DNA of 64,000 nt from a bacterium (GTDB lineage: Bacteria > UBA8248). A program made the position numbers and the translations under genes. Of the stretch, positions 1 through 64,000 are shown piece after piece. How positions within the stretch are numbered: position 1 is the first letter of the stretch; each line of letters begins with the position of its first letter. The stretch is from contig OZ241326.1 in assembly GCA_965199855.1 (NCBI GenBank), positions 2,272,001 through 2,336,000 of the forward strand, written 5' to 3'. The notes below the pieces were generated by a model. It was not told the DNA's origin. It worked only from the letters and a program-made list of their open reading frames with translations, and did no database searches.

Positions 1-162
1 GCCATCGAGGACGCGCAGCTCGAGGGCCGCGTCTCCACCGCCGCGCAGGCCAGGGATTTCACGAGGCGAAACTTCGCCCTTCCGGAGACTCGCCCCTCCG
101 GAAAGCCGCGCGCTCCCGCGCGGGCCGACCCGCCTCCCGGCGACCGCGGGGAGCGGCCATGA
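1..162 (+). CDS. 3' end of an upstream gene, probably CCA-adding enzyme / poly(A) polymerase family (partial)
   Basis: Frame 1 is open from the window edge (AIEDAQLEGRVSTAAQARDF...) and ends in a TGA overlapping the pyrR ATG (ATGA); 'DAQLEGxVxT' resembles tRNA nucleotidyltransferase C-termini. Confidence 0.5.
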   Translation, partial: AIEDAQLEGRVSTAAQARDFTRRNFALPETRPSGKPRAPARADPPPGDRGERP

Positions 163-692
163 CGCGAACCTCCATCATGACGGCGCGCGAGCTCGAAATC
201 TCCCTCGGAAGAATCGCTTCCGAGATGGCGGAGGCGCGCGCGGCGGACGCGGGTCTCGCCCTCGTCGGAATCCTCACGCGCGGCGAGCCGCTGGCGCGGA
301 GGCTCCGCAGGCGCATTCAGGAGCTCGAGAACGTCGCGCCCGCCCTCGGCGCCCTCGACATCGGAATTCACCGCGACGACGCGGGACACCCCGCGAAGGG
401 GCGCGGCTTCGAGCCGACGCTCATCGACTTCGACATCACCGACCGCCACGTCTTCCTGGTGGACGACGTGTTCTTCACGGGCCGAACCGCGCGCGCCGCC
501 CTGGACGCCCTGATGGAGCTGGGGCGGCCGAAGCGCATCTGGCTCGCCGTCCTGATAGATCGGGGACACCGGGAGCTGCCCTTCCGCCCCGACTTCATCG
601 GCAAGAGCGTGCCCACCTCGCTCGATGAGCGCGTCCAGGTGCGGATGCGGGAGGTGGACGGCGAGGACGGGGTATGGCTCGCGAAAGGATGA
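159..692 (+). CDS. pyrR: Bifunctional pyrimidine regulator / uracil phosphoribosyltransferase PyrR
   Basis: Motifs LVDDVFFTGRTARAALDAL and DRGHRELPFRPDFIGK; 177 aa. Confidence 0.95.
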   Translation: MTRTSIMTARELEISLGRIASEMAEARAADAGLALVGILTRGEPLARRLRRRIQELENVAPALGALDIGIHRDDAGHPAKGRGFEPTLIDFDITDRHVFLVDDVFFTGRTARAALDALMELGRPKRIWLAVLIDRGHRELPFRPDFIGKSVPTSLDERVQVRMREVDGEDGVWLAKG

Positions 693-855
693 GCCGCTGC
701 GGGGGAGAGGCGGCCGCGCTTCCCCAGGTTGCCTTTTTTATATTTTGAAGTCCAGGTCGATTTACGCACCCTCAATGCCCTGCAACCTGTCTCGCAGGGC
801 CGCTCGCTGTTCAGGGGACATAGCCGCCGCTAACTTCTTGAATTCATGTATTTCT

Positions 856-1329
856 TTATCCTTTTTCATCCGAATAGGGCATTCTATCGAATCTCTTCAG
901 TTCGACGTTGATCTTATCAATACGGAGGCAGTCTCCGCGCGATCTGACCATAAACTGATACTGATTTTCTCCTCCTAGTGGAGCTCGAGAAAATTCGTTT
1001 CTCGCATTTACGAATGGAGCCAAACGTCCGCAGAACGCCTCAAGACTCCGCGTTTTAAGCTGGGCGATGACGAGCCTTCCCTCAATACGCGCTTGTTCTT
1101 CATCTTTCATCATCTCTTCTGGTATGCCGTGCCAATCCTTCTTTCCACCCAGAACCCACCAGTTTCGGCCTGATTCATCTTGCAACCACTTTTGGCGTTT
1201 CCCTACTGGCGTCAGGGTGACGTCGAATTTTGCGTGAATAGCATCTATGACGGGCCGCCTATCAAAATTGTTGAATTTTTCCGATGACTTCTTCATGCTT
1301 TCCTCTCCCAAGCGGCTTGAAAGCTCCAT
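856..1329 (-). CDS. Hypothetical protein in AT-richer islet, possibly truncated by a frameshift at its 3' end
   Basis: 157-aa ORF with globular composition, 2 nt downstream of the 1332..1862 ORF; protein-like continuation in another frame to 762. Confidence 0.65.
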   Translation of the reverse strand: MELSSRLGEESMKKSSEKFNNFDRRPVIDAIHAKFDVTLTPVGKRQKWLQDESGRNWWVLGGKKDWHGIPEEMMKDEEQARIEGRLVIAQLKTRSLEAFCGRLAPFVNARNEFSRAPLGGENQYQFMVRSRGDCLRIDKINVELKRFDRMPYSDEKG

Positions 1330-1331
1330 CG

Positions 1332-1862
1332 CTAGTCCTCCTGTCTCTCTTCGTCCTCCTCTCCGGATTGATTGAGGGTCGCCGCGTCCAGCCCCGCTCC
1401 CAGGTTGTCGGCCAGCTCACCCCAGCCGTCCATAAAATCTCTTGCATCGTTGAACACGACGAAGGCAGCGCCGCCAGCCTCATAGAGCTGAGGAGCCGCC
1501 GCGAGTAGAGCGGCATCATCAAGGCTGGATATGTTGTCCGCCACAATCCGACCGACTGGCCCTTGAGTGTCGCAGACGGAATAGCTGGCCCCATTTTTGA
1601 CGGGGATCCAGCTCCGGGGCGGCCGTATGGATCGGCTCAACAGGACGCCGAACGCGAGCTTGGCCAGCACCGGAATCTTCTTGCCCGGCTTGAACCAACC
1701 GTTTATAGTGGTTTCGGGCACATCCAGAACCGCGCTGAGATTGCGTTGCCAGCCGCGTCGCCCGTATCTCCGCTCGAAAGCGGACCTGAGATCCATATCT
1801 TTCACATAGTTGGTCAGCCCTTCCCGGAAATCAGCGTCGGCGATCATTCTCAAGTTGCCCAT
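1332..1862 (-). CDS. Phage-like protein with N-terminal Cro/XRE-type HTH
   Basis: YGRRGWQRNLSAVLDVPETTINGW fits an HTH pattern; C-terminal DAALLAAAPQLYEA; GGGAGA RBS upstream. Confidence 0.65.
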   Translation of the reverse strand: MGNLRMIADADFREGLTNYVKDMDLRSAFERRYGRRGWQRNLSAVLDVPETTINGWFKPGKKIPVLAKLAFGVLLSRSIRPPRSWIPVKNGASYSVCDTQGPVGRIVADNISSLDDAALLAAAPQLYEAGGAAFVVFNDARDFMDGWGELADNLGAGLDAATLNQSGEEDEERQED

Positions 1863-1907
1863 TCCATCAATCTCCCGCGTAAAATTACGAATCTCATTCT
1901 AAAAACT

Positions 1908-1936
1908 CTTGTAATACACGAAATTAAGTTTGTCAA
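1908..1936 (-). promoter_or_regulatory. Putative sigma70 promoter for the islet operon
   Basis: Minus strand TTGACA-N17-TACAAG within an AT-rich tract upstream of 1862. Confidence 0.5.
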
Positions 1937-2008
1937 GAATTAAAATAACATTTATTTAAGGAATTTCGGGTTTCAAGGGATTCCCCGGAATGAAATCAAA
2001 GATTTCCC

Positions 2009-2884
2009 CTACGCGCTCGCCCAGGCGATCATGATCGTGGCGAAGAACAGCAGGGCCGCCCCCGCCCACTTCTGCCAGGTCAGCCGCTCCTCCTCCCCCA
2101 GCCAGACGCGCGCCAACGCGAGCGAGAACAGCGGCGCCGTATAGCTCAGGGGCATGACGACGAACACCTCCCCATACTGAAACGCCGAGAAGAACGCCAG
2201 ATAGGCCGCGGCGTTGACGGCGCCCGCGACGAGGAGCCACCTCAGCCCGGCCGCGTCCATCCGGAAGCGCTCGGCGGCGGGCAGGGCGGGAGCGAGCAGC
2301 AGGAGCGTGGGCAACGAGACGGCGTTGGCGATGGTCGCGCCGATGAGGGGGTCGCCGTAGAGGAGCAGCCCGTAGCGCCGCAGGGTGGAGGCGAGCGCCA
2401 TGACGAGGGCGTGAAGCAGGGGGAAGATCATGTGCGCGCGCCGCCAGTCGGCGTCTCCTTCCGGCTTCATGGTCAGGAACGCGCAGCCCGCCATCACGAA
2501 AAAAATGGCGATCCACGCCGCCGCGCCCGGCTCCTCTCCGAGCCACGCGATGGCCGCCAGGGTCGAGAGAAACGGGGTAATCGTCACCAGGGGCATGGTG
2601 CGGCCGACGCCTATCGTCCTGAAGCCCAGAAAGAGGAGGAAGCGGCTGAACCCGGGCGCCAGGACGCCGCCGACGACGAACCAGAGCGCCGCCCGGGGCG
2701 AGAGCGCCCCCCAGTCCGAGAAGGCGAGAGAGAGGCCCCCCAGAAGCGGAATCCCCAGCCCCAGGCCGATGAGGGCGCCCACGTAGGGCGAGGTTCCCCC
2801 CAGCCCCTTGCGCGCGACGACGCTGAAGACGGCGAACAGAACCGAGGACGCCAGGCTCAGGCCCACGGCGAGATAATGCTCCAA
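2009..2884 (-). CDS. DMT/EamA family transporter
   Basis: About 10 hydrophobic segments in two repeats; start moved to TTG 2884 (GGGGGA RBS) because the longer start overlaps a terminator. Confidence 0.88.
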   Translation of the reverse strand: MEHYLAVGLSLASSVLFAVFSVVARKGLGGTSPYVGALIGLGLGIPLLGGLSLAFSDWGALSPRAALWFVVGGVLAPGFSRFLLFLGFRTIGVGRTMPLVTITPFLSTLAAIAWLGEEPGAAAWIAIFFVMAGCAFLTMKPEGDADWRRAHMIFPLLHALVMALASTLRRYGLLLYGDPLIGATIANAVSLPTLLLLAPALPAAERFRMDAAGLRWLLVAGAVNAAAYLAFFSAFQYGEVFVVMPLSYTAPLFSLALARVWLGEEERLTWQKWAGAALLFFATIMIAWASA

Positions 2885-2912
2885 GGCGTCCCCCTGCGGC
2901 GCGCGGGCGTCC

Positions 2913-2951
2913 AAAAAAGCCGGGGCGGAAGGCTCGCCCCTCCGCCCCGGC
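2913..2951 (-). terminator. Intrinsic terminator downstream of the alpha/beta hydrolase
   Basis: 11-bp stem GCCGGGGCGGA/TCCGCCCCGGC followed by T6 on the minus strand. Confidence 0.8.
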
Positions 2952-2997
2952 GCGTCAAACGCTCAGGCTTCCGCCCGATTCGGCGATTCCCGCTCCC

Positions 2998-4230
2998 CTA
3001 GTAATACGCCTGCCCGGGCGCCACCGGCGGCGTCCACTCGCAATCGCCGAAGGGCCCGTCCCCGTTCTCCTTCACGTAGGCGACGCGCGCGTCGCTCACG
3101 CTCTCATCCATCAGGGCGCGGCGGAGCCAGTCCAGGATGTACTGGTGATTGTCCATGCCGCCCAGGTTCGTGAGGCTCACCAGGGGATGAAACTGGTTCT
3201 CGAACACCCACAGCTCTTTCCTGCAGGTGAGGTCCTCATACACCTCGATGGCGTCCTCGAGCGGGCAAAGCGGGTCGAACTCGCCCGTCACCAGCAGGGT
3301 GGGGCACTGTATCTTGTCCATGTAGCCCTTGACGGTCATCGCGCGCGCCATCTCGTCGAACTCGTCCTCATCCTTCATGCCCGCCATGTACATGAAAATC
3401 TGCTTGAAGCGCGGCGAGGACTGCGTGAAGATGGTGTTGTTGGGGTTGAAGCAGGCCACCGCGCTCGCCACCGCCGCCGCCCGGTGGTCGTAGCTCGCCA
3501 GACGAAGCGACCAGAAGCTGCCCATGCTGATGCCGTAGATGCCGATTTTCGTCGGCTCGACTTCCTCGCGGCCCAGCAGGTGGTCGATCACCGCGGCGCC
3601 GGCGCGCTCGTAGTTGTCCCCGACGGCGCGTATCTTCTGCATGTTGGAGTTGCCCTGCCCCGGGCCGTCCATCGCCAGCACGTGAAAGCCCCGCTCGGCG
3701 GCGACGTTGCGCCTCGCGTGGGGAAACACCTCTTTCGTCTGGTCCATGCCCGGCACGTAGATCACGCAGGGCGCCTTTCGGCGATCCGGCAGAAGGTGCA
3801 GGAGGCACGAGATGGTCTTGCCGTCGTCGAAGGGAACCTCGACGCGCTCGATGGGGTAGGCGGCCGTCTCGGATCGCCTGTCCACCATCTCCCCGAGCTT
3901 GTTGTTGAGGTAGATTTTCACCGGGTTGTCGTCGTAGAAAATCGGGTGCTGCGCCATGCGATACGCCTCGACGGCGTGGTCGTAGTGCTCCGTGGCCGTG
4001 GCGCGGAAGCCCTCCTTCTGCGCCTTCTTCGCGAGCTTCTCGTGCTCCTCGGCGGACTCGCGCCAGACCTTGGGCAGCATCTGGTAGTTGTGGGCGCGCC
4101 TGCCCTGGGGGACTTCCAGGAAGTCGCGCTCGAAGTTCTGGACGCGCCCCCGCATGTTGAGCGCCAGGTCGAGCATCCACTGCTGGTTGTCTCTTTCGGT
4201 GCGCAGTTTCCGTATCATTTTTCTCTCCAC
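2998..4230 (-). CDS. Alpha/beta hydrolase (2,6-dihydroxypseudooxynicotine hydrolase / FrsA-like)
   Basis: GISMG nucleophile elbow, DGPGQG, GEFDPL, late His; 410 aa. Confidence 0.85.
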   Translation of the reverse strand: MERKMIRKLRTERDNQQWMLDLALNMRGRVQNFERDFLEVPQGRRAHNYQMLPKVWRESAEEHEKLAKKAQKEGFRATATEHYDHAVEAYRMAQHPIFYDDNPVKIYLNNKLGEMVDRRSETAAYPIERVEVPFDDGKTISCLLHLLPDRRKAPCVIYVPGMDQTKEVFPHARRNVAAERGFHVLAMDGPGQGNSNMQKIRAVGDNYERAGAAVIDHLLGREEVEPTKIGIYGISMGSFWSLRLASYDHRAAAVASAVACFNPNNTIFTQSSPRFKQIFMYMAGMKDEDEFDEMARAMTVKGYMDKIQCPTLLVTGEFDPLCPLEDAIEVYEDLTCRKELWVFENQFHPLVSLTNLGGMDNHQYILDWLRRALMDESVSDARVAYVKENGDGPFGDCEWTPPVAPGQAYY

Positions 4231-4356
4231 GATTTTGACGGCGAAAATCGCCTTCAGCCGAAAAGGGCCGCTTCTCCGCGCCGGATCGCGCCGAATGCTA
4301 AGCGGAGCGCGCGGCGGCGGTCAATCGCGCGGGGGCGCGCGGGAGGGCGGCGTCCC

Positions 4357-5529
4357 TCAGCGGACGATTCCCCCCGCCCTCAGCTCGGCTATCTCCTCCC
4401 CGGAGAAGCCGAGCTCGCCCAGCGCCTCGTTCGTGTGCTGCCCGAGCGTGGGCGGCGGCCTTCGCGCGGCGGAGGGGGTCTTGTCCAGCCTCACGGGAAC
4501 CCCCGCCATGCGCAGGACCCCGTATTCGGGATGCTCCGCCCGCGCCAGATAGCCCATCGCCCGCATCTGCTCGTCCTCGAACAGATCCGCCGGCCTTCGC
4601 GCGCGCGCGCAGGGCACGCCCACGCTCTCGAACCTTCGCACCCACTCCTCCGCCGTCGCGCCGCGCAGAGCCTCCTGCACGCGGGGGATGATGACGCCGC
4701 GCGCCGCGTGCCTGCCCCGGAAGACCCGCCAGGCCTCCTCTTCGAGCAGTTCGGGGAGCCCCAGCGCCTCGCAGGCGCGCTCCCAGAAGCCGTCCACGTC
4801 CATGTAGAGGTAGATGTGCCCGTCGGCGACCTCATAGACCCGGGCGATCCTGTCGCTCAGGGCGTCCTCCACCCTCGAGAGAGGCTCGCTCTCCGACGCC
4901 CAGACGAGGCGCCCGAACTGCATGGCCGCGGCGCCTCCCAGAAGCGAGGCGTCGATGCGCTGGCCCCCGCCTCCGCGCTCGCGCGCGTAAAGCGCCGTCA
5001 TCACGGCGCCGAACGCCAGCGCCCCCGTCATGTAGTCCACGAAAGAGCCCTGCACGAGCCGGGGCGCGCCGCCCGCCCCCTGCTCGGCGGGAATGCCCGC
5101 CGTCGTCTGGATGATGGGGTCGATGCCCCGGCGTTCGCGCAGGGGGCCTTCCCGCCCGTAGGCGGAGATCGAGAGATAGACGAGCCGGGGGTTTTCGCGC
5201 GTCAGGGCGTCCGCGCCCAGCCCGAGCTTCTCGACGACGCCCGGACGATAGCCCTCCACGAAGACGTCCGCGCGCGCGGCCAGCCTCCGGGCGATCTCCC
5301 GCCCCCTCTCCTCCCGCAGGTTGACGGCGAGGCTGCGCTTGCTGCGGTTCAGGCCCAGGAACAGGCGGCTCTCCCCCTCGAACGAGGAGGGAAACCTCCG
5401 GACGCGATCCCCCTCCGGCGGCTCCAGCTTGACGACGTCCGCGCCCGCGTCGCCCATCATCAGCGTGCAGAAGGGCCCCGCCACGTAATGCGTCAAATCC
5501 AGAACCCGAATCCCGTCCAGCGCGCCCAT
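4357..5529 (-). CDS. CoA-transferase family III (CaiB/BaiF)
   Basis: LDGIRVLDLT..AGP, GADVVKLE, NRSKRSL, PPTLGQHT. Confidence 0.93.
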   Translation of the reverse strand: MGALDGIRVLDLTHYVAGPFCTLMMGDAGADVVKLEPPEGDRVRRFPSSFEGESRLFLGLNRSKRSLAVNLREERGREIARRLAARADVFVEGYRPGVVEKLGLGADALTRENPRLVYLSISAYGREGPLRERRGIDPIIQTTAGIPAEQGAGGAPRLVQGSFVDYMTGALAFGAVMTALYARERGGGGQRIDASLLGGAAAMQFGRLVWASESEPLSRVEDALSDRIARVYEVADGHIYLYMDVDGFWERACEALGLPELLEEEAWRVFRGRHAARGVIIPRVQEALRGATAEEWVRRFESVGVPCARARRPADLFEDEQMRAMGYLARAEHPEYGVLRMAGVPVRLDKTPSAARRPPPTLGQHTNEALGELGFSGEEIAELRAGGIVR

Positions 5530-5584
5530 GTCTTTCCTTGAAATTTCATCTGCCCAACATCAGGACTGATTGTCTGATCGTTTG

Positions 5585-6346
5585 TTAATGGAGCATGTTA
5601 TGGACGGCTCCCTTGATCGCGCCGATAATGCTCATCGTGGTTTTTTCTCCCGAATAGACGAGAAGGCAACCGGTCGCGAGAACGCACGCGCTGATTATCG
5701 CCCACCGCCGCCGCGCCCGAGGAGGCGAGACGCTCCGACCTGGAGGAGCCTGGCCCGAGCCTGCTTTCAGTGGGACAGCCGCTTTCTCAACAGGAGACAC
5801 TTCGCGGGCGGGGCGCGCCCAATCCCCGCTTCTGAGCGTTCTGATGAGCATGTCGGCTTCGTGCCTGGTGAGTTCGGAAACGCGGCGCTTGCCCTCCGCC
5901 CTCCACGCGCCCAACAGTATCGAGTGATGCTACTCCAGCCGCTCGCCCTCACCGGAGACGTAGCGCGTGAAAAGGGTCTCGGCAATCCTCACGAACCCCT
6001 CGTCGGGGAAGTGGTGACCTCCCTGCCGCAATAAATCCACGATGTAGGATTTCTGTCTTTCGGTGAGCCTGTCGGCGTCCGCTCCCGCTTCTGAGCGTTT
6101 CTCCGACTCGGCCGCGGCGAGCGTCTTGCGGAGCGCGGTAATTATTCCGTGGCAGAGGTCGCAAAGTCCCGTAAGGTGGTCGGGCGTGATTTCCGCGTCG
6201 GGGCTATAGCGCTTTTGCCAGTGGTGCGCGGCCGTCGCCCGGAAGTGTCCGCAAGCCTGACACACCCCGCTTGAGCGCGCCAGCGCCGCCTCTCGCGCCT
6301 TTTGAAATCCGGGACCGTAGTCGTCCGCCATTTTCTCACTCATCAA
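5585..6346 (-). pseudogene. HNH endonuclease + helical motif + C-terminal TM helix, split by one in-frame TAG at 5932-5930
   Basis: ORFs 5930..6346 and 5585..5914 are in the same frame with only TAG plus 5 sense codons between them; CQAC..HH..LCDLCH motif. Confidence 0.65.
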
Positions 6347-6391
6347 AAATCCCCTATCCCTGCTTTTGGGCGAAGCGTTTCTCGCAAGCCT

Positions 6392-6724
6392 TCAATTACA
6401 AGTGAAAAGATGCTCCATGGCCTCGCATTCACCATCATAGCAAGATACGAAACCATTGTAGGCCGAACAAAACCTCTTGCTACTTACGCACAACGAGCTC
6501 ACAAATTGCGCACTCTTGCCGTAGCGAACACAGCCTCTCTGGGCCTCGTTCCATATCTGATTCGGCGACGCCCACTGCCGGAACATGTTTTCTTTCGTGT
6601 TTCGCACCCTCACCATCGAATCGCTGATATCGGATATGACCGGAGGATTCGGAATGGTCATTTCAGCGCATCCTGCCGCTGTGAGCACCACCATTAGCAT
6701 CAGTGCCAAAATAATTTTCCGCAT
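6392..6724 (-). CDS. Small Cys-rich putative lipoprotein
   Basis: MRKIILALMLMVVLTAAGC signal peptide/lipobox; six further Cys; GGGGA RBS before ATG 6724. Confidence 0.7.
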   Translation of the reverse strand: MRKIILALMLMVVLTAAGCAEMTIPNPPVISDISDSMVRVRNTKENMFRQWASPNQIWNEAQRGCVRYGKSAQFVSSLCVSSKRFCSAYNGFVSCYDGECEAMEHLFTCN

Positions 6725-7019
6725 GATTTCCCCAAAAACCGCCGCGATCCGGATCGGCGCTTCGTGAGCTGCGACCCAAATTTGTTGCGCTTTAGGTTTT
6801 TTAGCAACCACGAGGAAGGTCTTGCACTCGTGCTTCTAGGACAATTCGCCCGCTGACACTCAACAGCTTCTGTCTTCCGCATCAGCTTTTCAATCGCCCC
6901 CCAAAATGCGAGGGACGATGAAGCGCTCCTACACCGCGGCGGCGGAACGCGCCCCTCGCGCCCAGGCCGAAGCGGGTCGCCAAGCATGGTCGGCACGCCT
7001 GGGCGGACGAAGGAGCCGG

Positions 7020-8000
7020 CTAGCCGTCCATCGTCAGGACGATTTTTCCGAAAACCCCGCCCGTCATCAGCGTCTCGTGGGCGCGGGCGGCCTCGGCGAG
7101 CGGCATCGTCTCCCCCACGGCGGCGCGCACCTGGCCCTCGGCGAGCAGCAGATCGAGCTGGCGAATCATTTCGGGGAAAACGGGATCGGAGTTGAAGAGG
7201 CTCAGACCCCGGACGTCGATGTCCTTCGAGTAGAAGGGAGGATAGTTCACCGCGCCCACGGGGTTCTTGCCCGTTCCCGCGCCCAGGACGACGACGCAGC
7301 CGTATTTCTTCACCGCGCGGCAGTCGGCGTCGAAATTCTCCGTCGCCACCATTTCGATCACGGCGTCCACCCCGCGCCCGCCGGTCTCCGCCAGGCAGCG
7401 CTCGGCGAAATCCTCGTCGCGGTAGTTGACGATCACGTCCGCGCCGAAGCCGCGGCAGAACTCCGCCTTCCCGGCCGAGCTCACCGTGGTGATGACGCGC
7501 GCCCCCGCCGCCTTGGCGATTTGAATCGCCATGCAGCCCACGCCGCCCGCGCCCGCGTGGATGAGGACGGTCTCGCCCGCCTTGACGCGCGCCTTGTATA
7601 TCAGCGCGTAGTAGGCCGTATACAAAACCACCGGAAAGGAGGCGCCCTCCTCGAAGGAGAGACTCTCGGGAAGCCTCGCCGTCCGGGAGGGATTCAGAAT
7701 CGCCTTCTCCGCGTAGCTACCGCTCGACGCGGCGCCGAATACCCTGTCCCCCGGGGAGAACCCCTCCACGCCCTCGCCCACGGCGAGCACCTCGCCCGCC
7801 GCGTCGATGCCGGGCGTCCAGGGCAGGGACAGGCTCTTCGAGAGCGGATGGGCACCCGAGCGAAAGGTCGTGTCCACGGGGTTCACCCCCGCCGCGCGCA
7901 CCCGCGCGAGAATTTCTCCCGCCGAGGGGGTCGGCTCCTCCGCCTCCTCGAGAACCATCACCTCGGGGCCTCCGAACTCGCGCACATGTATGGCTTTCAT
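7020..8000 (-). CDS. qor: NADPH:quinone oxidoreductase (zeta-crystallin, MDR family)
   Basis: FGGPEV, AAGVNPVD, HAGAGGVG, GKIVL. Confidence 0.9.
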   Translation of the reverse strand: MKAIHVREFGGPEVMVLEEAEEPTPSAGEILARVRAAGVNPVDTTFRSGAHPLSKSLSLPWTPGIDAAGEVLAVGEGVEGFSPGDRVFGAASSGSYAEKAILNPSRTARLPESLSFEEGASFPVVLYTAYYALIYKARVKAGETVLIHAGAGGVGCMAIQIAKAAGARVITTVSSAGKAEFCRGFGADVIVNYRDEDFAERCLAETGGRGVDAVIEMVATENFDADCRAVKKYGCVVVLGAGTGKNPVGAVNYPPFYSKDIDVRGLSLFNSDPVFPEMIRQLDLLLAEGQVRAAVGETMPLAEAARAHETLMTGGVFGKIVLTMDG

Positions 8001-8147
8001 CGTCGTCTCCCGTTGGAAAAAGCAGGACGCCGCGGCGCGCGGCTCTTTCTCGCCGCCGCCCGAAGCGCCGCTCTCGATAAAGCTGTTCCATATTCTCTAT
8101 CACACCCGCGCAGAAAACGCTCCCGCGCCGGCCGATCGCCGAAGGTC

Positions 8148-8175
8148 TTGACACGGCCGGCGGAGCGTAGATAAT
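8148..8175 (+). promoter_or_regulatory. Putative sigma70 promoter of the TRAP operon
   Basis: TTGACA-N16-GATAAT. Confidence 0.55.
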
Positions 8176-8354
8176 GAGGCATTCTTCCAGACGGAATCGA
8201 CGCGCTCCCCGCCGGCGCGAGCCATGGAGGCGGGAAGCCCGAAGAACGCGCGCGGCTTCGGGGAGATTTCCGCAGGGGCAGGGCCTTCATCGGGTGATGC
8301 GGCGTCATCACCATTGCAATCGCGCATGACCTCACCACCGAAAAGGAGTCGGCA

Positions 8355-9344
8355 ATGAAGAAATTCTCGTTCTTCCTGGCAGCGGCGGCCACGGCGCTCA
8401 TGATGGGCGCGGCGGACGCGGCGGAGCGCTACCGCTTCGGGGGCGGCCCCTCCGGCGGGGGCTGGCATCCGGCCATCAGCGCGGGAACCCAGCTGCTCAA
8501 CAGAAAGCTGGGCGGCAAGTTCTACTTCCAGTATTCCCCCTCGGCCGGCTCGGTGGCCAACGTGCGCCGCGTGGGCCTCGGCGAGTTCGGCACCTCGTGG
8601 GGGCACGTGGGCCAAGTCTATCAATCCTGGACGGGCACGGGCCTTTTCAAGAAGGACGGAGCGAACAAGAACTTCCGCATCGTGGCCAACGTCCGCGCCC
8701 AGGGGCAGATCATCGCCGTGCTGGCGGACAGCCCCATCAAGTCCTACAAGGACATGGCGGGCAAGCGGGTGAACCTGCTCAAGCAGGGCACCGGCAGCCA
8801 CGTGAACTGCAAGAACATCTTCGCGGCCATCGGGCTTCTCGACAAGGTTCAGCCGCGGTATCTCGGCTTCTCCGCCTCGGGCCGCGCCCTGGGGGATCGC
8901 CAGATCGACGTCTACTGCTCGGCCGGCGCCCCCTTCACCATCCCCGCGCTCACCCGGCTCTCCATCCAGAAGCCGGTGCGCTACGTAAGCCTCACCGAGG
9001 CCGAGCAGAAGGCCGTGACCTCCCGGCACAAGTTCTACGTGCCGGTCACCATCCCGCCCCAGAAGGAAGTCCGCGGGATGACGCAGTCCGCCCGCTCCAT
9101 CGCCTACGACGTGTGGTGGATCGCGCACAAGCAGATGTCCGACGCCGCCATCTACAACATGCTGAAGGTCATCGCCGATCCGAACAACCTCAAGCAGCTC
9201 ACCAAGACGGCGCGGTATTGGCGCGACCTGAGCGGCAACTTCAACGCCCTGAAGGTGCACAAGATCTGGGTGCACCCCGCCGCCGCGCGCTACTGGAAGG
9301 AGCGCGGCGTGAGCGTGCCCGCCGAAGTCGTGAAGGGCTACTAG
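8355..9344 (+). CDS. TAXI family TRAP transporter solute-binding protein
   Basis: Signal peptide, GGPSGGGWH, SAGSVANV, C-terminal HPAAARYW; AAGGAG RBS. Confidence 0.92.
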   Translation: MKKFSFFLAAAATALMMGAADAAERYRFGGGPSGGGWHPAISAGTQLLNRKLGGKFYFQYSPSAGSVANVRRVGLGEFGTSWGHVGQVYQSWTGTGLFKKDGANKNFRIVANVRAQGQIIAVLADSPIKSYKDMAGKRVNLLKQGTGSHVNCKNIFAAIGLLDKVQPRYLGFSASGRALGDRQIDVYCSAGAPFTIPALTRLSIQKPVRYVSLTEAEQKAVTSRHKFYVPVTIPPQKEVRGMTQSARSIAYDVWWIAHKQMSDAAIYNMLKVIADPNNLKQLTKTARYWRDLSGNFNALKVHKIWVHPAAARYWKERGVSVPAEVVKGY

Positions 9345-9382
9345 GGAATTCCCGCGCCGCGGGCGCGAACGCGGAAGAAATC

Positions 9383-9421
9383 CCCCGGGGAGGAGACGCG
9401 GAGGCGCCCTCCTCCCCGGGG
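9383..9421 (+). promoter_or_regulatory. Intercistronic stem-loop after the binding-protein gene (mRNA stabiliser / partial terminator)
   Basis: Perfect 13-bp stem CCCCGGGGAGGAG/CTCCTCCCCGGGG. Confidence 0.6.
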
Positions 9422-9483
9422 TTCCCTCGCGCTTCTTTCCCCTGAACCGGGGGCTGAACCGCCCATGCCGAGGTAAGGACGCG

Positions 9484-11955
9484 ATGCTCCGGAATCTCCT
9501 CCCCATCCTGATGAAGATCGGCCTCATCTCGGACGAAATGATCAGGCCCCGCGATCTGCGGGGCTTCTCGCGCGCGGTCGTCTCCGTCATATCGGTGGCG
9601 TTCTCCTACTTTTTCGTGCACATCTCCTACTTCGGCCCGCCGCGCTCGGAAATCTTCAAGGGCGTCTATATTCTGGCGACCGCCGCGCTGTGCATCCTCG
9701 TCTATAAAAGCCGGCAGCGGCCCGTCCGCGAGGGCTTCGCCTGGCTGGACGAAATCTTCTCGCTCCTCGCCCTCGCCGCCCTGTGCGCGTCGCTCGCCCT
9801 GTGGCTCTACTGGGCCGCCTTCCACCGGGGCGGGCTGTGGAGCGAGTTCATGGTCGGGGCGGCGTGGCCCGTCGCCCTGGGCGGCGGGCTGTTCGGCGTC
9901 TTCCTGTATCGCCGCGAGGCCGCGCGGGAGCGCGTCCCGGAGCTCCCGACGCTCGCCGACTGGCTGTTCATCGCCGCCGCCGTCGCCCCCATCATCTGGT
10001 GGAACATCTACAACATCGAGCTCACCACGCGCATCGGCGGCCCCGTGCCCGCCTCGGTGGTCATCTACACCGCCCTGCTCACGGCGGTGAGCTTCGACGT
10101 CGCGCGGCGGGTCATCGGCCCCGTCATCCCCTTCATCGGCTTCCTGTTTCTCATCTACACCTTCCGGCCCGTCGCGCAGATCTCGCCGGGCCTCCTGTTC
10201 CACGACGGCTTCGGGCTCGACCGCGTGGCCGAGTTCCTCATGCTCGAGGCCGACGGCATCACCGGCCTCATCGTCGAGGTGTTCGCCACCTACATCGTCA
10301 TCTTCGTGGTGCTCGGCGCCTTTCTGGAGAAGACGGGCCTCGGCGAGTTCCTCATCGACGCCACCTACCGGCTCACGGGGCAGAAGACGGGCGGCCCCGG
10401 CCTCACGGCCGTCATGTCGAGCGGGCTGTTCGGCATGATATCGGGCAGCGGCGTGGCCAACGTGGTGACGACGGGAACCTTCACCATCCCGCTCATGAAG
10501 CGGGTGGGCTACCGCTCCGAGTTCGCCGGCGCGGTCGAGGCGGCCGCCTCCACGGGCGGCGCCTACATGCCGCCCATCATGGCGGGCGCCGCCTTCCTCG
10601 TCGCGCAGCTCACCGAAACGCCCTATTTCGAGATCGTCAAAATCGCGACGCTGCCCGCCATCCTCTACTATCTCTCCGTGGGCTACATGGTCTATATCCG
10701 CGCCGTGCGGCGCGGGCTTCACGGCGTGCCCGCCTCGGAGCTGCCGCCGTGGAGCAAAATCGTCCCGCGCCTCCACTTCCTGCTGCCGATTCCGGTGATG
10801 GTGTATTACCTCGTCATCGGAGACTCCGCCTTCCTGGCGGCCTTCAAGACCATCTGCATCATCGTCATGCTGAAGTCCTGCGAACTGCTCTCGGCCTTCA
10901 AAACCCCGACGGCGGAGAAGACGGCGCGCCCGTTCCTGCTCATCTCCATCGTCTTCGGCGTCTTCTCCTATTACTTCGGGCTGAAGGTCGGCGCGCCCTT
11001 CTCCTGGTTCGCGGACACGCTGCGCGGGATGAACTGGGGAGACGGCCTGATGTGGACGATAGCCGCCTTCCTCCTCCTGAAGCTCGGCGAAATCCTCACG
11101 GCCGCCCTCCAAAGCGGCTCCTCCGCCGGCCCCGAATACGAAACGGGGCCCATCCTCTTCACGCGGCTGCGCGAATTCGTCCTCGAAATCATCAGAATCA
11201 CCTGGGTCTCCCTGGAGGCCGGCGCGAGAAACACCCTCGTCATCGGCTGCATCGCCTGCGTTCTGGGCATCCTTCTTTCCTGCGCGACGCAGAGCGACCT
11301 GTCCGGGCGCATCTCCATCCTGCTGACGGAGTTCAGCTTCGGGCTTCTGCCGCTCACCATCATCTGGGTGATCATCGCCGGCTACATCGTCGGCATGGGC
11401 CTGCCCATCACGGCGAGCTACGTGGTGCTGGTCATCTTCGGCGTCATCGCGCTCACCAACCTGGGGATTCCCACGGTGCACGCCCACCTCATCTGCTACT
11501 GGGTGGCCGTCGTGAGCGCGGTGACCCCTCCGGTCGCCCTGGCGGCCTACGCGGCGAGCGCCATCGCCGTCTCCGACCCGGTGAAGACCGGCTTTCAGGC
11601 GCTCAAGCTCGCCTCCTGGCTCTTCATCATGCCGTTTCTGTTCGTCTATACCCCGCTGCTCCTGAACGGCACGCCGACCGAGGTGGCCATCACCTTCGGG
11701 GCGTGCCTCGTCGGCATCGTCGGCTGGGCCGGGTGGATGGAGAATTTCATGACGCGCCCCGCCAACGGCGTCGAGCGCGCGCTGATGTTCGTGAGTTCGG
11801 TGTGCCTGCTCCTGCCCGTGGGAAATTTCGTGGTGTTCATCACCCCGATGGAGGGAGACCTGAGGTACGCCTCATACGCCGTCGGGCTGCTCGCCATCGC
11901 GGCGGCGCTCGTCATGCAGAGAACCCGCGCGGGCGGAAGCCCGCGCGCCGCCTGA
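9484..11955 (+). CDS. TRAP transporter fused 4TM/12TM permease
   Basis: GMISGSGVANVVTTGTFTIPLMK, EAAASTGG, GMGLP, TPPVALAAYA. Confidence 0.95.
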   Translation: MLRNLLPILMKIGLISDEMIRPRDLRGFSRAVVSVISVAFSYFFVHISYFGPPRSEIFKGVYILATAALCILVYKSRQRPVREGFAWLDEIFSLLALAALCASLALWLYWAAFHRGGLWSEFMVGAAWPVALGGGLFGVFLYRREAARERVPELPTLADWLFIAAAVAPIIWWNIYNIELTTRIGGPVPASVVIYTALLTAVSFDVARRVIGPVIPFIGFLFLIYTFRPVAQISPGLLFHDGFGLDRVAEFLMLEADGITGLIVEVFATYIVIFVVLGAFLEKTGLGEFLIDATYRLTGQKTGGPGLTAVMSSGLFGMISGSGVANVVTTGTFTIPLMKRVGYRSEFAGAVEAAASTGGAYMPPIMAGAAFLVAQLTETPYFEIVKIATLPAILYYLSVGYMVYIRAVRRGLHGVPASELPPWSKIVPRLHFLLPIPVMVYYLVIGDSAFLAAFKTICIIVMLKSCELLSAFKTPTAEKTARPFLLISIVFGVFSYYFGLKVGAPFSWFADTLRGMNWGDGLMWTIAAFLLLKLGEILTAALQSGSSAGPEYETGPILFTRLREFVLEIIRITWVSLEAGARNTLVIGCIACVLGILLSCATQSDLSGRISILLTEFSFGLLPLTIIWVIIAGYIVGMGLPITASYVVLVIFGVIALTNLGIPTVHAHLICYWVAVVSAVTPPVALAAYAASAIAVSDPVKTGFQALKLASWLFIMPFLFVYTPLLLNGTPTEVAITFGACLVGIVGWAGWMENFMTRPANGVERALMFVSSVCLLLPVGNFVVFITPMEGDLRYASYAVGLLAIAAALVMQRTRAGGSPRAA

Positions 11956-11982
11956 TTCATCCATCCCCCGAAAGGAGGCGAG

Positions 11983-12612
11983 ATGAGCGGCGCTCCTCCC
12001 CTCAGGCGCGTCCAGCACGTGGGTCTGAAAGTCCACGACCTCGACGAGGCGGTGAATTTCTACGGCGGCGTCATGGGGCTCACCATCTCGGATCGCTACG
12101 AGCCGGGCGACAACCCCCACAATCCCTGGGGCATCTGCTTCATGCGCTGCGGCGAGGGGCATCACGAAATATCCCTCATCGCGTATCCCGAAGAAGCCGG
12201 CCTCTCGCCGAAGGAGGGCGGCATGAGAAAGCCCGAGGTCGGCCTCCACCACGTCGCCTTCGAGGTGGACTCCAGGGAGGAGCTGGAAGCCTGGGCGGCC
12301 CACGTCCGCTCGCGGGGAATCGACATCGCGGCGGGGCCGCTCGTCCACAGCCCGACGCACCCCGAGGGGGACGGCACCCTGGGCGAGAACCGCGCCTTTT
12401 ACTTTCACGACCCCTCCGGAAACGGAATCGAGATTTTCTGCGACATGGCGCGGATGGACGCGGGCGCGAACCGGGTGAGCGAGGAATGGCATCGGGCGCG
12501 CCTGGAGCGGGACGGATACGCGCGCGACGCCGCGGACCCGCCCCCCGCGTGGCGGCCCGGCGTCTCCAGCATGGCGGGGGCGAAGGAGAAATTCGGCCGG
12601 CCCTCCTCCTGA
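11983..12612 (+). CDS. VOC family protein (glyoxalase / extradiol dioxygenase-like)
   Basis: HVGLKV, HHEISL, LHHVAF, YFHDPSGNGIE. Confidence 0.88.
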   Translation: MSGAPPLRRVQHVGLKVHDLDEAVNFYGGVMGLTISDRYEPGDNPHNPWGICFMRCGEGHHEISLIAYPEEAGLSPKEGGMRKPEVGLHHVAFEVDSREELEAWAAHVRSRGIDIAAGPLVHSPTHPEGDGTLGENRAFYFHDPSGNGIEIFCDMARMDAGANRVSEEWHRARLERDGYARDAADPPPAWRPGVSSMAGAKEKFGRPSS

Positions 12613-12640
12613 CGCCCGAGACCGAGAGAGAAAGCGCAAA

Positions 12641-13597
12641 ATGCCGCATCGCGTCGTAAGCGTGGACGAGCGCAGCAGAACGCAGCCGGCGCGCCGGGCG
12701 TTCATGGAGGAATACCTGCATGAGGGCTACGAGTTCATCGTGCCGGACTCGTTCGCCGAGGACGCCCTGCTGGAGGAGGCGCGAGGCGCCTGCGCGCTCG
12801 TCACCGGCTTCGCCCCCATCACGCGGAAGCTCATGGAGGCGGGGCCCGGCATCAAGGTCGTCGGCAAGGCGGGCGCCGGCGTGGACAACATCGACCTGGC
12901 GGCCGCCACCGAGCTCGGCATCCCCGTCGCCAACGCCCCCGGCTGGATGCGCTGCGTCCCCGTGGCGGAGCACGCCATGGCGCTCATGCTCATGCTGGCG
13001 CGCAGGCCCCGGCTCTGGCCGACGGGGGAGCGCAGGCTCCACGTTCAGCTTCAGGGGGCGACGCTCGGCGTCGTGGGCCTCGGCAACATCGGCCGGGCGC
13101 TCGCCCGGCGCGCCGCCGGCTTCGAGATGGAAATTCTCGCCCACACGCGCACGCGGGGAAAATTCCGGCCGGAAGGCTTCCGGGTGGAGGAGACGGCGAC
13201 GCTCGAGGAGCTCCTGCCGCGCGCCGACTTCGTGGCGCTCACCCTGCCCCTGACGCCGGAGAGCCGGGGGCTGATCGGCGCGAGGGAGCTCGGGCTGATG
13301 AAGGAGACGGCGCTTCTCGTCAACGTCTCGCGCGGCGCCCACGTGGAGACGGACGCGCTCGTCCGCGCCCTGCGCGAGGGGGGCATAGCCGGCGCGGGAC
13401 TCGACGTCACCGACCCGGAGCCCCTGCCCGGGGATCACCCCCTGCGCCGGCTTCCCGGCGTCGTCCTCTCCCCGCACAACGCCGCCCAGACCGAGAGCGT
13501 CCAGCGCGAGAGCTACAGGCTTTTGTGCGATAATATCAGGCGGGCGGTGGAGGGCGAGAAGGTCACCTCGCTCGCCAACCCCGGGCTCTACGACTGA
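12641..13597 (+). CDS. D-2-hydroxyacid dehydrogenase
   Basis: GVVGLGNIG, NVSRG, DVTDPEP, SPHNA (Arg/Glu/His triad). Confidence 0.92.
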   Translation: MPHRVVSVDERSRTQPARRAFMEEYLHEGYEFIVPDSFAEDALLEEARGACALVTGFAPITRKLMEAGPGIKVVGKAGAGVDNIDLAAATELGIPVANAPGWMRCVPVAEHAMALMLMLARRPRLWPTGERRLHVQLQGATLGVVGLGNIGRALARRAAGFEMEILAHTRTRGKFRPEGFRVEETATLEELLPRADFVALTLPLTPESRGLIGARELGLMKETALLVNVSRGAHVETDALVRALREGGIAGAGLDVTDPEPLPGDHPLRRLPGVVLSPHNAAQTESVQRESYRLLCDNIRRAVEGEKVTSLANPGLYD

Positions 13598-13623
13598 AGC
13601 GCGCCCGCGAAGGAGGACCCCTC

Positions 13624-14760
13624 ATGGAGGATGCGCCCGTTCGGGGTCTCGAAGGCGTAGTAGCCGCCGATACGCGGATATGCGATCTGGACGGCGTGAA
13701 CGGCGCGCTGGCCTATCGCGGCTACGACGCGCCGGAAATGGCGCGCGAAGGGGCGACGTTCGAGGAAATCGCCCATCTCCTGTGGCGCGGCGAGCTGCCG
13801 GACCGGGAGCAGTTCAAGGCGTTCGACGCGCAGCTCAAGGCCGAGCGCGCGCTCTCGCCGGAGCTCCTGCGCGCTCTCGGACGGATGCCCCCCGGCAGGC
13901 AGCGGACGGCGGCGCTGCGGGCGGGCGTCGGCGCGATGGGGCTTTTCGACCCCGAGGCGGAGGACGACGCGCCGGAGGCGAACCTCAGAAAAGCGATGCG
14001 CCTCACCGCGAAAATGCCCACCCTCATCGCCGCCCAGCACAGGCTGGCGGCGGGCCTCAGGCCCTTAAGTCCCCGCAGGGGACTCGGCCACGCGGCGAAC
14101 TTCCTCTACATGATCACCGGCGAGGCGCCCGACGGGGAGGACGCCCGCGCGCTCGACGCCTCCCTCGTCCTCTACGCCGAGCACGAGATCAACGCCTCCA
14201 CCTTCGCGGCGCGGGTCGCCGCATCCACGATGTCGGACATCTACTCCGCCGTCACGGCGGGCGTCTGCGCCCTGAAGGGCCCGCTGCACGGGGGCGCCGG
14301 CCTGGCGGTGATGGAGACGCTGCGCGAGATCGGCGAAGTCGAGAACGTGGAGCCCTTCGTGGAGGCGGCGCTCGCGCGAAAGAGGCTGTTCATGGGGTTC
14401 GGCCACCGCGTCTATGCGAAGAGCGGAGACCCGCGCGCGGGCGTCCTCGCCGCGCTGGCCGAGGAGGTGTGCCGCCGCCCCGGCCGGGAGAGCAAGTGGT
14501 TCGAGATGGCGAAGGCGCTCGACCGCGCGGTGGGCAGCCGAAAGGGCGTCATCCCCAACGTGGACTTCTACTCCGCTCCCCTCTGGCAGGGGCTGGGGAT
14601 TCCCATGGAGCTCTTCGTCCCCGTCATCGCCATGTCGAGGGTCGCCGGCTGGACGGCCAACGTTCTGGAGCAGAAGGCCGACAACCGCCTCATCCGCCCC
14701 CGCGCGCGCTACGTCGGCGCGGCCAGGCGGCCCTACAGCCCCCTCGGAAGCCGTGGCTGA
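13624..14760 (+). CDS. Citrate / 2-methylcitrate synthase (PrpC-like)
   Basis: GLEGVVA, YAEHEINASTF, PLHGGA, GFGHRVY, PNVDFY. Confidence 0.92.
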   Translation: MEDAPVRGLEGVVAADTRICDLDGVNGALAYRGYDAPEMAREGATFEEIAHLLWRGELPDREQFKAFDAQLKAERALSPELLRALGRMPPGRQRTAALRAGVGAMGLFDPEAEDDAPEANLRKAMRLTAKMPTLIAAQHRLAAGLRPLSPRRGLGHAANFLYMITGEAPDGEDARALDASLVLYAEHEINASTFAARVAASTMSDIYSAVTAGVCALKGPLHGGAGLAVMETLREIGEVENVEPFVEAALARKRLFMGFGHRVYAKSGDPRAGVLAALAEEVCRRPGRESKWFEMAKALDRAVGSRKGVIPNVDFYSAPLWQGLGIPMELFVPVIAMSRVAGWTANVLEQKADNRLIRPRARYVGAARRPYSPLGSRG

Positions 14761-16723
14761 GCCGGGGGCGCGCAGCCTCGCGCAGAAGCTTCTCGACGCC
14801 CATCTCGTATCGGGGGCGGCGAGGACGCCGGGCGAGGAAATCGAGCTCAGAATCGATCAGGCGCTTCTCCAGGACGCCTCGGGACCCATGGCGTTGCTCC
14901 AGTTCGAGGCCATGGGCTTCGAGAGAGTCCGCCAGAAGACGGCCGTCATGTACGCCGACCACCAGAGCCTCCAGGTTCACAGCCTTCACGCGGAAGCGCA
15001 CCGCTTCATGCTCGCCTTCTGCCGAAAGCGCGGCATCCACTTCTCCAAGCCCGGAAACGGCGTTTGTCACAACGTTCACCTCGAGGAATTCTCGGTTCCG
15101 GGCGAGAGCCTGCTCGGCACCGATTCGCACACCCCGCAGGCGGGCGCGGTGGGGATGCTGGCGCTAGGCGCGGGGGGGCTGGACGTGGCGGCGGCCATGG
15201 CGACGGGCGCGGCGATTCTCCCCCGCCCGCGCGTCGTTGAGGTGAGTCTGTCGGGCAGGCTCGCGCCCTGGTGCGCGGCGAAGGACGTGGGGCTGGAGCT
15301 CCTCCGGCGCCTGGGCATTCACGGGGGAATCGGCAAGTTTTTTGAATACGCGGGCGCGGGCGTCCGCTCGCTCTCGGCGCCGGAGCGCTTCACCATCGCG
15401 AGCATGGGAACCGAGCTGGGGCTGACGGGCAGCGTGTTCCCGAGCGACGCGCAGACCCGGCTGTTCTACGAGCGCATCGGCCGCCCCGGCGACTGGTCAC
15501 CCCAGGAGGCGGACGCCAACGCCGCCTACGACGAGAAAATGGCGCTCGACCTGGGCGAGGTGCAGCCCCTCGTCGCCCTGCCCTCCAGCCCGGACGGCGT
15601 GGTTCCCGCCGCCGAGGCCGCCGGGACGCCCATTCATCAGGTCGTCATCGGCAGCTGCACGAACGGCTCGTTCACCGACATCGCCTCGTTCGCGCAGGCG
15701 CTCCGGGGCCGCAAGGTGGCGGACGGCGTGGACGCCATTGTCTTCCCGGGCAGCCGGCAGGCGTTCGAGGAGCTCGCCCGGGAGGGGCATCTCGCCGACC
15801 TGCTCGCCGCGGGCGCGTGCGTCTCGGAGTCCACGTGCGGGGCGTGCCCCGGCTACGCCCACGTCCCCGCCCCGGGCATGAACTCCCTGCGCGCGTTCAA
15901 CCGCAACTTCCGCGGACGCTCGGGTCTGAGCGAGGATTCCGTCTATCTCGCCAGCCCCGAGACGGCCGCCGTAGCCGCCCTGCACGGCGAGCTGCGCGAC
16001 CCGAGGAGCGAGGGAAAGCCCCCCGGGGTTCTGCTTCCCTACCGCCTCGCCTCCGACAGGACGGGCATCGTTCCCCCGGCGGAGGATCCGTCCTCCGTGG
16101 AAATTCCCCGGGGGCCGAACATCGGCCCCGTTCCGGTGGGGACGCCCCCGGGCGATTCCTTCGACGGGGAGGTTCTCATCAAGCTCGGCGACGGCGTCTC
16201 CACCGACCACATCAGCCCGGCGGGGGTCGAGGCCATCACCTACCGGACGAACATGCCCGCCCTGGCCGACTTCACGTTCAGGCGCGTGGACCCGGGGTTC
16301 GTCCCGCGCGCCCGAGAGGCGGGCGGCGGCGTCATCGTCGCGGGAGAAACCTACGGACAGGGCTCCGCGCGCGAGCAGGCGGCCATCTGCCCGATGATCC
16401 TGGGGATTCGCGCCGTCATCGCCAAGAGCTTCGCCAGAATCCACCGGGCGAACCTCATCAACTGGGGCGTCCTGCCCCTCTCGTTCCTCGACGAGGCGGA
16501 CTACGACGAAGCGGCGCCCGGGCAGAGGCTCTCCGTCTCCCGTCTGCGGGATTCCCTCGCCGAGGACGCGCTGGAGGTGAGGAACGAGGACGCGGGCCGC
16601 GCCTTCCGCGTCTCCTGCCCGCTGACGGAGCGCGAGCGGCGCGTTCTGCTGGCGGGCGGGGCGCTCGCCCTGGCGCGCGGCGAGGGGGCCGCCGCCTCGA
16701 CCGGGGCGCGGGAGGGCGCGTGA
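14753..16723 (+). CDS. Aconitate hydratase family [4Fe-4S] enzyme (short single-chain type)
   Basis: PGNGVCH, GTDSHT, IGSCTN, CGACPG, FNRNF, STDHISPAG, YGQGSARE; GTG start overlaps upstream stop. Confidence 0.92.
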   Translation: MAEPGARSLAQKLLDAHLVSGAARTPGEEIELRIDQALLQDASGPMALLQFEAMGFERVRQKTAVMYADHQSLQVHSLHAEAHRFMLAFCRKRGIHFSKPGNGVCHNVHLEEFSVPGESLLGTDSHTPQAGAVGMLALGAGGLDVAAAMATGAAILPRPRVVEVSLSGRLAPWCAAKDVGLELLRRLGIHGGIGKFFEYAGAGVRSLSAPERFTIASMGTELGLTGSVFPSDAQTRLFYERIGRPGDWSPQEADANAAYDEKMALDLGEVQPLVALPSSPDGVVPAAEAAGTPIHQVVIGSCTNGSFTDIASFAQALRGRKVADGVDAIVFPGSRQAFEELAREGHLADLLAAGACVSESTCGACPGYAHVPAPGMNSLRAFNRNFRGRSGLSEDSVYLASPETAAVAALHGELRDPRSEGKPPGVLLPYRLASDRTGIVPPAEDPSSVEIPRGPNIGPVPVGTPPGDSFDGEVLIKLGDGVSTDHISPAGVEAITYRTNMPALADFTFRRVDPGFVPRAREAGGGVIVAGETYGQGSAREQAAICPMILGIRAVIAKSFARIHRANLINWGVLPLSFLDEADYDEAAPGQRLSVSRLRDSLAEDALEVRNEDAGRAFRVSCPLTERERRVLLAGGALALARGEGAAASTGAREGA

Positions 16724-16724
16724 C

Positions 16725-17873
16725 GTGAGGCAGAGGAAATACCCGGCCGTATTCATGCGCGGAGGCACGAGCCGCGCCATCTTCTTTCACGAGCGCGACC
16801 TGCCGAAGGCGCGCGCCGAGCGCGACGCCGTCTTCCTCAAGGCGCTGGGCAGTCCCGACCCGAACGGCCGCCAGCTGGACGGGCTGGGGGGCGGCGTCTC
16901 CTCCCTGAGCAAGGTCGCCGTCGTCGCGCTCTCCGAACGCGCGGACGCGGACGTGGACTTCACCTTCGCGCAGGTGGGCGTGCGGGAGAAAATCGTGGAC
17001 TACGCGGGCGCGTGCGGGAACATATCGAGCGCGGTCGGCCCCTTCGCCGTGGACGAGGGGCTGGCGCCCGCGGAGGAGAACGGTGCCGCCCTCGTCCGCG
17101 TCCACAACGCGAACACGGGGAAAATCTTCCACGCCCGCTTCCCGGTGGAGGACGGCGCGGCCGCCGTGGACGGCTCCTGCGAGCTGCCGGGCGTCTCCGG
17201 CGCGGGGGCGCGCATCACGCTCGAATTCATGGACCCGGGAGGCGCAGCCACGGGGAAGCTCCTGCCCTCGGGCGGCCCGGTGGACGTTTTCGATATCGAG
17301 GGGCTGGGAAGCGTGGAAGTCAGCATGGTGGACGCGACCAACCCGATGGCGTTCCTCCGCGCGAAGGACCTGGGGCTGAGCGGCGGAGAAGCCCCCGGCG
17401 CCATCGACGCCCGCGTCGAACTGATGGTGAACCTCGAGCAGATTCGCGCCGAGGCGGCCGTTCGCATGGGCATGGCGCGAAGCAGGCGGGAGGCCTCCGA
17501 GAGCGTCCGCGCGGTGCCGAAAGTCGCCCTCGTCGCGCCGCCGGCGGAATACGTGGACATCAGGGGCGAGGTCGTCCCGGCGGAGGCGTGCGACGTCGTG
17601 AGCCGCGTCGTCTCGATGGGCAAGACCCACCGCGCCTACGCGCTCACGGGGGCGATGTGCCTCGCGGTCGCCGCGCGGATTCCCGGCACCCTCGTTCACG
17701 AGGCAGCCCGGGGCGGGGCGGGCGACATTCGCCTGGGCCATCCCTCCGGCGTCCAGCGGGTGAACGCCCGGGTCTCCGCCTCTCCGCAGGGATGCGAGGC
17801 CGAGAAGGTCGTCGTCTATCGCACGGCGCGGAGGCTCATGGAGGGCCTCGTGTGCGTGCCCGCCGATTCGTGA
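16725..17873 (+). CDS. prpF: PrpF family isomerase (2-methylaconitate cis-trans isomerase-like)
   Basis: MRGGTSR, GSPDPNGRQLDGLGGG..SLSK, CGNI, GHPSG, RTARRLMEG. Confidence 0.92.
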   Translation: MRQRKYPAVFMRGGTSRAIFFHERDLPKARAERDAVFLKALGSPDPNGRQLDGLGGGVSSLSKVAVVALSERADADVDFTFAQVGVREKIVDYAGACGNISSAVGPFAVDEGLAPAEENGAALVRVHNANTGKIFHARFPVEDGAAAVDGSCELPGVSGAGARITLEFMDPGGAATGKLLPSGGPVDVFDIEGLGSVEVSMVDATNPMAFLRAKDLGLSGGEAPGAIDARVELMVNLEQIRAEAAVRMGMARSRREASESVRAVPKVALVAPPAEYVDIRGEVVPAEACDVVSRVVSMGKTHRAYALTGAMCLAVAARIPGTLVHEAARGGAGDIRLGHPSGVQRVNARVSASPQGCEAEKVVVYRTARRLMEGLVCVPADS

Positions 17874-17891
17874 GGCGGGGCGGGGCCGCGC

Positions 17892-18854
17892 CTACGCCTT
17901 TCGCCCGCCCCTCTTCTCTCCCGTCACCAGCCAGACGCCGGCCGCCGTCAGCGCGGCTCCCGCCGCCAGACGCCAGCTCACCCGCTCGCCCAGATACAGG
18001 GCGCTGCCCAGCACGCCGACGATCGGGTTCAGGAACAGGAACACCGACACCCGCGCGGGCGAATACTTCAGGAGCAGGTAGCCCCAGTAGGCCAGCAGAA
18101 GCGCGCTCGAAGCCACGCCCATATAGACGACCGCGAGAATCTGCGCGCCCCCGAAGGAGAGAATCCCGAAGCCGGGATCGGACGAGGCGAGGAGAAAATA
18201 GGCCGGCGCGCCGATGAGCATGGCCCATCGGGAGATGGACACCACGTCCGAGTTCCAGAGGCAGCGGCGGTAGTGAATCGTCTGCGCCGCCCAGAGGACG
18301 GCGGCGAGGAGGATGTAGGAATCCGCCCAGAGCGCGCCGTCCGCCCCGAGGCGGTTCGAGAACACCGTGACAGTTCCTCCCATCGCCAGGGCGAAGCCCG
18401 CCGCCCGCGCCGGGGTGACGCGCTCGCCCGACAGAAACGCCGCGCCCAGCAGCATGACCCAGATCGGCTGCGAATAGAGCAGCACCGAGGCGCGCGCGGC
18501 GGCCGTTCCGAACATCCCCTGATAGAGGAACCAGATATAGACGTTGTGCAGAAGGCCGCTCAGCGCCCGGTGCCCCTTCTCCTTCCAGGCGCTCTTGTGG
18601 GTCGCCCGGTCGGGGGCGCCCAGGAGAAGGCCGTAGATCGTCAGGGTGAGGACGGCCGCGGAGCAGCGCATCCAGATGAGGCCGAAGGGGGTGAGCCCCC
18701 CGTAGGCGCCCTTGATGACGGGCTGCGCCATCCCCCAGATCAGGGTGAGGAGCAGCGAGCCGAACACCAGCTCGAGCGGCGCTCCCGCGGACGGCTGCCG
18801 GACGCCCGGGCGGCCGCTCAACCGGCTTTCCCGGAAGCGCGGGGCCGCCCGCAA
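17892..18854 (-). CDS. DMT/EamA family transporter (true start probably downstream of 18854)
   Basis: IWG, LLYSQP, FLSGER, FLFLNP, LGER; about 10 TM segments. Confidence 0.88.
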   Translation of the reverse strand: MRAAPRFRESRLSGRPGVRQPSAGAPLELVFGSLLLTLIWGMAQPVIKGAYGGLTPFGLIWMRCSAAVLTLTIYGLLLGAPDRATHKSAWKEKGHRALSGLLHNVYIWFLYQGMFGTAAARASVLLYSQPIWVMLLGAAFLSGERVTPARAAGFALAMGGTVTVFSNRLGADGALWADSYILLAAVLWAAQTIHYRRCLWNSDVVSISRWAMLIGAPAYFLLASSDPGFGILSFGGAQILAVVYMGVASSALLLAYWGYLLLKYSPARVSVFLFLNPIVGVLGSALYLGERVSWRLAAGAALTAAGVWLVTGEKRGGRKA

Positions 18855-19280
18855 GTCTCGATGCGGACGTTTTCAGCCCCCCTGACGCGGGCGATCATCC
18901 GACCGCCTCCGCGGGCGCGCCCCTGAAGCCCTCCTCGCGGGAGAGAGGCTCCGGCCCCGGGGCGCGCGCTCCGGGGCGGGAAGTGAACGTGGTCGCATCG
19001 AAATTCCACCCGTGAAGCCCCTTCCGCGATTTTCCGCCTCCCCGCCTCCCGGATCGGCTCCGGGCGAGAATCCCACAGGAAGCGCCGCTTCCACAAACCA
19101 TTTTCCCGGCCGGGCGTGAAGCGCGCCCCACCCGCGACGCCCCTCGCCGCCCGCTTGATTCGCGCGGGGGATGGGGCTAGATTGAAAGCCTCTATCGACG
19201 CCAGCGGCATGAGTGACGCGGAGCATTCCTCCGGACAGGAGCGCGTGAACTTTTCACCCTTCGACAGGAAAGGCGCCTAC

Positions 19281-20102
19281 ATGGAAACCCAGGACTGGTA
19301 TTCCGTCAACGAATTCGCCCCGGGCAGCTACCAGATTACCGAAGGCGGCCGCTTCAACATGCTCCTTCTCGTGGGAGACGAGAAGGCGGTCGCCATTGAC
19401 GGCGGCATCGGGGTCGGCGACCTGAGAAAACTCCACGAGAGCATCACGGACAAGCCCATCGACTTCATCCTCACCCACACCCACTGGGATCACCTGGGCG
19501 CGGCGTGGCGGTGGGAGAAGGTGGGCGTTCACCCCGTCGGCAGGAGTCTGCTCGCCAACGACTTCTCCAAGCTCGAAAAAGCCTTCGTGAACACGTGGAA
19601 GACGAACGGAAACGCCTTTCCCGACTGGTTCGACGAGGAGACCTACTCCATCAGGCCCGCCGCGTTCGGCTGGACGCTCCGGGAGGGCGACTCCTTCGAC
19701 CTGGGCGGCAGAAAATTCCGCGTCTATGAGACGCCCGGGCACTCGCCGTGCAGCATCTCGCTCTACGACGAGCGCGAGAAGATTCTCGTATCGGGCGACC
19801 TGATCCGCTGCGAGGAATGCCTCTTCCTCCAGGTGCCGACGGCCGTGCTCTCCGACTACGCGCCCTCGCTGCGCAAGATGGAGAAGGTGGCGCGGGAAAA
19901 CGAGGTGCGCTGGATCACGTCGGGACACACCGCCCCCTACCCGGACCCCTCCATCATCGGCGAGCTGGCCCAGAACATGGAGGAGCTCGAAGCGGGCGCG
20001 CACGACCCGCCCGCCAAGGTGGACGGCGGCGCGTGGGGCGAGGTGGACGAGTACGTCTTCCCCCGCGTGAAGGTGTGGATTCAGGATCACGCGAGAAAGT
20101 AG
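19281..20102 (+). CDS. Metallo-beta-lactamase fold hydrolase
   Basis: THTHWDH, TPGHSP, SGD, SGH. Confidence 0.9.
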   Translation: METQDWYSVNEFAPGSYQITEGGRFNMLLLVGDEKAVAIDGGIGVGDLRKLHESITDKPIDFILTHTHWDHLGAAWRWEKVGVHPVGRSLLANDFSKLEKAFVNTWKTNGNAFPDWFDEETYSIRPAAFGWTLREGDSFDLGGRKFRVYETPGHSPCSISLYDEREKILVSGDLIRCEECLFLQVPTAVLSDYAPSLRKMEKVARENEVRWITSGHTAPYPDPSIIGELAQNMEELEAGAHDPPAKVDGGAWGEVDEYVFPRVKVWIQDHARK

Positions 20103-20135
20103 CGGCGCGGCGAAAACAGCGGAGGGCAAACGACA

Positions 20136-22082
20136 ATGAGCGCCCCGGACATCATCTGGCGTCCGAACGAGGATTTTCTGACGAACAGCCACGTCGCCAG
20201 GCTGATGAGGAAGCTCGGCATCGCCGACCACCGGGAGTTTCTGAAGTGGTCGGTTCGGGACATCCGCCGCTTCTGGGAGGTCGTCCTGGAGGACATGGGA
20301 CTCGCGTGGTACAGGCGCTATGACGAGCTTCTCGACATGAGCGGCGGCTTCCCCTGGGCGAAATGGTTCGTCGGCGGGGAGACGAACATCGTCCTGAACT
20401 GCATCGACCGCCACCTGGAGAGCGGCCGCAGGGATCAGACCGCCCTCGTCTGGGAGAGCGACGCGGGCGAGGTGCGCCAATTCACCTACGCCGAGCTCTC
20501 GGCGGAGGTCTCCCGCCTGGCCTGCGCCATGCGCGGGATGGGGCTGGGGCGCGGAGACGTGGCGGGCGTGTTCCTGCCCATGGTGCCCGAGGCCGCCATC
20601 GTCATGTATGCGTGCTTCAAGACGGGGGTGGCCGTCCTGCCCGTGTTCTCAGGCTTCGGGCCCGAGGGGCTGGCCGAGCGGCTCATCCACGCGGAGGCGC
20701 GCATCCTCTTCACGGCGGACGGCGCGGTTCGCCGGGGCAAAAAGGTTCCCCTGAAGGGGACGGCGGACGCCGCCCTCGAGCGGGCCTCGAAGGTGGAGAA
20801 GGTGGTGGTCGTCCGCCGCTCGGGCGATGCGGCGCCCATGCGCGCCGGGCGCGACGTATACTGGGAGGACTTCACGGAGGGCCAGGCCGCGGAGGCGGAG
20901 ACCGCGCGGCTTCCCGCCGACGCCGTCTCGATGATCATGTACACCTCCGGCACCACCGGCAAGCCCAAGGGAACCGTCTACACCCACGCCGGGCTGATGA
21001 GCGGCCCCGGGCGCGAACTCCGATACTGCCTGGACATGCGCGAGGGCGACGCGATTTTCTGGGTCACGGACTTCGGCTGGGTCATGGCGCCCTACGAGCT
21101 GGTGGGGGCGCACTTCAGCGGCCATTCCTGCCTCCTCTACGAGAGCGTGCCGAACCACCCGGCGCCCGACCGCCTCTGGCGCATCGTGGAGAGGCACCGG
21201 GTCAGCCACCTGGGGCTTTCGCCCACGGCCGTTCGCGTGCTGATCAGCGCGGGCGACGAATGGGTGGAGAAGCGCGATCTCTCCTCCCTGCGCGTGCTGG
21301 CCTCCACGGGCGAGCCCTGGGACCCGGAATCCTACATGTGGTATTTCGAGAAAGTGGGCGGGGGGCGGTGTCCCGTCATGAACATTTCGGGCGGCACGGA
21401 AATCGGCGCCTGCCTGCTCCAGCCCCTGCCCGTCATGGAGCTGAGCCCCTGCACGCTGGGCGCCCCCGCCATGGGAACGGACGCGGACGTGTTCGGCGAG
21501 GACGCCCGGCCGGTGCGCGGCGAGGTGGGCCACCTCGTTCTCAAGCAGCCCCTCCCCTCGCTCACCAACGGCTTCTGGAAGGAGCCGGAGCGCTACCTGG
21601 AGACCTATTTCTCCCGCTGGGAGGGCGTCTGGTATCACGGCGACTGGGCGAAGGTGGACGAGAAGGGCCTCTGGTATCTCTACGGACGCTCGGACGACAC
21701 CATCAAGGTGTCGGGCAAGCGCGTGGGCCCCAGCGAGATAGAATCCCAGCTCATCAAGCACCCGGACGTCATAGAGGCCGCCGTCGTGGGAACGCCGCAC
21801 CCGGTGAAGGGCGAGGGCCTCACCTGCTTCGTCGTCACGCGCGACTCCCGCGAGCCGGGCGACGCCCTGCGCGAGGAGCTCAAGGATCAGGCGGCGCGAT
21901 ACCTGGGCAAGAGCCTGCGCCCCGACGAGGTGCGCTTCGTCCGCGCCCTGCCCAAGACCCGCTCCGCCAAAATCGTGCGCAGCGCGATCAAGAAGGTCCA
22001 TCTGGGCCAGCCGGTGGACCACATGGACCTCAACTCGCTCGAAAACCCGGCGCACCTCGACGCCATCCGGGAGGCGCTCTAG
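20136..22082 (+). CDS. Acetyl/acyl-CoA synthetase (AMP-forming), copy 1
   Basis: YTSGTTGKPKG, GEPW, GRSDDTIKVSG, LPKTRSAK; 648 aa. Confidence 0.93.
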   Translation: MSAPDIIWRPNEDFLTNSHVARLMRKLGIADHREFLKWSVRDIRRFWEVVLEDMGLAWYRRYDELLDMSGGFPWAKWFVGGETNIVLNCIDRHLESGRRDQTALVWESDAGEVRQFTYAELSAEVSRLACAMRGMGLGRGDVAGVFLPMVPEAAIVMYACFKTGVAVLPVFSGFGPEGLAERLIHAEARILFTADGAVRRGKKVPLKGTADAALERASKVEKVVVVRRSGDAAPMRAGRDVYWEDFTEGQAAEAETARLPADAVSMIMYTSGTTGKPKGTVYTHAGLMSGPGRELRYCLDMREGDAIFWVTDFGWVMAPYELVGAHFSGHSCLLYESVPNHPAPDRLWRIVERHRVSHLGLSPTAVRVLISAGDEWVEKRDLSSLRVLASTGEPWDPESYMWYFEKVGGGRCPVMNISGGTEIGACLLQPLPVMELSPCTLGAPAMGTDADVFGEDARPVRGEVGHLVLKQPLPSLTNGFWKEPERYLETYFSRWEGVWYHGDWAKVDEKGLWYLYGRSDDTIKVSGKRVGPSEIESQLIKHPDVIEAAVVGTPHPVKGEGLTCFVVTRDSREPGDALREELKDQAARYLGKSLRPDEVRFVRALPKTRSAKIVRSAIKKVHLGQPVDHMDLNSLENPAHLDAIREAL

Positions 22083-22084
22083 CC

Positions 22085-24031
22085 ATGAGCGCGGACAACA
22101 TCATCTGGCGGCCGGGGGAGGATTTTCTCCAAAACTCGAACGTCGCCCGCTTCATGCGAAAGCATGATCTGGCGGACTACGAGGCGCTGCTCGCCTTCTC
22201 CCGGGAGGACATCGGCCGCTTCTGGGAGGCGATAGAGAAGGACATGGGCGTCTCCTGGCAGAAGCCCTACGAGCGGATCATCGACGCCTCGGGCGGCCTC
22301 CCCTGGACGAAGTGGTTCATCGGAGGCGAGCTCAACGTCGTCCACAACTGCATCGACAGGCACCTGGAGGGCGCCGCGCGCGACAGAACCGCCCTCGTCT
22401 GGGAGGGGGACGGCGGGGAGGTCCGCCGCTTCACCTACGCGGAGATGAGCGCGCGGGTCTGCCGGCTGGCGAACGCCATGCGCGGGATGGGGATGGGCGC
22501 GGGAGACGCCGCCGGCATCTTCATGCCCATGATTCCCGAAACCGTATTCGCCATGTTCGCCTGCCTGAAAATCGGGGCGGCGGCGATTCCCATCTTCTCG
22601 GGCTTCGGCCCTGAGGCGGTCGCCGAGCGTCTCGCCCACGCCGAGGCGCGGCTCGTCTTCACCGCGGACGGCGGGATGCGGCGCGGGAAGGAGGTCGGCG
22701 TGAAGGGGCTGATGGACGAGGCGCTCGCCCTCGGAACGCGGGTGGAGAAGGCGGTCGTCTTCCGGAGAACCGGGACGAGCGTCCCCATGCGGGAGGGGCG
22801 CGACGTATTCTGGGAGGACTTCATCGACGGCCAGCCCGACGACGCCGAAACCGCGCGCCTGCCCGCCGAGGCGCGCGCGCTCATCATCTACACCTCCGGC
22901 ACGACGGGCAAGCCCAAGGGCGCGGCGCACACCCACGCGGGGTGCATGATCAACGCGGCGAAGGAGATTCGCTACTGCCTGGATCTGAGGGAGCCGGACG
23001 TGTTCTTCTGGGTGACCGACATCGGCTGGATGATGGGCCCCTGGGAGATGCTGGGCGTCCAGTTCGCGGGCGGAACCTACCTCATCTACGAGGGCGCCCC
23101 GGACTGGCCCGCGCCCGACAGGCTGTGGAGGCTCCTGGAGGATCACGGGGTGACCATCTTCGGCGTCTCGCCCACCGCCGCGCGGCTCCTGATCAGCAGG
23201 GGCGACGAATGGGTGGAGAGGCGCGACCTCTCGCGGCTGCGCGTGCTGGGCTCCACCGGAGAGCCCTGGGATCCTGAATCCTACATGTGGTTCTTCGAGA
23301 AGGTGGGCGGCGGGCGATGCCCCGTCATGAACATCTCGGGCGGCACCGAGCTGTTCGGCTGCCTGCTCCAGCCCTACCCCGTCGCTCCGCTCGCCCCCTG
23401 CTCCCTGGGCGGCCCCGCCCTGGGCGCGGACGCGGACGTGTTCAACGAGGCGGGCGAACCCGCGCGGGGCGAAATCGGCCATCTCGTCTGCAAACAGCCG
23501 ACGCCCTCGATGACGAAGGGCTTTCTGAAGGACGACGAGCGATACCTCGAGACCTATTTCTCGCGCTGGCCGGACGTCTGGTATCACGGCGACTGGGCCA
23601 TGGCGGACGAGGACGGGCAGTGGTATCTCTACGGCCGCTCGGACGACGCCATCAACGTGGCGGGCAAGCGCGTGGGGCCCGCCGAGGTGGAGGCCGCCCT
23701 CATCCGGCACCCCGACGTCGTGGAGGCCGCCGTCATCGGCGCGCCGCACCCCGTCAAGGGGGAGGGGCTGTGCTGCTTCGTGGTGCTGGGCGAGGGCGCG
23801 GCGCCCGACGACGCGCTGCGCGAGGCGCTCAAGGACGAGGCCGTGAAGTATCTCGGCAAGAGCCTGCGGCCCGACGAGGTGAAGTTCGTCCGCGCCCTGC
23901 CCAAGACGCGCTCGGCGAAAATCGTCCGCGGCGCGATCCGCAAAATCCATCTGGGCGAGGACCCGGCGAGCATCGACGCCTCCTCCATCGAGACGCCCGA
24001 ATTCCTCCACGCCATCAGGGAGGCGCTGTGA
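22085..24031 (+). CDS. Acetyl/acyl-CoA synthetase (AMP-forming), copy 2
   Basis: Starts MSADNIIWRP 2 nt after copy 1 stop; same motifs; 648 aa. Confidence 0.93.
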   Translation: MSADNIIWRPGEDFLQNSNVARFMRKHDLADYEALLAFSREDIGRFWEAIEKDMGVSWQKPYERIIDASGGLPWTKWFIGGELNVVHNCIDRHLEGAARDRTALVWEGDGGEVRRFTYAEMSARVCRLANAMRGMGMGAGDAAGIFMPMIPETVFAMFACLKIGAAAIPIFSGFGPEAVAERLAHAEARLVFTADGGMRRGKEVGVKGLMDEALALGTRVEKAVVFRRTGTSVPMREGRDVFWEDFIDGQPDDAETARLPAEARALIIYTSGTTGKPKGAAHTHAGCMINAAKEIRYCLDLREPDVFFWVTDIGWMMGPWEMLGVQFAGGTYLIYEGAPDWPAPDRLWRLLEDHGVTIFGVSPTAARLLISRGDEWVERRDLSRLRVLGSTGEPWDPESYMWFFEKVGGGRCPVMNISGGTELFGCLLQPYPVAPLAPCSLGGPALGADADVFNEAGEPARGEIGHLVCKQPTPSMTKGFLKDDERYLETYFSRWPDVWYHGDWAMADEDGQWYLYGRSDDAINVAGKRVGPAEVEAALIRHPDVVEAAVIGAPHPVKGEGLCCFVVLGEGAAPDDALREALKDEAVKYLGKSLRPDEVKFVRALPKTRSAKIVRGAIRKIHLGEDPASIDASSIETPEFLHAIREAL

Positions 24032-24073
24032 GGCTCCCGCTCCCGCCTCCCGCGCGCGGGGAAGCGCCCTGAC

Positions 24074-24439
24074 GTGCTTCTCGACTGCCCGGAATGCGGG
24101 GGAGCCTTGAGCTCGGAGGCCGAATCCTGCCCGAACTGCGGCTACGTTCTGAACCCGCGGCCCACCTCGCTCGATCAGATTTTCGGCATCCTCGGCTGCT
24201 TCCTGAAGGCCATTCTGCTCCTGGTCGCCGCGGTTTTTCTTCTGTCGCTGTGCTCGGGCGAGAGCGGAATCAAGCGCATCCAGGCGCTGCGCGCGCCCTC
24301 CCCGCTCCCTCCATCCATGACCGCGCGCGAGGGCCGGAGCGCGAGTTCGGGAGAGAGCGTCGTCGGGGCGGCGGCGACGCGGCGCGGGAAGACGCGGGGA
24401 ATCACCGGAACGGCCGGACGCTTGAAGACGGCTCCGTGA
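24074..24439 (+). CDS. Zinc-ribbon membrane protein
   Basis: CPECG..CPNCG followed by a hydrophobic helix. Confidence 0.7.
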   Translation: MLLDCPECGGALSSEAESCPNCGYVLNPRPTSLDQIFGILGCFLKAILLLVAAVFLLSLCSGESGIKRIQALRAPSPLPPSMTAREGRSASSGESVVGAAATRRGKTRGITGTAGRLKTAP

Positions 24440-24594
24440 GCGGGATGAGCGCCTAGGGCGACTCCCCTCACCGCCCCGAAGTGAACGGGGGCGACGGCCG
24501 AACTTCCCGGCCGTCCGCCGCGCCCTTGTCCGCGCCCCCCCGAATCGCTAAGGTGGCCTCTCTCCATTCACGCGCGCGGGGGACGCCTCCTCTC

Positions 24595-25344
24595 TTGGAA
24601 TACTCGGGCCATCAGCTGCTCGCGGTGGGAATCGCCGCCTTCTGCGTGGGCTTTCTCAAGACCACCTTCAGCTCCGGCGTCGGCGTCTTCCTCGTCCCGG
24701 CCATGATCATGTTCTGGCCCACGCGCTTCATCATCGGAATCGTGGCCGTCGTCATGTGGGTGACGGATTTTTTCGCCGCCCCCATGTTCTGGAGGCAGTG
24801 GGAGGCGCGGTTTCTGCGCTTTCTCGTGCCGGGCTTCTACGCGGGCGTCGCCGTCGGCGTATTCGCGCTCGTGAACACGCCGGACTACTGGCTGAGAAAG
24901 GGAATCGGCCTCGCCTGCGTCTGCTTCGCCTCCCTGCTCGTCTGGCGCGAGCTCAGGGGGGAGATGAAGCCGCCGCCCGTCCACCCGGCGGTGGGGGTGG
25001 GCGTGGGCGTGGGCGGCGGAATCGTGAGCGCCATGTTCCACTCGGGCGGCCTGGTGCTGAGCCTCTTCTTCATCGGCCAGGGGCTTTCCAAGACGGCGGT
25101 GGTGGCGAGCATCATCATCACCTGGCTCTGGGTCAATCCCTTCAAGGTCGCCTCGCTCTGGGTCGGGGGCGTCGTGCGCGGCGAGATGATCATCGCGGGC
25201 CTCCTCGCCTTTCCCCTCGCCTGGGCCGGAAGCTGGTGCGGGCGCGCGACGCTCAGGAGAATCCCCCAGCGGGCGTTCACCCTCATCTTCCTGCTGCTCT
25301 CGCTCGTCACGGCGCTGCGCCTGCTCTCCGAGCCGAATCCGTGA
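24595..25344 (+). CDS. TauE/SafE (TSUP) family exporter, copy 1
   Basis: About 250 aa, 8 TM segments, TSUP-like two-fold pattern; start uncertain (24481 or 24595). Confidence 0.8.
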   Translation: MEYSGHQLLAVGIAAFCVGFLKTTFSSGVGVFLVPAMIMFWPTRFIIGIVAVVMWVTDFFAAPMFWRQWEARFLRFLVPGFYAGVAVGVFALVNTPDYWLRKGIGLACVCFASLLVWRELRGEMKPPPVHPAVGVGVGVGGGIVSAMFHSGGLVLSLFFIGQGLSKTAVVASIIITWLWVNPFKVASLWVGGVVRGEMIIAGLLAFPLAWAGSWCGRATLRRIPQRAFTLIFLLLSLVTALRLLSEPNP

Positions 25345-26090
25345 CGCCCGACTTCTCCCTCCTCGAGTGGGCCTTCGCGCTGGCGGCGGCGTTCTGCAGC
25401 GGCTTCCTCGTGCGCACGTTCGGGGCGGGGGTGGGCCTTACCATCACGCCGTTCCTCATCCTCGCGTTCTCGCCCACCTTCTCGCTCGGCCTCATCGCGC
25501 TCCTCAGCTGCTGGTCGGGGCTGGGCGCCGTCCCCGACCTCTGGGGCAAGTGGAACCCGCGCTACGTCCTCCTCTTCGCCCCCGGCGTCCTGCTGGGAAT
25601 CGCCGGCGGCGTCTGGCTGCTCACCCTGCTTCCGGGGACGGGGCTGAAAATCCTCATCGGCGTCATCTGCCTCTGCCTCGCCTCCTGGCAGACGATCGTC
25701 GAAATCCGGGGGCGCCCCTTCGAGATTCCTCCCCTGCCCGCGTGGCAGGGGGCGGGCTTCGGCTTCATGAGCGGGCTCTGCTCCGCGCTCGCCAACAGCG
25801 GGGCGATCTTCCTCACCCCCGTCCTCATCAGCCAGAGGCTGGACAAGCGCGCCCTCGTCAGCACGATATGGATCCTCTACTCGGTGATGAACCCCATCAA
25901 GGTCGCCGCCTACTGGCGCGTCTCGGTCGTCACGGCGGACACCTTCTGGGCGAGCCTGGTCGGGCTTCCCGCGCTGTGGCTGGGGCTGAGGACGGGCGCC
26001 CGGGCGCAGGAGAGGCTGAGCGGGCGCGCCTTCAACCTGTGCGTGCTGGGCATCGCCCTGGGCGGCTCGATTCGCCTGCTGTTCGGCTGA
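25341..26090 (+). CDS. TauE/SafE (TSUP) family exporter, copy 2
   Basis: GTGA overlap with copy 1; shared NPxKVA motif; 8 TM segments. Confidence 0.8.
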   Translation: MTPDFSLLEWAFALAAAFCSGFLVRTFGAGVGLTITPFLILAFSPTFSLGLIALLSCWSGLGAVPDLWGKWNPRYVLLFAPGVLLGIAGGVWLLTLLPGTGLKILIGVICLCLASWQTIVEIRGRPFEIPPLPAWQGAGFGFMSGLCSALANSGAIFLTPVLISQRLDKRALVSTIWILYSVMNPIKVAAYWRVSVVTADTFWASLVGLPALWLGLRTGARAQERLSGRAFNLCVLGIALGGSIRLLFG

Positions 26091-26168
26091 AGGCCCGCGC
26101 CCCCGCGTCACGCGCGAGAACGCGATGGCGCTTTACGGGTTCGGGGAGCGAGGGGGGAGGAGAGATTT

Positions 26169-26197
26169 TTGACGGGGAAACATTCAGTTGGCATAAT
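26169..26197 (+). promoter_or_regulatory. Putative sigma70 promoter of the ATPase-PIN operon
   Basis: TTGACG-N17-CATAAT with TG in the extended -10 position. Confidence 0.65.
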
Positions 26198-26281
26198 TGC
26201 TAAGGATTCGATTAAAGTAGCCGGAAGAATCCGACCCGTCAAGGCGAGGCTCTGCCGTCTCCGGTTGCTCATGGGGAGCGC

Positions 26282-27655
26282 GTGATGTTCAAGCATATCA
26301 ACCTCAAAAACTTCAAGGCGTGGCGGGAGCTCGACATCCCCCTAGGCCGGAGAATTACGGGACTTTTCGGGACCAACAGCTCGGGCAAGAGCAGCCTGAT
26401 CCAGTTCCTGCTCATGCTAAAAGAGACGAAGAACAACCCAGATCGCAACCTGGTCCTGGATTTCGGGGAATTCGGCGAGTTGATTAATCTGGGCAGCTTC
26501 GGCGACGTCATCCACGGAAAAGACGAAAAGCAGAAACTGGAATGGCGTTTGGATTGGAATGCCAAGGAGGAGGTCAAACTCCAAGATACCACCAAGGGCC
26601 GAAACAAAAACCTGGTTTCTTCCAAAGAGCTTTCAACAGAATCAGCTGTGACAATGCCGAAAGGGTCAAAGTCTCCGAAAACCCTGTTCATCAAATACGC
26701 AATCGGAGATATGACTTTCAAAATCGAGACGAAAGCTAAGCAGGAAAGCAGTTTTCGCCTTAGCTCATCCGGCTCGGATTTCGAGTTCCGCCGAATCCAG
26801 GGCAGGCCCTGGCAACTGCCCGGCCCCATTAAAACACATCTATTTCCCGACCAAGCGAAAACGTATCACCAGAATGCCGATTTACTAAGCGATCTGGAGG
26901 TAGCGTACGAAAAACTGTTTGATAGCGTTTTCTATCTCGGCCCGCTCCGAGAATATCCACACCGGCAATACAACTGGAGTGGCGGCAGTCCTCTCGACGT
27001 AGGCGTTCGAGGCGAACTCACCATGAACGCGATCCTCGCCGCATCGGAAAATGGAAGCGACTATCAGATGAGAAAAAGGGGCAGAAAACGCTCTTTTCAG
27101 GAAGTAGTCGCCATGAGACTTCAGGAAGTGGGGCTCGTCCATTCCTTTTCGGTAGCCGAAATCGCCAAGGGCTCCAACATCTACCAAGCGAAGGTGTCGG
27201 TGAAAAAAGAGAGCCCGGAAGTCCTTTTGACGGACGTGGGCTTCGGCGTATCCCAGGTTCTTCCGGCCGTCGTACTCCTGAATTATGTCCCGAAAAATTC
27301 TACGGTCATCCTTGAGCAACCGGAAATTCACCTGCATCCCAGGGTTCAAAGCGAGGTGGCGGACGCTATCATCGCCATTGCCGAAACGAGGGATTTACAA
27401 GTGATCGTAGAAAGCCACAGCGAGCACATTCTGCGCCGGCTTCAGCGGCGGGTGGCCGACGAAACCATACAGGCGGACTTGGTGAAACTCTATTTCGTAT
27501 CGCAGGAGAACGGCGAGGCGCGCCTTTCGGACATCGGCCTGAACGAATACGGAGAAATACAGAACTGGCCTGAGCATTTCTTCGGCGACGATATGGAGGA
27601 AATCTCGGAGACCAGAAAGGCCGCTCTGAAGCGCAGAATGGCCGCCGGGCAATGA
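26282..27655 (+). CDS. ABC-type ATPase (AAA_15/AAA_21-like) with DUF3696-like C-terminus
   Basis: LKNFK, Walker A GTNSSGKS, signature VGFGVSQ, Walker B ILEQPEIHLHP, H-loop ESHSEH, tail GEIQNWPEHFFGD; AT-richer codons. Confidence 0.9.
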   Translation: MMFKHINLKNFKAWRELDIPLGRRITGLFGTNSSGKSSLIQFLLMLKETKNNPDRNLVLDFGEFGELINLGSFGDVIHGKDEKQKLEWRLDWNAKEEVKLQDTTKGRNKNLVSSKELSTESAVTMPKGSKSPKTLFIKYAIGDMTFKIETKAKQESSFRLSSSGSDFEFRRIQGRPWQLPGPIKTHLFPDQAKTYHQNADLLSDLEVAYEKLFDSVFYLGPLREYPHRQYNWSGGSPLDVGVRGELTMNAILAASENGSDYQMRKRGRKRSFQEVVAMRLQEVGLVHSFSVAEIAKGSNIYQAKVSVKKESPEVLLTDVGFGVSQVLPAVVLLNYVPKNSTVILEQPEIHLHPRVQSEVADAIIAIAETRDLQVIVESHSEHILRRLQRRVADETIQADLVKLYFVSQENGEARLSDIGLNEYGEIQNWPEHFFGDDMEEISETRKAALKRRMAAGQ

Positions 27656-28143
27656 CGGACAGGTTTGTCATTGACACCAACGTCTTGGTCGTGGCGAACG
27701 GAAAGAGTCGTCAAGCCGATCCCAAATGCCAAATCGCTTGTATCGAGATGTTGGAGGGAGCTACCAAAGGGAAACGGGTTGCTCTCATCGACACCTGCAA
27801 TCTCATCATGGATGAGTACAAACTTCATTGCAGCTTTGCGGGAGAACCCGGCCCCGGGAACGCCTTCTTCAAGTTCCTGCATGACAACGAGTTTTCACAA
27901 AACAGCGTCATTCCCGTCCCGGTTCAAAAAACGCCGGACAAGGCCGGTGGATTCTCGAACCTTCCCCCGAACAAACTCGACAGGAGCGACAGGAAATTTC
28001 TGGCCGTCGCAAAGGCAGGGAGCGGGCGAATCGTCAACGCCACGGATTCGGACTGGTCGCAACATGCCGAGTTCATCGCCTCCGTCGGCGTCCAAGTCCG
28101 CGAACTCTGCCCGCAATGTCTGAAACAAAATGAGATAGGATAG
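27652..28143 (+). CDS. PIN domain ribonuclease-like protein
   Basis: VIDTNVL, MDEY, DRSDRKFLAVA, ATDSDW acidic tetrad; ATGA overlap with the ATPase. Confidence 0.85.
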   Translation: MTDRFVIDTNVLVVANGKSRQADPKCQIACIEMLEGATKGKRVALIDTCNLIMDEYKLHCSFAGEPGPGNAFFKFLHDNEFSQNSVIPVPVQKTPDKAGGFSNLPPNKLDRSDRKFLAVAKAGSGRIVNATDSDWSQHAEFIASVGVQVRELCPQCLKQNEIG

Positions 28144-28260
28144 AAACCAAACGTCGTAATCTTCGTTTTCCATCCCCCCCCGCAATCAGCCGAAAGAGGC
28201 GCTCTTTCCGGCGCGTTGTCCGCCATCCGGCTGAAACCTTGCGTTTTTCCCATGCGTCCG

Positions 28261-28560
28261 CGCGGTGCGCATTTGCCCGCATTTGCGCGTTGCGCGCCGT
28301 AAAGCCGATGCGTCAGAATCCCGCGCGTGAGGGCCGGAGAGAATTCTCCCGCCGTTCCCGGAGGATGGGACGACGTATTCAACGCGCGTGAAACAGATAT
28401 GGCGGCGCGAATGAAAATCATCCCGCATTTCTGCAAATTCAGACAAATTCACAGCTGTTTCAAAGCTTTTTCAGACAAATTCATGGCCCTTTCACAACCT
28501 TTTTCGGCGCGGGGAAAAGGCGGAAGGAGGCTTTCGTCATCCCCATAAGCGTTTGATATG
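28261..28560. repeat. Non-coding dispersed element, copy 1 (att-site/MITE-like)
   Basis: Reverse complement aligns with 33580-34035; block 28304-28354 matches 33945-33995 at 49/51 nt. Confidence 0.9.
28546..28558 (-). promoter_or_regulatory. IHF consensus site in element copy 1
   Basis: Minus strand TATCAAACGCTTA = WATCAANNNNTTR. Confidence 0.6.
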
Positions 28561-28580
28561 TGAAGGGATGGGCGGATTTC

Positions 28581-29453
28581 TCAGGATTCGGAGTTGACGA
28601 GGTAGATGCCCGCCGAAATCAGCGCCGCGCCGCCGAGCATGAGAATCGTCAACGGCTCGGCGAGCAGCAGCGCGCCCAGAAAGACGCCGAAAACGGGTGT
28701 GAGGAACATGAAAGCGCTCACGCGGCCCGCCGGGTAGTCCTTGAGCAGCCACAGCCAGGGAATCATGGCGAGGCCGGTGCCGATGACGCCGTTGTAGCCC
28801 ACGCCCAGAAGCACGTTGGCGTCCCCCAGGTCGGGCCAGGGCTCCCCCCGGAGCGAGGCGATGAGGAAAAAGGGCGGGACGGCGAGCGCCTGCGTCCAGG
28901 CGGTGATCCGGAAGGCGTCGAAGCTCCTGAGCCGCGTCTTGAGAAACACCGACTGCGCCGCCCACAGGACGGCCGCCAGGATGACGATGACGTCGCCCAG
29001 CCAGGTGGAGCCGCCGGCGGAGGAGAGCTTGTCGCCGAACAGGAGCGCCATGCCGAGGCTCGCCGCCCCGAACCCCGCTACGGCGCGCGCGCCCACCCGC
29101 TCCTGGGGGAGAATCCACGCCGCCAGCCCCGTGAGAATCAGCGGCTGGGCGTAGAGGAACAGCGAGGCGCGCCCGGCGGTGGTGTGGTGCACGCCGTGAT
29201 AGTAGGTGAGAAACATGAGGTTGTGCAGGCAGGCGTTGATCCAGAAATCGGCGTTTTCCCGCCCTCCGCCCAGGCGCGGCGGCTGAACGGGCATCTTCCG
29301 CAGGAGCATGACCGCAAAGACGATTCCCGCCGAGCACAGCCCCCTCAGCCAGAGAAACGTGAAGGGCTCCACCCCGCGCAGGCCGACCTTCGCCGCCGGA
29401 AAGCTCAGCCCCCAGAGGAAGGTGACGGAGAAAATCAGGACGAAAAACCGCAA
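28581..29453 (-). CDS. DMT/EamA family transporter
   Basis: LWG, FLYAQP, FMFLTPVFG, LLAEP; about 10 TM segments. Confidence 0.9.
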   Translation of the reverse strand: MRFFVLIFSVTFLWGLSFPAAKVGLRGVEPFTFLWLRGLCSAGIVFAVMLLRKMPVQPPRLGGGRENADFWINACLHNLMFLTYYHGVHHTTAGRASLFLYAQPLILTGLAAWILPQERVGARAVAGFGAASLGMALLFGDKLSSAGGSTWLGDVIVILAAVLWAAQSVFLKTRLRSFDAFRITAWTQALAVPPFFLIASLRGEPWPDLGDANVLLGVGYNGVIGTGLAMIPWLWLLKDYPAGRVSAFMFLTPVFGVFLGALLLAEPLTILMLGGAALISAGIYLVNSES

Positions 29454-29529
29454 CGCTCATCTCCGCCTTGAACGAATCCGCCGCGCGCCGGGAAGCGGGC
29501 GGAGGGCGAAACCCGCCGGACCGCCGCCT

Positions 29530-30153
29530 TCAGCCCTCGGATTCCATTTTGCGGGGAAACGGCTCGAGAGCCTTCAAGTCCACCTTCTGCTCCAGTTCGT
29601 CGTGGCAGGCGTCGCAGCGCGGCTGCGCCGTCGCCGCCACGAGGAAAGCCTTCTCCCGCGCCCCGCCCATCCGGTGGCCGTTGTGGCACTGCACGCAGTC
29701 CGCCTTGAGCTCCGCGTGGTCCGAGATGGCGTGAAAGGCGCCGTCGGCCAGCGCCAGCAGGCGCGCCTCGTCGTGGCACTTGACGCAGTCCTTGTCGGGA
29801 ATGGGGTGAAACACGCGTGAGGGCTGCTCGAAGTCGCCGATGACGAACTTGTAGAGATCCTTGCCCGCCAGAAGCGTCGTGCGGATCATCCCCGCGATCC
29901 CCTCCTCCCCGTGGCAGGAGATGCACCGCGCCGCGTCCGCGCCCTTGTGCCAGCCGGCCAGCGTCCGCGTCCGCGCCTTCGGGCGCATCCCGTCGTCGAG
30001 ATAATCCTGGTGATCCCGGAGATGGCAGGCCGTGCAGAAGGGATCGTAGGATTCCACGGCGCGAATCCCATGCAGTCCGCCCAAGCCGAGCAGCGGAGAG
30101 AGCGCGGCCGCGAGAATCAGCCATTTCCACCAACGCCCCCGCGCGCTTCGCAT
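29530..30153 (-). CDS. Membrane-anchored pentaheme cytochrome c (NapC/NirT-like N-terminus)
   Basis: CTACH, CISCH, CVKCH, CVQCH, CDACH after an N-terminal TM helix. Confidence 0.88.
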   Translation of the reverse strand: MRSARGRWWKWLILAAALSPLLGLGGLHGIRAVESYDPFCTACHLRDHQDYLDDGMRPKARTRTLAGWHKGADAARCISCHGEEGIAGMIRTTLLAGKDLYKFVIGDFEQPSRVFHPIPDKDCVKCHDEARLLALADGAFHAISDHAELKADCVQCHNGHRMGGAREKAFLVAATAQPRCDACHDELEQKVDLKALEPFPRKMESEG

Positions 30154-30283
30154 TCAGGCTCCCCTCGGCGCGGACGCGCCGGCGTCCGTCCCGCCCGTCC
30201 GCCGGGACGAATGAACCTCCCTCCATCTTCCGCATTATAGCGCGATTTGCTAGGATGCGCCGTGAACGAGGGAGGCCGCGCCG

Positions 30284-30646
30284 ATGGCGAGAACGAGATT
30301 CAGCGCGAAAAGACGCCGCCCGGGACGCGGGAGCGCCCCCGCTCCCCCCGCCGGCTCCGCCGAAAGCGCGAGACGGATCGCCGCGCGCCTCAAGTCCTCG
30401 GCGAGCGTGGGCAGGAGCGCACGGGACTACCGCCGCAGGTCGCTCGAGATTCACGGCTGGTTCTGCGCCAAGTGCGGCCGGGACTTCGACGAGAGCAATC
30501 TCCACGCCCTCACGGTTCATCACAGGGACGGCGATCACAGGAACAACCCGCCGGACGGAAGCAACTGGGAGAACCTCTGCGTGGACTGCCATGAGGACGA
30601 GCACTCGCGCGACATGCTCGGCCGCTATCTGAGCGGCGAGCACTGA
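30284..30646 (+). CDS. yajD: YajD family HNH nuclease
   Basis: CAKC..LTVHHRDGDHRNNPPDGSNWENLCVDCHEDEHSR. Confidence 0.88.
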   Translation: MARTRFSAKRRRPGRGSAPAPPAGSAESARRIAARLKSSASVGRSARDYRRRSLEIHGWFCAKCGRDFDESNLHALTVHHRDGDHRNNPPDGSNWENLCVDCHEDEHSRDMLGRYLSGEH

Positions 30647-30661
30647 AAAGCGCCGTCTTCG

Positions 30662-31954
30662 ATGATCCTCTCGGTAAAGCCCTCCTCCGCCAGGGGAGCG
30701 GCCGGCGTCCCCGGCTCGAAATCCCACTCCATCCGCGCCGTCGCCCTCGCGTCGCTGGCCTCGGGCGAGAGCGCGATATTCAACCCCCCGGATTCCTCGG
30801 ACGGCCTCTCGGCCGCGCGCGTCTATGAGAGCCTGGGCGCCGAAATCCACAAAGAGAAAGAGGTCTGGCGCGTCAGGGGCTTCGGCGCGCGGCCTGGGGC
30901 GCCGCGCGGGGTTCTCGACGTGGGAAATTCGGGAACCACCTGCCGGATGGCGCTCGGAACGGCCGCGCTCCTGCGCGAGGGCGAGGCCCGCTTCGACGGC
31001 GACGCCCAGACCAGAAAGCGCCCGATGGGGCCGCTGCTCGAGGCGCTCTCCAACCTGGGCGCGAAGGCGGAGGCGAACAACGGCCTCCTCCCCGCCTCGG
31101 TGCGCGGCCCATGGCGCGGCGGTCGGACGAGGGTGGACGGGACGACCAGCCAGTTCACCTCCTCCCTGCTGCTGAACGCGCCCTTCGGGGAGGGCGCGAG
31201 CGTCGTCGAGCCGATCGGCCTGAACGAGCGCCCCTACGTCGAGATGACGCTCTGGTGGCTGGATCGCCTGGGTCTCGAATATGAGCGGGATGAATGCCGG
31301 AGCTTCGCGATCCCCGGCGGACAGGCGCTGTCGGGGTTCGAGATAGCCGTCCCCGCCGACTGGAGTTCCGCCGCCTTTCTCGCGGCCGCGGGCGCGCTTC
31401 CGGGCGGGGACGTCGCCCTCGAGGGCCTGGACATGGACGACCCGCAGGGCGACAGGGAAATTCTCCGGTTCCTGGAGGAGATGGGCGCGGAGGTCTCCGC
31501 CACGGAGGCGGGCGTCAGAGTCCGCGCGCGGGCGCTGCGCGGCGGAGAGTTCGACCTGAACGCCACGCCGGATCTCCTGCCCGTCATGGCCGTCCTCGGA
31601 GGGTTCGCGGATGGGGAGACCAGGCTCCTGAACGCGCCCCAGGCGCGCATCAAGGAGACGGACAGAATCTCCGCCATGCGGAAAGTCATCGAAGCCCTGG
31701 GCGGCGAGGCGAGAGAGCTGGCGGACGGCCTCGTCGTGCGGGGGGGCGGGCTGCGGGGCGGGGCGGTTCACGGCTTCGGCGATCACCGCGTCGTCATGGC
31801 CGCCGCCGTCGCCGGGCTCGCCGCTCCCGAGGGGGCGTCTGTGGACACGGCCGAAGCGATGGCGGTAACCTTCCCCGATTTTCGCGAGCGCATGGCCGCG
31901 CTGGGCGCCGAGATGGAAGCGAGGGATTCGCCCGATGCCGATCTACGAGTATGA
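30662..31954 (+). CDS. aroA: 3-phosphoshikimate 1-carboxyvinyltransferase (EPSP synthase)
   Basis: PGSKS, GNSGTT, SQFTS, RIKETDRI, DHR. Confidence 0.96.
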   Translation: MILSVKPSSARGAAGVPGSKSHSIRAVALASLASGESAIFNPPDSSDGLSAARVYESLGAEIHKEKEVWRVRGFGARPGAPRGVLDVGNSGTTCRMALGTAALLREGEARFDGDAQTRKRPMGPLLEALSNLGAKAEANNGLLPASVRGPWRGGRTRVDGTTSQFTSSLLLNAPFGEGASVVEPIGLNERPYVEMTLWWLDRLGLEYERDECRSFAIPGGQALSGFEIAVPADWSSAAFLAAAGALPGGDVALEGLDMDDPQGDREILRFLEEMGAEVSATEAGVRVRARALRGGEFDLNATPDLLPVMAVLGGFADGETRLLNAPQARIKETDRISAMRKVIEALGGEARELADGLVVRGGGLRGGAVHGFGDHRVVMAAAVAGLAAPEGASVDTAEAMAVTFPDFRERMAALGAEMEARDSPDADLRV

Positions 31955-32267
31955 ATGCAGGGGGTGCGGCTTCATTTCCGGGCACCTGGTGATGAAGCCC
32001 TCCGACAGGAGGAAGCTCGCCTGCCGCGCCTGCGGGGAGACGAAGCTGCGAAAAGTCATGTCGCGCTTCTCCTCCCACCAGACGGAAGACCAGCGGCTCG
32101 AGGGGTTCGACCCTTCCAGGCCGCAGGATGCGTCCTTCTACAAGGACGACCGCAATATCGGGCTATGGGCGCAGAAGCGCGCCCGGCAGATGGGCGTGGA
32201 TCTCGGCGATTCCTTCGGCGAAATCCTCGAGAAGGGCCGCTCGAAGAAGATTCTCGACAACCTTTGA
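31935..32267 (+). CDS. FmdB family zinc-ribbon protein
   Basis: MPIYEYECRGCG...CRACG. Confidence 0.88.
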   Translation: MPIYEYECRGCGFISGHLVMKPSDRRKLACRACGETKLRKVMSRFSSHQTEDQRLEGFDPSRPQDASFYKDDRNIGLWAQKRARQMGVDLGDSFGEILEKGRSKKILDNL

Positions 32268-32292
32268 GGCCGCCTTGACGCCTGAAGCGAGC

Positions 32293-32955
32293 ATGAGCGA
32301 GGCGCTTCGCGCGGAAGCGGAGCCGCTCTGGGAGAAAATCCACGAGCATCCCTTCGTGCGCGGCATCGGCGACGGGACGCTGCCGATGGAGCAGTTCCGC
32401 TTCTACATGCGGCAGGACTACGTTTTCCTGAAGGAATACAGCCGCGCCATCGCCCTGGCCGTCGTGAAGGCGCCCGGGCTCGAGGAGATGGGCCGCTTCG
32501 CCGACCTGCTGAACGCCACGCTGAACACGGAGATGGCGCTGCACCGCAGCTTCGCCGGAAAATTCGGCGTCTCGGCCGAGGAGATCGAGGCGACGCGGCC
32601 CGCCCCCGCCTGCAGGGCCTATGCGGATTTTCTGCTGGAGGCGGCCTTCTCCGGCGCCTTCGGGGAAATCGCCGCCGCCATGCTGCCCTGCCAGTGGGAC
32701 TACGCCGTCATCGGGAAGCGGCTCGCCGAGCGGGGAATTCCCGAAAACGCGCCGCTTCACGCCGAATGGATAAAGACCTACGCCTCGGAGGAATTCGCCC
32801 GGCTCGCCCGCTGGATGCGCGACATGCTCGATGCGGCCGCTGCGGCCGCCGGCCCGGCCGAGCGGGAGCGGATGCGCGCGCGCTTTCTGACGGGGACGCG
32901 CTACGAATACCTCTTCTGGGAGATGAGCTGGCGCATGGAGGATTGGCCCCTGTGA
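32293..32955 (+). CDS. tenA: Thiaminase II (aminopyrimidine aminohydrolase)
   Basis: HPFV..IGDGTL, YMRQDY, LPCQW, EYLFWEM. Confidence 0.93.
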   Translation: MSEALRAEAEPLWEKIHEHPFVRGIGDGTLPMEQFRFYMRQDYVFLKEYSRAIALAVVKAPGLEEMGRFADLLNATLNTEMALHRSFAGKFGVSAEEIEATRPAPACRAYADFLLEAAFSGAFGEIAAAMLPCQWDYAVIGKRLAERGIPENAPLHAEWIKTYASEEFARLARWMRDMLDAAAAAAGPAERERMRARFLTGTRYEYLFWEMSWRMEDWPL

Positions 32956-32974
32956 ACCCCGGCCCGAGGAGGAC

Positions 32975-33565
32975 GTGACGCCCCGCGCGCGAAAAGCCCC
33001 GCCCGGCTCCCGGCGATGCGAATGGGCCGAGGGCGACCCGCTCATGGAGAAATACCATGACGAGGAATGGGGCTTTCCCGTCCGGACGATCAGCAGGCAC
33101 TTCGAGCAGCTCACCCTCGAGATTTTCCAGGCCGGACTCTCCTGGCGAACGATTCTCCACAAGCGCGCGGCGTTCCGCGAGGAATTTCGGGGGTTCGCGC
33201 CCGGGAAGGTCGCCCGCTTCACCGAGCGGGACGTCGTCCGCATTCTCGGAAACCCCGGCGTCGTGCGAAACCGCAGGAAAATCGAGGCGACCATCCGGAA
33301 CGCCAAAAGGTTCCTGGCCATCGAGAAAAAGCGCGGATCGTTCAACCGCTACCTCGCCTCCCTGCCTGACGATCTTCCCTCGCTGCAAAGGATATTCCGC
33401 GAGGAATTCGTCTTCATGGGCCCCAAAATCGCCGAAGCCTACCTCGAAAGCGTGGGCAGGATACCCGAACCCCACGATCCGCATTGCTGGCGGGCGGAGG
33501 AGGCGAAACGCCGGGCTTCGGGCGGCGGGCGTTCTCCCCAAGGCGTGAGCGCCTCATCTTCATAA
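32975..33565 (+). CDS. tag: DNA-3-methyladenine glycosylase I
   Basis: RCEW, YHDEEWG, FQAGLSW, RNRRKI, HDPHC. Confidence 0.93.
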   Translation: MTPRARKAPPGSRRCEWAEGDPLMEKYHDEEWGFPVRTISRHFEQLTLEIFQAGLSWRTILHKRAAFREEFRGFAPGKVARFTERDVVRILGNPGVVRNRRKIEATIRNAKRFLAIEKKRGSFNRYLASLPDDLPSLQRIFREEFVFMGPKIAEAYLESVGRIPEPHDPHCWRAEEAKRRASGGGRSPQGVSASSS

Positions 33566-33581
33566 ATCGCACATCATTTAT

Positions 33582-33594
33582 TATCAATAACTTG
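33582..33594 (+). promoter_or_regulatory. IHF consensus site in element copy 2
   Basis: TATCAATAACTTG = WATCAANNNNTTR in AT-rich context. Confidence 0.65.
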
Positions 33595-33770
33595 AATCGC
33601 TTTATTCAAAGCGGAACGAGAACCTCGCCGCCTTTCGATTCCCGCCGTCAATTTGTCGAAAAAGGTCGTGAATTTGTCTGAAATAGCTGTAAAACAGCTG
33701 GGAATTTGTCTGAATTTGCAGAATAAAGAAGGATGATTTTTCACTCGCGCCGACATATCCGTTCAACGCG

Positions 33771-33796
33771 CGTCATTCCGGCGCAAGCCGGAATCC
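33771..33796 (+). repeat. CGTC-tagged REP-like palindrome
   Basis: CGTCATTCCGGCGCAAGCCGGAATCC: 8-bp stem with GCAA tetraloop. Confidence 0.8.
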
Positions 33797-34093
33797 GGCG
33801 TTGCTTCGTCGGCTCCGGGTTGCGGCGATCCCTCCTCTCCGTCGAGGTTGACGCCGCAACGACGATGAAGCGCCGCAAGCCTTCAACGCGCGTCAAACAT
33901 ATCAGCGCCTTTTCATCATTCCCCATCCTTCCGTCCTCCCGGAGCGGCGGGAGGATTCTCTCCGGCCTTCACGCGCGGGATTCTGACGCATCGGCCTGGC
34001 GGAGCGAAACGCGCAAATGCGGGCAAATGCGCGCCGGGGGCGATTGACAGCCCTCCGCTCCCCAAATCCCGCCAATCGCTGGCCGCGCGAGGG

Positions 34094-34828
34094 TCACTCC
34101 AGGGGTTCGATGTCCGCGTAGATGACTGTGGGACGCCGGCCTTTCGACCGCGCGCCATCGGCGTCCGCGCCGGCCGCCTCCCTCTCCACGACGCGCCCGG
34201 CTCCGGCGCGAACCGGCGCGGAGAACATCGGCCCATCAACCACGCAGGTGTGGAATTCGCCGTTCTCGCCCAGAGGGTCGGCTCCATGCGGCAACTCGGC
34301 GACGAAGCGGGCGTCGAACCATCTGCCCGCGAACCGGGCGGGCAGCTTCGCCGGATCGACCGCCGTCACGATGGCCCTGAGGCCGGCGTCCATCATCTCC
34401 CCGGCGAGTTCGGAGGTGTTTCGCCCCCATATCGGAAACAGGGGCGCGAAGCCGGTTCCCCTTAAATTCTCCTCCCGCCAGCGCCGGACGTCCTCCAGAA
34501 ACAGGTCGCCGAACGCCAGGCGCGACGCGCCGAGGCCCTCCGGCAACGCGCGGACGCGGGCGAGGAACCCCCGCATGGCGGCCTCGTATTCCTCGTTCGG
34601 GCAGGGCCAGGGGATGGGCATCTCGTAGAGCGGAAGGCCGAGCCTCTCCGCCTGGGCTTCGAGCGCCCAGCGCGGCGTGGCCTGGATGGAGACGCGATCG
34701 AAGGCGGCGGTCACGGTCGTGAAAATCCCCCGCACCTCCCAGACGTCGGGCCGCCGGCGGAGCGCGTGGAGCGCCCACGCGGAATCCTTGCCGGACGACC
34801 AGGAGACGAGCACGGGCTCAGGCGGCAT
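34094..34828 (-). CDS. PP-loop ATP pyrophosphatase (Dph6/MJ0570-related)
   Basis: SWSSGKDS, FGDLFLED, DPLGENGEFHT. Confidence 0.9.
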   Translation of the reverse strand: MPPEPVLVSWSSGKDSAWALHALRRRPDVWEVRGIFTTVTAAFDRVSIQATPRWALEAQAERLGLPLYEMPIPWPCPNEEYEAAMRGFLARVRALPEGLGASRLAFGDLFLEDVRRWREENLRGTGFAPLFPIWGRNTSELAGEMMDAGLRAIVTAVDPAKLPARFAGRWFDARFVAELPHGADPLGENGEFHTCVVDGPMFSAPVRAGAGRVVEREAAGADADGARSKGRRPTVIYADIEPLE

Positions 34829-34887
34829 GGCGCGGCTCCGGCGGGAGGGCGGAACCCAGGACGGGGGAAGAAATATATCCCTGCAAG

Positions 34888-34919
34888 AAACAAAACGCGC
34901 CTGCGATCTGCGAGGCGCG
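34888..34919 (-). terminator. Putative intrinsic terminator after cvpA
   Basis: CGCGCCT/AGGCGCG stem followed by TTTTGTTT on the minus strand. Confidence 0.6.
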
Positions 34920-34953
34920 GATTCTTCTCAGGCGCCCATGAGCGGAGAGTTTC

Positions 34954-35556
34954 CTACCTCTCCGGCGGCTTCTCCTCCGCGCCGGAGGCGCCCACCGAAT
35001 CCTTCACCCTGTCCTTCAGAGCGCCCGCGCCCTCCGAGGCGTCCTCGATTTTCTCCCTGGCGGAATCGAGCTTCTCCGCAACCTCCACCTCCCCCAGCGT
35101 CCGGATTCGCGCGCTCACCTCGCGCATGTAGGGCAGGATTCTGTCCGAGCCGCCGCCGAGCGGATAGTCCGGCGCGGACGTCTCGAACCCGGCCAGGAGG
35201 AGGCCCACGACGAACACCCCCTTCGCGCACCCGAGGAGGCCGCCGCCGATTCGGGAGGAGAGACCGGGGCTGTCCGTCGACATGAAGCGCAGCGCCGCCC
35301 GGAAAACCGACGTGAGAACGAGCCAGACCGCCGCGAAGAGGAGCGGGACGACCACCTTGTCCATCCAGCCCGCGCCGCCGACCCATTCGGAAACGTAGAG
35401 GCTTGCCGGGGCGCCGTATCGCGCGGCGGCGAAGACGGCGACTCCGAGCGACAGAAGGGAGAACGCCTCGCGGACGAAGCCGCGCACGCAGCTGCGAATG
35501 ACGAACACCGCCAGGACGAGGAGGATGAAAACGTCGGGGATGGAGAAGGAGATCAT
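34954..35556 (-). CDS. cvpA: CvpA family membrane protein
   Basis: RGFVREAFSL, RIGGGLLG..KG; 4 TM segments. Confidence 0.85.
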   Translation of the reverse strand: MISFSIPDVFILLVLAVFVIRSCVRGFVREAFSLLSLGVAVFAAARYGAPASLYVSEWVGGAGWMDKVVVPLLFAAVWLVLTSVFRAALRFMSTDSPGLSSRIGGGLLGCAKGVFVVGLLLAGFETSAPDYPLGGGSDRILPYMREVSARIRTLGEVEVAEKLDSAREKIEDASEGAGALKDRVKDSVGASGAEEKPPER

Positions 35557-35708
35557 GGAAATTCCGGCATCTCCTCGGGCGGGGAACCGGCGGGCGTTTC
35601 CCTCATCCTACCACAAATCGCGGCGCGCCTGCCATTGTCGGGCATGAAATTTCGGCGGCGGAGGCAAGGGCGACAACCCTTTTCAGGCGCGCGGCAGGCG
35701 CGTCCTCC

Positions 35709-36182
35709 TCAGATTTTCTCCTTCCACATGACCAGGGTGTCCTCGCGGTTGTCGGGATAATAGCGCGGGCGCATGGCCGCCGCCGTGAATCCGTGCTTTT
35801 CATAGAGCGCGATGGCGGCCGCGTTGCCGGCGCGCACCTCGAGCGTGGCGCGGAGCAGACCCCTGCCCTTCGCGTCCGCGAGCGCCCTCTCCAGCAGGAG
35901 GGCGCCGACGCCCCTGCGCCTGCGGCCGGGCGCGACCGCGAAGTTCGTGATGTGGCACTCCTCCGGCACCTCCCACCAGCAGGCGTATCCCAGAACGCCC
36001 GCCCGCGGGGGCTCGGGCGCGGCCGGGGGGCCTCCCTCGTCCACCGCGACGAGGAGCCGGGCGTTTTCGACCTCGCGGAGCTCCCGAAGGAAGCTCTCCC
36101 TCGACCAGGGAAGCGGAAAGGAGCGCCGCTCGATGTCGAGCACGGCGTCCAGATCCCCCACCCGCATGGGCCGCGCCTTCAT
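35709..36182 (-). CDS. rimI: Ribosomal protein S18 alanine N-acetyltransferase
   Basis: IERRSFPLPWS, HITNFAV, TLEVRAGN, RPRYY. Confidence 0.92.
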   Translation of the reverse strand: MKARPMRVGDLDAVLDIERRSFPLPWSRESFLRELREVENARLLVAVDEGGPPAAPEPPRAGVLGYACWWEVPEECHITNFAVAPGRRRRGVGALLLERALADAKGRGLLRATLEVRAGNAAAIALYEKHGFTAAAMRPRYYPDNREDTLVMWKEKI

Positions 36183-36373
36183 GCCCCCTCCCCTCCCGCG
36201 CGCGGCAAGCCCGCGCCGAACGCCGCAAACTCTTTCGCCGGGAAACTTTCGGGACTATAATACGCCAAACGCGGACATTCGCTCGCCGGGCCGCCGGACG
36301 CCGCGCGCCGCCGCGGACGGAGGCGGCCGCGGCCGGGGCGGAACCTTCCACAAACCCGATGCGGAGGACAATC

Positions 36374-37084
36374 ATGGGAGCGACTCTGACCTATCTGGGA
36401 CATTCCACTTTCGTCGGACAATCGGGCGGGGGCAAGACCTTCTACATCGACCCCTGGCTCGAGGGGAATCCGCGCTGCCCCGAGGGCGACCAAAGCCCCC
36501 GGAAGGCCGACCTCATCGCCCTCACCCACGGCCACTTCGACCACGTGGCCGGCGTCATGGCCGTCTATGGCCAGGGCGGATGCCCGGTCGCCGGCCCCTA
36601 CGAGCTGGTGAACCTCATCGCCCAGTCCGAGGGCTTCGCCGAGGAGCACGCGGGCGCCATGGGCAAGGGGGGGACGGTGGACTTCGACGGCATCGCCGTC
36701 ACGCTGACCCACGCCATGCACAGCTCGAGCTACGGCGAGCCGGGCGTCTATGCCGGAGAGCCCGCGGGCCTCATCCTCGCCTTCGAGGACGGCAGGAGGC
36801 TCTACCACGCGGGAGACACCGCCGTCTTCGGCGACATGAAGCTCATCGGCGAGCTCTACGAGCCCGACCTGTGCCTCCTGCCCATCGGCAGCCGGTTCAC
36901 GATGGACCCGCGCGAGGCGGCGCTCGCCGTCGAGCTTCTGGGCGCGAAGCGGGTGGTTCCGATCCATCACTCCACCTTCCCGCCGCTCACGGGGACGCCG
37001 GAGCAGTTCCGCGAGGAGGTCGCCAGGCGCGGACTCCCGGCCGAGATCGCCGCGCTGGAGCCGGGCGAGTCCATCGACGTGTAG
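36374..37084 (+). CDS. Metal-dependent hydrolase (UPF0173, MBL fold)
   Basis: YLGHS, IDPW, THGHFDH, YHAGDT, PIH; GGAGG RBS. Confidence 0.9.
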   Translation: MGATLTYLGHSTFVGQSGGGKTFYIDPWLEGNPRCPEGDQSPRKADLIALTHGHFDHVAGVMAVYGQGGCPVAGPYELVNLIAQSEGFAEEHAGAMGKGGTVDFDGIAVTLTHAMHSSSYGEPGVYAGEPAGLILAFEDGRRLYHAGDTAVFGDMKLIGELYEPDLCLLPIGSRFTMDPREAALAVELLGAKRVVPIHHSTFPPLTGTPEQFREEVARRGLPAEIAALEPGESIDV

Positions 37085-37153
37085 CGGCGGGCGCGGCGCC
37101 CGCCCCCGATGAGGAAACCTCGTCTTTTCAACGTTCACGAAAAGGAAGCGCGC

Positions 37154-38923
37154 ATGAGCGAGGGCCCCGAAGTCAAGGCGCGAACCGAGGATCGCGACGG
37201 CATGAGAATCACCTGGCACCAGCCCATCGAGATGGACGACGGCCTCGTTCTCCGCGCCGACGTGTTCCGGCCCGTCGAGGAGGGGAAGTATCCCGTCATC
37301 CTCACCTATGGAATCTACGCCAAGGGGGTGGCCTACCAGGAGGGCTATCACCACCAGTGGAGCAAGATGGTCGAGGACTACCCCGAAATCCTGGAGATGT
37401 CCACGAACAAGTACCAGAACTGGGAGGTGACGGACCCCGAATGCTGGATTCCGCACGGCTACGTCTGCGTCCGCGTGGACTCGCGCGGGGCGGGCTGGTC
37501 GCCGGGCTTCATGGAGCCCAACTCGCCGCGGGAGATTGACGACCTCTACCAGTGCATCGAATGGGCGGGCGTTCAGGCGTGGAGCAGCGGCAAGGTGGGG
37601 ATGCTGGGAATCTCCTACTACGCCCGCAACCAGTGGCGGGTGGCGGGCCTGAAGCCCCCGCATCTGGCCGCCATCATCCCCTGGGAGGGCGGGAACGACG
37701 CCTACCGCGATTCGGGCTACCACGGCGGCATCCTGAGCCAGTTCACCGAGCAGTGGTCGAAGGTGCAGGTGATGAACGTTCAATACGGCCGGGGGGAGAA
37801 CGCGCGAAAGCACCCCGTGACGGGAGAGTCCGCCGCCGGGCCGATTACGCTCTCCGAGGAGGCGCTTGCGAACAACCGCGTCAACGCCTTCGAGGAGCTC
37901 AAGAAGCACCCCTTCGACGATCAGTGGCACCGGGATCGCTCGGCCGACCTCTCGAAGGTCTCGCTGCCCCTCCTGACCTGCGCCAACTGGGGCGGCCAGG
38001 GCATTCACCCGCGCGGAAACTTCAACGGCTACGTCGAGTCGCCCTCGGAGCAAAAGTGGCTCGAGGCGCACGGCGACTCGCACTGGTCGCTCTTCTCGAG
38101 CGCCTACGGCCTGGATCTGCAGAAGCGCTTCTTCGACCATTTCCTGAAGGGCGAGGACAACGGCTGGGAGAAGACCCCGCCCGTGACGCTCAACGTCCGC
38201 CACCCGGGGCCGCGCTTCGTCCTTCGCCATGAAAACGAATGGCCCCTGGCGCGCGCGCAGTGGACGAAGTTCTATCTCGACCTGGAGAGCGAGGCGCTCT
38301 CGCGGACGCCCGCCGCGCGCGAGGCGCGCCTCGAATACGACGCCATGGGGGACGGCCTCACCTTCCGGACGCCCCCGATGACGGAGGAGACGGAAATCAC
38401 GGGCCCCATGGCCTCCAGGCTCTTCGTCTCCTCCTCCACCGAGGACGCCGACCTGTTCCTCATCGTCCGCGTGTTCGACCCCGAGGGGAAGGAACTCACC
38501 TTCATGGGCTCCACCGACCCGCACACGCCGATCGCCAACGGCTGGCTGCGCGCGTCGCACCGCGCCCTGGTTCCCGAGAAAAGCTCCATCTACCGCCCCT
38601 ACCACCCCCACGACAGGGCCGAGCCGCTCGCGCCCGGCGAGGTCTATGAGTGCGACGTGGAGATCGTCGCCTCGTGCATCGTCGTCCCCGCCGGCTGGCG
38701 GGTGGCGCTCACCGTTCGCGGGAAGGACTACGAATATACGGGCGAGGTCAGCGAGTTCGCCAAGCGGTTCCACTACTCCACGAAAGGCACGGGCGGCATG
38801 ACGCACAACGACCCGGACAACCGCCCGCCGGCGATCTTCGACAACAGGGTGACCCTCCACGCGGGCGGCGGGCGCGACCCCTACCTGCTCCTGCCCATCA
38901 TCCCGCCGAAGGAGGGGGAGTAG
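37154..38923 (+). CDS. CocE/NonD family hydrolase (peptidase S15)
   Basis: LRADVFRP, DSRGAGWSPG, GISYY, GWLRASHR. Confidence 0.92.
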   Translation: MSEGPEVKARTEDRDGMRITWHQPIEMDDGLVLRADVFRPVEEGKYPVILTYGIYAKGVAYQEGYHHQWSKMVEDYPEILEMSTNKYQNWEVTDPECWIPHGYVCVRVDSRGAGWSPGFMEPNSPREIDDLYQCIEWAGVQAWSSGKVGMLGISYYARNQWRVAGLKPPHLAAIIPWEGGNDAYRDSGYHGGILSQFTEQWSKVQVMNVQYGRGENARKHPVTGESAAGPITLSEEALANNRVNAFEELKKHPFDDQWHRDRSADLSKVSLPLLTCANWGGQGIHPRGNFNGYVESPSEQKWLEAHGDSHWSLFSSAYGLDLQKRFFDHFLKGEDNGWEKTPPVTLNVRHPGPRFVLRHENEWPLARAQWTKFYLDLESEALSRTPAAREARLEYDAMGDGLTFRTPPMTEETEITGPMASRLFVSSSTEDADLFLIVRVFDPEGKELTFMGSTDPHTPIANGWLRASHRALVPEKSSIYRPYHPHDRAEPLAPGEVYECDVEIVASCIVVPAGWRVALTVRGKDYEYTGEVSEFAKRFHYSTKGTGGMTHNDPDNRPPAIFDNRVTLHAGGGRDPYLLLPIIPPKEGE

Positions 38924-39049
38924 AGAAGCAAGGATTTCGCTCGTCCGGCCGAAGCGGGGAAGGCGAGGGAGAGCCGCGCCGTCCGGCGGTGGTTCGGGCT
39001 TCAGGCCGCCCTCGCGCGGGCGGCGCCCGAAGGCCGGCCCGCCTGAGGG

Positions 39050-39817
39050 TCACCCGGCGGCGGAGCGTCCGCCGTCCACCACGACGTGCTGCCCGGTGAG
39101 GTAGTCCGAGGCGGCGGAGCACAGAAAGAGCGCGGCGCCCGCCGCGTCCTCGGGCAGGCCCGCGCGCGCCGCCGGCGTCCGCGCCAGCACCTCCCTCATT
39201 TTCCCGGGATTCGCGAAGAGGCCCTCCGTCATCGGCGTGCGCGTGAGCTGCGGCCCCAGGGCGTTCACCTGAATCCCATGCGGCGCCCACTCGATCGCCA
39301 GGGCGCGGGCGAGCGAGACGACCGCCCCCTTCGTGGCGGCATAGACGGCCTGGTTCGGCGCCGCGCGCTCGGCCACCATGGAGGCGAGGAAAAGGATTTT
39401 TCCGCCCTCCCCCTGCGGAATCATCACCCGCGCCGCCTCCCGGGCGCAGAGGAACGCCCCGCGCGCGTTGCAGGCGAGCAGCGCGTCCACCTCGGCCGGC
39501 GCGCATTCGAGGGCGGGCTTCACGAGGTTGATCGCCGCGCTGTGGACGAGGACGTGAAGCCCCCCGTGAAGGGCGGCGGCGTCCCTGATCAGGCGGGAGA
39601 CCGCCTCCGCGTCCGCGACGTCGCAGGGGAGGAACCGCGCCTCCAGGCCCTCCGCCCGAAGCGCCGCGAGCGCCTCCTCGCCGCGAGCGCCTGAGCGGCC
39701 CGCAAGCGCCACGCGCGCCCCCGCCCCCGCGAGCGCCCCGCCTATCGCCAGCCCGATGCCGGAGGTTCCGCCCGTAACGAGCGCGGAGCGGCCCGCGAGC
39801 CCGAATTTCTCCATCAT
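39050..39817 (-). CDS. Short-chain dehydrogenase/reductase
   Basis: TGGTSGIG, YAATK, YLTGQ..VDGG. Confidence 0.9.
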   Translation of the reverse strand: MMEKFGLAGRSALVTGGTSGIGLAIGGALAGAGARVALAGRSGARGEEALAALRAEGLEARFLPCDVADAEAVSRLIRDAAALHGGLHVLVHSAAINLVKPALECAPAEVDALLACNARGAFLCAREAARVMIPQGEGGKILFLASMVAERAAPNQAVYAATKGAVVSLARALAIEWAPHGIQVNALGPQLTRTPMTEGLFANPGKMREVLARTPAARAGLPEDAAGAALFLCSAASDYLTGQHVVVDGGRSAAG

Positions 39818-39843
39818 CCTCCCGCCTCCCGACGCGCCCGCGC

Positions 39844-40653
39844 TCACAGGCGCGCCCTGAGATACGCGATCGTCCTGGTCGCCGCCGTCCGGAAGTCGGG
39901 CTTCTGGGCGAGCTGCGCCGAGAGATAGCCCGCGTAGCCCACCTCCTTCAGGGCGGCGATGATCTCGTCGAAGGGAACGTGGCCCGACCCCGGATAGGTG
40001 CGCATGTTGTCGGCGACGTGGAAATACTCGATGCGCCCGCCCGCCTCGCGGATGGCGCCCGCGAAGGAGGCGTCCTCGATGTTCATGTGAAAGCTGTCGA
40101 TGAGAAGCCCCATCGCCTCGTGGCCCATCTCGTCGAGAAGCGCCAGGCCCTCCCGGGTGGAGCGCGCGAAGTTCGTGTTGAAGCGGTGGTGCGGCTCGAA
40201 GAGCATCCGGATTCCGCGCGCCGCCGCCCGGTCGGCGCCCGCCCGCAGCGCGTCCCGCATCCAGCCCTCGGAGGCCGCCCTGCCCTCTCCCTCCAGGAGA
40301 CTCCCCCGGAAGCGGCCGATGTTCACCGGACAGCCGAGCCCGCCCGCGAAGTCCACGTGGCCGAAGAGGCGCTCCAGCGCCCGTGCGCGCGCCTCCGCGT
40401 CCGGGTGGCACAGCTCCAGCCCGTCCTGATAGGAAATGGGCGCCGTGCCGACGAGGGAGACCTCCAGGCCCGATTCCTCGAGGGCGCGGCGGAGCGCGTC
40501 CCCGTCGAAGGCGGCCGCGTCCCGAACCGCGAGCTCCACGCCGTCGAAGCCCGCCTCCTTCAGAAACGCGAGATTGTCGCTGAACGCGCCGCGCACGGCG
40601 GGCATCAGGGGGGTCGTGACGTCGGGCGTCGCCACCACGTAGCCGATTTTCAT
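39844..40653 (-). CDS. Sugar phosphate isomerase/epimerase (TIM barrel, IolO/AP_endonuc_2-like)
   Basis: GFDGVEL, EPHHRF, DSFHMNIED, HVADNMR.YPGSGH. Confidence 0.88.
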   Translation of the reverse strand: MKIGYVVATPDVTTPLMPAVRGAFSDNLAFLKEAGFDGVELAVRDAAAFDGDALRRALEESGLEVSLVGTAPISYQDGLELCHPDAEARARALERLFGHVDFAGGLGCPVNIGRFRGSLLEGEGRAASEGWMRDALRAGADRAAARGIRMLFEPHHRFNTNFARSTREGLALLDEMGHEAMGLLIDSFHMNIEDASFAGAIREAGGRIEYFHVADNMRTYPGSGHVPFDEIIAALKEVGYAGYLSAQLAQKPDFRTAATRTIAYLRARL

Positions 40654-40836
40654 TCCATGAGGCTCCTCTGCGTCATTCCATCATCCGGGCTGCGCGACTC
40701 TTCCGAAAGCGCGCCCCGCCCGCACGGGCGGGGGGACACTATAGCCCCGACGCCCGGCGGGGTGAAGCCGCGCCGTTGCCCGAACGCCGGCGATTCGGTA
40801 GCCTTGGCGCTTCCACGCGAACCCCGGAGGAAGGGC

Positions 40837-41826
40837 ATGAGAGAAGACCAGAGGCTGCTTCACGGCGCGATCGACACCCACATTCACGCCTCGCCCAGCC
40901 TGTTCCCGCGCGTCTGCGATCACGTCGAGTGCGCGCGCGGCGCCGCCTCGGCGGGGATGCGGGGGGTGGTGTTCAAAATCCACCACGGCGACACGACGGG
41001 CCGCATCCCCCTCGTCCGGGAGGCGGTGGGCGACGCCATCGAGGTCTATGGGGGCGTCACGCTCAACAGTCCGGTGGGCGGCCTCAACCCCTTCGCGGTG
41101 GACGCCGCCGTCAGGATGGGGGCGAAGATGGTGTGGATGCCCACCATCAGCGCGCTGAACCACCTCGAAAAGCTGGGCGCGCCCCATTTTCCGGGCATGA
41201 AGCAGACGCGCGGCGTCAGGCTCAAGGAGAAGGGGCTGACCATCTTCGCCGACCGGAAGCGCGCGAAGGTGCGCCCCGAGGTGCGGACCATCTGCAGGCT
41301 CATCGCCGAGGCGGGCGTCTGCCTGAGCACGGGGCACCTGAGCGTGGAGGAGGTGCGCGCCCTCATCCCCCTCGCCAGGGAGGAGGGGGTGAAGCGCATC
41401 ATCGTCCAGCACCCCGAATACATCGTGGACGCCTCCATCGAGGAGCAGGTGGAGTTCGCCGGGATGGGCGCCTACATCGAGCATCTCGCCATCTTTTGCT
41501 TCACCCACTGGGGCGCCTACCCGACGAACAAGAAGGCGCCGCCCATCTCCGTGAAGGAGCAGGCGAAGATGGTGAAGGCGGTGGGCGCCGCGCGCACGAT
41601 TCTTTCCACCGACCTGGGCCAGCTCCACAACGCGCCCCCCTGGGAGGGCCTGAGGATATTCGTCCAGCTCATGCTGGAGAACGGCGTGAAGCCCGAGGAG
41701 ATCGAGACGATGCTGCACAAGAACCCGGCGCGGGTTCTCGGCCTCCCGCTCAGGCCCAAAAAGCGGGCGACCGCCGCGGCATCTTCAGGCGGCCGAGGCG
41801 CGGCCCCAACGACGGCGGGAGAATGA
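40837..41826 (+). CDS. Amidohydrolase-like metalloprotein (DUF6282-like)
   Basis: IDTHIHASP, GGLNP, VWMPT, TGHLS, STDLGQ, NPAR. Confidence 0.82.
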   Translation: MREDQRLLHGAIDTHIHASPSLFPRVCDHVECARGAASAGMRGVVFKIHHGDTTGRIPLVREAVGDAIEVYGGVTLNSPVGGLNPFAVDAAVRMGAKMVWMPTISALNHLEKLGAPHFPGMKQTRGVRLKEKGLTIFADRKRAKVRPEVRTICRLIAEAGVCLSTGHLSVEEVRALIPLAREEGVKRIIVQHPEYIVDASIEEQVEFAGMGAYIEHLAIFCFTHWGAYPTNKKAPPISVKEQAKMVKAVGAARTILSTDLGQLHNAPPWEGLRIFVQLMLENGVKPEEIETMLHKNPARVLGLPLRPKKRATAAASSGGRGAAPTTAGE

Positions 41827-41863
41827 CGACAAGAAAAGGCGGGCGCGGGGAATTCAGACGGCT

Positions 41864-43159
41864 CTACGGGATCGATCGCGCCGCGTCCCGGACGAAGCGG
41901 CCCAGGCTCCGCCGCGCCGCCTCCCCGAAATTCCCGAACATCTCGAGCGTGGCCCGCTTGCTGCCCTCCACCGCCGGCTGATCGAAGGGGTTGACGCCGC
42001 GCAGCAGGCCGCCATAGACGGCCGCCCACTGCCAGAGCGCGATGAGGCGGCACACGTCGCCGACGCCCAGGGAATCGAGCGTGAGGACGAGATGGGGCGT
42101 CCCCCTCCGCTCGGCCTCCCGAACGACGCCCGCGTGCTCCATGTGAAGAAATTCCGCGCAGGTGCTCTCGCCTCCCTCGAGAGGCTCATCTCCCTCGAGG
42201 CGCTCTACGCGCAGCGAGAGGCCCATCATGCTCCCGCGTCCGCCGAAATAGCGCTGGTTCGTGTGGTGCTGGCTCTCGGGCGCCGCCGCCGCGAGAATCG
42301 TCTGGCCCAGGCCCTCCTTGCAGTAGCTCTCATGGACGAGCTGGACGATGAGCTCGCCCGCCCCCGAGAGCGCGTGGGCGTATATCGGCATGAACGCCTC
42401 CGTGAAGCCCAGCTCTTCCGCCCGCCACAGCGCCAGCGCCAGATATTTCGCCACGTTCTCGCGGAGGGGAGAGTCGGGGCGAAGCGTTCGGTGGGCGTCG
42501 GCGAAGGCTTTGTCTATCTCGCGGACGAGCGCCGTGCTCCCCTCCAGCATCGCCAGGGGCAGGAGCGCGCTGTTCTGCGCGGCGGTGAACCGCCCGCCCA
42601 CCTCGTCGGGATGCGGAAAGGTCGGCAGCCTCCTCGCCTCGACCATCGAGGCGAGCTTGCTGGGGCCGGATGAGGTGATCGCCACCGCCTCATACCCGCG
42701 CGCCAGCAGAAGCGCCGTCTCCTGAATCACGTTTTCCGTGCTCCCCGACTTGCTCACGGGAACCAGCAGGGCGCTGCCGGGATGGAGCGCGCCGTCCGCG
42801 CGCAGGAGCTCGCCGAGCAGGCCGCTCGCGTCCGTGCCGTCGAGCAGATGCAGTTTCCGGGCAAAGCCCCGCCCGGACAGGGCGCGATAGAGCGCCCATG
42901 CGTTTCGTATCGAGCCGCCGTTTCCGACCACGACGACGTGCGCCTTCCCCTCCGCCGGCGCGAGCATGGCCTCCATGCCGTCCACGTCCGCGCGCTCGAC
43001 GGCGAAACGGGGCATGGCCTCTCCCCCCTGATGGCGCGCTATCATCTCCCCGCATTTCGCGGCGTCGTCCAGAAGGTCTCTTTTCTCGCGCCAGAGGGCG
43101 TCCTTTCCCCGCTCGCCGAGAGGCGCCTCGAAACTCCTCGCATACAGATGCAGGCCCAA
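41864..43159 (-). CDS. pgi: Glucose-6-phosphate isomerase (divergent)
   Basis: GNGGS, SKSGST, VGGRF, QLVHES, NPFDQPAVEGSK. Confidence 0.85.
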   Translation of the reverse strand: MGLHLYARSFEAPLGERGKDALWREKRDLLDDAAKCGEMIARHQGGEAMPRFAVERADVDGMEAMLAPAEGKAHVVVVGNGGSIRNAWALYRALSGRGFARKLHLLDGTDASGLLGELLRADGALHPGSALLVPVSKSGSTENVIQETALLLARGYEAVAITSSGPSKLASMVEARRLPTFPHPDEVGGRFTAAQNSALLPLAMLEGSTALVREIDKAFADAHRTLRPDSPLRENVAKYLALALWRAEELGFTEAFMPIYAHALSGAGELIVQLVHESYCKEGLGQTILAAAAPESQHHTNQRYFGGRGSMMGLSLRVERLEGDEPLEGGESTCAEFLHMEHAGVVREAERRGTPHLVLTLDSLGVGDVCRLIALWQWAAVYGGLLRGVNPFDQPAVEGSKRATLEMFGNFGEAARRSLGRFVRDAARSIP

Positions 43160-43172
43160 AACCGCGCTCCTC

Positions 43173-44054
43173 TTAAAGCGGCGAAGAAGCCTCGCCGCCG
43201 ATCGGCCCCTCGTCCAGATGCGCCCGGAAGCTGCGGACGACGATGGGAATGATGCCGGAGGGGGGAAGATTCAGCCGCCCGAAGGCGAACGCCGCCGCCT
43301 CTTCCGCCGAAAGTTCTCCCCCGCTTCGCGCCAGAGCCTCCTGAACCAGGGCGTCGATTTCCCTCAAATAGTTCGCCCCGCTTTCGAGATGGGCGGCGAT
43401 CGCCTCGTCGCGCGAGACCTCCCGGCTCATGGCGGAGAGCAAAACCCTCGCTCCCTCGACGGCTTTCAGCCTCTCCAGGCTCCGCAGGGTGGACGCCACG
43501 CCCTCGTAGATGGGCGGCGCGCCCGGCTCGGGCAGAACGTCCCCGCAGATGAGCGCGCCCTCCCCGGGAAGGAAGAAGGAGAGGCCGCCCGCCGAGTGCC
43601 CGGGGGTGCGCATCACCCGGAGGGCGATTCCGCCCGGGGATATTTCATCCCCCTCCGAGAGGAAGCCCGCGACCTTCGAGGGGCCCTCCGCCGCCTCGCG
43701 CATCCGCCCCACCGGGCGGACGCGATGCTGATGGTCGAGGTCCTCTATCATCCTTCTCTCGGTTTCGGACGCCAGAAACTCGGGCCGCGCCCTCTCCTCT
43801 ATCGCCCCGCAGCCGCCGACGTGGTCGAAATGCGAATGCGTGAGCAGAACGTAGGCTATCTCGTCCGGCTTTCGCCCGATGGATTCGACGTAGTCGAATA
43901 TCCGGGAAGCGGTGGCGGCGACGCCCGCGTCGATGAGGGTGAGCGTCTCGCCCTCGAGAATATGGGAGGTCACGAACCTGGGAATCCGCGCCCCCTCCGG
44001 CGTCTCGATTCCGAATTCCAGCCAGAGGCAATGGACGCGAGGGGTGATTCGCAT
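43173..44054 (-). CDS. Metallo-beta-lactamase fold hydrolase
   Basis: LIDAG, THSHFDHVGG, TPGHS, CGD. Confidence 0.88.
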   Translation of the reverse strand: MRITPRVHCLWLEFGIETPEGARIPRFVTSHILEGETLTLIDAGVAATASRIFDYVESIGRKPDEIAYVLLTHSHFDHVGGCGAIEERARPEFLASETERRMIEDLDHQHRVRPVGRMREAAEGPSKVAGFLSEGDEISPGGIALRVMRTPGHSAGGLSFFLPGEGALICGDVLPEPGAPPIYEGVASTLRSLERLKAVEGARVLLSAMSREVSRDEAIAAHLESGANYLREIDALVQEALARSGGELSAEEAAAFAFGRLNLPPSGIIPIVVRSFRAHLDEGPIGGEASSPL

Positions 44055-44462
44055 GAAGCCATCCGAGGCGGGCGGAGAAAATCTTCCGGTTCACGGGACG
44101 CCCGCCGCCCGACCGGAGCGCCCGCGCCCCGGGAGCAATCTACCAGAACGCCCCGCCGGCTGAGAAGCGCCCCCGCCGGGCGAACGCGCGGCGGCGCGTC
44201 CCTGAAAAAATCATTGAAGCCGACCACCCGTTTTTCCCGGGGAAAAGCCCCCGTTCGCCTCCTGAAGAATTTCCCCCGGACGCCCTCAGGCCGCTCCGTT
44301 CATTTTTATGATATTTTTCCCGATATCGGCGTATTTTTTTCTTGTTCCGCCCGCTTTTCTTGCTGTATAAATCCGCCTTGCGGTTTTCCGGGGCAGCGCG
44401 CCCGAAAGCCGCGAAACCACCGCCGCCGGGCAGGAAGAACCACCTTCGCTGAGGGCAAGACG

Positions 44463-44882
44463 ATGAACGCGACCACCCTGGGCTTCACGCTTCTCTCCGT
44501 CCTTTGCTTCGGGGTATGGGGACTCTTCATGAAGATGGGGCAGGAGCGCCTGGGCGCGCTGCCCCACCTCATGGGAATGGGGCTGACCGCCGCCGCCGTC
44601 GTCGCCCTCGCCCTGATGAGCAGGCGCTTCCCCCTGCCGCCGATGCGGACGGACGTCTGGCTGCCCGTCGTCGCCACGCTGGTCACCCTGGTGGGGATGC
44701 TCTGCCTGGTCATCGCCCTCTCGAAGGCGGGCGGGCAGATCGCGGGCGTGGTGGCGCTCTCGGCGCTCTACCCGGGGGTCACGGCGGTGATGGCGGCGAT
44801 CTTCTTGGGCGAGGGCTTCTCGGTCGCCAAGATGGGCGGGCTGGCCTGCGCGGCGCTCGCCGCGTTCCTCTTCACGCGCTAG
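44463..44882 (+). CDS. Single-domain EamA/DMT family membrane protein
   Basis: 139 aa, 5 TM segments, GVWG, ALYP, FLGE. Confidence 0.85.
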   Translation: MNATTLGFTLLSVLCFGVWGLFMKMGQERLGALPHLMGMGLTAAAVVALALMSRRFPLPPMRTDVWLPVVATLVTLVGMLCLVIALSKAGGQIAGVVALSALYPGVTAVMAAIFLGEGFSVAKMGGLACAALAAFLFTR

Positions 44883-44899
44883 GAGCGCGCGCCCGGCCC

Positions 44900-47047
44900 A
44901 TGACGCCCCAGCGCGGACTCCGCATCGGGATCGACACGGGCGGCACGTTCACCGACGTCGTCGGCGTCCGCTCGGACACCGGCGAGGTGTTCACCACCAA
45001 GACGCCCACGACGCCGGAGGACTTCAGCGAGGGACTGCTCCGGGGGATCCGCAAAATCCTGGAGGAAGCCAAGATCCGCCCCGCCCTCGTGAGCGGGGTG
45101 TTTCACGGCACGACCGTGGCGACGAACGCCATCCTCGAGCGCCGCTTCGAGAACCTGGGGTTCATCGTCACGGAGGGGTTTCGCCATCTTCTGGAGATCG
45201 GCCGGGCGAACGACGCCGGCCGCGAGACCTACGCCGCTCCCCTCCTGCAGGGGCCGGGAGAGGCGCTCGTCCCTCCCGAGCGGATCCGGGAGGCGCGCGA
45301 GCGCGTCTCCGCCTCCGGCGAAATTCTCCGCCCCCTCAGGAAAGAAGACGCGCGCGGGCTCGCGCGGTGGTTCAGGGCGCGGCGCATCGGCTCCGTGGGG
45401 GTCTGCCTGCTCCACGCCTGCGCCGAGCCCGCGCACGAGCGCGTCATTCTCGAAGCCTTCGGGGAGGAATACCCCGAGTGCTTCGTGAGCGTATCGAGCG
45501 AGGTGATGCCCGAGCCCGGCGAATACGAGCGCGCCGTCACCACCCTGCTCGACGCCTGCGTCAAGCCGCCCGTCAAGTCCTATCTCGAGCGCAGCGCGCG
45601 GAAAATCGAGGAGGCGCTGGGCGGCGCGCCCTTCCTCGTGATGAAGAGCAACGGCGGCGTCTCCACCGCGAGGGAAATCGCCAAAAGGCCGATAGGCACC
45701 GTGCTGTCGGGGCCGGCGGCGGGGGCGCTCTCGGCGGCCTACCTGGGAAAGCTCTCGGGCCACGAGGCGCTCATCACCCTGGACGGCGGCGGCACCTCCA
45801 CCGACATCGCCGTCGTCGAGGGCGGCGAGGCCAGGCGCGCCACCCGCCACCGGCTCGACGAGTTTCACCTGCGAATGCCCATGATCGACATGGTCGCCAT
45901 CGGCACGGGGGGCGGCTCCATCGCCTGGCGAAGCGCCGAGGGAAGGCTCCGCGTCGGGCCGAGGAGCGCGGGGGCGGACCCGGGGCCCGTCTGCTACGGG
46001 AAGGGGGGGGAGGAGCCCACCCTCACCGACGCGAACCTGCTGCTCGCCCGCAGCCCCCTCCACCTGGCGGGCGGCGAGGTGAAGCTCAACAAGGCGCTCG
46101 CCATGAAGGCCATGCGCGATCTGGCGCGCCGCTTCGACATGGACCCCTACGAGATGGCCGCGGGCGTCGTCGAAATCGCCGCCTGGAACCAGGCCCACGC
46201 CGCGCGGCGGGCGACGGCGCAAAGGGGGGCGTCGCCGAAAAACTTCGGACTCATGGCCTTCGGAGGCTCCGGGCCGCTCACGGCCGGCCTCGCGGCCGAG
46301 CTTCTGGGCGTGGACGCCGTCATCGTTCCTCCCTTCGCGGGCATGACGAGCGCCTTCGGGCTGGAGGTCGTCGATCTGGTGAACGATCACGCGGCGGCCC
46401 ACCGCCAATCGGAAGAAAACCTCCGCCCCGAGGCCCTCGCCGACGCCTATGAGGAACTCGAGGCCCGCGCCGACGCGGCGCTGGCCGCCGAGGGCGTCCC
46501 CGAACACCGCCGCGAGATGCGGCGCGCGGCCGAGATGCGCTGCCAGGGAGAGGCGACCGAAATCGAGGTGGACGTGCCCGGAGGCTATCTCACCCCCTCG
46601 ACGCTGGCGGAGGCGATCGAGCGCTTCCACCTGCTCTACCGGCGCCGCCACGGCCGCAGCCGCAAGGGGAGCCGCCCGGTCGAAATCGCGCGCCTGCGCG
46701 TCACGGGCGTGGGCCTGACGGAGCCGCCCAACCTCCCCCTGATTCCCGCGGGCGACGACAGCCCCGAGGAAGCCTACAAGGGCGCGCGCCTCGTCTGGTT
46801 CCGGGAGCTGGGCGGGTTTCACGACACGCCCGTCTATTACCGGGAAAGGCTGCTGGAGGGAAACTGCATCCCGGGGCCCGCCGTCGTGGAGAGCTTCGGC
46901 AGCACCACGGCGATCTTCCCGCGCCAGGAGGCGCGGGTGGACAGATACGGGAATCTGGTGATGCGCTTCCGCTCCGAAATCCCCGAGCGCGGCGAGCGCG
47001 CCGGCAGGCCGACGGGGGCGCACGGCGTGGGAGCGGCGCGGGGATGA
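44900..47047 (+). CDS. Hydantoinase A / 5-oxoprolinase family subunit
   Basis: GIDTGGTFTD, HGTTVATNA, SGPAAG, DGGGTSTD, GPRSAGADPGPVCY. Confidence 0.93.
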   Translation: MTPQRGLRIGIDTGGTFTDVVGVRSDTGEVFTTKTPTTPEDFSEGLLRGIRKILEEAKIRPALVSGVFHGTTVATNAILERRFENLGFIVTEGFRHLLEIGRANDAGRETYAAPLLQGPGEALVPPERIREARERVSASGEILRPLRKEDARGLARWFRARRIGSVGVCLLHACAEPAHERVILEAFGEEYPECFVSVSSEVMPEPGEYERAVTTLLDACVKPPVKSYLERSARKIEEALGGAPFLVMKSNGGVSTAREIAKRPIGTVLSGPAAGALSAAYLGKLSGHEALITLDGGGTSTDIAVVEGGEARRATRHRLDEFHLRMPMIDMVAIGTGGGSIAWRSAEGRLRVGPRSAGADPGPVCYGKGGEEPTLTDANLLLARSPLHLAGGEVKLNKALAMKAMRDLARRFDMDPYEMAAGVVEIAAWNQAHAARRATAQRGASPKNFGLMAFGGSGPLTAGLAAELLGVDAVIVPPFAGMTSAFGLEVVDLVNDHAAAHRQSEENLRPEALADAYEELEARADAALAAEGVPEHRREMRRAAEMRCQGEATEIEVDVPGGYLTPSTLAEAIERFHLLYRRRHGRSRKGSRPVEIARLRVTGVGLTEPPNLPLIPAGDDSPEEAYKGARLVWFRELGGFHDTPVYYRERLLEGNCIPGPAVVESFGSTTAIFPRQEARVDRYGNLVMRFRSEIPERGERAGRPTGAHGVGAARG

Positions 47048-48755
47048 ACGCGAACCCCGTCGTGAGCGAAATCCTCGCGGGCGCGCTGCGCGCCATCGAG
47101 GAGGAGGTCGAGGAGCTTCTCGCCCGCGTCTGGCGCAGCCCCTCGCTGCGGGACGCGGGCGACTTCTCCGTCTGCCTGTTCGACCGCTTCGGCCGCGCCC
47201 TCACGGGCCGGGCGCTGGCCTCGGGCCCCGCCCCCGTCCTCCGCGCGCATCCCGAAATCGCCGAGGGCGACGTCTTTCTCCACAACGACCCCTACGCGCC
47301 GCCCGCGGGCCTGGGCGAGGCGCCCGAGCTGTGCCTCACCCGCCCCCTGTTCGCGGACGGCGCGCTCCTGGCCTTCCTGCAGATCAGGGGACGCCACGAC
47401 GACGTGGGCGGCGCGCTGCCCGGCGGGAGAAGCGGCGGGGCGCGGGAGAGCTACCACGAGGCCTCCTCGTTCCGCCGGTGCGAATCGCGCGGAGGGACGA
47501 GACCGTCCGCGACGTCAGGGCCCTGCTTCTGCGGAACAGCCGGCGGGCCCGCCACCTGGGCGACGACATCGACGCGCAGCTGGGCGCGCTCCGGGTGGGC
47601 GCGGCGCGCCTTGCGGATTTGACGCGCCGATACGGGGCGGAGAACCTCTCGGCCTGCTTCGCCGATCTGTTGAGAGAGTGCGAGCTCGCCTTCCGGGAGC
47701 GGCTCATCCCGCGGATTCCCGAAAAAAGCTGGACGGCGCGCGCGGCCGTGGAATCGGACGGCCTGGACGGCCCCCACGCGCTCGAACTCACGCTCTCGCG
47801 CCGCGGGGACGCCCTGCGCGTCGCGCTGGACGCCGCCCCCCAGGCGCAGGGGCCGATAAACTGCCCTCTGGCGGGAGAAGGCGCGCAGTGCCTGCTCCGC
47901 CTGCTCGCGCCCGCCCTGCTCCGCCTGGAGGAGGACGCCGCCGAGTTCCCCCTGAACGACGGCGCCCTGCGGGCGTTCGAGGTCGGACTGCCGGGGCCCG
48001 GAACGCTGCTGACCCCGCGCTTTCCCGCGCCGACGGGCCTGCGGGCGCTCACGCTGGGGAAGCTGCTCTCCGCGTTCGGCGAGGCGCTCTTCGAGGCGTC
48101 GGGCGGGCGGGCGCCCGCGGGCTCCGAGAGCCTGCGAACGCTCGCCTTCTGTGGGCATGACGCGCGAGGCGGCTTCCACCTCCTCCGGGAGGCGCTGGGC
48201 GCGGGCGCGGGCGCGGGCGCGGGGGGAGACGGCGCGTCCGCGACTCCCCCCGTCGGCGGCGCCGGCGGCATGTCCGTCGAGGCGATGGAGGCGCGCTATC
48301 CCGTGCGGGTCGAGGCGATGGGGCTGGTCGAGGACTCGGGCGGCGCGGGCAAAAACCGGGGCGGCCTGGGCGTCTATAGGGAATACCGCCTGCTCATGGA
48401 CGGCGAGGCGGCGAGCGCGGCGGGCGGCGCGGAGGCGCCTCCTTCGGGACGGGCCGGCGGGTCGGCCGGAGCTCCCTATCGCATCGAGCGCCGCGCCGGA
48501 AGGGAGCGCGTCTCGATGCCGGCGGTCTGCGCGGCCGTCCCGTTTTCGGACGGCGACGCGATTCGCGTCGCGACCCCCGGCGGCGGCGGGTGGGGCGACC
48601 CCATGGAGCGCGATCCCCAAGCCGCGCGCGCCGACGTTCTGCGCGGCTTCGTCTCCAGGGAGGCGGCGGAATCCCTCTACGGGGTGGTTCTGGGGCGCGC
48701 GCCCGGCTTCGGGATCGACGAGAGCGAGACGCGCAGGCGCAGGCGGGGAAAATAA
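47044..48755 (+). pseudogene. Hydantoinase B / oxoprolinase subunit with a 1-nt frameshift near 47460
   Basis: N-half (NDPY, DVGG) in the 47044 frame; C-half (GLLVPPV, DSGGAGKNRGGLG, TPGGGGWGDP) in another frame; adding one G restores YHEGLLVPP. Confidence 0.8.
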
Positions 48756-49991
<1,236 letters not shown>

Positions 49992-49998
49992 AAACGGC

Positions 49999-51222
49999 AT
50001 GGGCACGATAACGAGCGCCATCGAGAACGGCGCGGCCAAGCTCGGCGTGGAGGACGTGGACGTCGCGGGCAGGCGGGTCTTCCTGCGCGTCGACTTCAAC
50101 GTGCCGCTCGACGATCAGGGACACATCACGGACGACGCGCGCATCCGGGCGGCGCTGCCCACCATCAACTATCTGCTGGACGAGGGCGCGCGGGTCGTCA
50201 TCGGCTCCCACCTCGGCCGTCCGAAGGGGAGGTTCGACGCCAAAAACTCCCTCGCGCCGGTCGGCAAGCGTCTGGCGCGCCTGCTGGACAAGGAATGCCC
50301 CCTGGCGTCCGACCCCGCCGACCCGGAGACCAGAAGCCGCGCGGAGAAGATGAAGCCGGGCGAGGTGCTCCTGCTGGAGAATCTCCGGTTTCACCCGGGC
50401 GAGGAGAAAAACGACGAGAAATTCGCCCGGAAGCTCGCCTCCCTGGCCGACCTCTACATCGACGACGCCTTCGGCAACGCCCACCGCTCCCACGCCTCCA
50501 TGTCGGCGATCACGAAATTCCTGCGTCCCGCCGTCGCGGGCTTTCTGATGATCAAGGAGGTGAGCTACCTGAGCGGCGCGGTGAACAACCCGATGCGCCC
50601 GGTGGTGGCGATTCTCGGCGGGGCGAAGGCGAGCGCGAAAATCGGCATCGTCGAGCAGATATTGCCGAAGATGGACAAGATCATCCTGGGCGGCGGCATG
50701 GCGGGCACCTTTCACCGCGCCCTGGGCTTCGAGATGGGCAACAGCCTCGTGGAGGAGCACATGATGGACACGGCGCGCTCCATCATGAACAAGGCGCAGG
50801 AGCTAGGGGTGAAGTTCTACCTTCCGAGCGACTACGTGGTGGCGGACAAGTTCGAGGCGTCGGCGGAAACCAAGGTGGTGCCCGCCCAGGAGGTGCCCGA
50901 GGACTGGTTCGCCCTGGACATCGGCCCGGCGAGCACCACCCTGTTCGGCGAGGCGCTCCAGGACGCGAAGACCATCATCTGGAACGGCCCGATGGGCGTG
51001 TTCGAGTTGGACGCCTTCTCGCGCGGGACATACGCCATGGTGAACCACGTGGCGAATTCCTACGCCCTGACGATCGTGGGCGGCGGCGACACGGACGTGG
51101 CCGTCCACGCGGCGGGAGAATCGCGCCGCATCTCCTACATCAGCACGGGCGGCGGCGCCTTCCTGGAGCTGCTCGAGGGCAAGGAGCTGCCCGGCCTGGC
51201 GTGCCTGACGGACAAGCGCTGA
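49999..51222 (+). CDS. pgk: Phosphoglycerate kinase
   Basis: RVDFNVP, SHLGRP, ENLRF, WNGPMG, STGGGA. Confidence 0.98.
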   Translation: MGTITSAIENGAAKLGVEDVDVAGRRVFLRVDFNVPLDDQGHITDDARIRAALPTINYLLDEGARVVIGSHLGRPKGRFDAKNSLAPVGKRLARLLDKECPLASDPADPETRSRAEKMKPGEVLLLENLRFHPGEEKNDEKFARKLASLADLYIDDAFGNAHRSHASMSAITKFLRPAVAGFLMIKEVSYLSGAVNNPMRPVVAILGGAKASAKIGIVEQILPKMDKIILGGGMAGTFHRALGFEMGNSLVEEHMMDTARSIMNKAQELGVKFYLPSDYVVADKFEASAETKVVPAQEVPEDWFALDIGPASTTLFGEALQDAKTIIWNGPMGVFELDAFSRGTYAMVNHVANSYALTIVGGGDTDVAVHAAGESRRISYISTGGGAFLELLEGKELPGLACLTDKR

Positions 51223-51244
51223 GGCTTCCCGGGAGGAATTCTCG

Positions 51245-52027
51245 ATGCGGCGCAAGCTGGTGGCCGGCAACTGGAAGATGAACAAGACGATACCCGAGGC
51301 GCGGACGCTCGCGCGCGAGGTGGCCGAGGGCGCCGCGCGGGCGGGCCTCCCGGGGGTGGACGCGCTTCTGGCGCCGCCCTATCCCGCGCTTCACGCGGTG
51401 GCGGAGGCGGTGGCCGGAAGCGGGGTCGGCGTCGCCGGACAGAACTGCTCCCATCATCCCGAGGGCGCGCGCACCGGCGAGGTGAGCGTCTCGATGCTCA
51501 GGGACGCGGGCGCGACCCACGTCATCCTCGGGCACAGCGAAAGGCGGGAGACGGCGGGAGAGGGCGACGCCCTCATCGCGCGAAAGGCGGCGGCGGCGAG
51601 CGCGGGCGGCCTCGTTCCGATTCTCTGCCTCGGGGAGCCGCTCCCCACGAGGCGGGCGGGCGCGGCGCTCGCGCGCATCGCCCATCAGGTGGAGCTCTCC
51701 ATCGAGGGAGCCTATCCCTCCCCTCCCGCCGGCGGCCTCGTCATAGCGTATGAGCCCGTGTGGGCCATCGGCACGGGCCTCACGGCCGCGCCCGAGCAGG
51801 CGCAGGAGGCGCACGCCTTCATCCGAGAGCGCCTCGGCAGGGCCTACGGCTTGGAATGGGCGCGGGAAGCGCGTATCCTCTACGGTGGCAGCGTGAAGCC
51901 GGACAACGCGGAGGCGCTGTTCGCGCAGCCGGACATCGACGGCGGCCTCATCGGCGGGGCGAGCCTGAACAGCGGGGATTTTCTGAAAATCATCGGCGCC
52001 GCGGAGGCGGCTTCCGCATCGAGGTGA
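51245..52027 (+). CDS. tpiA: Triosephosphate isomerase
   Basis: GNWKMN, GHSERR, AYEPVWAIGTG, LYGGSV. Confidence 0.98.
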   Translation: MRRKLVAGNWKMNKTIPEARTLAREVAEGAARAGLPGVDALLAPPYPALHAVAEAVAGSGVGVAGQNCSHHPEGARTGEVSVSMLRDAGATHVILGHSERRETAGEGDALIARKAAAASAGGLVPILCLGEPLPTRRAGAALARIAHQVELSIEGAYPSPPAGGLVIAYEPVWAIGTGLTAAPEQAQEAHAFIRERLGRAYGLEWAREARILYGGSVKPDNAEALFAQPDIDGGLIGGASLNSGDFLKIIGAAEAASASR

Positions 52028-52040
52028 GAAGAGCGAGACA

Positions 52041-52370
52041 ATGACCATCGTCCTGACAATCCTGCACGTAGCCGTCGCGATCTGCCTGGTGCTGTCCGTG
52101 CTTCTCCAGGCGGGAAAGGGCGGGGGCATCGGCGCCGCCTTCGGAGGCTCCAGCGACACGATGTTCGGCGCGCGGGGGCCGGTGAGCTTCCTGAGCAAGC
52201 TCACGACCGGCGCCGCCGTCCTCTTCATGGCGACCTCGCTCCTGCTCACCTACATCGGCTCGCAAAGCGCGAACCGGGGCGCCTCGATAGTGCCCTCCGC
52301 GCCCGTCAGGAGCGCGCCGGCGCAGCCTCCCGCCGCACCCCCGAAGCCGGCCGCCCCCGCGAACAAATAA
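52041..52370 (+). CDS. secG: Preprotein translocase subunit SecG
   Basis: VLLQAGKG..GAAFGG, two TM helices, follows tpiA. Confidence 0.95.
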   Translation: MTIVLTILHVAVAICLVLSVLLQAGKGGGIGAAFGGSSDTMFGARGPVSFLSKLTTGAAVLFMATSLLLTYIGSQSANRGASIVPSAPVRSAPAQPPAAPPKPAAPANK

Positions 52371-52383
52371 GCGAGGGCGGAGG

Positions 52384-54465
52384 ATGCTGATCAAGCGCCT
52401 TTTGCTGCTGCTCCCCCTGCTGCTCGCGGCCGTTCTGCTTCAGTCCTACTTCTGGGTTCCCACGTTCTCCGATCAGACCAGGGGCGGCGACGGGCGGCTC
52501 CGCCAGTTCATCACCGGCTCCATCGGCGACGCGCAGATACTGAACCCCATCCTTCACGCCGACACGGCGAGCGGCGAGATCGTAGACAAGGTGTTCGAGG
52601 GCCTCATCGACCGGGACCGCGACCTCTCCTACCGGGGCCGGCTGGCCTCCTCCTGGCGCATCTACGAGGAGGCGTTCTTCGTCCCCCATCCCGACGGGCC
52701 GGGCGCGAAGGCCCTGGCCGCGCGCATCGCGCGGGCGCGGGACGAGGGCGGCGCCGCGTGGCTGAAAAACGTCGAAAAAATCGAAGCGCTGCCCCCCGCC
52801 GAGGAGAAGACCTTCATCCGCGCCCCGCCCGCCAAGGGGCGGAAAAGGCCCGGGCGCATGGCCGTCCGCGTCGCCTACCCCGAGCGCGTGAAGATGACGC
52901 TCAAGAACGTGGATCAGGACCTGTTCGCCCGACTCGGAAAACTGCTGGGCGAGGGCGCAATCGCCGCCGACCCGGCTCCCTTCGTCAAGACCGCGCTTCC
53001 CGAGCGGCTGCGCCCCGCCGCCCTGCGGCGCGCGCGGCTCACGGAGCACAACCCCGTCATCGTCTTCCGGCTCAGGCGCGGCGTCCGCTTCCACGACGGC
53101 CACGAGTTCGACTCGGGCGACGTGCGCTTCACCTACGAAGCCATCATGAACCCCGCGAACCTCTCCCCCCGGACGGCGGACTTCGAGCCCGTCAAGCGCG
53201 TGGAGACGCCCGACAGGTTCACCGTGAAGATCACCTACAAGCGCCTCTACTCCCCCGCCTTCGGCACGTGGGGGATGGGGATGCTGCCCGAGCACCTGCT
53301 GAACCGGGAGAGGCTCGACGAGGAGGCGAGGCGCGCGGGCAGGGAGCCGAAGAATTTCAGCCTGCGCGACAGCGCGTTCAACCGAAGCCCCGTGGGCTCA
53401 GGCCCCTTCGTCTTCCGGGAATGGCGCTCGGACGAGCTCATCCGGCTCGCGCGCAACGAGGACTACTGGGAGGGCGCGCCCGAATACGACGAATACGTCT
53501 ACAGAATCCTGCCCGACCCCCTGACGCAGGAGATCGCCTTCTACGCCGGAACCGTGGATCGCTACGGAGCGGGCTCCCACCAGGTCGAGCGTCTGCGGAA
53601 AGATCCGAGATTCCAGGTGTTCTCCGGCCTGGGCTTCGGCTTCTCCTACATCGGCTACAACATGCGCCGCTGGCCGTTCGGGGACGCCCGCGTGCGCCGG
53701 GCGCTCGGCATGGCGGTGAACGCGAGGCAGATCCAGCGCTACGTGCTGAACGGCGAGGCCGAGGACATCACCGGCCCGTTCGTGAAGCAGAGCCGGCACT
53801 ACAACCGCAGCGTCAAGCCCCTGCCCTACGACCCGGAAGGGGCGGCGCGGCTGCTCCGCGAGGCGGGATTCCGCAGGAAAAACGGCATTCTGACCAAGGA
53901 CGGCAGGCCCCTCGCCTTCAACCTGATGACGAACCACGGCAACGAGATCAGACGCGCCATCGGCGCCGTCGCGCAGGACGCCTGGCGGAAGATCGGCGTC
54001 AAAGCCACCTTCTCGCAGGTCGAGTGGGCCGTGTTCATCCGAAAGCACGTCAACCAGCTCGACTTCGACGCCGTCATCCTCGGCTGGAGCCTCGGCCTCG
54101 ACCCGGATCTTTATCAGATATGGCATTCGAGCCAGACGGGCAAGGGGCGGCTCAACTTCGTCGGCTACGCGAACCCGAAGGCGGACGACCTCATCGTCAA
54201 GATCCGCCAGGAATACGACCTGCCGACCCAGGTTCGCTACGCGCGCGCCCTCCACCGCATCATCGCGGCGGATCAGCCCTACACGTTCCTCTACGTCAGC
54301 AAATGGACGGCGCTGCTCGACAGGAAAATCGCCATCGCCCGGCGCCTCGCGGACGGGAAAACGCAGCCGCGCAGAATCCGCCCCACCGTCACGGGAAGCT
54401 ACGCCTTCGACTTCAACAGGTGGGTGAAGTTCCCCGAAGCCCCCCGCTTCGAGAGCCGGAATTGA
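52384..54465 (+). CDS. Peptide/nickel ABC transporter substrate-binding protein (family 5)
   Basis: LNP, LRRGVRFHDG, DVRFT, PVGSGPF, YDPEGA. Confidence 0.92.
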   Translation: MLIKRLLLLLPLLLAAVLLQSYFWVPTFSDQTRGGDGRLRQFITGSIGDAQILNPILHADTASGEIVDKVFEGLIDRDRDLSYRGRLASSWRIYEEAFFVPHPDGPGAKALAARIARARDEGGAAWLKNVEKIEALPPAEEKTFIRAPPAKGRKRPGRMAVRVAYPERVKMTLKNVDQDLFARLGKLLGEGAIAADPAPFVKTALPERLRPAALRRARLTEHNPVIVFRLRRGVRFHDGHEFDSGDVRFTYEAIMNPANLSPRTADFEPVKRVETPDRFTVKITYKRLYSPAFGTWGMGMLPEHLLNRERLDEEARRAGREPKNFSLRDSAFNRSPVGSGPFVFREWRSDELIRLARNEDYWEGAPEYDEYVYRILPDPLTQEIAFYAGTVDRYGAGSHQVERLRKDPRFQVFSGLGFGFSYIGYNMRRWPFGDARVRRALGMAVNARQIQRYVLNGEAEDITGPFVKQSRHYNRSVKPLPYDPEGAARLLREAGFRRKNGILTKDGRPLAFNLMTNHGNEIRRAIGAVAQDAWRKIGVKATFSQVEWAVFIRKHVNQLDFDAVILGWSLGLDPDLYQIWHSSQTGKGRLNFVGYANPKADDLIVKIRQEYDLPTQVRYARALHRIIAADQPYTFLYVSKWTALLDRKIAIARRLADGKTQPRRIRPTVTGSYAFDFNRWVKFPEAPRFESRN

Positions 54466-55457
54466 TCGCCTACATCGCGCGGACGACGCTGTTCAAGCTC
54501 GCGACCCTCTTCATCATCTCGATCGTGAGCTTCCTGATCATCCATCTCGCCCCCGGCGAGCCGAGCCAGATCGACCCCCTCAACCCGCGCTTCACGAAGG
54601 AGGACCTCGCCCGCTACCGCGCCGCCTTCGACCTCGACAAGCCGCTTCCCGTCCAGTACTGGCGCTTCTACAAAAAATTCTTCACCGGCGAGCTCGCGAG
54701 CCTCAAGGACAACCAGCCCGTCTTCGGAAAGATATGGCGGCGCTTCCTCGTCAGCCTGCCCCTGTTCATCGTGGGCACCCTCATCACCTGGTGCCTCTCC
54801 TTCCCGCTCGGAATCGCGGGCGCGCTGCGCCGCTACACCTTCTTCGACCGCTCCACCACCTTCATGAGCTACCTGATGATATCCACGCCCGGCTTCTTTC
54901 TCGCCTACGTCCTCATCATCGCGGTGGTGCAGGGCTTTCCGCTCCCCTTCACCGACTACCGCGTCCCCGGGCTCGAGGTCTCCGTCCTGGGAATCGAAAC
55001 CTTCGGCCGGGGCGGCGCCTCCCCCCTTTTCCGAATCAACGACCGCATCTGGCATCTCGTGCTGCCCAGCCTCGTGGGGGCGATCGGCGGCATCGCCGTG
55101 CTCTCGCGCTACGTGCGCGGCCAGATGATGGAGGTGGTGGATTCGGACTTCATCCGCACGGCGCGCGCCAAGGGGGTCGACGAGAACGCCGTGAACTACA
55201 TGCACGCCCTCCGAAACGCGGCGCTGCCCTTCGTCACGATGTTCGGACTCATCCTGCCCGGGCTGATCGGCGGCTCGGTCATCATCGAGAACATCTTCGC
55301 GTGGCCCGGCATGGGGCGCCTGGGCTTCGAGGCCGTGCTGGCGCGCGACTACCCCGTCATCCTGAGCCTCAACTTCATGTCCGCCATCCTGGTCGTCATC
55401 GGCACCTTCATCTCCGACGTCCTGCTCGTCGTGGTCGATCCGAGGATTCGCCTGTGA
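54462..55457 (+). CDS. Peptide ABC transporter permease (OppB/DppB-like)
   Basis: HLAPGEP, DFIRTARAKG, HALRNA, DPRIR; TTG start overlaps upstream stop. Confidence 0.93.
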   Translation: MIAYIARTTLFKLATLFIISIVSFLIIHLAPGEPSQIDPLNPRFTKEDLARYRAAFDLDKPLPVQYWRFYKKFFTGELASLKDNQPVFGKIWRRFLVSLPLFIVGTLITWCLSFPLGIAGALRRYTFFDRSTTFMSYLMISTPGFFLAYVLIIAVVQGFPLPFTDYRVPGLEVSVLGIETFGRGGASPLFRINDRIWHLVLPSLVGAIGGIAVLSRYVRGQMMEVVDSDFIRTARAKGVDENAVNYMHALRNAALPFVTMFGLILPGLIGGSVIIENIFAWPGMGRLGFEAVLARDYPVILSLNFMSAILVVIGTFISDVLLVVVDPRIRL

Positions 55458-56956
55458 GCGAAGCGGCCGAGATGCGCGAGATGATGGAGGAGATGGGCGA
55501 GGAGCTCGCTCCCCGCCAGCGCGTCTGGCGGCACCTGCGGCGGAACCCGATGGCGATGGCGGGCGGCGCCGCGCTGCTCCTCTTCCTGGGTCTCGCGGCG
55601 CTGGGCTTCGTCAACTCGGCCCTGATGAGCGATCCTCTCTTCGACGCCAACGTCGTTCGCCTGCCGGACAAGCTCAAGGCGCCCTTCTCCGCCCCGAACG
55701 CCGGGGTCGTGCCGAAGGAGAATCTCCCGCGCCTGGGAATCTACGTGTTCGGCACCGACGACCTGGGCCGCGACGTGTTCGCCAGAATGCTGGAGGGAAC
55801 CTTCATCTCGATGTCCGTGGGCTTCGTGGCCATCGGCATCGCCACCCTCCTCGGGGTGGCCATAGGCGGCGTCGCCGGCTTCTACGGGGAGCTCAAGCCC
55901 AGCGGCGCGCCCCTGTTCGGCTTCGCGGGCGCGGCGCTCGCGGGCTACGCCGTCTGGAACGAGGCGGGGTTTCTCGCGCTCCTGTTCTGCGCGGCGGGCG
56001 CGGGCGCGGGCCTGGCGATGCGCCGCGCGGGGCGCTCCCTGTTTCTCGAGGGCCTCGTCTTCGGCGCGCTCCTGGGCCTCGCGCTGGGGAGCTTCGAGCC
56101 GTTCGACTTCAGGGGCTTCGCCTCCGATTTCGGCCTGCGCGCGCGCGCTCCCGGCTGGCGGGAGGGCCTCCTCGGCGCGCTCTGCCTGCTCGCGCTCGCC
56201 TCCTTCGGCGGGGCGCAGGGGCTGAACGCGGAGGAGAGCGCGGCGGACGGCGCCTCGTCGAGCGCGGTCGCGGGCTTCGGCCTCGCGTATTTTCTCGTGT
56301 TCGCGCCGGGCCTCTACCTCGCCTATCCGGGCCGCGCGGCGCATCTGTGGACGGCGGCGGCCGGCGCGGGCGCCTGCGCCCTCCTCTATCGAAAATTCGA
56401 CCTCACGGCGCGCCTGCGCCGCTTCCGCCTGCCCCGGATCGACGTCATCTACACCACGGTCGTGGACGTGCAGCTCTCCTTCCCCTCGTTTTTCGTGCTG
56501 CTCACCATCCTCGCGCTCGTGACGCCCAACATCTGGATCATCATGGTGGTCATCGGCCTCCTGGGCTGGGTCGGCCCCGCGCGCTTCGTCCGCGCCGAGG
56601 TTCTCTCGCTCCGGGAGCAGCCCTTCGTGGAGTCCGCGCGGGCGGCGGGCGGGGCGGACGCCCTCATCATCTTCCGCTACCTCATCCCCAACGCCCTGGC
56701 GCCCGTGCTGGTCTCGGCCACCATCGGCATCGCGGGCGCCATCCTCACCGAGGCGAGCCTGAGCTTCCTGGGCTTCGGCGTTCCCCCGCCCCAGGCGAGC
56801 TGGGGCAACATCTTCGCCGACGGGAAGAAATACATCTTCGACGCCCCCTGGCTCACCTTCATTCCGGGCTCGGCCATCCTCGTCGTCATGCTCGCCTTCA
56901 ACCTGTTCGGCGAGGGGCTGCGCGACGCCATGAACCCCAAGGCGAACGGCCGATGA
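55454..56956 (+). CDS. Peptide ABC transporter permease (OppC/DppC-like) with large hydrophobic insertion
   Basis: FGTDDLGRD, FVESARAAG, EASLSFLGFG, GEGLRDAMNP. Confidence 0.92.
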   Translation: MSEAAEMREMMEEMGEELAPRQRVWRHLRRNPMAMAGGAALLLFLGLAALGFVNSALMSDPLFDANVVRLPDKLKAPFSAPNAGVVPKENLPRLGIYVFGTDDLGRDVFARMLEGTFISMSVGFVAIGIATLLGVAIGGVAGFYGELKPSGAPLFGFAGAALAGYAVWNEAGFLALLFCAAGAGAGLAMRRAGRSLFLEGLVFGALLGLALGSFEPFDFRGFASDFGLRARAPGWREGLLGALCLLALASFGGAQGLNAEESAADGASSSAVAGFGLAYFLVFAPGLYLAYPGRAAHLWTAAAGAGACALLYRKFDLTARLRRFRLPRIDVIYTTVVDVQLSFPSFFVLLTILALVTPNIWIIMVVIGLLGWVGPARFVRAEVLSLREQPFVESARAAGGADALIIFRYLIPNALAPVLVSATIGIAGAILTEASLSFLGFGVPPPQASWGNIFADGKKYIFDAPWLTFIPGSAILVVMLAFNLFGEGLRDAMNPKANGR

Positions 56957-56981
56957 GCGGATTCGCGCGCGCGGAGGAGCG

Positions 56982-57010
56982 TTGACAGCCGGGCGCGCGA
57001 GGGGCAATAT
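56982..57010 (+). promoter_or_regulatory. Possible promoter for the tRNA
   Basis: TTGACA-N17-CAATAT followed by a GC-rich discriminator. Confidence 0.4.
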
Positions 57011-57058
57011 GGCCGCGCCTTCCGGCCCTCGCGTCGCCAGGACGCCCGGAGGCGGCCT

Positions 57059-57145
57059 GCCCAAGTGGTGGAACAGGTAGACACGCTAGCTTGAGGGGCT
57101 AGTGGGGGCGACCCCGTGTCGGTTCGAGTCCGGCCTTGGGCACCA
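57059..57145 (+). tRNA. tRNA-Leu(GAG)
   Basis: Acceptor GCCCAAG/CTTGGGC-A-CCA, anticodon arm CTAGC-TTGAGGG-GCTAG, long variable arm, GGTTCGAGTCC T-arm. Confidence 0.97.
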
Positions 57146-57268
57146 TTCCTCAATCTTCTCGCGCAATGCGACAAGCGATTCGGCCCGCGCGGAACCCGCC
57201 GGGGTCTCATCCATCACGGCATCGGGAAGCAGCGGGAGCGACGATCGGCGCGGCGCCGGGCCGCGGCC

Positions 57269-57802
57269 TCAGTCCTTCTTCGGCTCGGGCCGGGGGGCGT
57301 GGTATCGGCGGTATTCCTCGCCGAAGCAGAGACTCTCGAAGCCGCGCATCCGGTCGAGGAAGACCACGCCGTCGAGATGATCGCATTCGTGCTGGCACAC
57401 GCGGGCGGCGAAGCCCTCCAGCTCCTCCTCGTAGGCGCGCCCGCGCGCGTCGAAGGCCTCCAGGCGCACCCGCGCGGCGCGCGGCACGAGGCCGTGCAGG
57501 TCGGGAATGCTGAGGCACCCCTCCCACGCCTCGAGCGCCGCCCCGTCCAGGGGGGCGACCTTCGGGTTCGCGGCGACGCGCAGCGTCTCCTCATCCTCCG
57601 GGTCGGGCCGCATGACGAACAGCCGAAGCCCGCGATGCACCTGCGGAGCGGCGAGGCCCACGCCCTCGTATTCCGCCATGGTGCGAACCATGTCCGCCGC
57701 CAGCCCGGCGAGTCCCGCCCCGCCCAGCTCCTCCGGCGTCAGCTCGCGCGCCCGCTCGCGCAGGACGGGATGCCCCAGGCGGGCGACCTTCAGAATGGAC
57801 AT
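57269..57802 (-). CDS. def: Peptide deformylase
   Basis: GVGLAAPQ, EGCLS, QHECDHLDG. Confidence 0.96.
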   Translation of the reverse strand: MSILKVARLGHPVLRERARELTPEELGGAGLAGLAADMVRTMAEYEGVGLAAPQVHRGLRLFVMRPDPEDEETLRVAANPKVAPLDGAALEAWEGCLSIPDLHGLVPRAARVRLEAFDARGRAYEEELEGFAARVCQHECDHLDGVVFLDRMRGFESLCFGEEYRRYHAPRPEPKKD

Positions 57803-57804
57803 CT

Positions 57805-58530
57805 CTACTCCCTCCGGCTCCGCGCCCCTCCGGGGGCGGGCAGGGCGGCGAACCAGGCGGCCAGACCGCCCGGGTCGACGGTCTCCTCCAGCGAGGCGAC
57901 CACGCGGTCGGCCTCTCCGAGCTTCCCGGCCGGGTAGCTCGTCGTCACCGCGAGCGTCCTCATGCCGGCGGCGGCGCCCGAGCGCACGCCGGCGACCGAA
58001 TCCTCCACCACGAGGCAGGCGTCCGCCGGAATCGCCCCGCCCCCGCTTTCGTTGATCCGCTCGAGGGCGGCCAGAAAGCTCTCCGGGTCCGGCTTGCCCC
58101 GGCTCACCATCTCCGCCGTCACGATGACGGGGAAGCAGGCGAGCAGACCCGCGCTCTCCAGCACCGGGCGCACCTCGCGCCCCAGCGCGCCGCTCGCTAT
58201 GGCGAGAGGCCAGCGCGCCGCGGCCGCGCGTATCATCTCGGCCGCGCCCGGCAGAATATCGGGCGCGCGCGCGATTTCGCGGTAGCGCTCCTCCTTGCGC
58301 TCCAGGAGCTGCTCGAAGCGCTCCGGCGCGACCGCCACGCCGCGATCCTTCAGCAGGTTGGCGAACAGCAGCCTGTCGTCGAAGGCGAGGTAGCGCTCGG
58401 CGTATTCCGCCTCGGCGAGGTCGAGGTCGAGCTCCTCGGCCAGCACCGCCTGAAACGCCGCGAGATGCAGCGGCTCGCTGTCCGCGATGGTGCCGTCGAA
58501 ATCGAAGATGACGGCCTCAAGCTCCGGCAT
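57805..58530 (-). CDS. HAD family phosphatase
   Basis: FDFDGT, KPDP, VEDS. Confidence 0.92.
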   Translation of the reverse strand: MPELEAVIFDFDGTIADSEPLHLAAFQAVLAEELDLDLAEAEYAERYLAFDDRLLFANLLKDRGVAVAPERFEQLLERKEERYREIARAPDILPGAAEMIRAAAARWPLAIASGALGREVRPVLESAGLLACFPVIVTAEMVSRGKPDPESFLAALERINESGGGAIPADACLVVEDSVAGVRSGAAAGMRTLAVTTSYPAGKLGEADRVVASLEETVDPGGLAAWFAALPAPGGARSRRE

Positions 58531-58548
58531 CGCTCCTCCCGGGATGGC

Positions 58549-59313
58549 CTAGAGCCACCCTCCTCCGTCCTCGAAAATCCGCTCGCCCGTGAGGTAGGCC
58601 GAAGCGTCCGAGGCCAGAAAAACCGCCAGCCCCACGATGTCCTCCGGCTCGCCCACGCGCCCCAGAATCGTCTTCTCCGACAGCCGCGCCTCGGCCGCCG
58701 GGTCCTCCAGGGCGGACGCGAGCATCGGCGTGCGATGGACGCCCGGGCAGATGCAGTTCACGCGCACGCCCCGCGCGCCCCATTCCGCCGCGAGCGCCTT
58801 CGTGAGGCCCACGACGCCGTATTTGCTCGCGTTGTAGGCCGCGCGCGCGGGCCGGTGGCCCCGCTCGCCGAGGAAGGTGCCCACGTTCACGATGCTGCCG
58901 GCGCCGCGCCGCAGCATCCCGCGCCCCACCGCCTGGGCGCAGAGGAAAGCGCCCGTCAGGTTCACGTCGAGCACGAAGCGGAAATCCTCGGGCGATACGT
59001 CCACGCTCGCGTCCGCGTTCAGGACGCCCGCCCCGTTCACGAGAACGTCGATGCCGCCGAGCGCCTCTTCCGTCCGCGCCACGGCGCGCGCCACCTCCTC
59101 CGCCCGGGAGACGTCCGCCCCGATGGCCAAGCTCCCGCGTCCCAGCGCCTCGACGCGGCGCGCCGTCTCCGCGACGAGACGCTCCCGCCTGCCCAGGGCG
59201 GCCACGTCCGCGCCCGCCTCGGCCAGACCCAGCGCCATGGCGGCGCCCAGCCCCGTGCCCGCGCCCGTCACGAGGGCCGCTTTTCCGTCCAGGCGAAATT
59301 TTTCGAGTATCAA
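58549..59313 (-). CDS. Short-chain dehydrogenase/reductase (KduD/IdnO-like)
   Basis: TGAGTGLG, YNASK, VNCICPG, DGGGWL. Confidence 0.9.
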   Translation of the reverse strand: MILEKFRLDGKAALVTGAGTGLGAAMALGLAEAGADVAALGRRERLVAETARRVEALGRGSLAIGADVSRAEEVARAVARTEEALGGIDVLVNGAGVLNADASVDVSPEDFRFVLDVNLTGAFLCAQAVGRGMLRRGAGSIVNVGTFLGERGHRPARAAYNASKYGVVGLTKALAAEWGARGVRVNCICPGVHRTPMLASALEDPAAEARLSEKTILGRVGEPEDIVGLAVFLASDASAYLTGERIFEDGGGWL

Positions 59314-59490
59314 GCCCGCGCTCCCCGGCGATGCGGGTCGGGCGACTCCGCATCGGCCCCGCCAAACCGCCCCAACCTAGGAGATGGGGGGCGGGGTGTC
59401 AACGCGAAGGGGCGAACGGGAGGCGGGGCGCGGCGTCCGTCCTCCGCGCCTCCCGTTGCCGGAAGGGATGATGAAGGATAAGGTGGCGGC

Positions 59491-60162
59491 ATGAGCCGCT
59501 CCCCTGCGGATGAGACGCGGAAAGCCTGCCCCCTGTGCCGCTCGCGCGAGGCCCGGCGGTGGCTCCGCGCCGACGCGCGGGAGTATTTCCACTGCCCCGT
59601 CTGCCGGCTCGTCTTCGTTCCGCCCGCCTTCTGGCCCGCGCCGGAGGAGGAGAAGGCGAGATACGAGCGGCACCGGAATTCGCCTGCGGACGCGAATTAC
59701 GCCGCTTTTCTGAGGCGGCTGAGCGGCCCTCTGGCGCGAAGATCGCCCCAAGGGGCGCGGGGGCTGGACTTCGGCGCGGGGCCCGCCGCCGGGGGAGACC
59801 CCGTTCTGTGCCGAATCCTGCGGGAGGCCGGGCTCGCGCCCGCGCCCTTCGACCCCTTCTTTTTCCCGGACATGCCCGATGGCCCCTTCGACTTCATCGC
59901 GGCGAGCGAGACGTTCGAGCATTTCAGGCGCCCCGCGCGCGAGATCGCGAAAATCCATGAACTTCTCAGGCCGGGCGGGCTGCTCGGCGTCATGACGGCG
60001 TTCTGGGATGAATCCCTCTTCATCAACAACTGGCACTACCGGCGCGACTTCACCCACCTGTGCTTCTACCGGCCGGAGACTTTTCGGTGGATCGAGGAGC
60101 GCTTCGGGTTCTCGCGCCTCTGGACGGACGGCCGCCGCGTCGTCATCCTGAAGAAGCCGTAG
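59491..60162 (+). CDS. Class I SAM-dependent methyltransferase with N-terminal Zn-binding motif
   Basis: CPLC..CPVC, GLDFGAGP, ETFEH, WHYRRDFTH. Confidence 0.88.
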   Translation: MSRSPADETRKACPLCRSREARRWLRADAREYFHCPVCRLVFVPPAFWPAPEEEKARYERHRNSPADANYAAFLRRLSGPLARRSPQGARGLDFGAGPAAGGDPVLCRILREAGLAPAPFDPFFFPDMPDGPFDFIAASETFEHFRRPAREIAKIHELLRPGGLLGVMTAFWDESLFINNWHYRRDFTHLCFYRPETFRWIEERFGFSRLWTDGRRVVILKKP

Positions 60163-60321
60163 CCGGCCATTCCCGCGCCCGCGCCTTCGTCCGCCCCCGA
60201 AGCGCGCGCCCCCCGAACGCTCCCCTCCCCGGCGCGCTTCGGCGCGGCTTGCCGCCCTCCCGTCCGGTGTGGCATCCTTTCGCGCAGGGAAGCCCTTTGA
60301 TTCGCCTGAGGAGCCGCCCCC

Positions 60322-62055
60322 TTGCGCGCGCTGAAAACGGACGTTCTCATCCTCGGATCGGGCGGGGCGGGGCTTCTCGCCGCCCTCGCCGCGAGCGAGG
60401 CGAGACCGCGCCCCCAGATCACCGTGGCCGTGAAGGGTCTCTTCGGCAAAAGCGGCTGCACGCGCATGGTGCAGGGCGGCTACAACGCGGCCCTCGCCGA
60501 GTCCGACTCGGTGGAGAAGCACTTTCTCGACACCCTGAAGGGCGGGGCGTGGATCAACGATCAGGAGCTCGCCTGGACGCTCGTGAGCCGCGCGCCCGGC
60601 TGCGTGGAGCGGCTCGAGACGGTGTGCGGCTGCTTCTTCGACAGAAACGAGGACGGCGCGATTCACCAGAAGGCGTTCGCCGGCCAGAGCTTCGACAGAA
60701 CGGTTCACAAGGGCGACCTCACGGGCATCGAGATCACCAACCGCGTGGCGGAGCAGCTCGCGCGCCGCGAGGTGGAGACGCTCGAGGAAACGCGGGCGGT
60801 GGCGCTCCTGCCCGCCAGGAAGGAGCCCGAGCGCGTCGCGGGCGCCCTGCTGCTCGACGTCCGCAGCGGCGCGTTCATCGCCGTCAACGCGAAATGCGTC
60901 CTCCTCGCCACGGGCGGCGGCCCCACGCTCTACAAAATCTCCGCCTGCGCGCAGGAGCTCGCCACGGACGGCATGGCGATGGCCTGGGAAGTGGGCGCCT
61001 CCTTCCGCGACATGGAGATGGTGCAGTTCCACCCGACGGGCATCCTGACGGGGGACGGCCTCCAGATCACGGGCACGCTGCTCGAGGAGGGCCTGCGCGG
61101 GGCGGGGGGGCATCTGAAGAACGCGGACGGCGAGCGCTACATGGCGCGCTACGACCCCGGGCACATGGAGCGCGCCACGCGCGACGTGGTCGCCCGCGCG
61201 GGCTACACCGAGATCATCGAGGGCCGGGGCACGGAGCGCGGCGGGGTGTTCATCGACGTGAGCCACCTGGGGCGCGCCTTCGTTCGCGGGAACTTCAAGG
61301 GCATGGTCGATCGCTGCGCCGACCTGGGGTATGACCTCGCGGGCGGCCCCGTGGAGGTGACGCCCACCGCGCACTACATGATGGGCGGGGTGGAGATCGA
61401 CTCCTCGTGCCGCGCGAACCTCGCCGGCCTCTACGCCGCCGGCGAGGACGCGGGGGGCGCGCACGGCGCGAACCGCCTGGGCGGAAACGGGGTGGCCAAC
61501 GCCACGGTGTTCGGCGAGATAGCGGGCGAGGCGATGGCGGAGGAGGCGGCGGAATCCCCCCTCATGCCCCTGGACCCGGAAAAAATCGCCGAGGCGGAGG
61601 CGAAAGCCCTGGACGCGCTGGGCGAGGGCGAATCCCCCTACCCCGTCCGGGCGGCGCTCAAGGAGACGATGTGGCGAAAGGCGGGGCTGCGAAGAAGCGG
61701 CCGGGACCTCGAAAGCGGCCTCGGGGAGATTCTCGCGCTGCAGGAGCGCGCGGCCTCCGTCCGCGCGGGCGGCGCGCGCGCCTACAACCTCGCCTGGCAG
61801 AACGCGATTGACGTGAGGAACCAGCTGTGCGCGGCGGAGCTCATCGCGCGCTCCGCCCTCGAGCGCGACGAGAGCCGGGGCAGCCACTACCGGGACGACC
61901 ACCCCGGGCCGGGGAGCGGGAGCCTCTACAACGTATTCATCAGGCGCGAAGGCGGGGGCGCGGCCATCGAGCGAAGGCCCGTCTCGTTCACCCGCCTGGA
62001 GCCAGAGGCGGCTCCGGCCGCCCAGGGCGCGCCCGAGCCCAACTTCATCGACTGA
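60322..62055 (+). CDS. Succinate dehydrogenase/fumarate reductase family flavoprotein (TfrA-like)
   Basis: GSGGAG, KSGCTRMVQGG, QFHPTG, RDVVAR, HYMMGG, HGANRLGGN, ESRGSHYR. Confidence 0.92.
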   Translation: MRALKTDVLILGSGGAGLLAALAASEARPRPQITVAVKGLFGKSGCTRMVQGGYNAALAESDSVEKHFLDTLKGGAWINDQELAWTLVSRAPGCVERLETVCGCFFDRNEDGAIHQKAFAGQSFDRTVHKGDLTGIEITNRVAEQLARREVETLEETRAVALLPARKEPERVAGALLLDVRSGAFIAVNAKCVLLATGGGPTLYKISACAQELATDGMAMAWEVGASFRDMEMVQFHPTGILTGDGLQITGTLLEEGLRGAGGHLKNADGERYMARYDPGHMERATRDVVARAGYTEIIEGRGTERGGVFIDVSHLGRAFVRGNFKGMVDRCADLGYDLAGGPVEVTPTAHYMMGGVEIDSSCRANLAGLYAAGEDAGGAHGANRLGGNGVANATVFGEIAGEAMAEEAAESPLMPLDPEKIAEAEAKALDALGEGESPYPVRAALKETMWRKAGLRRSGRDLESGLGEILALQERAASVRAGGARAYNLAWQNAIDVRNQLCAAELIARSALERDESRGSHYRDDHPGPGSGSLYNVFIRREGGGAAIERRPVSFTRLEPEAAPAAQGAPEPNFID

Positions 62056-62073
62056 CGCCGGAGCGGAGCCGGA

Positions 62074-62418
62074 ATGACGCGCCCCAAGGAAGCGGCGAGG
62101 ACGCCCGCCTGGAAGATCAACGCCTGGCGCTCGATGTATCCGGGCATGTGGGCCTGGGCGCTGCAGAGGGTCTCCGCCCTCGCGCTCATCGTTCTTTTCC
62201 CGATTCACGTGATGAACCCCTACGTCGATTCGGTGCGAATCGCCATGCTGCTCCTGGTCGTCTGGCACGCCATGCACGGCGTCAAGGTGATTCTGACCGA
62301 CTTCGGCTTTCCGGATCGGCACCAGAGAAAGCTCCTGTGGGTTCTGTCCGCCGCGGGCGCCGCCGCCTTCTTCTGGCTCGCCTTCGCGCACAGGGACTAC
62401 TGGAGGTTCGCGGCGTGA
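62074..62418 (+). CDS. Small cytochrome b / membrane anchor subunit (SdhC/SdhD-like)
   Basis: WALQRVSA, IH, WHAMHG; 3 TM segments. Confidence 0.8.
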   Translation: MTRPKEAARTPAWKINAWRSMYPGMWAWALQRVSALALIVLFPIHVMNPYVDSVRIAMLLLVVWHAMHGVKVILTDFGFPDRHQRKLLWVLSAAGAAAFFWLAFAHRDYWRFAA

Positions 62419-63203
62419 GCGCGGAGAAGGAAGAAAAGCGGACGGAGAAGCCGCGGACGGCGCGCGTTCTCGTCCGCAGGGGCGGGGCGGCGGGCGGCGC
62501 GGACGAGCGCGTGGACGCCTTCGAGGTCGCGGCCTCCCCGCGCATGACGGTGCTCGACGCGCTGGTCGCCATCCAGACCGGGCAGGACGCCACCCTCTCG
62601 TTCCGCTACTCCTGCCGGGTGGGCATGTGCGGCACCTGCGCCGTCAGCGTCAACGGCCGCCCCGCCTGGGCCTGCCGGACGCGGCTGGACGGCCTGGGCG
62701 GGGAGATCGCGCTGGCGCCCCTGCCGAACTTCCCGGCGCTGCGCGACCTGGCGGTCGATATGTCGCCGTTCTTCGACAAGATGAAAAGGGCGCGCGGCTG
62801 GCTCGAGCCCACCGAGGAGGCGGCGAAGGCGCCCGCGAGGATTTCGCCGGGCGCGCGCGAGCGCAGGCGCATCGAGCCGCACGTCGAGTGCATCACGTGC
62901 GGCGTGTGCTATGCTTCCTGCTCCATCGTGGAGCACGACGGCGGCTACCTGGGGCCCGCGGCGCTCAACCGCGCCTGGACGCTCGTGAACGACAGCCGCG
63001 ACGCCCGGGGCGCGGGGAGGCTCCTGGAGGTCTGCGCGGAGGACGGCGCCTGGCGCTGCCATTCGCAATACAACTGCGCGGAGAGCTGCCCCAAGGGCAT
63101 CAGCCCGACGGCCGCCATCAAGGGGCTGCAGCGCCGCGCCCTGTCGGGGGGCGTCCGGCGATTCGCCGCCTCCATTTTCCGCGGAAGCGCGCCCGGCGGA
63201 TGA
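62415..63203 (+). CDS. Succinate dehydrogenase/fumarate reductase iron-sulfur subunit
   Basis: SCRVGMCGTC..C, CITCGVCYASC, CHSQYNCAESCP. Confidence 0.93.
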   Translation: MSAEKEEKRTEKPRTARVLVRRGGAAGGADERVDAFEVAASPRMTVLDALVAIQTGQDATLSFRYSCRVGMCGTCAVSVNGRPAWACRTRLDGLGGEIALAPLPNFPALRDLAVDMSPFFDKMKRARGWLEPTEEAAKAPARISPGARERRRIEPHVECITCGVCYASCSIVEHDGGYLGPAALNRAWTLVNDSRDARGAGRLLEVCAEDGAWRCHSQYNCAESCPKGISPTAAIKGLQRRALSGGVRRFAASIFRGSAPGG

Positions 63204-63222
63204 GCGCGCGGAGGACATCGAC

Positions 63223-64000
63223 ATGCCGACCATGGAAGCGCGAGCCATCAGCAGCGAACTGATCAGGGAGGTGGCCTTCGAGCTCAACCGCCGCGCCGCC
63301 ATCGGCATCCCGAAGGACGTGGGCGAGAGCATCGCCGACATGGCGGAGCGCGAGACCGAGAAGCTCTCGAAGTTCGTGCTCCTGGAAATCGTCAGCAACT
63401 ACCAGGTCGCCGTGGAGGAGCAGCGCCCCATGTGCGCCGACACGGGGCTGCCGCGCTTCTACGCCAAGGTGGGAAACGAGGCGGCCGTCGAGGGCGGCTT
63501 CGTGGCGCTCGAGCGCGCGGTTCGCCGGGGAACGGCGGACGCCACCGAGCGCGTCCCCCTGCGCCCGAACCGCGTCCACCCCCTCAGCCGGCATGACTAC
63601 AACAACAACGTGGGCATCCACGCCCCCACGGTGGACTACTCCTGGGAGCCGGACGCCGACTGGCTGGAGCTCACCAGCTTCCACAAGGGCGGCCTCTTCG
63701 GGGGAGACTACCGGATGCTCTTCCCCACCGACGGCATCGAGGGCGTCAAGCGCTTCTTCCTCGACGTGATCAGCGAGTTCTTCAAGCGCGGCCTCTCCTG
63801 CCAGCCGGCCATCGTGGGCGTGGGCATCGGCGGCACGAAGGACACCTGCGTGCGCCTCGCCAAGGAGGCGGCCTGCCTCCGCGTGGTGGGCGACAGGAAC
63901 CCCGACCCCGAAATCGCCGCGCTCGAGGAGGAGCTGAACGAGCTCGGCCGCAGGACGAGCCTGGGCCCCATGGGCTTCAAGGGCGAGGGCGCGGTGATGG
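63223..64000 (+). CDS. Class I fumarate hydratase / tartrate dehydratase alpha subunit (partial, runs off window)
   Basis: Own translation: MPTMEARAISSELIREV...PMCADTG...LRPN...CQPAIVGVGIGGT...GPMG; GGAGG RBS. Confidence 0.88.
   Translation, partial: MPTMEARAISSELIREVAFELNRRAAIGIPKDVGESIADMAERETEKLSKFVLLEIVSNYQVAVEEQRPMCADTGLPRFYAKVGNEAAVEGGFVALERAVRRGTADATERVPLRPNRVHPLSRHDYNNNVGIHAPTVDYSWEPDADWLELTSFHKGGLFGGDYRMLFPTDGIEGVKRFFLDVISEFFKRGLSCQPAIVGVGIGGTKDTCVRLAKEAACLRVVGDRNPDPEIAALEEELNELGRRTSLGPMGFKGEGAVM

What the first reader, a model, noticed from the sequence alone, without database searches (positions are those of the whole stretch)
28261..34035. Recombinase-less att-like element in two inverted copies: IHF site + facing 10-bp arm repeats + palindromic core
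Seen in copy 2 (+): IHF consensus 33582-33594; CAATTTGTCG 33649, GAATTTGTCT 33670 and 33702, GAATTTGCAG 33712, with palindrome AGCTGT-AAA-ACAGCT (33685-33699) between; core TTCAACGCGCGTCA; a 51-bp conserved block; then GCGCAAATGC-GGGCAAATGC (34011-34030), the same G(A/C)ATTTG(T/C) motif inverted. Copy 1 has the same modules on the minus strand (IHF 28546-28558; arms 28431-28450, 28473-28482 and 28269-28288; core 28378-28392). The IHF consensus positions are kept while the N4 spacer and flanks differ, suggesting selection on protein binding. Established: lambda-type tyrosine integrase att sites combine tandem ~10-bp arm sites, IHF sites and a core. Inference: a non-autonomous miniature integrative element or landing pad acted on by a recombinase encoded elsewhere. 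No integrase or transposase is in the window.
Basis: partly seen in the sequence, partly recalled or inferred. Interest (0 to 1): 0.85.

Follow-up and report, generated by a model that had tools for sequence, protein, structure and literature searches.

The report
Orphan integrase landing pads flanking flipped genes
The two inverted non-coding copies belong to a lineage-specific family of repeats whose AT-rich block is where integrase-carrying genomic islands insert in sister species; this genome has no such integrase, and here the pair brackets a five-kilobase block of housekeeping genes that has been flipped.

Summary
Both copies and every listed motif sit at the stated places, with one start off by a base. 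The IHF consensus occurs only twice in the 64-kb window, both times here.

The copies are two of about 50 modular intergenic repeats in this genome. Modules are an IHF-like site, an AT-rich "A block" of phased GAATTTGTC units, and a "B" pair of GCAAATGCGG units. The modules were found in 18 of 22 other genomes of the genus and hardly outside it.

- **Integration site.** In sister species the first A unit is the insertion point of islands carrying tandem lambda-type tyrosine integrases. It lies at the junction in 17 of 17 informative loci. One orthologous empty/occupied pair shows a ~94-kb island flanked by an 11-bp direct repeat. A second integrase group uses the other end of the A block (4 of 4).
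- **No integrase here.** This genome has only XerC/XerD-like recombinases and no island relics. All its A units carry a one-base variant (GTC, not ATC).
- **Flipped block.** The 5-kb gene block between the copies is inverted relative to the sister genome and changed orientation at least 4 times in the genus. One flip's crossover maps inside the A block.

The "landing pad" reading is partly supported. The scan had noted this repeat family at two other loci of this genome, without the integrase link.

The parts
28263..28560 (-). Copy 1 of the modular repeat (outward from the eamA-like gene: IHF-like site, A units, variable middle, B units)
   Evidence: Inverted arms; pairwise alignment; module order as in family consensus
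28546..28558 (-). IHF-consensus site TATCAAACGCTTA, 35 bp from the stop of the eamA-like gene
28431..28482 (-). A units of copy 1 (GAATTTGTCT, GAATTTGTCT-GAATTTGCAG). The first unit, the type that is the att core in relatives, is degenerate in this copy
   Evidence: no intact first unit found in G000_L
28378..28394 (.). Near-palindromic TTCAACGCGCGTGAAAC, start of the H hairpin-repeat type
   Evidence: family D4
28269..28288 (-). B units (GCGCAAATGC GGGCAAATGC) at the outer end of copy 1
28581..33565 (.). Segment S between the copies: EamA-type transporter (-), multihaem cytochrome c (-), YajD-like HNH (+), aroA (+), FmdB-type zinc ribbon (+), tenA (+), tag (+). Inverted relative to the sister genome
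   Evidence: gene calls; families; orientation in relatives
33566..34036 (+). Copy 2 of the modular repeat
33582..33594 (+). IHF-consensus site TATCAATAACTTG, 17 bp from the stop of tag
33650..33721 (+). A block of copy 2. First unit CAATTTGTCGAAA (33650-33662) is the GTC-variant counterpart of the AATTTATCGAAA att core of relatives. Further units at 33670, 33702 and 33712
33776..33895 (+). Extra ~120 bp of the H hairpin-repeat type (ATTCCGGCGCAAGCCGGAAT), bounded by direct repeats TTCAACGCGCGTCA (33762-33775 and 33882-33895). Absent from copy 1
34011..34030 (+). B units at the outer end of copy 2
27652..28143 (+). Flank gene U (163 aa, no family hit). It lies next to tag, not next to the eamA-like gene, in G001, G016 and G019
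34094..34828 (-). Flank gene D (244 aa, ATP-pyrophosphatase-like). It lies on the eamA side of the block in G001, about 3 kb from the eamA-like gene

Best explanation
The two copies are members of a genus-restricted family of modular intergenic repeats. Its AT-rich A block, made of phased GAATTT(A/G)TC units, is a chromosomal attachment site (attB) for GInt-like genomic islands. These islands carry two tandem lambda-type tyrosine integrases plus HTH proteins.

In sister species such islands sit in the first A unit, flanked by an 11-bp direct repeat. A second integrase group uses the third unit. The genome that holds the window has lost or never had these integrases. Its roughly 50 copies, including these two, are therefore unoccupied, orphan sites carrying a one-base variant of the core.

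Because the two copies lie in inverted orientation on either side of a 5-kb housekeeping block, recombination between them flips the block.

Shown:
- family membership;
- the attB role in relatives;
- the inversion relative to the sister genome;
- a crossover inside the A block for one flip in relatives.

Inferred:
- that the flip in this genome went through these arms;
- whether integrases or RecA did it;
- that the IHF-like and B modules bind proteins.
For: Family:
- A motif, 110 hits; B motif, 110 hits.
- 49 structured copies in three arrangements, all intergenic.
- The modules are the best-conserved columns within the families and across species.
- Found in 18 of 22 other genomes of the genus and in 2 of 18 outside it, weakly.
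- The A-block pattern has 0 hits in viral contigs. It has at least 121 stretches in genome contigs, of which the 80 listed are MAG records titled Nitrospinota or Nitrospinaceae or with no taxon in the title.

attB role:
- G012 versus its sister G002 at the orthologous eamA flank. G012 has ~94 kb inserted after AATTTATCGAAA. The far junction restores GATTTATCGAAATACCCCGTGAATTTATC, followed by 426 bp that are 84% identical to the G002 flank.
- 17 of 17 informative loci with an integrase at least 76% identical have the A unit about 238 bp upstream of the integrase start, followed by a conserved island end. 11 of the 17 have upstream sequence of the types that precede intact A blocks.
- 4 of 4 loci of a second group abut the 3' part of the A block.
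- Both integrases carry Arm-DNA-bind_3, Phage_int_SAM_3 and Phage_integrase domains; the next ORFs are HTH_17.

Orphan state:
- Only XerC-like and XerD-like tyrosine recombinases; no serine recombinase, IS110, DDE_Tnp_1 or rve.
- 0 matches to the island integrase; no island-end relics.
- GTGAATTTGTC in all 49 G000 matches, against ATC in 32 of 32 (G014) and 40 of 40 (G002).

Inversion:
- The block lies U-eamA..tag-D here and D-eamA..tag-U in the sister G001.
- At least 4 changes on the tree of 13 scored genomes, by my parsimony count.
- G002_L matches G016_R from the first base of the A block outward (374 bp, 87%). G002_R matches G016_R from the gene stop to the last base of the A block.
Against: - No cognate integrase exists in this genome, so nothing shows that its GTC-type units can be used by any enzyme.
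- A metagenome scan for an occupied GTC-type junction gave only chance hits: 0 of 80 fetched loci with integrase or island end.
- The first A unit of copy 1 is degenerate.
- G001, G008 and G019, the closest and basal relatives, lack the elements at this locus yet differ in block orientation. Not every flip needs these arms, and ancestry versus independent gain of the arms in this genome is unresolved.
- The IHF-like site at a fixed distance from the A block is strong in this genome's P1 family (at least 13 of 17 copies at 38 bp). It is not at a fixed place in 80 A-block loci of relatives.
- No population-level inversion was seen in contigs of related strains.
Confidence: 0.7

Rival explanations
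1. Plain repeat-mediated inversion. The copies are BIME/NIME-like architectural or selfish intergenic repeats. Their only effect here is to give RecA a pair of inverted homologous arms. Integrase targeting in relatives is incidental, in the way insertion sequences target REP elements.
For: The arms are 88-89% identical over 64-111 nt. Within-genome arms resemble each other more than the corresponding arms of other species in G000 and G014, as expected from gene conversion. This genome has no integrase. The same family forms two other inverted pairs in this genome, one with a documented inversion (earlier notes e1-1888262 and e1-774380; coordinates matched). IHF-binding mosaic repeats are known from E. 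coli BIMEs (passages read in PMC3184786).
Against: In G002 and G016 the shared inverted sequence is only the 56-bp A block (56 bp at 95% and 64 bp at 89%), yet the crossover lies there. The same block is the insertion point in 21 of 28 informative integrase loci. The all-copies one-base switch is hard to explain for neutral repeats.
Confidence: 0.2
2. Non-autonomous mobile element (MITE- or CIME-like). The ~300-500-bp units move or moved in trans through an integrase or transposase, and the two copies are independent insertions next to the gene ends.
For: About 50 copies, all intergenic. The sister genome G001 has only 2 first-unit matches against 22 here. All copies, including these two, share the lineage-specific GTC variant. 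G001, G008 and G019 lack the arms at this locus.
Against: No transposase or integrase in the genome. I did not find terminal inverted repeats or target duplications bounding the units; this was by eye on the alignments, not an exhaustive test. Modules occur in several different orders. 9 of 17 P1 copies travel with paralogous autotransporter genes, which fits segmental duplication. The arms are at the same place and in the same order in 9 of 10 crown genomes examined.
Confidence: 0.12
3. Dedicated invertible switch. A site-specific invertase flips the block at population level, as in Hin/hix, fim or shufflons.
For: Inverted sites bracket the same block in many species, and the block is found in both orientations.
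Against: No serine recombinase and no extra tyrosine recombinase in the genome. No dif-like site in the copies: best 11-13 of 22 arm positions, a score reached thousands of times in the genome. A 12.7-kb contig of a related strain is colinear, and no strand-changing joint occurs at the arms other than repeat collapse. The content is housekeeping genes with no promoter logic.
Confidence: 0.04
4. Non-coding RNA gene or shared regulatory region.
For: The folds are more stable than shuffles (z -2.3 and -3.5).
Against: No Rfam family at gathering score, and only one weak sub-threshold hit. The stability comes mainly from the extra hairpin-repeat insert of copy 2. The middle of the element is not conserved between species. 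No consistent promoter or terminator. No orientation bias towards neighbouring genes: my count for the P2 type is 16 co-oriented and 11 convergent of 27.
Confidence: 0.03

Closest known systems
attB sites of GInt-type genomic islands (gin operon of tandem tyrosine integrases plus an HTH protein at the island's 5' end, large cargo, short att repeats; definition read in the introduction of bioRxiv 10.1101/2024.06.12.598671)
   Same: In relatives the islands have tandem tyrosine integrases followed by HTH_17 proteins at one end, ~94 kb of cargo in G012, and an 11-bp direct repeat at both junctions.
   Different: Two integrases, not three. Many copies per genome (up to 26 integrase matches). The target is a dispersed ~50-copy intergenic repeat, not a unique gene end. 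The window's genome has the targets but no island.
Dispersed repeats as targets of mobile elements: REP sequences as IS targets (cited in PMC3184786, passage read); Neisseria dRS3/NIME repeats as integration sites of Nf prophages (recalled; only the search listing was seen)
   Same: A short dispersed intergenic repeat serves as a multi-copy landing site and as a substrate for rearrangements.
   Different: Here the enzyme is a heterobivalent lambda-type tyrosine integrase pair and the inserted DNA is a large island. Different integrase groups use different positions or different repeats.
BIMEs with IHF sites (RIP/RIB) of enterobacteria and Correia elements of Neisseria (PMC3184786, passages read)
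   Same: Modular intergenic repeats that carry an IHF consensus and are linked to recombination and inversions (CREE-mediated inversion, PMC3454330, passages read).
   Different: No REP palindromes with a GTAG head in these two copies. The modules are phased direct repeats, not hairpins. No terminal inverted repeats were found.
Inversions between inverted repeats in bacterial chromosomes, including the earlier finding e1-1888262 in this same genome
   Same: A housekeeping gene block is flipped between two inverted non-coding copies.
   Different: The arms are conserved at this locus across the genus. The block changed orientation at least 4 times, and one crossover maps to a 56-bp integrase attachment block.

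Membership tests
attB of a lambda-type tyrosine integrase | A cognate integrase is encoded in the same genome | tested here: not met
   PF00589 gives 2 hits, XerC-like and XerD-like. The island integrase gives 0 matches in G000.
attB of a lambda-type tyrosine integrase | Orthologous empty and occupied sites, with the core duplicated at both island junctions | tested here: met
   Met in relatives only. G002 is empty and G012 is occupied, with ATTTATCGAAA at both ends of a ~94-kb insert. Nothing of the kind is in G000.
attB of a lambda-type tyrosine integrase | Recurrent use of the same core by related integrases | tested here: met
   17 of 17 informative loci of the closest group, and 4 of 4 of a second group at the other end of the A block.
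attB of a lambda-type tyrosine integrase | The sequence variant present in this window (GTC) is recombination-proficient | not testable with these tools
   No GTC-type occupied junction was found in 80 fetched metagenome loci. This needs an enzyme assay.
MITE / non-autonomous transposon | Terminal inverted repeats, target-site duplication, a related transposase | tested here: inconclusive
   No transposase families in the genome. No clear unit ends in the alignments. No empty-site test of whole units was possible.
REP/BIME with RAYT | Palindromic REP units and a Y1 (RAYT) transposase | tested here: inconclusive
   One RAYT-like ORF is present. The hairpin repeat ATTCCGGCGCAAGCCGGAAT is inserted in copy 2. 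The A and B modules are direct repeats, not REP palindromes.
Xer-dependent (dif-like) module | A 28-bp XerC-spacer-XerD site at the borders | tested here: not met
   The genome's dif lies at 1,898,075. The best match in the copies is 11-13 of 22 arm positions, which is within background.
Invertase-driven switch | A dedicated invertase and both orientations within one population | tested here: not met
   No serine recombinase. Contigs of related strains show one orientation (contigs cannot show rare forms).

The most novel reading that the evidence does not exclude
The dispersed repeats of this sponge-associated Nitrospinota genus form a genome-wide grid of landing pads that co-evolves with a radiating family of tandem-integrase islands. 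Each integrase group is aimed at a different unit or a different repeat. The integrases also catalyse pad-by-pad recombination that flips and shuffles housekeeping blocks. The integrase-free lineage holding this window has switched one base of the core in all of its ~50 copies, either as an escape from targeting or as the footprint of a lost integrase with changed specificity.
Probability: 0.25. Interest if true: 0.8.

Novelty: new variant of a known kind. Interest (0 to 1): 0.6.

Why it matters
Integrative islands normally use one or a few unique sites, such as tRNA genes or gene ends. Here a lambda-type integrase family uses a ~50-copy intergenic repeat as its site. This could explain how sister species carry many islands, with up to 26 integrase matches per genome. 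It would also tie island traffic to chromosome rearrangement.

The genome that holds the window offers a natural control. It has the same pads, no integrase and a one-base variant of the core, so target-enzyme co-evolution becomes testable. The core (ATTTATCGAAA) with its integrase pairs is also a defined multi-site integration system that could be assayed directly.

For annotation, these repeats should not be read as mobile elements or RNA genes in this genome.

Tried and rejected
- **Rfam.** Nothing at gathering score in the window except a tRNA. One weak sub-threshold hit in 28100-34150.
- **Promoter and terminator scans.** 0 and 1 promoter-like sites, 0 terminators.
- **RNA folds.** Modest z-scores that come mainly from the extra insert.
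- **Xer/dif idea.** The first A unit of relatives resembles the XerC arm of this genome's dif (10 of 11 by eye), but no full dif-like site exists in the copies. The GTC variant also does not track dif. Dropped.
- **By eye only, no tool.** Sigma-54 promoter, DnaA box, Fur box and Tn7-end resemblances; none fitted.
- **Population-level inversion.** Only Logan contigs were available. One related strain is colinear, and unitigs break at the repeats, which is repeat collapse. No support, and contigs cannot show rare forms.
- **Expression.** No RNA holder listed.
- **Viral contigs.** 0 matches to the A-block pattern.
- **Metagenome scan for an occupied GTC-type junction.** At least 120 chance hits. 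0 of 80 fetched loci hold the integrase or the island end.
- **Truncated integrase in G022.** Its junction is at a different, degraded place and is uninformative.
- **Global pairwise identities by segment.** Too noisy, with a baseline of 70-78%. Replaced by the BLAST segment test.
- **Orientation versus replichore, and versus neighbouring gene direction.** No clear bias (by my count).
Full report
**1. The observation**

The only slip is CAATTTGTCG, which starts at 33650, not 33649. The repeat finder gives two inverted arm pairs: 28263-28373 / 33926-34036 (111 nt, 88%) and 28429-28492 / 33660-33723 (64 nt, 89%). Copy 2 has an extra ~120 bp (33776-33895) bounded by two copies of TTCAACGCGCGTCA.

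The IHF consensus WATCAANNNNTTR occurs twice in the 64-kb window, at exactly the two reported places. Expectation is 0.10, and 0 of 100 shuffles reach two. The genome encodes four HU/IHF-family proteins. One scores best as IHF-alpha and one as IHF-beta, both just under the curated cut-offs.

Both copies lie between convergent genes. Copy 1 lies between a 163-aa gene (27652-28143) and an EamA-type transporter gene. Copy 2 lies between tag and an ATP-pyrophosphatase-like gene.

**2. A family, not a pair**

The pieces recur all over the 3.04-Mb genome.

| Motif | Hits |
|---|---|
| A motif GAATTTGTCTGAA | 110 |
| B motif GCAAATGCGGGCAAATGCG | 110 |
| Hairpin repeat ATTCCGGCGCAAGCCGGAAT | 121 |

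The hits form 49 structured copies in three arrangements:

| Type | Copies | Layout |
|---|---|---|
| P1 | 17 | ~500 bp; B, IHF site, A block, variable part, B |
| P2 | 27 | A region reversed, then B units |
| P3 | 5 | A block, then B; includes the two copies of the window |

All 49 are intergenic and show no clear bias towards neighbouring gene direction. In the P1 and P2 alignments the A and B modules are the best-conserved columns.

Of 38 intergenic IHF-consensus sites in the genome, 18 lie within 90 bp of an A motif. At least 13 of these are in P1 copies, at a fixed 38 bp.

The earlier notes e1-774380 and e1-1888262 describe two other inverted pairs of this genome. Their coordinates coincide with P1 copies 2403961/2427874 and P2 copies 2225394/2232063 of my list.

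The modules were found in 18 of 22 other genomes of the genus and in 2 of 18 more distant genomes, weakly. An A-block pattern has 0 hits in viral contigs. It has at least 121 stretches in genome contigs. The 80 rows listed are MAG records titled Nitrospinota or Nitrospinaceae, or carrying no taxon in the title.

**3. The gene block between the copies flips in evolution**

The block is an eamA-like gene, a cytochrome c gene, a yajD-like gene, aroA, a zinc-ribbon gene, tenA and tag. Here it lies U-eamA..tag-D. In the sister genome G001 it lies D-eamA..tag-U, with both flanks consistent.

Among 13 genomes I could score, 8 have the arrangement of the window and 5 the opposite one. One of the 8, G013, has a further rearranged D side. 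On a tree of five block proteins the states need at least 4 changes by my parsimony count.

In 9 of 10 crown genomes examined, the block is bracketed by the same modules in mirror order: B, A, IHF-like site, block, IHF-like site, A, B. The modules are on one or both sides, and within those 20-kb regions they occur almost nowhere else.

G001, G008, G009 and G019 have no such arms at this locus. So not every flip can be laid at the arms' door. Whether the arms of this genome are inherited or regained is open.

Contigs of related strains (about 1-3% different) show the window's orientation in one case. Otherwise they only break at the repeats. I saw no sign of switching within a population, and contigs could not show a rare form.

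**4. Where the crossover lies**

G002 (window-type orientation) and G016 (opposite) are in one clade. Their two arms share only the 56-bp A block: 56 bp at 95% in G002 and 64 bp at 89% in G016.

The G002 eamA-side flank matches the G016 tag-side flank from the first base of the A block outward (374 bp, 87%, E 6e-114). The two tag-side flanks match from the stop codon to the last base of the A block (177 bp, 77%). The exchange therefore happened inside the A block.

**5. The A block is an integrase attachment site in sister species**

In G012 the eamA-side A block stops after AATTTATCGAAA. Two tandem integrase genes follow 238 bp further on.

The other flank gene lies about 95 kb away. Just before it the sequence reads GATTTATCGAAATACCCCGTGAATTTATC. 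It then runs on for 426 bp at 84% identity to the uninterrupted flank of the sister G002. This is an occupied site beside an orthologous empty site, with an 11-bp direct repeat (ATTTATCGAAA) at both junctions of a ~94-kb insert.

Both integrases have an arm-type DNA-binding domain, a SAM-like domain and the catalytic domain. The next two ORFs are HTH_17 proteins.

| Genomes | Matches to this integrase |
|---|---|
| G000, G001, G008, G015, G019 | 0 |
| G009 | 1 (weak) |
| Other 17 genomes of the genus | 2 to 26 each, mostly as tandem pairs |

Junctions, grouped by identity to the query and by junction word, not by a tree:

| Integrase group | Loci | Junction |
|---|---|---|
| At least 76% identity | 17 of 17 informative | A unit at the junction, then a conserved island end |
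| At least 76% identity | 2 more | Cut by contig ends, uninformative |
| Second group, 71-75% identity | 4 of 4 | Abuts the 3' part of the A block right after TTTATC, in the opposite orientation |
| Further loci | 2 | Abuts CCGGAATGAC, the edge of the hairpin repeat |
| Further loci | 3 | Another target |

Among the 17 loci of the first group, the upstream sequence differs from locus to locus. In 11 of the 17 it is one of the three sequence types that precede intact A blocks elsewhere.

**6. What this means for the window**

The genome holding the window has only XerC-like and XerD-like tyrosine recombinases. It has one RAYT-like ORF. It has no serine recombinase and no IS110, DDE_Tnp_1 or rve transposase. 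It has no relic of the island ends.

Its A units differ from those of the crown species by one base. GTGAATTTGTC is found in all 49 matches here. GTGAATTTATC is found in 32 of 32 (G014) and 40 of 40 (G002). The reversed-pattern control gives 0. The sister G001 has only two first-unit matches, one of each kind.

In the window, copy 2 keeps an intact first unit (33650-33662). In copy 1 that unit is degenerate.

The two copies are thus best read as orphan, unoccupied landing pads that also serve as the arms of an inversion. Whether integrases or RecA made the flips is inferred, not shown. No dif-like site is present.

**7. Comparison with what is known**

The islands fit the GInt design: tandem tyrosine integrases plus an HTH protein at one end, large cargo and short att repeats (introduction of bioRxiv 10.1101/2024.06.12.598671 read). 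They have two integrases instead of three, and they target a dispersed repeat.

Repeats as targets of mobile DNA and as substrates of inversions are known. Examples are REP as IS targets, and BIMEs and Correia elements with IHF sites (passages of PMC3184786). Correia-mediated inversion and dRS3-linked rearrangements in Neisseria are further examples (passages of PMC3454330).

My searches turned up no description of this repeat family or of a lambda-type integrase family aimed at a ~50-copy repeat. These were four word searches of the held library, not a proof of absence.

**8. Limits**

- No RNA data and no raw reads were available.
- Gene calls outside the window are my own codon-usage heuristic.
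- Roles of the IHF-like site and the B units are unexplained.
- The junction survey covers 30 of more than 200 integrase matches.

Noticed in passing
G000 genome, e.g. 23690, 97014, 749811, 931186, 1129721, 1431187, 2225598, 2232041, 2357945 (outside the window): 17 parS-like sites (TGTTCCACGTGGAACA, up to 2 mismatches). 14 of them sit 22-32 bp from a B motif inside P2-type repeats, and they are spread round the whole chromosome rather than clustered near the origin.
   Followed up: partly
G000 genome, P1 copies such as 304884, 1179981, 1991039, 2701579, 2939233: 9 of 17 P1 copies, plus one P3 and one P2, adjoin members of one paralogous family of ~1200-1380-aa autotransporter-like proteins. 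The gene is on the side of the element's outer B end in 8 of the 9. The one locus examined in detail has a ~2-kb mosaic of hairpin repeats in between.
   Followed up: partly
window 33762-33895; loci L228 and L239: The ~120-bp hairpin-repeat insert of copy 2 is bounded by a 14-bp direct repeat TTCAACGCGCGTCA. In two relatives a further integrase group has its junction at CCGGAATGAC, the edge of the same hairpin repeat. This repeat may be another attachment site.
   Followed up: partly
G000:C1:1898075-1898102: A single perfect dif-like site TCTTTCGATAAGATATATTATGTAAAAT lies at the cumulative GC-skew maximum. The next best match in the genome has 16 of 22 arm positions.
   Followed up: yes
loci L066-L079, flanks of the eamA..tag block in relatives: Just outside the arms, the relatives carry variable accessory DNA: PIN/MazE and Rv0623-like toxin-antitoxin pairs, HipA, GmrSD, a 2010-aa helicase-nuclease, Fic, IS110 and Mutator transposases, a group II intron reverse transcriptase and an autotransporter.
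   Followed up: partly
locus L066 (G001): tenA is missing between the zinc-ribbon gene and tag in the sister genome G001.
   Followed up: no
G000 genome: The 3.04-Mb genome has no hit to five common transposase or recombinase families (PF00239, PF02371, PF01609, PF00665 and the island integrase). The larger crown genomes of the genus carry up to 26 integrase matches.
   Followed up: partly
G000:C1:2896300-2896848 (locus L085:301-849): A 182-aa RAYT-like (Y1 transposase) ORF, the only Y1_Tnp hit in the genome.
   Followed up: no
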